Numbered from the stretch's first letter, positions 1 through 64,000 are shown. The stretch is DNA of 64,000 nt from Macrostomum lignano (GCA_002269645.1 NIVC01004002.1:1-64000); one strand, 5' to 3'. Notes: a model not told the origin generated them from the sequence alone. Made by a program: numbers and translations.

Positions 1-1376
<1,376 letters not shown>

Positions 1377-2642
1377 CTGCAAAATGAAAAGGAACGAGTG
1401 CTTAAATGTTTACAATTAAACATTAAACATCGAACAAAGTAGCGGATGAAAAATAGATAAAATTAGGCCAGAAATTAAAGCCTAATTTACATTAAATTTA
1501 CATTACTAAACGTAGATATTATTATATGTACTAAGTTTGTAAGTACATATAATATATAGCGAACATACCTACCGTACATAGCTAAGGGTTTGGGTGATAG
1601 CGGTGTCCCCTGAATAACCCGAACTACTCTGAGTAGTCTGATAATTTCAAGCTAAAAACTGCCCTAAGCCTCTAACTGCTTGTTAAATCAAAGTGAACAA
1701 TGTGTAATTAATAGGAATTATATTTGTATTCTCCATGCAGGCATCAAGATTTTGCGCAGTCAATAATATATATTGTTAATCAGAATATTTGTGCTAAAGG
1801 CTTACACAAGCACACAATAGTTGATAGCAGTATAAATACAGATAAATATAATTTGTTAATTAAAAAGGCTGGTGCCGCGGTGGAAAAAGTGGCTAAAATC
1901 CCCGGTCTATCGCCCGGCCAGAGACATGCAGTATCAGCCGCATCAGACTGTACTGTAAGAAGGCTAAAAACATAAGAAGTCCATAGCGTCAGTTAGGCGA
2001 TTAAAAACATGTTAAGGTTACGCAATCCGCACCGTGACAACCTGGGAGGATTAGTGCAGTCGTATGCGGCAATCAGAGCTGCTAATATTGGGCACAGGGC
2101 TTTAATAACATGGAGAGCAGAGGCTGAAATTTGCGGCAGGACAGCCAGCGAGCTGAGGTCACTACTGGAAAGCGGACAAACAAGTAGTAAGTCTGGCTTG
2201 AGCTCTTGTAGTTGCCTATTGGAAATGACACAGACGGGCCTATTAAGCAAAAAAATGACAAAAGCAAGGATGCGGGGAAGAGGGTTAACTGGAGCTTTAA
2301 TTAGTGGGTAAGGCAAGCATTATTACTATTGCTACCCAGGCATGAACGGAAGCCGGACGCGCGCCATCGCGGGAAGCGCTTAGGGTTGGCGCTGGCGCGG
2401 AATTCCCCAAAAAGGAGCGGCTTTATTTAGCTAATAAAAGTGCGCACGGAGATGGAAATAAGCGGCGGAATGCGGGGCGGTGCAGCTCCGATGCGCCAGA
2501 ACTAATTACAAGGAATAGAAAATCAACTACCCAGCTATTGCGTCTCTGTCCATAGCAGTTGAAGGCAAAAAACAAAACTCAAACCGCAATAAAAAACGAA
2601 CCAAAAACAAGTGGGACAAATTTGCTCATGTCTCTGCCAGCT

Positions 2643-11426
<8,784 letters not shown>

Positions 11427-11624
11427 GGCGAGCAGGCGAGGCTAACTGGCTCAGAAAATATTCGCTTTGCAGTCAGTGCAAGCTGCTATTGCATTTCATT
11501 GGGAAGCATGGGATTGAGTATTTGTGCTGTTAGCATGTAAGTTGCAGTGTACAATTACTCAGATAATGCTGCTTTTCAAAGCATTTCATTGTTACATATA
11601 AGCCTTATATCAGACTGCTCCTGA

Positions 11625-12011
11625 CTGGGTTTTTTGTGCGAATGGGTGCGAATAGCATCCTGGTCTTAAAAATCGCACCCTGAAATTTGACTCAGGGTGC
11701 GAAAAGCGCACCAGAATTTTTTGCAAGGATGTGAAGCGGATTTCACAATTTAGTGTTATGGACGTCTATGGAAGCTTCGTGTTCTTAGAATTAGCCAGTA
11801 ATTTTTTGAATCCTTAATTAATGTAGTTTAAGGAATTGTCAACTGTCGATTAAATTTTGGTAAGCAGAACCTGATGAATTGAATACTGAATAGTATTCTG
11901 GGTTTTTTTGTGCGAATGGGTGCGAATAGCACCCTGGTCTTAAAAATCGCACCCTGAAATCGAGCACAGGATGCAAAATCGCACCCAAGTTATGGACGAA
12001 AAAAAACCCTG
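11625..12011. mobile_element. hAT-type MITE A (387 bp)
   Basis: Ends CTGGGTTTTTTT...AAAAAAACCCTG, flanked by 8-bp direct repeat GCTCCTGA (11617-11624 and 12012-12019). The left end is duplicated internally at about 11898-11960. The 8-bp TSD is typical of hAT. Confidence 0.8.
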
Positions 12012-13596
12012 GCTCCTGATATTATATCAAGGTTTTGATCATTAATCAAAAACAAATACAGAATTCTTCACTATTGTAAAAGTAGCAATGGCACATTAGA
12101 TGCACTGAAATAATACTCAATAACTTGGCTGTCTACATATATGCCTTAATAAAACAAATAAATAAATATAACAAATGAAATAAATAAAACAAAATCACAT
12201 AACAGAGTCGAAGTAGGGTACATCGTTTAAGGAAAGTTGGGAGAATAAAAGCAAAAGCCCACCATGAACATCCAACTTGGTTGTAGAAGGGTGTGTCCAT
12301 TCAAGGGTGTTCTGACCTATGTGCTTGCCTTTCAAACTTTGCCATATAACTTTGCTACCCACACATGCTTTATTTGCATCATATTAGCTCACTAGACTTA
12401 AAAAATTTACCAAATTTCTGTAAAATTGCCTGAAGATGCCAATTGTTTGGTAAAACATGTTGCGCAAACATGAATAAAATTGTATTTGATATCAGTAAAG
12501 AAAGAAAACATGCAAATGTTTGTTTTTGCTATCATTCTCCTAACATAACAGGTCATATTAAATATACACTTTAAATGCAATTTGCAACTTAAGTTTGGCT
12601 AAGATAAAAGTATGCTAGGATTACAAAGAATACATTTCAGTATTCTGCTTTTGATATGAATAATTTTAACATGTAGCAATTAATGCTTTTGGGGATAGAT
12701 ACATTAGGAAAATTATTTTAACATGTTATTTTTTATTGTACAATGGCTTTAAGCCCTCAATTTGAGCTTGATGCTGAGCTCAGCTCTCAATCTGTTTTAT
12801 TATTGTTAATTCTTAGTTTGATCTATTCAAACATTTCATTTTATTAACAAAATTTCATGCACTCAGATAACTAAATATGTCTACTGTATGGAATCAATTG
12901 TTTCACCTGCAACATTTTTATTGCTGTGAACAAATAATATTTGTTATACCCCATGGCCATTATACTAGTAAATTAAGTAAAAAAACTGATTTGTTTCAGG
13001 TGATTTTCTACGCTATGGTCAATTGTACAGTTTTGATTTTTCATTAATTTTAGTACTTAGAACTCAGAAGCCTATAGTTGATATTGAATTTTGGCTTTAA
13101 ATTTACATCTTTGCTTTGATTTTTCTTATTATGTATAGTTAACTCAATTTTGTAAATCTCTATATAACACATTTTTAAGCTTTAAGTATTTTAACTTACG
13201 GTGGTTTTGTGGATTACTCATTCTAGATTATTCCTGCTAATAAATAGATAAGTAATTCTTTTAATTTGGGTTTTCAAATTCACTTGCTAGAAAGAATATT
13301 ACTAAATATTTCAGACACATTTGAAAAAATTTTTTTATATATATATCATTACTTTATATGCTGCTTTAATAAATAGCTTATTATAATCAGTTAAACATAT
13401 ACTTTAAAAGGCTATCAAATTTAACAAATAGGCCTAGTATATAAAATATTTTACCTAAATAAACTAAACTAAACATAATAATATCTAAATAGCTAATAGT
13501 TTAGTATAGGATTTAAAAATTCAAAAGCTTAGAAATTCCTTAAAATAGTTTGCATAGAGGCAAAGCCAAGGGGTAATAAGGTATAATCAGAACAAA

Positions 13597-13624
13597 TAGG
13601 GTTAGGGTTAGGGTTAGGGGTTAG
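13597..13624 (+). repeat. Short interstitial telomere-like (TTAGGG)n tract
   Basis: tagggttagggttagggttaggggttag, about 4 units. Confidence 0.7.
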
Positions 13625-14501
13625 TTTAGAGCTCTAGAGAGCTTTTCCTGTGTATAACTACAGTGGTGGCAGCAAACTACTACTATCAGCAAAAATATTG
13701 ACAAACTTAGCTTATTTTGAAGTTTTCCCCCATTTTGGCTATAAATTTCTGCATTTAGCATTCTGGATATTGGCAAAACTAGACCACTCAGCTGCAACCA
13801 CAGCTACCCTCCCCCTGAGCCCAAGGAACTCAGCAGCCGGAGCTCCCTGTCATCTGCAAGCTGAGATCTTTGCTTAAGTTTGTTTGAATCGTAGAAGCTG
13901 CACCGATTTTAACTGCTGAGCCAAACAAATTAAATCTCAACCAACAACGTAGTTGAAAACCCCCGACCTCGTTATCACTAGTTACATAGGAGATTAATAA
14001 ATTGGGCTCCTGTTACCTCTGAGGGTAATTTTTTGCAGTTTTTTTATTTATTATCATTTTGGACAGCCTTTAAGACTCTGGCAAAAGTTTTAGAAAAATT
14101 GGAAAATTGGAAGTATTTTATGTACCTAAAGTTCAAGAAGTCTAGTGTTGTTGATACTAACTTTGATAGTACCAACAATACCATTTGGCTATTGTGTATT
14201 ACATCTCAATACTTTTTTAGCAATATTGGACCATAGTACTACATGATACTTTTTTAAGTCTATTATATTATAATATGTAGTCCAATACTTTCTTATAAAA
14301 TAATATTATTTTTTGTATTTAGTGTTTAAAATGTGGATATGTATATCTTTGGATAGGTTTTTACCACAGATACAAACTCATTGACTAGAAGGTAAAGCCT
14401 ATCAAAGTAATGCTTTTCAAGGACCTAGTTATAGATAGAATGGCCTCCAACTTTTGTAGTATCACATCCCAAGTATTGAGTTGTCCTTGTATATATGTAA
14501 G

Positions 14502-15056
14502 TATACATATGCAATTGCTAGCTGACCTGGCCAATTTAGCCACAATAAATTATGATAGACCAGAGATGTCATACAAATGCACATAAATGTGCAAACCCCC
14601 TGATTTGCACTGCCCATGCAACTTACTTTTTGACTAGAAATGCAACTTACCTGTGAAAGAAACCCTTAAGCAAAATCAATGCAATGTTGGGTAAATGGCA
14701 GGAGTAACTATAATTGTTTTACAAGGGCTAAATTAGATGACGCTAAATACCTCGTCATCTAATTAGTACTATGTCTGTATTCTTTGGGGTGGGAATTTTT
14801 GCAACTTACCCTTAGTCCACCACAATTTACAGTGGCCAGATCAGCCAGGTTGGCCAGCAGTTGCGCATGTATGAAAATGCACACCCCAAAAGAATAGACA
14901 TTGTTCTAATTAGATGATGAGGCATTTAACCTTAAAAACAATCATAGTTATTCCTTCTATTTATCCAAAATTGCATTAATTTTGCTTAAGGGTTTCTTTC
15001 ACAGGTAAGTTAAAAAGTATGGCCAGTGTAAATCAAGGGGGTTGTAGATATGTATG
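14502..15056. mobile_element. Degenerate foldback built from CATACATG-family MITE ends
   Basis: Arm 14594-14800 pairs with 14875-15050 (for example caacttacctgtgaaagaaacccttaagcaaaa versus ttttgcttaagggtttctttcacaggtaagtt). CATACATGCGCAAC-like termini occur near 14502, 14872 and 15056. Confidence 0.65.
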
Positions 15057-15411
15057 TGAGATACTGAGATAGTGCCTGAAATAATAGCCTATTTTTATGC
15101 AAAAATAATACTCTACATTTTCTTAAAAATGCACACAGTTAAATTTACATGAAAAAGAAATTATTCTTACTTTTGTTTAAATGTTGTTATTCTTAAAAAT
15201 ATTAGCTTTTGTTAAAAACATGTTGAAAATTCTAGTAGAAATAGAAGCCCTTAGTGTGCCAAGAGAAGCAACTTGCCACAAGCTTTCAATTGCGAGCAAA
15301 GTTTGATAAGTCCTTCCTAAAGCTTTAAAAAAGGAAATTGTGTTTAGTTTCATTTGGGCCACAAATGATTGTCTACGGAAATTGTGAACTAAGTAACTTT
15401 TTGCGTGCCTT

Positions 15412-15967
15412 TCAGGCATCGAAACAGGAATACAACAGATTGCTTATCTGCGAATAGTCTATGGTCAAGCCACCTCCCATCTTTGGATATTCCCAATGGG
15501 TTATATTTGGATATACCCATTTGCAGATAAGCAGTCTGTATATTCCTATATCAATGCATTTGCGGGGATATTTTTTATTCAATACAACAAAGCTGAATAA
15601 ACAGATTGTATACATGTACAAAAATGGCCATAACGTGGGCATAATGAAATGTGGACCAATTGTTCCACAATAATTGATGAGTAGAGCTAGAATTGACAAT
15701 AATTACACTCACATCGGCCGCATTGCATGGTTTGTTCCGCATGGGATCCTTGGGGCAAGCCTCTTCTTCGCTTGGCAGTGATGGCAGAGCATCATCATTA
15801 CCGCATTCAATGAATTGGAACAACTCCATCAACTCTTTGTCATCCGCCTTGTCACGTCCACCTATACTCAAGTCACGTCCACCCATACTCAAGTCGCTGA
15901 GAAAGTTGACCTCATTTCCATTCAAGCTGTCAATGCTTTCAATCAGCAAATTCGACCAATTTATCAT
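15412..15967 (-). CDS. Possible two-exon orphan ORF (107 aa) or remnant of a transposon-encoded exon
   Basis: ORF 15967-15713 ends at GAT|GTGAGT (phase 0) and joins in frame via ccaaag|ATG to 15480-15412 (MGGGLTIDYSQISNLLYSCFDA*). It is GC-richer than its flanks; no family recognised and the acceptor is weak. Confidence 0.25.
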
Positions 15968-17174
15968 TCATATGAGTGGCATGAATAGAGGTTAGGGCAA
16001 ACAGAAGAAACAGAAACATGTATCCTCTGCTGCAGAGTTCCAGCTTATAAGACCACAACTTCATTTAACATGTTTTGTCTATGGTAATTTCAGACTGTTC
16101 CGCTTAACTTTTCATTCCAGAAATTTAGTCTATGGCCATCATTTGGCTTGCACCAAGTGGAAAATTCCTATGACACAAATCCCTAGAATCACTCAGTGAA
16201 CAATTCCCATCTGGAAAGTTGTGTCCTAGCCATTTTGAATTGGTTTTGGACAAAACTAGACACAATTCTACTATTGAGAGTTCAGGCCTCACACACAACT
16301 GCCTTACTGCATCTTGGCCTACTGGCCTCGATGCTATGGCAGTTGTGTGTGAATCGTGACCTCTTGATAATCATGCATTATTCAAATTGACTTGTTTATT
16401 TCCTAGAGTATTAAGCCCTTTATTGGGAGAATTAGAATTACTAAAGAGTGAGAATCACCTTAGGGCAATAACCCTATAGGGTGCATAACCTCTTCAGGGC
16501 ATGAAGATTGCCTCAGGGCAGGAAAAGTGCCTCAGGGCAGAAAAAACGCATAAGGCTGACCCTCTGATCCAGGGAATGCCAAGGGCTAGGAGAAAACTTA
16601 TAGGAGTAAATAGAGTAAACAGTGCCATTAGACCACTCAGGCCAGAAAGTACAATACATGTACAGACACTACTAATAAGATAAGTAGATGCTACCAATAT
16701 AAAAGTAGATAGAGAAGTAGGCACGCTACCAATATAGAAGTAGATAGAGAAGTAGGTACGCTACCAATAAGTAAAAGTACATGCAAAAGTGAACTGTCAA
16801 TAGGAAAACATAGGTATTAGCCCTGTAACAACTTTGGTGGCATAACAGTGAGATTGTCAAGAGAGAGCAACCACCCCTAGTACAACTTGGTATCAGCTAT
16901 AAGTTCAAGTAGTAATAGAGAGAAATCCTGCGATAACTTGGTAGTAGTTTATGAGATTTTATAGCATAGAAAACATGCCTGTAACAACTGTGGTAAAAGC
17001 AGTGGGATTCTTGTTTTTAGAAAACAAAACAGTTACCCTTGTAACATATGTAGCTAAGACTAAAAAAATTTAATATACTATGAATAAACAAAATAATTAA
17101 TACACAATAATATTGAAAACAGCAAACTAAGTTAACAAAACAAGTAAAAAGTACTAGCCTGTCATAGTCTAATT

Positions 17175-17473
17175 CATACATGCGCAACAGTCGGCCGAGT
17201 CGGCCGATCCGGCCGACCGATTTGGCGGCCAACCAAGGAAGTCGCAAAAATGCCCACCCGAAAAAACACCCAAGTAGTAGTACTAAGTAGCTGACGAGGC
17301 ATTTTGGCTTAATAAGACAGTCATAGTTACTCCTGCCGTTTACCCAAAATTGCGTTAATTTTGCTTTAGGGTTTTTTTTACATGTAAGTCGCAATTTTGG
17401 CCAAAAACTACGTCGCATTTTTGTTAAAACTAAGTCGCACGGCCGACCGAATTTTGGAGGTTTCGCATGTATG
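17175..17473. mobile_element. hAT-type MITE B (299 bp)
   Basis: TIR CATACATGCG(C/A)AAC; 8-bp TSD GTCTAATT at 17167-17174 and 17474-17481; subterminal CGGCCGA motifs. Confidence 0.85.
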
Positions 17474-17919
17474 GTCTAATTGAACTAGACTAAAGTAACT
17501 AGTTTAAACTACAAAATTATTATTTTCTAAATGAGTTTAATTATAGTTTACATGATTATAATAATATAAGCCTAGGCCTACTAACTGTGACCTTTCTTGA
17601 AAATGCCAATAGTGAATAGGGCCTAGCAAAGCCAAAAATTAGTATTTTTTGTTTTTACAGATAGGTTATCAGTTAAAAAGTATAAAATTTAAGAAAAACA
17701 AGTATTGCTAATATAGGATTAAGGTATTGGCAATATTCAAATTTTGGTATTGGACTATCAATTTTTGGCAATACTATTTTGAGCATTGATAGGCCCTATT
17801 AGATTCAGAATATCACTTTAGGTTGATACATTTTAGAGTATCAATGCCTAATAGTGAAACACTTAGAAAATTAAAACTAGGCCTATAATTCTAATACTAG
17901 GCCTAAACTTGGCTAAAGC

Positions 17920-18402
17920 CCATAGTCGGGAAAGTGGCACAGTGTGTGCCGGAACTATTTTGATGGCTTTTGAACACTGTGCACTATGCGCCGTCCGCCG
18001 TGAAGAAAATATTTTGTGCGTCGTAGCGCGCCATGATAAGATAAGTCTAAGGTAAGGTAAGGTAAGGTAAGGTAATTAATAATTCATTGGTAAACAAATT
18101 TGAATTTATGGTAGACAAATTTGAATTTCATTTACATATTTTATATCATGATTTACGTAATTTTAGTACTCTTTGATAATATAACATTTTATTTTACAAA
18201 TTATGGAATTAGGCCTAACACTATATATTTTGCAAAGTATAACAAAGTGTAACCATATATTTTTTCAGTGCCATGCGCCATGCCCATGTGCCCCGCAGAG
18301 CATTTCCAATTTTTCCTTGTACCCCGTGTGCGCCGTGTGTGCCAAAAAAGGGCCAATTTGCGCCAGAAAATTCACCAAAAACTGCCACTTTCCCAGCTAT
18401 GG
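17920..18402. mobile_element. hAT-type MITE C (483 bp)
   Basis: TIR CCATAGTCGGGAAAGTGGCA / TGCCACTTTCCCAGCTATGG; 8-bp TSD GCTAAAGC at 17912-17919 and 18403-18410; internal (GGTAA)n. Confidence 0.85.
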
Positions 18403-19862
18403 GCTAAAGCTGCCTAGGGCCTAGGGGGGGCCTAATTAATAACACAATACAATACAACCAGAATAGCTTAGGCTTTTAGAAGCTTTTGCAATAGGCCTAA
18501 TACCTAAAGTGAAAGTCATGCTTGCTTAGGCAAAGAATATATGAAGGGATTAAATATTTTCAGTATTTTTCTATTGCAATAGCAATGTCTTTTATTTTTT
18601 ACTTATAGTATTCCTAAAATTTCAGATACAATTCAGAATATTAAACTGCTTCCTAACCTGACAATGACATTGACATTGATTGACAAGAGTCAAGAGGCAA
18701 AAAAGTTAACCTGCTGAAAAAAAGTAAAGACAAGGACAATTTTTGTCAAAGTTTCAAGTTTATCTAATATTAATAATACAAAAGATTAGTGGTCAAGAAC
18801 TGTAAAAATAGTTAATTTAGAGGGCTATATATTATAGGCCTATTGGAATTGCATTTTGAACTTAGGGCTTTGACTTATATGCTAAAACTTATCACGGCAT
18901 AGAGATTGGCCTATAGCCCTAGGCTAGTTAGACAACTTGACGAGTAAAAAAACTAAAATTAAACAACAAATTATTGAGATAAATTATGATAGGCCTAATT
19001 TCTCTTTTGAAAAATCAGCCGCACTCGTTATTCGTACCCCGGCACCGAGGTTATATAAACAAATGGATGTAGCTGAAAAGTTAACTGGACGTTGATTTTT
19101 GGCTTAATCATAGGGGTAAATTTTTTGGTATTTTTGCTTTGGGTTTAAAGTGTATAAGTGACGCATGCATACAATTTTCTGTGTTAGTATTATTTATAGT
19201 TCACTTCATTCAAAACTCTACACGGACTTATATCTTGAGCTTGCGTTGGCTATCGACGCAAAAAGACTTTCAGTTATTTGAAAATAAATTATTTTTACTT
19301 TCCTTTTTAAAAGTAAAATCTCATTGAAATAATGCCATACGCACAGTAAAGGTTTTGTTTCAATCGCTGGTTTAAAATTTGTGAGGCCGAGCTATCGTAA
19401 GTGTGGGGTAAGTCGGGATAACCCCATTTGGCATTCCGCTGGGGTTATTTTTCCAGTGCTGGATGAAAAACGAGTGTCAATTTAAAATTAATTTGATTTG
19501 ACCACGTCATGTCTTTCCAGATAGATTTTTTTCAATATTACAATTGTGCATGGCCTGTGAGGCAGCGCTGGATTCTGCCGCTGTACTTATGACTAAGTGA
19601 CTAGCTGATTGACTATTGAAATATTGACTGTACATCCAGTGTACCCACCACCTCGGTTTCGTGCCCGGTGCGCCCCACCACCCCAATGCGTTAATAATTA
19701 TATATTGAGCATCGTTTGTGTTAGCATCGTTTAAGAATAATATATCGAAACTGAGACATCGTTTATTTTCAAATCATCGCGCTACTCAGTTGAACTCTTA
19801 GTTAAACGACGCGACAGCCTGCTGAGGGTACATGCAGTTAACATTCATATAAAATAACCATA

Positions 19863-22800
19863 CCCAGTGGCAAAGCCGAGCTCGGCCCGAGCTCGGTCCG
19901 CCGAGATCGGGCCGAGCTCGGCGGGTTGACGGCGGTTCTAGCTCGGGCCGACGACCTCGGGCCGAGGTCGGCTGACCGCGGTAATGCCGAGTAGCTTTGC
20001 ACTATACTTTCTATTTAGCTTATTATAAAGCTTATATTGCTTCTTGCAGATTGACTACATGTGGGTGCCACTTTCACTTTCTATAGAATTTTACTGTACA
20101 TGTACAATTCGGTATTACATGAAAAAGAAAAGGTGAATGGGAAAACGACATGACACGAATTGAAACCATCGAGTTAAAGATCCCATGTCATTCCTAGCAT
20201 GTTAGTGCATTGCAGTGGTAATGTACGCTCGTATATGAGCCTAGTTATGGTGAGCCTTTAGTATAACTAGTTAATTGATTTCCCCTCGGAATTAGATACA
20301 TATCCACCAGACTCAGTTCTCTGACCCAACAAATATACAACCAACAGCCATGTTCAGGATTAAATGATTGTGAAATAAGGCAACGATTTAGAAGTTAAAA
20401 TAATTGAATTAAAAGAACACCGCAACAGTAAATCCACCACAAGCACACTAGTGTATTATCAAATGCTAATAATGATACAAGATTAACTTTCAAACCAATA
20501 AGCAAGAAAACAGAGAAAAAGTAGCTAAACAGCTGAAAACAGAGGTTGAGTTAAGGGTTGCGATACGGATTTGGTTGAGCATTTATTAACATTATAAACT
20601 GTAAAGACTTCACTTTAGATTGTAGAACGAGACGCTTGATACGAGGAAAGCGACTGCAATTTATATTGTAAATATTGAGCACGATACATTGGGTGTAAGA
20701 GGCTTAAGGGTGGAGAGCAAGAGCGGCCAGAATGCAGAGCGCACATAAGAATGTACAGCGAAATATCGCAGAAGGGAGCACGCAGCGAAACTGGTAAAAC
20801 ACCACCTCAAAACACGGAGTAAAAACAAGCTAACAAAACAAACAACAATTCGCCCAGCCAAGTCACCACACTCCTCCCCACAAAGATTAAGCGTTAGATA
20901 AAAACGGGAATAAAAGACGCAAATCAGTTTACAGTCCATAGAGGAACAGTCCATAGTCACTGGTAGCGCAGCCGGTCAGCTTAAGCTCTTGCCCTGGTCG
21001 AACGTCAAAGTGGCGCCGCAGAGCTCAACTCTGGCGCCTGGCCAGGCGTCTCCGCAGGAGCCTCTGGTTGATCGTCAGACACCTCGGCACATAGCGGTTG
21101 CTCAACTTTGGAAGGCGCCGCAGGCACTTGATTGATGTGCCGATGGACCTCTCGACCATCGTCAAACTGGCAAGAGACACAGCCCTGGAGCAGTCGGTCA
21201 GAACAGCAGGCTTCCAGCTGCCATCAGCAGCAAAGTCCCTCGCAACGACTGCGTTGCCCATCTCAATGTGGTGGTCATGGGCATGGGTGTCGTGCTGCTG
21301 CTTCTGGATCGCTTGTGGGTAGCCTTAGAATCTCGCCCCATTTTCTCAAAGTGTTGTATCTAGAACATCAAGGGGGTTAGAATTGAAGCCATATGATGAA
21401 AAAGTAAAAAAATTGGAATCAAATACATAAATGGAAAACACAAAACTGATACCCAAATCTGGCCTGCAGTGCAAAACTGATGCCAAATATGGCATAGGGC
21501 CCTAGTATATAAAAATAGCATCAATATCTAGTCTATGGTGCAAAAATAAAGTAAAAACCTATAATAGTAAAATAAGTATACTATAGTTGTACTAAAAAGT
21601 CATTAGAAAAACAATATAGTATAATATGAATACTATGAATCTATTCAAAAGAGTAAAAAATTGGCATATACAGCAAAATTACATTAAATTGCCTGCCATA
21701 AAATGCACAATTGGTATTATATCCTGGCCCGTAGTACATAAACAATGTCTTAAATTAACTGATAGTATGTAATTCATGATGGCATTGCCATAGACAAATA
21801 AAAAAATAAGAAGCTAGACCTAATATAGTAGGGATAAAAATATCATAGGAGCCTAAAAATCTGGCTTTATTTAGGCCATTTTAGACTTTTCAAATCACAG
21901 GATTTATGACCTAAGCTAGATATCATTCCTACAGTTAAGTTATGGTAACTCCTATTGCAATCCTATACTTTTCAACATTTTATCATGAAAATATGCTTTT
22001 TGTAGATAAATTGTTTAGTAAAATTTCCATTTAAGAATCTTGAGCTAAGTCCAGGATTTGGGACGCGACAAGAAATTCTTCTCCTCGGATTTATTCACTT
22101 TTAACTCCTAGATAACTATTTGATGGCCATTCTGAAAATAGCTGGTGAATTGCCATCGTAATATGTCTAATTATCATTAATGAAAACATATTTCATACGC
22201 CTATTCATAAATTGTAAGCAAATCTTCATTAAACCCAAAAAAGCAAGTTTACATTGCATTACAGTGTAGCTATAGTTCAATTAGTTACGGCTTAACTGTA
22301 AGACTAAGTATGTCTCTGGAATTTTTGCCGAAACATCTAAATGCTTCCAAAGAACGTGTAATAAAAATAATAACTAAGAAGCTAAATGAATTGCCACGTT
22401 AAAAAGAGCTAGACACTGTTTACAATTGACTTGACCTGCACGGGAGCAATATATTCAAATGAATGGCAAAAAATGAGCAATAATTACGCCTTAAGTAAAT
22501 TCTAAAGCAGTTAATTATTTATTTATATTTTTACTAACGAAGCTATGTTCTTTTATCTGGTAAATTACTCATATATATAATTGTTAAAATCCAGTACTTC
22601 GAATTTTCCGTACCTATAACGCATGCACTTCATGGTCGTCTCGAAGGAGAATAAATCCATAAAAGTCAAATCACCTACTCAACGAGGAAACTAATTCAGT
22701 AAAAACACAATTAGTATGTGTAAAAAGCACATTACACCACTTTGGTGGATCAAAAGTGCTGTATGATTGCGTTGTTTTTGTTTATTGCAAAAGAGTCACT

Positions 22801-23038
22801 TTTTCAGTGTAAATTATTCATCTATATTTATGCGGGGTTTTTTTTAAATCATATTGAATTCATTAGCGTAGGTAAATTCTGCTTAATTGATTAAAACTTT
22901 TAATCGGTTAACGGCGCGGCACCCCGAGGTTCTACCGAGTTCGGGCCGACGTCGGCTGGCCGACTTTAGTATGGCCGATCGAATGCCGAGTGGCCGACGT
23001 CGGCCCGAGCTCGGACCGAGCTCGGCTTTGCCACTGGG
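19863..23038. mobile_element. Non-autonomous TIR DNA transposon (3176 bp), CMC/CACTA-like, carrying Gypsy cargo
   Basis: 23-bp perfect TIR CCCAGTGGCAAAGCCGAGCTCGG at both ends, TA on both flanks, and about 120-bp subterminal arrays of the palindrome CCGAGCTCGG. No transposase ORF. The superfamily is inferred from CCC termini, the 2-bp TSD and subterminal repeats. Confidence 0.82.
20621..21330 (-). mobile_element. 3' end of a Ty3/Gypsy LTR retrotransposon (integrase tail, PPT, 3' LTR)
   Basis: Frameshifted QKQQHDTHAHDHHIEMGNAVVARDFAADGSWKPAV...DGREVHRHINQV resembles the Gypsy integrase C-terminus. PPT GGGGAGGAG (20871-20879) precedes a putative LTR TGTGGTGAC...TTCTACA (20870-20621). Confidence 0.7.
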
Positions 23039-23186
23039 TAGGGTCTACTGCATGGATGAGCTAACTAACCTAAGTTAGGTCTAAAGTTTTTCTAGAGGCA
23101 TGCGCCAATAGAGCCGGCCTATATTCAGGGTCCCAGGTCAATACTGTACATGCTTTTTCTGTACTTCAGATTATAGACAGGCTGCA

Positions 23187-24100
23187 AAAGTGGCGACGAT
23201 CGTGTTCAGATACATGCTCAGTTAATGGACCCTTCGAAGAGAAGATGGAAACAGCAATACCAAGAGCGTCTTGAGCAATATTCTTTATTGCAAACGATAT
23301 TGCGACCGAAAAGAAAAGATCAGTCTTTCTTCAGAGCTCGATCATGCGGGAAAGCAGCTACTATGAAAAAATTCCTGCCCACCAAACTGGCCCCGCCTGC
23401 TTAGCCGGTTGGCCCCTGCTTAGCCTGTGCGAGGCCCCGGCACAGGCTGAATGGTGTCGAGGCCTCGCACAGGATTCTGCCTTCTGCAAGTGCAAGGCGC
23501 TGTTCAGCAGAGCGCCGGTGCTCACGCATTTGATGGACAAAGCCGCTGGTGCTGGAGTGCGACGCCTCACCGTACGGCATTGGCGCCGTCATCAGCCACC
23601 GAATAAACGGCATCGACAGGCTGATCGCCTTGCTTCGCGCTCGCTACACGAGACTGAGGCGAAGTACTCTCAGTTGGAGAAAGAGTAGACGCTAGCCGTC
23701 GTTTTTGGCGTAAAAAAGTTTCACACACCCGAATGGCAGGCTGTCACGCTCATCAGCGACCACAAGCCGCTGCTTTGGACTGCTGCACGAGTCAAAACCG
23801 ATTCCTGCCATGGCTTCCAGCAGAATCCAGCGATGGGAGCTCATCCTGGCCATGGCTACAGCTACTCCCATGGTGCACAGGGCGGGCAGTACTGCGTGCA
23901 GTTGCTCTTAGCCGCCTGCCTCTTCTGGACAGGCCCAAGGATGCGTTGAGGCCGGCGGGGATTGTGCTGGTCATGGACTTGCTTGACGAAGGTCCCTGTG
24001 ACAGCTGGGCATATCCGGGTTTATTAGCCAAGTTAAGAACGGATCCTGTGCTATCTAAAAGCGCTGCCATTCGCCGAGTCTGGACAGTTGCCGGCGAGAC
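23187..24100 (+). mobile_element. Internally deleted Gypsy relic (gag start fused to RNase H region)
   Basis: PBS-like TGGCGACGA, then WKQQYQERLEQYF.IANDIATEKKRSVFL (gag), then APVLTH...CDASPYGIGAVISHRINGIDRLIA.ASRSLHETEAKYSQLEKE*TLAVVFGVKKFH...SDHKPLL (RNase H) with stops and frameshifts. Confidence 0.82.
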
Positions 24101-25299
24101 AGAAAGCAACAATTTTCTGAAGCAACAGAAAATATTTTTATTTTTGCCCTGTCAAAATTGTGTCGTGGTTTGAAAAACTGGTGACGTGTTATACTCGTAC
24201 ATGCAGCAAAATGTTGTGTTGTCGGTATATTTCAATTAACGTCCTGTTTTTCCAGTTAAGCTCTTACAGCATGCAAATTTACATAAACATAGAAGTGGAG
24301 TAGCATGTAATTTTAATGTTATTGTTAATGTAATGTTAATTTGGGCTGCTGCGAGCCAATAAGATTTGATATATTTCAAAGCGGCCTGTCTCTAGCTAGT
24401 GGGCTTCTGGCTATTACCATACACAAAGAAATAATATTCTACCATTATAATGGCTCGAGTACAAGTTCATCTCACATCAAAGATATTGTCTGTATCTACA
24501 ACAATACTCGCATAACCACACGTACTATTGCTCAATTTACGGTACATTTTTCTTTTCGTGAAGTAAGTTTTATTTTTCATGCACACGCTTCATTTGTTAA
24601 CGAGATCTTGGTGCTCTGGCCTGGCGTTCAAAGCCAGGCCAGAGCAGCGCCTCATGAGGCCAGCGCCTCATGTGAGGCGTTCAAATAGTTGAATGCTAGT
24701 GGCAGCCTAAGCGTACATAGCAGCATGTACGCTTGAAGGGATAGTTATGTGAACTAAAAGACAGAATTTACTTCACTAAAAGGAACGCTGAAAAATCTGC
24801 AAGTATACTGGTAGCTTGGCCAAATCGCCAAAATCGGAGTCAACAATGAGTTTAATTGGACTTTGCCTGTCCTCCGTCAGCCAGTGTGTGCTTTGCGTTG
24901 GTCACTGAGCCTGTCTTAGATGAAGGCTTCCATTCCAGCCGGCTGCTGGCAATCTGATGGGATGATGATGCATGCAGAGTAAATAATTTGGGACATCTTC
25001 CATTCATAGACACTATCAGCAGTCCTCACTTACTCGATATACTCGTACATTGACCCATTCAATCTTTGTCAGGCTTTATTAATATGAGCTAAACTTAATG
25101 CACATGTACTTCTCTAAACAAACTATATGTAGGCATGTGGTGTAGCTAGTAGGAAAGGAGCCTATCGATAGCAGACCCTCCCGCTCGATAGCAGCGCTGG
25201 CCTAGAGAATAATCTGTGCACACCTAAGCAGGTCTGCCTGCCTTGCCGGGTATGGCAGCACATGGTCTAGCAAAGGGCGGACGACATAATCATGACAGC

Positions 25300-27260
25300 A
25301 AAGCCCCGGATGACTGACTGCGCACTTTTAGCGTCCCTCTGACCCTCGTGTGCCCGAGTCTGCTAAACTTCCCGGCTGCTACGGTGGCTGGTGATGCTTT
25401 CAACTCTTTAGAGACTCGTCTAAGACAGGAGATGTGTTCGATATACCGCAGTATGCGGACTACGGTGCATTATCCAAATCCAGACATTTTGCCTCCCATT
25501 CAGGTGATTTTGAATCAGCGTTTTGAATTTACCTTCTTCTCTCCTCCACCCGGCTTGTGCCTGGCATTCTCCAAAGACCCAACCTTGGATTGAGCCCGCC
25601 ACTCCACTTTCTGATTGGCGATCTGCAATGCAGAAGACGGCTGGATGGTTAAAGCTATAAGAATTTCCTGATAGTCGTTTGCACAGACAAGGCGCTGTTT
25701 GATACTAAAACTCAATGCAAGCTGTTGCAAACCTTCTTCTCACCACCCCCTGGCCTGTGCGATGCATTTTCCAGTGAGCCAATCTTTGATGCCACTTTCC
25801 AATCCAGCTTCTGAACTTCGATCTGCAACACCGAATGTGGCAGAGGCGGATTGTGCGGGGTGAGGCGCAGCGCCAATATGTGTCACTCAGGATAGTCAAT
25901 AGGTGTCACTCAGCATAGCCAATATGTGTCACTCAGGATAGCCAATAGGTGTCATTCAGCGTAGCCAATATGTGTCAGTCAGGATAGCCAATATGTGTCA
26001 CTAAGGATAGCCAATATGTGTCACTCAGGATAGCCGATATTTGTCACTCAGGATAGCCAATATGTGTCACTCAGGATAGCCAATATGTGTCACTCAGGAT
26101 AGCCGATATTTGTCACTCAGGATAGCCAATATGTGTCACTCAAGATTGCCAATATGTGTCACTCAGGATAGCCAATATGTGTCATTCGATCAGGATATCT
26201 GTATTGTAGTTCCCTTCTTGTTCCCTCCTCCGGCAGTGTGCTTTGAGTTGTCTAGCGATCCGATTTTGGACTGAGCCTTCCACTCCGGTTTCTGGCTGAA
26301 AATCTGTGCGGGTTGGATGATACGGTCGAGTGTATGAATATTATTCCTTTGATAAAAACCGGTTACTTGTGTAACTGAAGATGTGGTTGCCCTCTGGCGG
26401 TGTTCTTAAGTTACAAGTAGCTTATGTCAGGTTAGCAGCGATTTTGCCGCCTCTATTACAGGTGCAACTACTTTGAATAATTACTTTAATTACTGTACAT
26501 ATGCAGGTTGGGAACTCCTGTATTCTCAGCTGGGTGGTTTCTTCCTTTCGCAGCGAACGGCCTGCTCAAGGGTGAATGCTCAGCCTCAAGGTGCGCTTTC
26601 TGCTTAGCGCCTTTTTCAGCAAAGCAGCTGACTTTGCAGGACGGAATCAGCTCGCCACCGGCTACAGGGCGATGGAGCCATCATGGTCTCAACGTGTCCA
26701 CAAATCCCTCTGCCTATATGTGTATGACTAAGTAAGGATACATTGAACTCGAACTTTATAAAGCTAGCAGATTAAAATATCTGTATTGGTAAAAACCCTT
26801 GGAAACGAATGAGCTGCAGTTCCCATCATGCAGTCGCCTTACCGTCTTTTTGCCGCCGCCAGGTTTGTGGCTTGAATTTTCCAGGGAGCCGATCTTGGAT
26901 TGTGCTCCCGACATTCTTCCAGGTGTACGAGCGTAATTTGCTGACTTTATTTGGCCGAATAAATTAGACCGTTTTTAAAGGTCCGGCCATCAATGCAGAA
27001 ATCTGAACCTTTTATAGTCTCACAGACAGGAGAGACTGCAGGTCTGATGAAGTCGATCAGCGGCTGCTAGGATCTGATTCGGGCTCAGGGAACTCAGTGA
27101 ATGTTTTACTAACCAAACTAACTTTGCCCACAGTTCGACGCTCATATTTATCGTCTTTCTTTGCCTGATCATTTATTCTCCACCGCGCAGCTCCTGACCT
27201 CCCGTTTCCCGGATGCATAATATGCATCCCTGGAAGCAACCATGCGCTAGTTGCCCGTCA
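25300..27260 (-). mobile_element. Highly decayed CR1/L2-like LINE fragments
   Basis: Two similar patches (about 25575-25620 and 26250-26300) translate as QKVEWRAQSKVG and QKPEWKAQSKIG, resembling the EKVQRRATK motif at the CR1 RT C-terminus; weak support only. Confidence 0.35.
25870..26185. repeat. 23-bp minisatellite (about 13 copies)
   Basis: Unit gccaatatgtgtcactcaggata. Confidence 0.93.
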
Positions 27261-28699
27261 CGTGATATGTTCAAAGAAAAGATGCAAATAAAAGGGAATG
27301 AGAAAGAGCCAGGTGGCGCTTTGAGTTAACGAGAAATGGTAAAAGTGCATCGGCAATATCGTGAGAGCTGAAAAGAGGATGAAGCGAAAATAATGACGCG
27401 AAACGATCCTCCTTAGGGTCGATTGCGCGTTTCAGAAGAGCGCAGTCTGATCAGCTCATTTTGTTGAGGCAATTGTTAGCAAAATTTAAATCAGGAAATG
27501 CTGCATGTGCGTTACATTTATTGTCCTTGAGTTTATATCTTCATTTAAAAAACATTTGACATAAAAACTTTATGGCATAAAAACATTTTAAAAATTCTGG
27601 GGTAAATTTACGAGTTCACGCGATTCAAAGAGGCCTTATTGGATATCAAGAAAGAATGGCGGAAATTTTAAAAGTTGAAGTAAGACTATGGTAAATGGCT
27701 GAAGCCATTTCGGAGGCTCAATGGCTCGAAAAAGCCTCAATGGCTCGGAGGCTGCAATGTCTGCAGGTGTCTAAAATGGTACGCAAGATATGAAATTTTT
27801 ACCATTTAAATGCCTGCTTATGACTATGGCCTACTGGAAATGATGTAAATGTACTTAAACTACTCCCGCTAAATCATTGAAATCCAAAGAATCCCGTGAC
27901 CCAGGGAAGGCTAAAAAAAGGTAAGCAGATAAAAAGAGTCATAAGTCTGTGAATTGGACCCGCTTGTGCAGGCGCCAAGCCCCCGTTAATTCTATACTTT
28001 GCCCCCGTTGACGAATTGGTAGCTCGAAGTCCTCGCTACCAACCACGGAAACGTTTTTTTGTAATATCTGGGTGGTTGAATAGCTCGTACTCCCAGTAAA
28101 GAAATAGTGCTCCACTTTCTCCTTACATATACAGTATATGTATTAGTATGTATTATGTATTTACATATATGATAAATATATTAGTGCTGGGCATCTTACA
28201 TGTAGGCCCTATAGACTCGCTGTTTTGGCAAGTTTTGTTTAAAGCTAAAATTTTCGCCTTTGCTTTGTGTAATGTTTGCGGTATAACAAATACATGTACT
28301 TTAGCCTCAAAAATCTAGTTGCAGCAATCGGAGGTTTTAAAGCTAGCAATATTTGCCTATCGCCGGGTTTGTTGGCTAGTTGTACCAGACTTTCTCCAAT
28401 AGCTGCAGCGGCTTGTGATGAAGATCGAGAATTGATACGGTAAATGATTAACGTGAGTAAAAACGATTCCAGATACAGTTTGATTGAGCACGGATTCTTT
28501 CGCTCGGATAATATTTATGACTGATGTCTAAATTTAGACAAATTATTAAAATTAATATTAAGCACTGGTTAGATGATAAATTGGGGAGTGATAAGTTCAA
28601 GACTGTAATGGAGGTAAGTACGCTAGTATTTCCTAAGGCTGGCCTAAATCTCAGACCCTACTCTCGGATGAGGGCACCCACGGGTTGACAGCTCATGCA

Positions 28700-31010
28700 G
28701 CGAAGGCTCAACCAAATCTTATCGGATCTATATTTCGGCGAAACGCCGGAATCCCTCAGACGACCAGCGCCAAAGAATTTTTCGCTTGCGAGGCTATAGC
28801 GGTTGGGATGGGGTGTCAATGGGCCGGGGCCGAATCAACACGCTTGATATGCTTGACTTAGCTGCGGGTTGGGTTCGTAGACACAACGTGGAAGCGAGGG
28901 TCACCCATTCCGCTAGCCCCTAAAGGCCCGCAGACAGGCAAAGGCGTGGGGCCGGTCAGGGTGGTCCGCCAGTCCGTCCTGCAGCGTGATCTTCCGTAGG
29001 GCTCGTCTTGTCGCCTGGAGGAACTGGAATAGCCGAGGGATGCAGTCAGGCTGGCGTACCTCGTCGACAGATGGGATCGACCCAAGGTAGCGTTGCCGGT
29101 CTCTGGTGAAGAGAGGGCAGTGACAAACAAAGTGCTGAGCATCTTCGTTGTCGTATTCCCAAAAAGGGCAAAGCTCACTCTTTCCTTCGGATTTTGGTTG
29201 AGAAGTATGTTCCTGAGCCTACGAGAGAGGCACGGAACTGTGGCGCGGGATTGCCGGCAGTTCTGGGTGCCCGCCCATATCTGTCCCTGTGAAGGGAATC
29301 AGCATCCAGTCATCAATCTGACGATTGCCCATGCAGTCATCGATCTGACGATTGATGACTGTGAAGGGGAAAAGGGACCAGGAAGGAGCCAGAGCCGCCC
29401 TCTTCGCGAGGGTGTCTGCCAACTCGTTCCCTAGAAAAACTGGGCCTGGAGTGCCCTAGGATCCACTTCAGGCTGACAGTAATGCTACTGGCCAGGAGGT
29501 TGAGCTGCCGGGCGCAGTCAGCGATTTTCCGTGAATTTGTAGTTGGTGTGGCATGGGGCCTGTAAGGCCGCTTGGTTGTAATAATGGACCTCCTGGAAAA
29601 TATCCAGCGGTCCGTGGCAGCATCCCTTGAGGGGATGGTGACCTATTAGCGCTGAAAAAGGTTGGGAGTGCGGGGTTCACTTTCAGATAAGACGCGGAAC
29701 CCGCCGCAGTCTCTCAAGTCTTTGAGGCAGAGGTCGGCAGAGGCAGGAGCTTGCGCTTAGCCATGGTTAGCCCTATATGGCAGGAAACGAATGCCGGGGT
29801 CAATCAAACGGCGGGCAGTCTTGGCGGCATCCCTGACGACAAAGATGTCCAGTGGGGGGATTTTGAGGAAGGCGTTGAGGCTATCAAAATGCGCGCCCTT
29901 GCGTTCTCCTGAGAGTCTCTTGGCAGGTCTTCATCTGCAGGGCGCTAGCCCAGATCAGGATGCCGTACGAGAACGCAGGCCTCGTGTAGTGTAGATCCAC
30001 CAGAGGTGCTTTGGGGTGAGCACCAGGTGGTGCCGACGGCCCTGCGAAGCTGCGCAAGGATTGCGATGGCCATCTTGGCTTTTGCCTGAACGTGGGGTGA
30101 CCAATTCAGCCTTCGATCCAGGCTAATCCCTAGACATTTAGTCTGTTTGCAGAAGGATATTTCCTTTCCGTAAAGCGTGAGTGGCCAAATCTGCCACTTG
30201 GTCCTGCTGGTAAATTTGATCACTGCCATCTTACTCACAGAGAGCTTTAGACTACAGCGATCCGCCCATTGCTCCGCGGCGTAGATGAAATTCTGATGTA
30301 GGTCCCTGTGGGTATCGGGACGGTCCAGACGCCACGGCAGTTTCAGAATCACTTCCATCCATCACTTTCAGAATGGGGTCAGGCCGAGCATCCCGAAGGA
30401 GCTCATCGATGACCATATTCCAGAGAACTGGAGACAGCACCGCACCCTGCGGGCTACCTTTTCAGACGGGGAACATCCTTCGTTGGCCCAGCAAACTGGT
30501 AGTACATGTACCAGTTTGTACTACCAGGTAGTACTGGTAGTACTAGGTAGTACATGATCCACCTAGTAAGATAGATGCGAGTGCGTTTACCTATCACAGA
30601 GGGCTCTGCGGAACGCCTCAAAGAGAACATTATCGAATTGGCGCCATCGATGTCCAGGAAGGTTCCCATGCAGAGCGAAGCCGTTGCCAGCAAGCACGGG
30701 CCTTCTCTAGTTTATCGCCCAGGGCGTGCAGTGCGCTTTTGGTTGAGCGATCCGCCCGAAAACATGCTGGTTTTCGCTAAGCGTTCTTCAGCTCCACAGA
30801 GAGAAGGCGTCAGAGCACCAGTCTCTCCATCAGCTTGACCAGGGAGGAGGTAAGGCTGATCGGTCTGATGGATGTGATAGAATGATAGTCCGGGCGGCCT
30901 GGCTTAGGGGGTGAAAATTTCATTTGCCTCGGTCCAAGCCTATGGGACATATCCAAGCGTGATAGATAGAGCCAGCCTCTAATTCTGAAGGTGGAGCGTG
31001 AGCCCTCTAG
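28700..31010 (-). mobile_element. 5'-truncated, frameshifted non-LTR retrotransposon of R1/LOA/I-like type (RT plus C-terminal Cys/His motif)
   Basis: Motifs TFLDIDGA (about 30650), PQGAVLSPVLWNMVIDELL (30440), KTKCLGISLDRRLNWSPHV-like (30140) and CPF..YDNEDAQHFVCHCPLFTRDRQRYLG (about 29170-29080). Confidence 0.8.
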
Positions 31011-31019
31011 CTCGTCACA

Positions 31020-32150
31020 TGCGGGCAGTACGACTCAGCTCGAATGATCTGGCCTGCCAGCTGGAGTCGCCGACGGCGTAACAGTTCGTTAGCGGCGGTC
31101 AACAGGCCGGTGCGGCGATAGTGTGCCACATTGATGACTCGCTCGTAGCTGATCTTGAAGGCGGCGCGCAGCAAGCCAAAGTGCGTTCGATCGACCTGCT
31201 TTTCGAGCGAACCGTCAGCTTTCAGGTCTCGGCGTTGTACAACAGGAGGGTCTCAGGAACAACCAGGAATAACGCCACCCTCTGACAGTCAGGCGGGGCA
31301 TCGGACTGCAGGACAGCCCTCACGGGACGGAAGGCAGCCCAGGCAAGTCCACGGCGACGTCGCAGGTCCTCGCGAACGTCAGGCACCGGACCGCCGAGGT
31401 AGATGAACTGCTGACAGTGCGAAAGTTTCTTCACCTGCCCGTCAGCGCCTCGGCAAAAAATTACCGCTTTGATATCGTCCGGCACGCAGAGCACGACGGT
31501 TTTCTGCGTGTTGACCACTAGGCCGACGCAAGCCGCAACGCTCACCAGCCGGTCCAGCTGGCGCTGGGCGCCCTCGATGGCCGAGGACAGCAGGTCGGGA
31601 TCGTTGGCTTAGCCAAACACGCTGAGCCGTCTCTCCGGTTGACATCGACCCAAGCGTCGCTGTAGCTCGCTCCCGCTCCCGTCATTAGAAGGGAGAGAGC
31701 AGTCCGCAGCACCCAGTCAAGCTCCAGAACGAACAGGAACGGCACAAGCTTATCTCCCTGAAGCATCCAAAGGATGTCTCAAAGAGATCTGACAGGCACA
31801 GCAGCGCAGCAGCACAGCAGCGTTCGTACCACATGATACAGCGCCATGACGGCGGAAATCAGCGGCACGTGGTACGCGCACGAAGCACCATTGGGAGCAA
31901 GGCCCTCACGAACGAGTCGAAAGCCTTCCTAAGAAGTCAATAAACAGAGCATCCGATTGAGCAGCTTCGCATGCAGCGCAGGACTGCGGGCAGATACCTC
32001 GGTGCTCGGTACCCTGTGAGTATGGCGTGCGTTGATATCGCCGGCAACCATGAGCTCGCAGTTCTTGGCAAAGAAGGGCTCAACCAGCGTAACGAGGCTT
32101 TTGGGGACGACCGCAGCATTGCCTGGTATATTCCGTACCCTTAGCAGCTA
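31020..32150 (-). mobile_element. RTE-like LINE fragment, copy 1
   Basis: FIDF.KAFDS-like, LQGDKLVPFLFVLELDWVLRTAL, DLLSSAIEGAQRQLDRLVSVAACVGLVVNTQKT...FIYLG...LLYNAET; same family as 59700-61170. Confidence 0.82.
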
Positions 32151-32484
32151 AGGCCGATGTCTAACGAAAAGCTCCAGAAGGGTGACCGGCGCCGGTCGGC
32201 TAGTAGGAAAGCATGGAGATAGACCTAAGCTCGTTAATTGGCTTAGTCTGTTTCGTGTTTCACAGGCATGCTGTAATTCTCATACTGCGAGCAATCAATT
32301 AACGCGCTTCCACTGCGCGGAACGTTAATTTGCCTATGCCGGTGATGGAAAACGGCCGGGGGATTAAAAGAAGCGAGAAGGAGAAGCAGGTCAGAAAAGG
32401 GAGAAAATGCAAACTTATTGTCAGCCAAACCCTCCCCCACAAGCCGATTAGTGGGGGCTGGCCTGTCGGGGCCTGGCGAGGGGA

Positions 32485-33500
32485 GGGCTGATTAAGCGCG
32501 CCAGGAATAAGCGCGCCAGGAATAAGCGCGCAACGTGTATTTTTTTGCACGTCGGAATAAGCGCACAGGGAACAAGCGCGCACGGAAAAATGTTGGAATA
32601 AGCGCGCTGCGATATATCAAAATATTGTAATATTAAGCGCGCATCGATATTCCTCGATACAGGAATGAGCACGCAAAGTTTTGTCAAAATACTGTAATAA
32701 GCGCGCATCCATATTCCTAGGTACAGGAAAGAGCGCGCAACGTTTTTTAAAGTCCTGGAATAAGCGCGCACAGATTTTCAACAGAACTAAGATAAAGTCG
32801 AATTTAAACTATGTATTTAAGACGAAGCAAGGTTACAAAGTTAAGAGTTGAAACTGTTAAAAGTTGAAGCTAAGTTAAAAGTTAAAAGTGTCTGCTTGCT
32901 TGAGGCGTGGCAGTAGGTCAGGATGTCCAAAAAAATTGCAACTCCGCCATCTGCAGACGTAACAGAACCCTCTGCAAAACACACACGCCGCAGCAGTGCC
33001 GGAATCTCTGATCTGGTGCATCCATAATGGCGTGACAGGCAGCACCGGCGTCAGCCGGCAGAGGAGGCAGAATTCGGCGGCGCTGTTTCTACAGGGTCGA
33101 CTCTATCTCTGCAAAGCCGATGGATGCTGCACCTGACGATCTAGCAGTCTCGTCATCAAAAATGTCTCGAAGAGTGGGTGGCACTCGAATCTTCGGCTCT
33201 TCTTTCAAGTCTACTCTTTAAGTGCAGAAGCTCCAGACGCTGTCCCTCTGCTTCGTGATTGTGGACTGATGTCACACTCAGGCTACCGTCTTGATGCTGC
33301 AGTAGGCGACCAGGACAGTGTTTGTCGCAGCAGCGGAAACCGACTTTGCTTCTATCTCTGCCACCATGTCTTTTCGATAGACGAATTCGTCCTTTACAAA
33401 AAGTTTTGAATCGCGACGGTTTCCTTCTATGCACTCCATAGCTAGAAGTAACACTGAATAATTTGATCGCAGTGTAATCGGCTTTTAAACGCCGCAATTG
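32485..33500 (-). mobile_element. Decayed Mutator-like element: FLYWCH-type zinc finger remnant plus subterminal AATAAGCGCGC motif array
   Basis: ORF 33156-33497 contains VGFRCCDKHCPGRLLQHQDGSLSVTSVHNH (FLYWCH/WRKY-like C-x4-C...H-N-H). About 8 copies of (GG)AATAAGCGCGC lie at 32490-32770. Confidence 0.55.
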
Positions 33501-35712
33501 AAAGCATAAGTCATATATCAGGCCTAGCTACCCCTGGCGAGATTATAAATGGCGAGATGCATTACACTTTGCAAGCCGTGCCACGTGCTCAAAATCTAGA
33601 CCGCTTCTGATTTGTCTGCTGATTAAAGCCCGGTTAAACTTTGTAAGTGCAATTCTCCTCCGCTGGGCTTAGCTGCATGGTTCTGAAATTACAGCATCGA
33701 ATTATTTCGACTTTTGAATATTTCGCACCAACTCGCATAACTCGCAACTCGCAACTCGCACAAAATAGCAATAGTGAAAATAGCAAAAAACAAATAATAA
33801 CAATGGCGTCATATGCTTACCCTACCTTTGTGCTTTTTGTTTTTTTTGTATTTTTTAAAAATAATAATGTTTCGCCGAAACTTCAAACCAATGATATCGC
33901 TAAATTAAGTGCAATTATTAAGGATAGAACTAGTATTGGCCCTGATATGTAAACAAGTGTATACAAATAATTGGTACACAATATATATATATATAATAAA
34001 AGCCTAGTAGAAACCTTTAATGTACAGTGATATTTAGTAAAAGCTAGAGGTCTAATAAAAATTGGCTCAATGTCAATAGTATTATCCAAAATATATCATG
34101 TTATAACTAACTAACTAACTAGGAGTCTCTACATTTTTTTACCTATATTTCCTCCATAGTTTGGATTGTGTATTAGTGTACACTGGGTCCAATGCCAGAA
34201 ATAAGTAGGGCCTACAAGACCTTGTTTGTATTCTGAGACTGAAAAATATGTCATTGACACAATGTTTCTGCTATGTTATGTATGCCGAGATATACATACA
34301 TTGATGTATACTAAAAATGGCAAGTACCTTTGTTATACACTGGGAAATCCTAGCATAGGCCTGTATGTCACCTTCCAAACTATGGTATTCCCTATATTTA
34401 AAAGTATAAAAATTCATGACATTTTAACTCATTGGTTTTATGAATCTATTTTATTATCCCTATTACACATACTGATACATAGGCCCTAGTCTACTAAGAA
34501 TGATAGTAGGGCCTTGGACTATAGGACAGCCCTTATAAAATAGAAGGTAGCCTAAGCAAGTCCATAGTGACATTGCTGGTCCTTGGAAATGTCAAACACC
34601 AAATTGCTAAGGTAGGCTAAATAAACTGCTAATAGTATAAAAACTGTCACTTGCCCATTAGTGCCTTAGCAGTTTTCAATAAAATTTTCTTATTAAATTG
34701 ACATAAAGTTTTTTATATGAATTATGTTCTTGTCTAGTGGCATGATATATATGTATATATTATTAGATCTAGGCCTATTAATATATAAATTTTTATTTTA
34801 AGTATAACCATAAGATATAAAAGTTTTCTAAAAAAATAATTTTTCATGTCTATAATTAATAGTGAGTTAATGGGATAAACTATATAATGACAATAGGAAC
34901 TTTCATGCCTTCTTTTTAGAATGATTGACAATCAAGCATGACTTTAATTAACCTAAAATTGAATGCTTCATAGTATTATTGACATAGTAATTTCTAAAAA
35001 GTTATTTAATACTAGTATATTATAATTACATAATTAACCTAGAACAAAACAAATAAACTTTAAATAGTAGAGCAAAATCAGTTTCTTAGCAGAATAAAGG
35101 TTATAAAATATCAATCAATTAATGACTAAAACATTCAATTAAAAAGCCTGATTTTGCATTGAAATTTGAATGTATATCAGCTTATTAAATATAGTATTAT
35201 ATAGGTATGATATAAAAAAATAAAATTAGATCATCCAATATTTTTGTGTCATTTCAAGTATTAATAAACTGATCTTGATCTTTATTTTCAATAAAAACAT
35301 TAACTACAATATGAAAATAGCATTTGTTGGAATAGAATATCAAGATCATATTATATGAAGCTTATATTGATAACTATGGTATACTTCATATGCATAGAAT
35401 ATAGAAATTTTCATTTTTTTTCATGAAAGACATGCAAAATGTTTTTTGCAATGCCATGCTAACTATCAAAAATGGTTATTTAAATGCTAACTAGGTGATG
35501 GCTAAATAATTTCTTTGTAGTCCTTTAGAAATTTGCTACAATGTAATTAACTGCAACCCCAATGTTTGATAACCATATAAACTAGTTTAATGAGCACTAT
35601 ACTCTATCCATGCCAAAGTAATAAAGCTAAATGTTGTTTTAAATCAATTGAAAAAGTTGCTTAATAACTTGGGAATTGCTTTTCAATACTCAAGCAATAC
35701 CCGTGCTTCTAA

Positions 35713-38925
<3,213 letters not shown>

Positions 38926-39703
38926 GCTGCTGCTGTGAGACCCAGACTGACAAGTTTTTGTTGTAGAGTAAGGAAGCATTTTTGTTCTCAAATGGAATTA
39001 GGTCAAGTCTGACAAGCCAAGACAGTCCTGTGGCTCGAGCTGAAGCTCTGTAGGGTTTGCTTAGCTGTGCTTTTGATGTAATTTTTTGCCAGCACTTTTT
39101 TATTTTAGTCGGAACTGGGCCGGGAATTTTCGTATCAGTGTTAGTGAATAAATAATTCTAACATTTTCGTAGACTAATGAAATGCTTCTCATTGCCCGTT
39201 CCTGCGGTTTTTCATCTCAGTAAAGATTGAAGCTACTGCCTGACGTGCTGGAATGGCACAGACAGCCACCCCCTCCCAATGCTTTGTAATGCTAAGTTTC
39301 AATGAAGACTTACATATTATTAAAGAAAATACAAGGCTATTGTCGAACTGAGTTAGATCTTGCTCTATAGTTAGTAAATGTTATAAAATCGACATTGGAT
39401 TCTTCTTTGAATTTGAATTTTTATGTTTTACTGTGAATTTTCTGTACCGTACGTGCGATTTTATTCGCCAGTAACTGCAGTGGTTGGTAGGCTCGTAGAG
39501 CTTATCAGAGCCTGTTCTTTCAGTGATGATTGCACTTTATATTTCATATCATAATACAGAAATGACATGTGCTACAGCTAATTAACTAAATATCTCTTGG
39601 CTTAAGTACTGTAGGTACGAGTTCAACTTTCACCCAAATAATTTAGTACGAGTAAAGCATTGGCTTAAAATTTTGCTTAGCAGAAGGTTGTATAGCCTAG
39701 TAG

Positions 39704-39805
39704 GGTTATAGCCTAGTGATTAGAGCGTGGGACTCAACGACTTGAAGGTCGGGGTTCGATTCCCGATTCCACTGGAACAATTTGTGTCATTGAGCAAGAT
39801 ACTCG
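39704..39805 (+). mobile_element. tRNA-derived SINE head with CORE-like segment
   Basis: Pol III A-box-like TAGCCTAGTGATTAGAGCG and B box GGTTCGATTCCC, then TTGTGTCATTGAGCAAGATACT resembling the conserved GTGTCCTTGAGCAAG SINE central domain; no complete acceptor stem. Confidence 0.65.
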
Positions 39806-39819
39806 ATTGGAGCAGTTGT

Positions 39820-40593
39820 GGAATCCTGTTCAGGCGCAGCAGTTTGGATGAGAACTAATCGGTGGAATTCTGTTCAGGGCAGCAGCTTGCATGAGAACTA
39901 ATCGGTGGAATTCTGTTCAGGGCAGCAGTTTGCATGAGAACTAATCGGTGGAATTCTGTTCAGGGCAGCAGCTTGCATGAGAACTAACCGGTGGAATTCT
40001 GTTCAGGGCAGCAGCTTGCATGAGAACTAACCGGTGGAATTCTGTTCAGGGCAGCAGCTTGCATGAGAACTAATCGGTGGAATTCTGTTCAGGGCAGCAG
40101 CTTGCATGAGAACTAATCGGTGGAATTCTGTTCAGGGCAGCAGTTTGCATGAGAACTAATCGGTGGAATTCTGTTCAGGGCAGCAGCTTGCATGAGAACT
40201 AACCGGTGGAATTCTGTTCAGGGCAGCAGCTTGCATGAGAACTAATCGGTGGAATTCTGTTCAGGGCAGCAGCTTGCATGAGAACTAATCGGTGGAATTC
40301 TGTTCAGGGCAGCAGCTTGCATGAGAACTAATCGGTGGAATTCTGTTCAGGGCAGCAGCTTGCATGAGAACTAACCGGTGGAATTCTGTTCAGGGCAGCA
40401 GCTTGCATGAGAACTAACCGGTGGAATTCTGTTCAGGGCAGCAGCTTGCATGAGAACTAACCGGTGGAATTCTGTTCAGGGCAGCAGCTTGCATGAGAAC
40501 TAACCGGTGGAATTCTGTTCAGGCGCAGCAGCTTGCATGAGAACTAACCGGTGGAATTCTGTTCAGGCGCAGCAGCTTGCATGAGAACTAACC
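39820..40593. repeat. 43-bp minisatellite (about 18 copies)
   Basis: Unit gagaactaa(t/c)cggtggaattctgttcagggcagcagcttgcat; period checked at 39850 and 39893. Confidence 0.98.
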
Positions 40594-40721
40594 CGATGAA
40601 TGTCTAATCTGTCGCAGAAAAGCAAAGCGGCAAACCGATCAGTCAGTTCAGGTGAATTCACAAAATCAATTGGATCAGCGATGAGTGCCGGATGGCTGTC
40701 AGCTGGTGTGAGGCAGGTGCA

Positions 40722-42580
40722 TCACCTGTTGAGGAACCTGCTGCCCCGCTTGCGGCTGGCCTCTCCAGCAGCCTGCTGGGCTGGAGGGGCGGCCGAGGAC
40801 AGGGCCGCTGCTGCTCTGCTGTGCTGCTCGCTGCTGGCGTCGTCTCCCGTATCCACTTCATCATCATCCTCGGTCTCTTCCTCATCGCCAGCCTCCTCGT
40901 CCACCTCATCAACGGTCAGGTGATAGAAGTGGCCGGGAAATTTCTTTGCGCTCTCCACCTGTCGCGTCGACGCCGCTGCCATCTCCGATTCGGCCGTCGA
41001 ATCTGCAGGCGGCTGCACCCGGCGCAGCGCAAGACAGTTCAGCTGCGGCGTCTCCGGCAGCGACGGGCTCGGGCAGCCGCCGTCACCCTTGCGGCTGGAG
41101 CAGCAGTGGAAGACATACAGCAGGACACCCATGGTGATGACAGACACGGTCAGCAGGATCATCGTGCCGATCTCCAGCGGTCGCAACGACTCCTGATTGG
41201 CCGCACGCTGTGAATCGGAGATTAAAATCTAGTTAGTATTGTTGATTTTGCAGAGCCGGGGTTTCAACGAATCAAAATTGAGCTTCCAATGTTCGTCTCA
41301 CATGATCCAGGTTGCGCTGTTCCAGCTCCATCTGCAACAGGGAGCGGTTGAGGGCCGCCAGGCGTTGGTCGAGTGCGTTGATGGCTGCCGATTTGTTGCT
41401 GTGGGCTGCAGGCGAGGCAGGAAGTGGATGAGAGGGCGCAGGAGTGACAATTTGACGCGGCATCGAGGCGAAATTCGTGTAAAAATAGTGGAAAATACTA
41501 GGTAGGTAGGTAGGATTTCTAAATTGAACCAGGAACACAGCCCTCATCTAGAAATTGCCGACCCAAACCTTGAACTACCAGCCCCGACCCAGGAACCGTA
41601 CTTGGTCAATATAATTTAAATATGTTTCAGAGCGAATTTCATGTTCCTACGCCAGCAGCAGCTGTAGCAGATGCTGCACTCACCCATCTGGTTGGCAGCC
41701 GAGAGCTGCGCCACGGACTTCGCCACTTTGTCGATGTCGCTCTGTTCCTGAGCCAGTTTGGCCTTCTCCTTGCCGACCTCGTCAACGGCTGCCCGTATGC
41801 TGTCGAGCACCTTCTTGGGCACCTCCGGTCCGCAGACAGCCCAGCGGCCCTTGTACACCCGGTCGAGCGAGCACCAGAGCACGTGGTACGCATTTCGAGT
41901 ACAGTAGGAGTACTCAGTCCCGTTGTAGAGAAACGGGAAGTAGCAATCTGACTCTGATTTTGGGAGCGATTGAATGGATCTGCTCTGAGCATTACGGATG
42001 AGATCAGCACCGCTGGATACATGAGTAGACGTGATTTATGTACATTTAAAACTAGCAGACTGGCCTAAATGTTCCTCTGAAGGCTCTCAAAGCCGCTGGA
42101 ATAGCTCGAAAGAGCTGAAATTTAGTCGCTAAATCACCGGTGCCAGTTAATTGCGTTGAATTACTTAAAGGCGAAGAACCATGCAGTGCCGGGCCGCTCT
42201 CAGAGGAGCTAATTTTCCCACAGATTTTTTTCAAAATTAATCAGATTTCTGTATTTTTGGTTGAGATTTTTGTTGCAAATTTCCATTCGATGTGCTTTCG
42301 ACGCGCGTACAACCGGCTTAGAGAACACTTTGTGATTTTGCGTCTTACCGGTCTCCAGAATAGTTGCTTTTTGTCAAAATTGTAAATTTGTCAGCCAACC
42401 TCCAATCGAACTACGAGCTAATTTCCCGCTGATGCAGTTTCAATGAGCTTGGTGCAATAAAAAGCCAAGTACTGCTGCATTAAATACTGCGCTGGACTCA
42501 CTTGTGTATCCGGCCACTGATGTGGCGCGCAAGCACAGGGCGGCAGTGAGGAGCCAGCAGGGCAGCCGCCAGGCGGTCAT
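40722..42580 (-). CDS. Uncharacterised type I membrane protein: signal peptide, one fibronectin type II domain, coiled-coil stalk, TM helix, acidic cytoplasmic tail (about 310 aa)
   Basis: Exons 42580-42502 (MTAWRLPCWLLTAALCLRATSVAGYT), about 41965-41684 (CYFPFLYNGTEYSYCTRNAYHVLWCSLDRVYKGRWAVC, FN2 with 4 Cys, then heptads), 41405-41302 (AINALDQRLAALNRSLLQMELEQRNLDH) and 41207-40722 (TM IGTMILLTVSVITMGVLLYVF, CC, acidic run). Splice phases are compatible. Confidence 0.82.
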
Positions 42581-42844
42581 TCGCAGGCTGGTGCAGCTGA
42601 CTCAGTGCGATTCTGCAATGCTTGGTCATTCAATGTTTTAGCCAATTTGTAGCTTATAACTTATTTTCAGCATAGAAACGGCATTGTTGATGGCCTCAGC
42701 TCTTACCGGGCGCGTTCGAACTTAGAAAGCTTGCCACTAGTAGGAAGAAAGCTGTTTGCGCGAATAAATCAGAGAAGCCGTGAAGCAAACAATTCAAATT
42801 GTCATCTCCAACTGAATCAAGTGTAGCTGCGAATCACGGAAGCA

Positions 42845-43230
42845 TTTCTCAGCGAGTAGAAAGCAGCGCGGCCGTTGATTTCAGGGAATTCCTCAGCGAG
42901 TAGAAAGCAGCGCGGCCGTTGATTTCAGGGAATTCCTCAGCGAGTAGAAAGCAGCGCGGCCGTTGATTTCAGGGAATTCCTCAGCGAGTAGAAAGCAGCA
43001 TGGCCGTTGATTTCAGGGAATTCCTCAGCGAGTAGAAAGCAGCGCGGCCGTTGATTTCAGGGAATTCCTCAGCGAGTAGAAAGCAGCGCGGCCGTTGATT
43101 TCAGTGAATTTCTCAGCGAGTAGAAAGCAGCGCGGCCGTTGATTTCAATGAACTTCTCAGCGAGTAGAAAGCAGCACGGCCGTTGATTTCAGGGAATTCC
43201 TCAGCGAGTAGAAAGCAGCGCGGCCGTTAA
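42845..43230. repeat. 44-bp minisatellite (about 9 copies)
   Basis: Unit ctcagcgagtagaaagcagcgcggccgttgatttcagggaattc; period checked at 42848 and 42892. Confidence 0.96.
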
Positions 43231-44086
43231 TTGATTCTCTCGTCTCAACAGTTTCCAGGAATTCACAAACTCACCGAACTGACTGGATATGGAGAGGCGG
43301 TCGCCCTTCCGTCAGCTGCGCAGCGGTGGGTGTAGCTGGGGGAGGCGAGCTGAGGAAGAGGCGCTCTGAGCTGCATGGCTACTCAATCGACCGTTGGTCG
43401 CGCGAATGCTCGGGATCGATTTGTGCACTGAGCAGTTCACGCAGGTATTGGCGTTGCTTATTGGCTGAATTTTCAGCACGGCAGAGCGGCATCAGAAAGC
43501 AATGAAAACTGACCGAGTCCTTCAGCACTTGTCAGCTCCAAGTAGCTGAATTCGACTCAAGGATCTGAATATTTCAAAGCATTCTAGCTCATAGTTCTTA
43601 CACAATAGGAACTATAAACTGCAGAAATGCCAGGAATCCTCTCGGAACTTTTCAGTTCTAATCAAACAGAGATGCACGGGTACGTAGAATTTCAGTAGTT
43701 AAACAACGAGGGGTGTCCGAAAGTTGTGGGAATATTTGATGTGGCACATGTCTGGCTACAACAATCAATGAAAAAGCCTTCAAATCATAGTGAGAGCATC
43801 TGTGAGTAACATGTTTTAGGAACTTTATGAATGGAATTTAGCTTTGATGAGTTATGAACAAACGAGTGCAGTTGGTAAGGACACAACTGACAGAAGTTGG
43901 GCAGCCAAAAATTATGCCAAAGAGCGGCTTGAACTTTACGCTTTGCAACTTTTTTTTAAAGAAAAATCACATCACTTTTATGAGCATGTTTGTGGCCCAA
44001 ACACAAGACAAAAACCACGCAGCAGAAGCAGTACAAATATGGACATCCCTCGTAAATGTCTTCAGAAACTCCAAATGTCTGTCGAG

Positions 44087-45210
44087 ATGATGATTGGCTA
44101 GAAATCCATGACAGCTGATGACTGGCTAGAAATCCATGACAGCTGATGATTGGCTAGAAATCCATGACAGCTGATGACTGGCTAGAAATCCATGACAGCT
44201 GATGATTGGCTAGAAATCCATGACAGCTGATGATTGGCTAGAAATCCATGACAGCTGATGATTGGCTAGAAATCCATGACAGCTGATGACTGGCTAGAAA
44301 TCCATGACAGCTGATGATTGGCTAGAAATCCATGACAGCTGATGATTGGCTAGAAATCCATGACAGCTGATGATTGGCTAGAAATCGATGACAGCTGATG
44401 ATTGGCTAGAAATCCATGACAGCTGCTGATTGGCTAGAAATCCATGACAGCTGATGACTGGCTAGAAATCCATGACAGCTGATGATTGGCTAGAAATCCA
44501 TGACAGCTGATGACTGGCTAGAAATCCATGACAGCTGATGATTAGCTAGAAATCGATGACAGCTGATGATTGGCTAGAAATCCATGACAGCTGATGATTG
44601 GCTAGAAATCCATGACAGCTGATGACTGGCTAGAAATCCATGACAGCTGATGATTGGCTAGAAATCCATGACAGCAGATGACTGGCTAGAAATCCATGAC
44701 AGCTGATGATTGGCTAGAAATCCATGACAGCTGATGATTGGCTAGAAATCCATGACAGCTGATGACTGGCTAGAAATCCATGACAGCTGATGACTGGCTA
44801 GAAATCCATGACAGCTGATGATTGGCTAGAAATCCATGACAGCTGATGATTGGCTAGAAATCCATGACAGCTGATGATTGGCTAGAAATCCATGACAGCT
44901 GCTGATTGGCTAGAAATCCATGACAGCTGATGACTGGCTAGAAATCCATGACAGCTGATGATTGGCTAGAAATCCATGACAGCTGATGACTGGCTAGAAG
45001 GCCATTACAGCTGATGACTGGCTAGAAATCCATGAGAGCTGATGACTGGCTAGAAATCCATGACAGCTGATGACTGGCTAGAAATCCATGACAGCTGATG
45101 ACTGGCTAGAAGGCCATGACAGCTGATGATTGGCTAGAAATCCATGACAGCTGATGATTGGCTAGAAATCCATGACAGCTGATGACTGGCTAGAAGGCCA
45201 TGACAGCTGA
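44087..45210. repeat. 28-bp minisatellite (about 40 copies)
   Basis: Unit gatga(t/c)tggctagaaatccatgacagct. Confidence 0.98.
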
Positions 45211-45830
45211 GGACCTCAACTAGAGAGAAATTATGAATTTATTTCGACATGCTGATGTCTTGACGATTTCCTCGGTGCCCGAGGTTACTGCTGAGCATTT
45301 CGAGATGGCCGCGCTGGTGATGATGGAGAAATCATTACAACTAAATTAGGGCCTTACTGGTCACAGAAATATTGCTTCTGGTCACAGAGTCCAATCTTGA
45401 AATGAACGTTACTGACTCTAGTTCAATTTTGAATGCTCAAGTTGATGGCGAACAGCAGCTGCATGCTCTAGCTACTTTGGTTTACTAATTATAATTTCAT
45501 CGGAAAACTCAACTGCTGAACTCGTGGGCACAGGCGACTACTTTTGAATCCTTAATGTTTTTGATGAGATTTTTTACCTTCATAATGCATTACAATAATT
45601 TGAATCGAAAGTATTGGAAATAACCAAGGCGCCTGTGAGGCTCTTCGCACAGATTGGAATGCCGAGTGCTGCTAGGAACTCTATATGCTGTGCAAGAGAC
45701 TAAGCTAAGCTGCTGGCCATTCCAGCGAGCTGTGTATTTACCCCCGTTCAGTCTGGGGCTGTCAGTGACGTCTCCATATGGTCTCAAAATCTGCAAGAGT
45801 TTCAGACTGTGTCAATCTTCAATTCAACTC

Positions 45831-48800
45831 TCAGCGAGTGTCGGCCGCACTCGTCGACCCGGCGGCGTTTGAGGTCTGGCCGTCCACCGTCTCCAGAGCC
45901 TCTTGGGCATCGATGCGGTTGGGCCCGAGGCGCCAGATGGCGTGCACCTGGGAGGGGGTGGGTTGCGATACATCGGCTGCAGATGGATTAACAACAGACT
46001 AGCGGGGAGGGGGTTGAGATACATCGGCTACAGATGGATTAACAACAGACTAGCGGGGAGGGGGTTGAGATACATCGGTTGCAGATGGATTAACAACAGA
46101 CTAGCGGGGAGGGGGTTGAGATACATCAGCTACAGATGGATTAACAACAGACTAGCGGGGAGGGGGTTGAGATACATCGGCTACAGATGGATTAACAACA
46201 GACTAGCGGGGAGGGGGTTGAGATACATCAGCTACAGATGGATTAACAACAGACTAGCGGGGAGGGGGTTGAGATACATCGGCTACAGATGGATTAACAA
46301 CAGACTAGCGGGGAGGGGGTTGAGATACATCGGCTACAGATGGATTAACAACAGACTTGCGGGAATGGGGACTAAGGGGATTCTGTTCTAGGTTTAAAGC
46401 AAGCACCCCAGAAAAGCAGAGCCCCAGGGGCCACTCCACGGGCGGGGCAGCTCACCTTCGTGCCGAACACCAGGGCCAGCGTGATGGTGGCGCAGCCGCA
46501 GGTGCAAATGGCCACAAGAATCAGCCGCAGCTCATAGCTGGAGTCGGGCAGCACGAAGGCCACGACGACCCCGATGAGCGCCAGCACGGTGGTGTTGTAC
46601 ACACAGACTCCGATCTTCTTCGAGTCGTTGACGGCATCCAGCTGCACGGTGCGAGTCTCCCAGGCGAAGATGATGGCAGCGAACAGGAGAATCCCTGCGG
46701 TTCATCCGGCGAAGAGCTCTATGCATTATTGGTGCTCTTGGAGCACCCAGTTTTTGAAACTTCATTCGATAACATCGATCCTGGCTCCTAATCTCAGCGG
46801 TGTATGTCGAGCAATAAGCAGTTGCGCATTTGGCTACGCGGCAGATTTTGTCTGCATTGCCTCCCCAATGCTTAGTAAGTCTTAATAAAGAGATTTACCC
46901 GATCAAAACATCAAATATTTCAAATATTCTCGTCCTAAGCTCGAGACATTCGAGATCTACTGTAGCTACCATCCTCGTAACTGTACTCATAAGGTCCATG
47001 GCGCTTCCCAACGCCTCTAGTCCCAGGCTCTACTCTGTGCGTCCCAACGCCTCTAGTCCCAGGCTCTACTCTGTGCGTCCCAACGCCTCTAGTCCCAGGC
47101 TCTACTCTGTGTCCCAACGCCTCTAGTCCCAGGCTCTACTCTGTGTGTCCCAACGCCTCTAGTCCCAGGCTCTACTCTGTGCGTCCCAACGCCTCTAGTC
47201 CCAGGCTCTACTCTGTGCGTCCCAACGCCTCTAGTCCCAGGCTCTACTCTGTGCGTCCCAACGCCTCTAGTCCCAGGCTCTACTCTGTGTGTCCCAACGC
47301 CTCTAGTCCCAGGCTCTACTCTGTGTGTCCCAACGCCTCTAGTCCCAGGCTCTACTCTGTGCGTCCCAACGCCTCTAGTCCCAGGCTCTACTCTGTGCGT
47401 CCCAACGCCTCTAGTCCCAGGCTCTACTCTGTGCGTCCCAACGCCTCTAGTCCCAGGCTCTACTCTGTGCGTCCCAACGCCTCTAGTCCCAGGCTCTACT
47501 CTGTGCGTCCCAACGCCTCTAGTCCCAGGCTCTACTCTGTGCGTCCCAACGCCTCTAGTCCCAGGCTCTACTCTGTGCGTCCCAACGCCTCTAGTCCCAG
47601 GCTCTACTCTGTGCGTCCCAACGCCTCTAGTCCCAGGCTCTACTCTGTGCGTCCCAACGCCTCTAGTCCCAGGCTCTACTCTGTGCGTCCCAACGCCTCT
47701 AGTCCCAGGCTCTACTCTGTGCGTCCCAACGCCTCTAGTCCCAGGCTCTACTCTGTGCGTCCCAACGCCTCTAGACCCATGGCTCAACATCTACCTGATC
47801 AAAATCTGCAGATAGTTTCGATAGATGATCTGCTAGATGGCCTGCAGCAGCGCAGGATTTCACGGAGACAGAGAGCTCACCTTTTTTTCCAAATTCGGCG
47901 CCCAGCCAGATGGCTTGGTTGCGGCTGGCGCACAGCAGAATTCTGGCGCTCAGAGTAGACCCGTCCGATCGCTCCTGGAAAGTGTGAAATTTTCGCCACC
48001 AGTGATGCTCACATTTTGCACACCGGACGTTTCACCTGCTCGAAACTCACAGTCCCTTTTATAAGCTCAAAATTTTTTGTCACTTTCCTAAGTCCGAAAA
48101 TAACGGAAGTGCAACCTGACGTGAAGCTGATCACACTTTCAGCGCAGCAACAAAGGTTCGAATATACGAGCTACAATGCAAAAGTACAATTCTCACCTCA
48201 ACAAGATACTCGCTAGCTTGCAAAGCCAACGGGTCCAGGCCGGCCCACAGTGCCAGGAGCACAATGTCAGCGACCACCACCACCACGATGAAGAGCAGCA
48301 AGTACCGGCTTTGCACGGGCTGCACGCAAAAAGTAAACGGGAATTTTTGGTATCTCCAGATTTTCCCAGTCGAGCTCAAGCAACTTGACTTACCGCTTTG
48401 CGCAGCTTGAGGTTGGTGAAGATGCGGTGCACCCACCAGGTCTTAGCCAGCATGGCGCCGAAGGCAGCTGAGTAGCCGAGGGTCAGCAGGGCCGTCTGCG
48501 CCCAGCACAAGGCGGTGCTCACAGACCAGTGCGAGTTCGCGGCCATCACAATGCAGGAGGCGTAGCACATGAGGCAGCCAGCGCCAATCACATTGTTCAC
48601 CAGCGGGCTGCTCATCTTGATGAGGCGCAGCTCCCTGTAGTGAACGTTCACAGCGACCGCCGCCACGGACAGAGCCATGCCCAGTGATGAGATTGACGCG
48701 ATGGCAGTCGTGGCGGGAAGGCTGAGCCTGATGTCCTCAATGATCACTTCTGGGGCGTCCAATGGGGGCTGACCGCCTGGATTGAGGGCCAGAATGGGAC

Positions 48801-51800
48801 TCTTGAAAGCAAAGTGCATGCAGATCTTTTTTAATAGTGCTTGGATTTCTGCAGCATCGAGTGTGCAGCGAATTGAAAATGGAGGGGTCAAAGTGGTGTG
48901 GCGGCAACGCGTCCCATTAGAGTTAGCGGATGCATGGAAGCCTGGCGAGTGCGTGATTCAGACTGCAAGGGGAGCGAGTTATTTATACGCGTGCTTGCGC
49001 TCAGGGGTCAGTGAAATTGGCACCTTTTCTCTCGATCGCCTTCTCAGCAAACCAGCAGACTGAATTTACAACAGAATAAATTACGAGCGAAAAATTGCAA
49101 ATGATTTGTTAAACGAGCTAGATTTTACGTATTTATTAGGTGATACTCGGCCACCCCAACCAGAGGAAACTCACCGATGAACCACAGGTCCTCAAGCCAA
49201 GTGACGTTGCCTTCGGTTGGGTCAAATGTTGCAACCAGGTTTCTCTTGAGGTCTGTGGCAAATAGGATTGCAGATATTTTAGCTCTCCACTTGCTCCTTG
49301 GTACACAGCCTACAGTGGTAAACAGCAGCAAAAATAGCAGCTCTCACTTTTAAGCTGATAAAATCGAATTTGAGACAGCCTGTCGCCTCGCCGGTCAAAC
49401 CTCACTGGACCCTGAGAGGATTGGTGTGGACGGGATGTTGTTAGAAGATCCAGTTTTTTGCCAATGTAAGGTCAGCTTCGCTTGTCTATATGTTGAACTC
49501 GCGGGCTGCGATCTCGTCTAGCCCGGTCGTTTTGTTTTCCCCGGGTAGCGGGTTCGGTGCGGGACTGCCCCGGGTGTGCGGCGGAGGGATGGACAGAAGG
49601 CGAACGGCCGGCGCTCCTCGAGGCGGATGGCCACTCCGAGGGGAAGAGGGAGAGATGCGACTCGGGGGCGTACAGACACTCCTCGGTCACGGAAGGCTCG
49701 GGGTACTGCCGCGGTCAGCGGAGCGGATAGCCACTCAAAGCTGGCCCGGGAGTCACCGAGGTGAATGAGAAAGCGAGGTGAATGTGAGGGATTGGCCGGG
49801 GCGTACAGACACTCCGGACCAATCAAGAGATACGAGGTGATGGACTGGCTGGGGCGTACAGACACTCCAAGCCAATCGAAGAGTGCAGGTGAGCGAGGAG
49901 GTGAGTGTACGCCCCCGAGTCGCATCTCTCCCTCTTCCCCTCGGAGTGGCCATCCGCCTCGAGGAGCGCCGGCCGTTCGCCTTCTGTCCATCCCTCCGCC
50001 GCACACCCGGGGCAGTCCCGCACCGAACCCGCTACCCGGGGAAAACAAAACGACCGGGCTAGACGAGATCGCAGCCCGCGAGTTCAACATATAAAACAGC
50101 CTTTGTGGTATCCCAGCTGCACTGTGTAAATATTAGAGAATAATGCAAGCACCAGTAGTATTTCCTGTGTTGAAGCAATACCGGAAGAAGTTAGAAATAC
50201 AGGTGTCTTTCTGGTGCACCAAAATTAATCGTCTAGAATGTAAAATAAAATGGCGCATCAGTCAGAAGGTGCTCTGAAACCTTTACAACCTTTACAACAA
50301 TTAAATATCAGGATTTGTTCCAAGGCATCCAGAGTAATGATTTTTTGCTCCTTGGCATTTAACCCGCCGTAAGTAAAATCAAAGGAACGGAATGCCCATT
50401 GGTTTTTCGCTCACCGACAGTCCGAGAAAGTCCAGCGACAGCAGGCTGCGGAACAGGCGGGCCTTGAAGCTGGAGTTCGCCAGCTGTGGGCTGGCCTGGA
50501 AGGCCTCCGTCTGCAGGCTGGAATTCAAAGCCAGAGCGGCCGCCATCGCGGCGTCGAAGCGCAGGTCGAAGCCGGAGACCGACTTCATCGAGGTGGCGCT
50601 TGCCCCGGCCCGTCTGGAGGCCAGGAAGTCGGCGTACAACTGGCTCAGCGTCTGCAGATTGGGAACATGATGTACTTTCTAGCCGGTAAACCCTCTCTGA
50701 AGCTCACATTCACCAAGGTTGAACAACATTGTAGGTCAGTTAAGTCTTTATTAGAACCTTCAATGATTTGCCATCTCTTATGATCTTTATAGTTTGTTTG
50801 TGAGCCGAACAGAATTAGCTGATGGAGATCAGAGAGGCGATTATTTTCGGGCTTTCGAACAGGACCTGAACAAAGGTCCTGTGAAATTTCGAGACAAAAT
50901 TCAACTTCCAATAAGACTTCAGCTACAAAAAGTGTTTGGCTTTATCTTTGAGATCAGCAATTCGCGTACCGGACGCTTAGACTCTAAATTAAGAATAAAT
51001 CAGTCAATATGGCTGCTCATCTGAGCCTCACCTTGCCAGCGATGCCCACCCGGGCCTCCGGCAGGCCGGGCTCCATGACGGGCGTGTCGAACTCCACGGC
51101 GCCCTCAAGGCTCCGGGCCCGCTCCGAGTCGGTACAGCTGTCCTGCGACGAGGCTGTGCCAGAATCCGGAAATCCCAATTGAATCCAGGAGTACTTCATG
51201 CCGTAGGCCCCGAGGCTGTAAATCTGCAGGGTTTGCGCCATCGAGGCGGTTACTTTGACAAGACTACCGCACAATGTGCTCTCATCACAGAAGAATGAAT
51301 GGAATGAAGCGCTAATCCTGGCTCGGGTATTTTTCACACGGATCCTTTCACATGGAGCCAGAGCAAGCTCCAAGTGAGATGATATTTCGGCACAAGTATT
51401 GCGTCACGACTAATTTTTTTCGAAATGGGAACCTGAAAATTTAACTGTTGTTTCCGCATGAAACCAAGGTTTTTTCTCGGGGCCAATAGAAACCTGTGAA
51501 TTATTTAATATTTTTTACTTCCAGGTCAACACTACAAAATTATTCCCAGAATAAAATATTACATTTTTCATGAGCCCCTTGATATTAATTAACGTGGGTA
51601 GCTCGAAACATCGTACCCCGTACCCCGTGCCTTGGTTCCGATGAGCACCTCGATTTCGAACGAAAACATTTCTGGATTGGCTTCAGAGAAAAATTTCAAT
51701 ATTCTGCACGAGTCAGTCATTTATTGAGTCATTGAACGATAAGTCTCTTTAAAGTTTCTACTCGTTCAGCTTCCAGATAAAGAGGCCTAACAGTTCCAGT

Positions 51801-53774
51801 TGAAGCCGATTCTGTCTGAAGACCAGCCATTGTCATCTTCGAATCTCTCTGACCTGCATTGAAAAGCCACGTTAACTTACAATTAAAATACTTGAGCAAT
51901 TCTTAGCTACTACCAGTTCCTCATCAAGTCAAACTGCAAGCCAGAATTACAATGCATTCGAGCCGCTTGCCGGGAAGCTCATTGGAAGCATCGCGAACGA
52001 CCACAAAAACTCGATAGTTGTTGCGCTGAAAAAGAGCGAAATGGTTCGAAATGGAGCTGCAGTTCGTGAGCAAAATCGTCAGAGAATCAAGTTGCAATTA
52101 AAAGCCCCAGCCGTACCAGCGAGCTGGCGATCACCTCAGTTGCATCGCGGCCGTAAATCGCTTTGCGGTAGTTGGTGAGGTTTCTTCGCTGGAGCGCGGT
52201 CTCCAGCTCCTGGGACGTCTGCGGGGGTTTATTCGCGGCAGCTCAGTCACTCAGTCTCAGTTCCTGCTCACACAGCAGCATTCAGGTTGAATTGATTTAA
52301 ATTGAATAAAGACCCAGTGACAGATACGGCAAAAGCAGCTGCATGGAATTATTCTGCCGCGGTAAATCCAGCAGCATTCTGCAGTAAGTTACTCACATGG
52401 TAGACCGTCTCTGAGTCGGTGGTGAGCAGTGCAAATCTGCTCCAGCGGTACCTCAGCAGAAGCTCGATTACCGGCTGCACGAACTGGCTCGGGCTGGTGG
52501 GCAGCCGGACAAAGTAGGGATACTGGGACTTCACGCTCAGCTCTGGCATCGTGTTCGAGTAGCCAATCTGCGGGTCTCCATCAATATTCATGGGCTGCCC
52601 TTCACCGAAAATCAACTGGCAACATCTGCTGTCCTTTGCAGCCATCACTAGGAGGTAAGAGCGATAACCTATTCGTGAGACGGAGACGTGGGTGATGGCC
52701 TATTTGTGAGACGGAGACGTGGGTGACGGCTTATTCGTGAGACGGAGGCGTGGGTGAGGGCTTATTCGTGAGACGGAGGCGTGGGTGAGGGCTTATTCGT
52801 GAGACGGAGGCGTGGGTGACGGCCTATTCATTTTACTATAGCTTCACGATGTACACGATTTTACTATTGCTTCTAGCACGCCAAGGATTGCCTGAGGCTG
52901 GAAAGTCAGTACTTTCTAATATCTATACGATGTGCCTAAGATTCAAGCTGTAATCGAATCCAGCGCTTTGACAGCTCAGGTTACGAAAAATTCTTATAAA
53001 GAAACCTGTTGTAAGCATCATTTTTAGCAAAACCATAAGGTCACAGGCACCATTGCGCTTCCGACAATCAAAAAATCGCATTTGACTGAACTATTTTGAG
53101 TAGCCAACCTAGAAATTCATAGTTTTGAGAAGCGCCCCACCAACCCTGCCGCTATTTTGTCGTGTCAATGGATGATGCCCCAATCCGTACTCTGTAGTTG
53201 TGTCATTAGAAATTTATTTTCACCCCTTCTTTGGACCTTGTCGTGGAACTGAGTTAAATAACTGGATGTTCTGATAGGGGAGTTTCTACTATCAAGGCGT
53301 CAACAATTGTTTGACTGCCGTCCCTCCAGTCACCTGCGGCAGGTAGTAGAACTGGGCGATGTCGGCCACGATCTGCGCCTGCTGGGAGAAGGCCGGTCCG
53401 AGGAGCAGAGCTTTGTTGGGCGGGCTCAGGTAGCCATCGAACAGAGCCTTGGCCGCGCTGCCGAGCTTGTCCTGCGGTGCGGAGTTCGCATTGAAATTTC
53501 GCCTTTTCTGATATTGGTATGATTAGTCATGCAGGTAGAGTAGCGGGATTCTCACCCCGTCAGTCACAATTTGCTGGTAGTTGAACTGCACCGCGGGAAA
53601 CAGGCTGCTCAAGTTGGTGTTGATGTAGCCAAAAGCATACCTGAAGTAGTCTGCGTCGGCTGAGAACGGAGCCTTGTCAGAGATGATGCAGAGCACGGTA
53701 GCCGCTTGTCGAGCCGCCCCAGCAACTGGCCAGAGCAGGAGGAGGCCTAAAAAGACAAATTTTTGGTGCCGCAT
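45831..53774 (-). CDS. GABA-B receptor-like class C GPCR (Venus flytrap plus 7TM), about 743 aa
   Basis: 14 in-frame exons: 53774-53556, 53471-53334, 52567-52397, 52218-52117, 52025-51951, 51223-51032, 50651-50415, 49411-49348, 49252-49175, 48776-48394, 48319-48197, 47974-47881, 46694-46456, 45947-45831. Motifs: signal peptide, LLLGPAFS, IGYSNTMPELS.KSQYPYFVR, GPVRFDRRGDR, LIKMSSPLVNNVI, FGAMLAKTWWVH, FAWETR, NDSKKIGVCVYN, LVFGTK. There is no Cys-rich domain before TM1, as in GABA-B receptors. Confidence 0.92.
45960..46362. repeat. 51-bp minisatellite (about 8 copies) in the last GPCR intron
   Basis: Unit gagatacatc(g/a)gctacagatggattaacaacagactagcggggagggggtt. Confidence 0.96.
47008..47775. 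repeat. 36-bp minisatellite (about 21 copies) in GPCR intron 12
   Basis: Unit cccaacgcctctagtcccaggctctactctgtg(c/t)gt. Confidence 0.98.
49491..50089. mobile_element. Ginger-like MITE (599 bp) with 184-bp perfect TIRs in GPCR intron 7
   Basis: 49491-49674 is the reverse complement of 49906-50089. Termini are TGT...ACA with TATA on both flanks (49487-49490 and 50090-50093). TGT ends, a 4-bp TSD and long TIRs match Ginger DNA transposons. Confidence 0.85.
52668..52828. repeat. 31-bp minisatellite (5 copies) in GPCR intron 2
   Basis: Unit (c/t)tattcgtgagacggag(a/g)cgtgggtga(c/g/t)ggc. Confidence 0.9.
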
Positions 53775-54741
53775 CACTCCGCGAGTGACTCGGCAGAATT
53801 TATGCGAGAGAAATTGCTTTTAACAGCGAAATTGCAATTTCAGTCTATCGATAAGATTTAAGGCTCAATGAATAGAAAGCTCTCCGTGGGATTCTGGATC
53901 TGAATTTATCCCCAGAGGGAAAAGCTTTAACCTGCTGCTTGAGCTGCCAGCCAATGCCCGCTCTCAGCTCAGAGGAACTGAGTGATTGTCGCAAATGAGC
54001 AACTCTCACTGGCTGAAACTGCAGGACTCGGAAAACAGTTATCTGGTCAATGGTTTAGGACTGAAGCCTGCGTATCCTCACTTCATCAGGTTTGTTAGCT
54101 GTTTCATGTCCAAATCTGCCCCACCCTGTCTTTTTAAATCCTAGCCATTTCACGAGCATAACTGCATGACGTGTCGGTAATTAGTCAGGGCCAAGTGTAG
54201 CTCGCAACAGTTAGTCTGCAATTCGAGTTGAAGGGAAATAGCGAGCCCTTAAATTGCAAGGCAGATTGATTGCAGATGAAACCTGCAGTTTTAACTCTCG
54301 TTGTCCGTAATTGCGTGGCTGCAGCTTGGCAGCTCGTTCGCATACAGCCGGTGGAAATTGTCTGAAAATTGAAAGATGCAATTTTCAGTGCTCCCAGCCG
54401 TGCAATGCTGAAACTTAAATTATTGAGCACGATGATTGTAGGGAAAGTTTCTTGTCAAATTCCAGGTTCCATCCATCTCTGGTTCGTTCCATCTCTCGCT
54501 GCTTGCACATGAGCCTTGGCTATTATAACAAGTAGTCCCTATCTGCTGTCGAACTGTTTGGCTAGAAAAATAATCGAATAACTAAATATATCCGCAGATT
54601 CAAATGCATACCGGGTGATACTATTTATACAATAAATATAGCTTATAGGTGCATGAAAATATGTACGGGGCGTCCCAGAAGTAGTGTCAATCTCGCTTTC
54701 TGCCACAAGTATTAACGTTTGTTAATTTTTTATACTTACCA

Positions 54742-57700
54742 TGTTGACAAGAGAATCCAAAGAATCGAGAATGCAGCACTTGGCCTCGCATTTGGCAGTT
54801 GTAGCAGACAACAAAATCAAAAGGGGTTCACGCCGTCTAGTCTTGCTAGGTATATTTATTCTCAATTTATTAAGTAGAAGGCGGGGTTGACACAGGCTTT
54901 AGCGAGGGCCGGTGTAAATGTGCATGAATTACTATGTACTCGTACGTTAACCAATCAGAATGGGGGGGTGAGAAAGGTGGCGTGAGGCGCGGAGGGGGGC
55001 AGGTAAAATAGGCAAATGATGAGTAATAGTACAGACGTACAATGAAATAAGCAAAACCTTTACTCTTCAATCCATACCTTCCTTTTTGGCATGAGCACAT
55101 GCCAACAACAAAGAGCACCTCGAACAAAGATCTTAGAAATGGAAACATTCAATTATTATAGTACCGCGTATTTTTCAGGAAAAAAATTAAATCGCTAGGA
55201 TGAAATACGCTCGACAAAATGACAAAGTGAAAATAGAATCAAATAATTAGGTTAGTAAACGAATCACGGGGATGCGGTAAATATTCGAACAGAATTAGCA
55301 AACGGGATTGAACCTGAAACGTAGCGTACAGTGCGATGAAATGAGCAAAGGGGATAAACGCTGAAAAATGGGAAAACTAACCGAACAGAGTATGCAAAAC
55401 CTCTTCGCAACAAACGCCAAAAAAACAAAATAACACGAAAAAACACAGAATACAGAAAACAAACACAAAAAACAGGCAACAAAAACTCCCAAAAATAGAC
55501 AGCCGACATGAAAAAACACAATGCGAGAGAACCAAACTGGATTTAATGCGCAGGGAAGCAAAACTCTCAAAAGCCAAAAAAGAAAAATGTAGCGCGTTAT
55601 CCCATCACCAAAATAGCTTGAAACTGAAAACATCGAAATTGAAACGCATGCAACGGTTAGTCGAAGTCAAGGAAATGATCGCTAAATCGCAGAATTTTTT
55701 CAATAAAGTAAAGTTTGGTCAAAAATTTCAACTACTCAGTTCTCAAGCCTTCCCTTCGTGATTGGTTGACGCAGCCTCGCAATCGGCCTCGCGGAGGCCT
55801 TGCCAACCAGCTGCACTTTCGCAACTCGCACCCGTCTCTCCGCGGCAGCCAGCAGATGGTCGCGAATCGAACTCTCTCGCCTTGCATGCAGATGCGCCGC
55901 TTTGAGCTCGAGAACCTGGTCGCCATGGTCGGATCTAATCGTCTGACCGCCGATCGTTCCTCATTCATGCTAACGACCAGTCACCTTTTGTGCATACCAC
56001 CAGCTGTCAACCTCCGTCAGCTGCTTCGCTGAAGTTCGAAGTTCGAAGAAAACGCATCGGCTGGATGGAATTCGGTCGTGACACACCTCCACTGGTCCGG
56101 ATCTGTGACAGACTTGGTCTCTCTGATGCGGTTCGCAGCAAACGGCTGGTCGACTTTAAAGGTGCACTTGTTCCAATCGCTTCTCCATTCTACACCAAGC
56201 GTCTTGATGGATGGCATCGGTGTCCTTTCCAATGTTACTTCGGCTACTGATCTTCTGGTGGCACTCTGCTCAACAGTTCTCGCGAATCGGATATCCATTT
56301 CCTGAGGTGCATGCCTGCACGCTCCCAGCGAGTCTTCAATTGGATCACCTCAGCCTCTGACCCGACCGAATCTAAACAATCGTCCATATTGGTGGAGTTG
56401 AGAACAGCGTCTGCAGCTAATGGCAGCTCTTCTTTCAGGCGTTCCGCATGCTCACGAACTACGAACTGAGCAAGAAACGGCGAGCTTGAGTTTCCGAAAA
56501 CGATGCGGTTGGTCTCAAACATTTCAACAGGCTTGCTGGAGTCCATATCACGCCATAGAAAGCTATGCGTCGGCCTGTCCTCCGGTGCCATTTCGATCTG
56601 GAGGTACATCTCGGACACATCACAAGCCCCAGCCACCGCATCTCTCCTGAAGCAAAGCAGAACGACAAACAATTCTCGCTGAAGCTTCGGCCGTGGGAGG
56701 ACCAGAGAATTTTTAAGGACTTTTCGTTCCCGCCCGCCGAGGCATCGAAGACGATGCAAATCTTTGTCGTCAGCTTGTCGAATCGAATGATCGGAAAATG
56801 CGGCAGAAAACACCTTCTGGCTGAAAACCCCTCTACTGCAACGTGCCGAATGTAGCCTTGCTGCCCATATCGCTCTAGACATGCTTGGTATTGCTTTGCC
56901 ACCTCCACATCTTTCTTCAACCGGGTCTCTGTGTTGCAAAGCCGTTTGATCGACATCTTATAGTTATTCGAGCGAATTTTCGCTTCTGGCTTCCACGGAA
57001 TTCCCACCTGGTATCGGCCGTTAATTAGTTTTAACGAAGACTTGGCTTGCTCTACTGCAGCCTGCTCGTCCGCTGTCCGATTTTGGTCCTGAGCTGACCG
57101 GATTTCTTCGACCTCCCGGAACTTTCGTAGCACTGGTGACAGCATCTCCTCGCTGGTGAAACAGAAAAAGGTGCTGGCCAAGTTTGTCTGGTGCTGAATC
57201 TGTTCTACTGGACCCACACCTGTCCATCCAAGGGGAGTCAAACGTGCCTGTGGCTACCCAAGGCCACCGCGAACTTCTCGGTAGGACACATGTAACTCCG
57301 CATGATCCACTCCTATCAGCAGTTCTATGAGATTCGGCGCATGGAGCTGAGGAAATGAAATATGCTCCAGATGTTTCCAATCCGCTGCTGTCGTCTGCCA
57401 ATCCGTGGCCTTCAGCTTCCCGGTGACGCTGTCTGTCGTTAATGCCGTGATCGGACGACTCAGACTTCCATCTACACTTTCGAGCGTCATCGTAACCGGA
57501 GCTGTCAAGAATTTCTCTGTCTGTCCGTTCAAAACGTTCACTTTCACTTGCTCCACATTGCCCTCCAGTCCCAGAACTTCAGCAATCTCTGCATTCACAT
57601 ACGTCCTTGTACTCGCGTCGTCCAACAGTGCGTTAACTTTCACAACACAGCTGCCTGCCTTGAGAACCACTGGAACAGTTCGCAGCGACGTTGCACCTCC

Positions 57701-58758
57701 ACTTCCTGCCATCATCGTTACGGCGGCTCCTTTGCGACCGACCCGACTTAGCGCTCTTTTTGACCCCTTGTGCCGGCGAATTCTTCTTCGACTCAAATTT
57801 TACTGCCTCTTCAGAATGTAGCAAGCGGTAGTGAAACCTGTTGCATTCACCGATTCCACATCGGCGTCCATGACGGCATATCCGAGCAGCATGACCGCGA
57901 GCTAAGCAGCAAAAGCATGAAATCGAATCTTCCGCAGCCTTCCAGCGATTTTCAATTGACAGCTGTCTAAATGTTGGACACTTTCACAGCTCATGTTGAT
58001 CTTGACACAGCTTGCAAGATTTTGACGGAGACGTGGTCGCGGCAGTCGCCGCAGTCTGATGAGCAGTGATAACTGAGTTACACATTTCATGGTGTCTTGA
58101 AACTGTTGCTCAATTTGATCCAGCTCGTCCAGATCTTTGTCTCGAGCTTCTTCTTTTGCTTCTTGCTGAAGGAGCTCGTCATAGAATGCGTCAAGCAGCT
58201 TCACGCACTCCTCGTGTGCTGCAGTGGCTTCATCGTACGCTTGCTGGATCGCTCCATGATCGGTGTCGCTCTGTAGCAACAGTACCAGCCGGTTTCGAGT
58301 TCTAGTTGCTGCAGACTTCGTTCTTGCTTTCACTCGTCGAAACTGTTCGATGCGAAGCCGCTCCTCAGTGCTGATCTCTTCTTCTTCATCTTCTGAGCAG
58401 CCAGTCTGCTGCTGATTCAATTCGTGGCTGGCAATTTACCTGAACCACGCTCTGCTACCAAAATGTTGACAAGAGAATCCATTAAAGAATCGAGAATGCA
58501 CCAACAAATCAAAAGGGGTTCACGCCGTCTAGTCTTGCTAGGTATATTTATTCTCAATTTATTAAGTAGAAGGCGTGGTTGACACAGCGGGGGGTTGTAA
58601 ATGTGCATGAATTACTATGTACTCGTACGTTAACCAATCAGAATGGGGGTGAGAAAGGTGGCGTTAGTTGCGGAGGGGGCAGGTAAAATAGGCAAATTAT
58701 GAGTAACAGTACAGACGTACGTACAATGAAATAAGGAAAACCTTTACTCTTCAATCCA
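54742..58758 (-). mobile_element. Internally deleted BEL/Pao LTR retrotransposon (4017 bp)
   Basis: LTRs at 58758-58464 and 55074-54742 (TGGATTG...TGTCAACA) with 5-bp TSD TACCA on both sides. PBS TGGTAGCAGAGCGTGGTT (initiator tRNA-Met type) at about 58443-58460; PPT AAAAAGGAAGG at about 55077-55087. Broken gag (57902-58420), protease ALLDDAS, RT (FLPHFPIIRFDKLTTK..IVFDAS, CDVSEMYLQI, FGNSSSPFLA, NMDD), QWR.V...HPAD; no integrase. Confidence 0.93.
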
Positions 58759-59699
58759 TACCATTTTAACTTTCAAGCACCTCTCTCAAGTCCGATTTTC
58801 TCATGTACATGTACGCTCGTACTTCCCGCTCTAGGCAGCATGCATTTGCTTGCGCACCCATGACCAGAGAAATACACACGATATACAGTGCATGAATCTA
58901 TGCTTATGCGGAAGAAAGGCATGTAGGTGGGCTGTGCAAAATGCAGACTTTGAAGGTAGCAGAAGCAGTAAAATTTGTTTCAGGGGAGCCTAAAATTTAC
59001 TAAGCAGATGAACAGAAACATGCGATCTTTGCACTCTGGAGTCTTGGCGAACTCAGCTCAAAAGTAGCTCAAGGCTGGCCGCCGGTGCGTTTCCAACTTG
59101 TCTGAAAACTCGCCCGTCGACGTCTGCATCCAATCTAAGGAGTTGCCTGTCCGGATCTTGCATTTTCTGGAAGATATTCGCTGTGCCATCCGGGTGCACC
59201 GCAGAATGGTTGACAGCATGGGGACTGGTGAAACTCAGTGTTCGCTTTGGGTCCCGCTACTTCTAACAGAGGTTTCGATGAGACAACCACTTGAGATTTG
59301 CCAAGCGAACCTGGGCTGTGCGGATAAGCTCGGCTAGAACTTAGCGAGCACATTGTCACCGGTGATTATAAGACATGGATAACTCACTTCAATTCTCTCA
59401 CCAAAATCACAGTCGTTGGTCTGGACAACGAAGGGATCGAATATCCTCCAATCAAAGCACAGAAGAGAAGATCATGCTTCTTTATTTGATTTTCATTGGC
59501 CAATGCTGACCGTTATGTACATGTGCATGTACGTCAAACTCTGACAATACAACAACAGAATACGCAGTTAGCGTCACATGGCGCGCTTCAAGGCCAGGTC
59601 GCGAATGAACGCCACGCCGCCGGCCGAATCCGGGGCGCCGGCGTCAGCCAGCAGGCAGTCGACGAAAGGCCGAGTGCGCGCCTACCCCCGCCGGTAGGG

Positions 59700-61170
59700 T
59701 GCCTGCAGCGTTAGCAGCAGCACCTCCTGCACCGGCTCTGGGCAGTACGACTCGGCGCGGATGATGTGGCATGTCAGCTGGAGTCGCCGACGGCGCAACA
59801 GGTCGCTTGGACGGACCAGCCCGGCGCTGCGATAAAAAGCCGCGTTGGTTACTCGCTCGTAGCCGATCTTGAAGGCGGCGCGCAGCAGGCCAGCGCGCGC
59901 CGCGTCAACTTGTTACTCGAGCGACTCCGTCAGCGTCTAGGTCTCGGCGTTGTACAGCAGGACGCGGTCTCGATCGCCGCCTGGAACAACGCCGCCCTCT
60001 GGCGGTCAGGTAAGGCCTCAGACTGCAGGACTGCCCTCACAGAACGAAAAGCAATCCAGGCAAGCCCGCGGCGACGCTGCAAATCCTCGCGGACGCCGGG
60101 AACCAGACCGCCGAGGCAGACGAACTGCTGACAACGCAGAAGCTCTGTCGCCTGTCCATCAGCGACTCCGAAATCGCAGCCTCGATGTCGTCCGGCACGC
60201 AGAACATGACGGTCTTCTGCGTGTTGACCACCAGGCCCACACTCGCCGCAACAGCAACTAGCTTCTCCAGCTGTCGCTGGGCGCCCTCGACAGTTGAGGA
60301 CAGCAGGGCGAGGTCGTCGGCGTAGCCAACCTTAGACCCACGCGTCACCGCAACAGAAAGCCGCGGGTCGTCGTTAGTAGGAAGAGCGGTCCGCAGCACC
60401 CAGTCCAGCACCAGAACGAACAGGAACGGTGCAAGCGTATCTCCCTGAAGCACCCCGGGAGGATCGATGTCTAAAAAGAAGTCCGATAGGCTATCCGGTG
60501 TTGAAACAGCAGCTTTCGTATCACGGTACATCGCCATGATGGCGGAAATCAGCTGCTGTGGCACGTTGTACGCACGGAGCACCTTTGGGAGCACAGAGAC
60601 CTGTCGACCGAGTCGAATGCCTTCTTGAAATCTAAGGAGATAACAATCAGGATCGATTGGCGTATCCGCGTGCTTCCTCGACGAGTCGCCGAAGATCTGC
60701 GTCACTGTGCCGCGGCTGGAAGCCGTTCTGCTCAGGACGCAGGTACAGATGCAGCACGGGCTGCAATCGCGATATGTGTAGCATCCGGTTGAAAAACTTC
60801 AGAGTGCAGAACTGAAGGCAGATACCTTGATGCTCCTCAAGCCTCGTGGTGCCCGGCTTCTTGGGAACTGCGACGATGTGCGCCGTGGTCCATTCATTGG
60901 GTGCCTCCTCACCGAAGAGCACGCGATTCATCACTCTGACGACCTCACTGGCCACACAGTAGATGCGCAGCGCCTCGATGGGCACCTCGTCCAGACGCAG
61001 CGCTTTACCGCCCGGTGATTGCTGGGCGATCGCCTCACAACGTCGGTTGTGCTGACTGGTGCTAGGCTGAAGCTCTCCTCTGCCGGCAATGGCATCTCCG
61101 GCGGCAGCGTCAAACCCTGAACAAAGTTCGATCGGCGAGACATCAGCAACGCGAGGTTTGGAGGTCACAC
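59700..61170 (-). mobile_element. RTE-like LINE fragment, copy 2 (more of RT retained)
   Basis: ALRLDEVPIEAL, HIVAVPKKPG, LRPEQNGF, GVLQGDTLAPFLFVLVLDWVLRTAL, GYADDLALLSSTVEGAQRQLEKL...VNTQKT; several frameshifts; 3' end similar to 31024-31080. Confidence 0.9.
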
Positions 61171-61899
61171 ACAGACACTGCGTTGAAATGACACCATCAC
61201 AACGCCATGCCTATGCAATATAGAGCCAGAAGGACTTAAGAAGCTCCGGTTGCCTGAAGAAGTTCTTGCCACACCCACCATATATATACCTGAGGCCTAC
61301 ATTGACATAGCTCTGTTGGACTTCGCTGTCTTCACTCGCTCAAAGCAATTCTGCCGCCAACGCAGATAATCGGGACTCATACTCAGCTGCAGTGCATCAG
61401 AGTCAGCCACTGTTCTTTGCCGATGCAATTGATTCGCTTCGACAACGCTGTCCCTGCTCTAAGGCGACTAAAACTTCGAGAAGAGGACGATTTCACCACA
61501 GACGATTAGGAGTAATTGTAAACTACATCATGGGTTCGATCTTGTGCTAACTGATGATTAGTTTGCTTGTACGGCTTAGTACGAATCAAATTTTTACAGC
61601 CTCAATTTCTCGTTTTTTGACATTTTTCGACATTAAAAGTCAAACCTAGCCAAAGATCCGACTATACGATTAACAATTTGAACTTTACAATTGACTATCA
61701 ACTCGTTCCTAAGTAGTGCAATAAGCATAAAAATCGTTGTTCGTTTTTCACGATTATGACTGTGGGCTAATTGTTTTGATTGACGATACGCTGGCAAACT
61801 TGACTTGCGAAACGGAAATAATTTCTCATGTTCCCTCTTCGTCCTTTTCGGCTTCTTAGTCTTTCGAACGTTTAGAGGAGCGCGACTTTCATTACTATT

Positions 61900-63212
61900 A
61901 TGGATTTGGATCTGGACTACTATTTCCCGTTCAGTGATGTATCTAAAACATTACAGCGAATTAATATGTATCCATTTTTCGACATATCACATTATATTTT
62001 GATGTGTTTGCTTGTTAAGGAAGATACTCCTCAACTTGGTGAGCTTGATGAAATGATTTTTTTCTTGTAAACCTTTTTATTGCTTAGAATTGAAATTTAT
62101 AATAATTTGTCTGTAAAGCTTAGATAAAATTTCCCAAAATATTAAAAGCATGGGACTATTAAAAACGAGTGCAATGAGCATTATTAATATTATGCACTAA
62201 GAACAATATAAGAGCACTTAGCATTTGTATTTTTGCTAAAATCGACCGCATACCTGCCGACAGACCATTTTTAGTATATGGATTGCTGCATACTCAGCCT
62301 ACATATTTCCTTAAAGGCAAAGCCAAAATATTTTTATAGGCTAATCTTATTTATACATCAATGGTGTCAATTATCAAAACATTTGACAAAAAAATAAAAT
62401 GATTGCACAATTATATATTTGCTAAATATATTATGAATTGAGCCTAAATTTGCTTATTTGTGTTTTTAGGCCTATGTAATAAAATTGTTTTATTATTCTA
62501 TTGTAAAACCTGCTTGAAAACATTTTAAAGAATTCATAAAACCTGCCTAAAAATTAATAAAATGCTTCTTAATTTTTCAGGTACACCAACATTTTCAAGA
62601 CATCACCCATTTGCATCTTGGCTAGCAAGCATGCTCATGTGCTTTGCAGGCACTATAATTGGTAATGGTTTGACTGGTGAACCACTAATTGTGCCCTTTC
62701 AAAACCATAGAGAAATTCTGGTAGCAACAACTGTGTGGTAAGTTATTTGCATTTATTTAAGCTTCTGGTCTTATTTGTATTTAGATGCTTGTCATTGTTT
62801 TTCCTTTTATTACTGTTATCACCACTACCTACTTAAAGTATTCCAACTTAATTTCAGTGCTAGTTCATTCTGTGCATACAAGCTTATTTACCTATCAAAT
62901 TTCCCAAATGTAGAAGTTAATGTTTAAGTGTAGAAATTTTGTTTCAATGGGCTTAGTGAGATATTACTAAGATGATATAGGAAAGTATTTAGTTTAATTT
63001 TTACAACACTAAATACACTGTTTTCAGGTATGTCCTCAACTATGCACCCTTTGACCTAGTCTACAAATTAGCTAAGTTTGCACCTGTCCATCTGGCTGTC
63101 TGCCTGTTGAAAGAAATACAGAGAACACGGAAAGTCTTTGATGGAGTGGCTGTAGGCGTTCGGCTTTATCCCCAGGCCTACTTGCTCAATGTACTCATCG
63201 GCCTTGTGAAAG
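61900..63212 (+). CDS. TMEM38: Trimeric intracellular cation channel (TRIC/TMEM38), first three exons; the rest lies beyond the window or was not recognised
   Basis: Exons 61900-62038 (MDLDLDYYF...MYPFFDISHYILMCLLVKED), 62581-62737 (RHHPFASWLASMLMCFAGTIIGNGLTGEP...ILVATTVW) and 63028-63212 (YVLNYAPFDLVYK...LLKEIQRTRKVFDGV...VLIGLVK). Phases are 1, 2, 1 and motifs match TMEM38A/B. Confidence 0.92.
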
Positions 63213-64000
63213 GTAGGCCTATGAATGGGACTGGCATGCGTGTTTCCATGCTCACTGCTGATTACTTCAGTGTCGCAATATAAAAATGAATATGTAATTT
63301 GTATGGCTGTAATTAAGGGTTTCTGGTCTGTTCTAGAAGGTCAGGCAATCGGCGCCTCTGCCTCATTGTTGCGAACTGGGTTGGCGCTATTTGGAAGAAA
63401 CTTCACCCAAACCCTTCCCTGCCTCCGGGACTCCGCCTGTTTGGTTCTTATAGCCCGTTTGTCTTGACCTTATCAGCGCTCTGCAGAAGCAGAGGCTCCC
63501 CGCCATCCACTTTCCTGCGATCGCTCGCTTCAAGGAAATCAAAGCGAAACGAGCCCCGTGGACACGGAAGCAGCAATTTCTGCAGCTAGAAGCAGCCATT
63601 GGCCAGCCAGGGGGAGTTGATTGCCTGCTGACTTGCCGCTTCAAGAGCGGGAGGGGAGCGGCTGCCCGTAGTTAACTTCCCAAATCCCTCAAGTTCTCCC
63701 ATCATTGCGGAATTCGCGGGCGGATTCGATCCCGCTTCACTCCCTCCGTGCATCTTCCCTTCAGCTTTGCCTCCCTCGCCATTGCGGTCTGCGTACTTTA
63801 ATGGCTGCGGTTCATCTTGATGGCTTTGGCGGACGCCACTGAAGTTTTGCAGCAGTCTACGGCAGCTTCGGCTGTTCGATAGCGTCTATTTTTAGCTTAG
63901 CTGACTGGCTGGTAGAGGCAGGAGCACCGCTGGCTGGCATTTAGCATCGTTAAAGTTCAAGTTTTAGCCGTGTTGGTGCATTTTCCTCCGATTAGTACTG

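Follow-up and report, generated by a model that had tools for sequence, protein, structure and literature searches.

The window analysed here, a 64,000-nt stretch of the Macrostomum lignano genome (GCA_002269645.1, NIVC01004002.1:1-64000), opens with the 5' part of a gene for the conserved regulator of splicing and transcription NKAP. Directly upstream of it, on the same strand, lies a gene encoding an ankyrin-repeat protein that resembles PPP1R16/MYPT. The strand of both the NKAP 5' end and the upstream gene, which the sequence-only reading of this DNA had left unnamed, is minus. That reading had proposed that NKAP lacks a genomic start codon, that its initiator AUG is supplied by a trans-spliced leader, and that the two genes form an operon. 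The coordinates of the features are collected in Table 1.

Table 1. Features of the 64,000-nt window, positions counted from its first nucleotide
Feature	Position	Strand	Remarks
NKAP exon with Nkap_C domain	1..262	-	continues past the window start; matches P0001 over 262-137 in frame -1 and over 120-1 in frame -2
NKAP intron	263..500	-	GTAAG donor at 500, ccccccAG acceptor at 264-263
First recognisable NKAP coding exon	501..1376	-	RS-rich N-terminus, acidic/basic middle; 99% identical to P0001 over 1169-501
Tandem repeat in NKAP RS domain	1062..1340	-	75 nt (25 aa), 3.7 copies, 92% identity
Polypyrimidine tract and acceptor, ttccttttcattttgcAG; proposed SL addition site	1377..1396	-	17/20 pyrimidines; TTGCAG at 1382-1377
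Spacer from PPP1R16-like stop to NKAP acceptor; presumed outron and/or NKAP promoter	1377..2642	-	1,266 nt; last 480 nt 30% GC
In-frame TAA stop	1410..1412	-	11 codons 5' of the NKAP exon; stop-to-stop ORF 495-1409
Out-of-frame ATG	1421..1423	-	47 nt 5' of the NKAP exon; ORF 1301-1423
ATG TAC GGT AG/GTATGT	1563..1579	-	donor-like GTAGGT at 1572 (phase 1) and GTATGT at 1568 (phase 2)
GTAAG, only GT[AG]AG donor-like site of the spacer	1801..1805	-	no ATG before it in any frame ahead of a stop
First AATAAA past the PPP1R16-like stop, candidate poly(A) signal	2422..2427	-	216 nt downstream of the stop
Last exon of PPP1R16/MYPT-like gene	2643..3164	-	Q/P-rich, ends KVTCCSVM (CaaX); TGA 2645-2643
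First coding exon of PPP1R16-like gene	11183..11426	-	own genomic ATG at 11426; GTAAG donor at 11182; ankyrin repeats also in the following exon
DLD gene, five exons	35734..38925	+	35734-36090, 36338-36655, 37779-38067, 38212-38282, 38467-38925; 497 aa
Fibronectin type II domain exon	41619..42035	-	E 9e-10
Class C GPCR exons	46375..52699	-	ANF_receptor 52352-52699; 7tm_3 48379-48957 and 46375-46701
Fragmented retroelement ORFs	56247..61210	-	RVT_1 at 60040-60798 and 56247-56957; CCHC zinc-knuckle gag-like ORF at about 57.6-58.0 kb
First exon of TRIC-channel gene	62529..62738	+	E 6e-18

Gene content and the state of the NKAP copy

The assignment of the gene to NKAP proved solid. UniRef protein P0001 (345 aa, Pfam Nkap_C PF06047, no Met) matches the minus strand over 1169 to 501, 262 to 137 and 120 to 1 at 99-100% identity, and the top named homologues are the NKAPs of cestodes, trematodes and one monogenean. 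The NKAP architecture is present, with an RS-rich region, a basic region and then the C-terminal Nkap_C domain (PF06047). When the whole RS-rich exon was used as a protein query, RS words dominated the search and P0001 was its sole match. Within the RS domain, the 75-nt tandem repeat is in frame and its copies are 92% identical, indicating that part of the NKAP RS region is a recent in-frame duplication; the start of P0001 falls in the third copy of this repeat.

Relative to P0001, the reading frame across the Nkap_C domain is interrupted in this copy. Between 137 and 120 on the minus strand there are 16 nt where RRGEIG of P0001 requires 18, corresponding to two 1-nt deletions, CCCC to CCC and GGCC to GGC (bases 139-120), which shift the frame twice in the most conserved segment of the domain. 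These deletions are either long-read consensus errors or genuine mutations of one redundant gene copy in a neopolyploid genome. If the latter, the NKAP copy could be a decaying duplicate that yields no functional protein, with the intact source of P0001 located elsewhere and the matter of its start codon moot. The two frame-shifting deletions in RRGEIG, two K/R differences from P0001 and the recent large-scale duplications known in M. lignano are all compatible with such decay, yet the 292 codons of exon 1, the splice sites and the remaining Nkap_C exon are intact and 99-100% identical to P0001, and each deletion removes a single C from a C run, as is typical of long-read consensus error. We consider a decaying duplicate unlikely, while leaving it appreciable weight; even if it were true, the 5' architecture would be common to the functional copy, and initiation from a spliced-leader AUG would not be displaced as an interpretation of that architecture.

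The upstream gene matches Pfam Ank families over 10872-11441 (E 1e-11 to 1e-18), with MYPT1 (1s70_B) among the PDB matches, and its ankyrin repeats together with a predicted C-terminal CaaX box (CSVM-stop) fit a PPP1R16/MYPT-type PP1 regulatory subunit. Its introns, bounded by GT[AG]AG and CAG, are packed with tandem arrays (3247-5633, 5848-6347, 7952-9201, 9704-9929 and 10246-10820; 27 bp x 89, 24/47 bp x 21, 35 bp x 36, (CT)113 and 40 bp x 15). Comparable arrays occur in the window at 25.9, 36.9, 39.8, 42.8, 44.1, 46.0, 47.0 and 52.7 kb.

The remainder of the window holds several further genes. The dihydrolipoamide dehydrogenase (DLD) gene is intact, with its own ATG, a mitochondrial presequence, a strong match to human DLD structures and a 74-bp x 9 tandem array in intron 2. 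On the minus strand, class C GPCR exons and an exon encoding a fibronectin type II domain were recognised as well, and on the plus strand a TRIC-channel gene is represented by its first exon. Fragmented retroelement ORFs lie at 23.6-24.2 kb and 28.8-31.6 kb in addition to the cluster listed in Table 1, in which the best matches of the reverse transcriptase ORF at 60040-60798 are Macrostomum lignano proteins in UniRef (67-82% identity). These matches place the window in M. lignano or a very close relative, an assignment with which base composition, the wealth of tandem arrays and the near-identical UniRef NKAP agree. An origin from Drosophila, which has no spliced leader, was suggested at first by the GC-rich, repeat-rich sequence and a CG6066/MYPT-75D-like gene pair, but is contradicted by the flatworm NKAP matches and by the retroelement proteins.

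The 5' end of NKAP and the search for a genomic start codon

The first recognisable NKAP exon, read from 1376 down to 501, comprises 876 nt or 292 codons, contains neither a Met codon nor a stop, and ends in a CTG/GTAAG donor at 500. Across its 5' boundary the minus strand reads TAA (1412-1410) ACA TTT AAG CAC TCG TTC CTT TTC ATT TTG CAG (1379-1377) / CGT TCC AAA TCA AGG TCG CCG CCA, so that translation from 1376 on gives R-S-K-S-R-S-P-P with a codon boundary exactly at the exon start (phase 0). The AG at 1378-1377 (ttccttttcattttgcAG/CGT) is preceded by 17 pyrimidines in 20 positions and is clearly the best acceptor among those scanned within 150 nt on either side. These observations bear out the earlier description of an exon that opens in frame at a strong acceptor, with an in-frame stop close upstream and no ATG. 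None occurs between the TAA and the exon start, and the first in-frame Met encoded in the genome is codon 323, already within the Nkap_C domain. Base composition changes at the same point: the exon has a GC content of 63.6% (GC3 73%) against 30-31% across the 484 nt on its 5' side, and this step from 64% to 30% places a compositional boundary exactly at the 1378-1377 acceptor.

We then listed each minus-strand ATG in 1377-3200 from which an open frame leads to a phase-0 GT, and extended the scan of GT[AG]AG-type donors to 12.5 kb. Over minus-strand positions 1377-12500, the search gave no stop-free segment that starts with ATG and closes in phase 0 on a GT[AG]AG donor before 5.6 kb. From 5.6 kb upstream on, all phase-0 pairs of ATG and GT[AG]AG lie in or between the PPP1R16-like exons. 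The phase-0 candidates in the spacer itself have poor donors (GTCCGG, GTTTAA, GTACTT, GTAAAT) and would encode AT-rich nonsense peptides. The GTAAG at 1805 is unable to deliver a start codon: in all frames, the open stretch that leads up to it is free of ATG.

The remaining candidate for a cis-spliced 5' exon begins at the ATG at 1579. Spliced to 1376, its phase-1 donor-like site leads to a stop within about 17 codons and its phase-2 site to one within about 30. A cis-spliced exon could nevertheless supply the ATG if this segment were joined to the weak AG at 1364-1363, giving an exon start at 1362, or if the exon lay outside the 1.27-kb spacer. The AG/GTATGT at 1568 is a respectable donor, its phase-2 join at 1362 recovers the RS frame, and long first introns are possible in M. 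lignano, where the mean intron is 1.1-1.4 kb (PMC5730564). Against this, splicing to 1362 must bypass a far stronger acceptor only 14 nt upstream (17/20 versus 12/20 pyrimidines) and loses the conserved RSKSRS residues, while joining 1568 to 1376 instead runs into a stop after 30 codons. In addition, GTATGT differs from the species-typical GT[AG]AG donor (PMC8629364), and further 5' the pairs of phase-0 ATG and GT[AG]AG are confined to PPP1R16-like exons or the gaps between them. A cis-spliced start therefore appears improbable.

An unspliced start hidden by an assembly artefact is still less plausible, and we give it very little credence. If one base were missing within 1409-1377, for example in a T run, the ATG at 1423 would come into frame. 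This ATG is open to the exon in its own frame (ORF 1301-1423), and indels are known at the locus, where 1.25 kb further downstream two C runs have each lost one base. However, the intervening 47 nt have 30% GC against 64% (GC3 73%) in the exon and carry a textbook polypyrimidine tract followed by CAG, the resulting 16-residue extension is unlike the N-terminus of any homologue, and the other coding sequence checked in the window, DLD (1,494 nt) and NKAP exon 1 (876 nt), is free of frameshifts.

A spliced-leader AUG as the candidate initiator

The absence of an AUG-ending spliced leader (SL) from the organism, which the sequence-only reading had named as fatal to its proposal, is contradicted by the literature: M. 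lignano has a single 35-nt SL, CGGTCTCTTACTGCGAAGACTCAATTTATTGCATG, which ends in ATG (PMC8629364). SL trans-splicing involves 30-39% of the genes of this species and 45% of its human-conserved genes (PMC8629364, PMC5730564), and the motif at its trans-acceptors is [T/C]TNCAG (PMC8629364). The genome paper on Macrostomum cliftonense and M. hystrix regards the final ATG of the SL as probably a start codon (PMC10468722). More widely, an AUG stands at the end of every flatworm SL reported, according to the accounts in PMC12582326 and PMC9851317; in Schistosoma mansoni, as the same two papers cite Cheng et al. (2006), 28% of trans-spliced mRNAs have this AUG in frame, and more than 40 cDNAs need it.

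The NKAP acceptor conforms to this pattern. TTGCAG at 1382-1377 agrees with the M. lignano trans-acceptor motif [T/C]TNCAG (PMC8629364), and an SL AUG joined at the exon start is in frame with the main ORF, AUG/CGU UCC AAA giving M-RSKSRSPP. In an alignment of N-termini, this product carries the conserved RS(R/K)SRSP motif at residues 2-8. Homologues have the motif 1-13 residues past their Met, as in MNRSRSRSP and MSSDVQHRERSRSPF, and M-RSKSRSPP would thus be a natural start for the protein.

On this evidence, an SL-supplied AUG at 1376 is the best explanation for the NKAP start codon, and we hold it to be probable. The NKAP pre-mRNA would be trans-spliced at the acceptor AG at 1378-1377, and the 35-nt SL, ending in ...UUGCAUG, would be joined straight to C1376. 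The predicted junction brings the SL end ...ATTTATTGCATG up against CGTTCCAAATC at 1376, and a chimeric read would be expected to consist of a 5' part ending in ...CAATTTATTGCATG and an aligned part starting from 1376 with CGTTCCAAATCAAGG. The terminal AUG of the SL would then act as the initiator (AUG/CGU UCC AAA, M R S K) of an ORF of about 415 aa once the rest of the gene is added. The 1.27-kb upstream stretch would be removed as an outron, and it more probably harbours a promoter belonging to NKAP than the tail of a PPP1R16-NKAP polycistron. Both SL addition at 1376 and translation from the SL AUG are steps that we infer from the genomic sequence.

Several observations weigh against this interpretation or temper it. 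According to the outron rule, a trans acceptor is one without a paired upstream cis donor (Conrad et al. 1993, as cited in PMC8629364), and the spacer contains three donor-like sites that bear on the rule, GTAAG at 1805, GTAGGT at 1572 and GTATGT at 1568. The first of these is a good donor-like site within the putative outron; if transcribed, it could pair in cis with 1376, although such a pairing would still bring no ATG. The two 1-nt deletions in Nkap_C indicate that base-level errors or pseudogenisation are possible at the locus. Furthermore, the three other genes of the window with readable 5' ends (PPP1R16-like, DLD and TRIC) each have a genomic ATG, so that NKAP would fall in a minority class.

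Further searches gave negative results. The M. lignano SL sequence was not found anywhere in the window. No protein match was obtained for VSYCEDSIYCM, the peptide encoded by the SL, in fusion with the NKAP N-terminus, and exact look-up in assemblies of P0001 and of the NKAP exon, DLD exon-1 and PPP1R16 exon-1 ORFs returned no record. NKAP and PPP1R16 are absent from the supplements of PMC5730564, PMC8629364, PMC12582326 and eLife 20607.

The upstream gene and comparison with known systems

The PPP1R16-like stop lies on the same strand 1,266 nt upstream of the NKAP acceptor (TGA at 2645-2643), in agreement with the distance of about 1.27 kb given earlier. Besides the AATAAA listed in Table 1, the spacer contains minus-strand ATTAAA sites at 2301 and 2106 and GC-rich blocks at 2350-2400 and 1900-1950. 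The rest of the 64,000-nt window contains no repeat or transposon copy of the spacer, and no tandem array lies inside the spacer itself. A search against Rfam gave no gathering-level match in the window, and in the spacer only a chance-level snoRNA match.

If the two genes formed an SL-resolved operon, one promoter 5' of 11.4 kb would produce a polycistronic precursor from which SL addition frees NKAP while giving it its AUG. This arrangement is compatible with the SL-AUG mechanism, to which it adds co-transcription, and the genes adjoin on one strand with nothing recognisable in between. Of the trans-spliced genes in M. lignano, 40% have been placed in operons, and 18% of operons open with a gene that is not trans-spliced (PMC8629364). 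The distance between the genes, however, speaks against it. For M. lignano operons the modal spacer is about 100 bp, and 1 kb with repeats subtracted serves as the working cut-off (PMC8629364); for parasitic flatworms a limit of 300 bp or less is used. Here the NKAP acceptor is separated from the stop by 1,266 nt and from the first AATAAA by about 1,020 nt, a spacer that lies at or above the 1-kb cut-off, greatly exceeds 300 bp and holds no repeat to subtract. This spacer would shrink to 0.7-0.9 kb, below the cut-off, if the PPP1R16 3'UTR ended past the ATTAAA at 2301 or 2106; the intercistronic distance is thus not short, and becomes borderline only with use of a distal ATTAAA. The GC-rich blocks could also be promoter sequence.

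Conservation of the gene pair, which would be supportive of an operon and is not required for one, was absent from the two other flatworms checked. In Echinococcus multilocularis, the upstream neighbour of NKAP is a sacsin-like gene 512 nt away, and in Schistosoma guineensis no same-strand gene lies upstream within 10 kb. Trans-splicing alone is no proof of an operon, since about 60% of M. lignano genes that undergo SL trans-splicing are outside operons (PMC8629364). Accounting for both sides, we consider an operon doubtful, and a NKAP-PPP1R16 operon is not supported by the sequence features considered here. Of the two parts of the original proposal, the SL-AUG start gains from the phase-0, motif-matching acceptor, the lack of a credible cis ATG and the fit to homologues, whereas the operon loses by the length of the spacer and the lack of synteny. 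A stricter combination, in which NKAP of Macrostomum would be translated only after SL trans-splicing (obligate coupling) and would also be co-transcribed with the PPP1R16-like gene over a spacer of about 1 kb, seems a little more doubtful still; if true, it would call for a wider definition of the operon in M. lignano.

The NKAP genes of the same two species show features of their own. The S. guineensis gene is a single exon, with an acceptor-like tttttttaAG 2 nt before its genomic ATG (L002 9990-10003); the AUG of an SL added at that point would not be in frame (AUG ACA UGG UGA). The E. multilocularis model (L001 10001-10100) has a 32-residue N-terminal extension (MTYQYDVLLCYRQ...) in contrast to other cestode NKAPs, which lack it and start near MSTRIQ or MSSDVQ; judging from these sequences, its start codon is probably mis-annotated.

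If confirmed, NKAP would provide a clean, gene-specific example of M. lignano using the terminal AUG of its SL as initiator. For annotation, the consequence is that models built on the genome only, or from reads whose SL was trimmed along with its ATG, would leave genes of this class 5'-partial or wrongly extended. P0001, the database protein for the NKAP gene, is a fragment without a Met. A simple genome-wide screen of Macrostomum is suggested, for first coding exons without an in-frame ATG whose phase-0 start follows a [T/C]TNCAG acceptor; none for such ATG-less first exons is reported in the M. lignano literature searched. Nor did that literature and its supplements, including PMC5730564 and PMC8629364, contain an analysis of whether the SL ATG serves as start codon, or any mention of NKAP. 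The understanding of the mechanism itself, established in schistosomes since 2006, is unchanged by the present case. As read here, NKAP would be a further example of the known flatworm SL-AUG mechanism, with a value that is mainly practical, for annotation.

Among known systems, the closest likeness is to the SL-AUG mRNAs, or slORFs, of Schistosoma mansoni and other flatworms (Cheng, Cohen, Ndegwa and Davis 2006, as cited in PMC12582326 and PMC9851317). As presented there, these mRNAs share with NKAP an AUG-ending SL, an acceptor in phase with the ORF and the lack of an in-frame AUG at the gene's 5' end, so that the SL must supply the Met. NKAP agrees with them in every respect that can be judged on a genome sequence, namely the AUG-ending SL, the in-frame junction and the lack of a genomic 5' AUG. 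The schistosome cases, as described in the same sources, derive from cDNAs and translation assays, whereas the NKAP junction is predicted from the genome sequence only; the NKAP case also differs in its host, a free-living macrostomid, and in the gene concerned. Compared with the trans-spliced genes of M. lignano itself (Wudarski et al. 2017, PMC5730564; Ustyantsev and Berezikov 2021, PMC8629364), NKAP matches in its [T/C]TNCAG acceptor and, as a human-conserved gene, belongs to the class most often trans-spliced in this species (45%; PMC8629364). With SL-resolved operons of the M. lignano or C. elegans type, the locus shares same-strand tandem genes and a downstream gene that opens at an acceptor, but it differs from them in a spacer roughly tenfold longer than the modal intercistronic distance and in the lack of conserved synteny.
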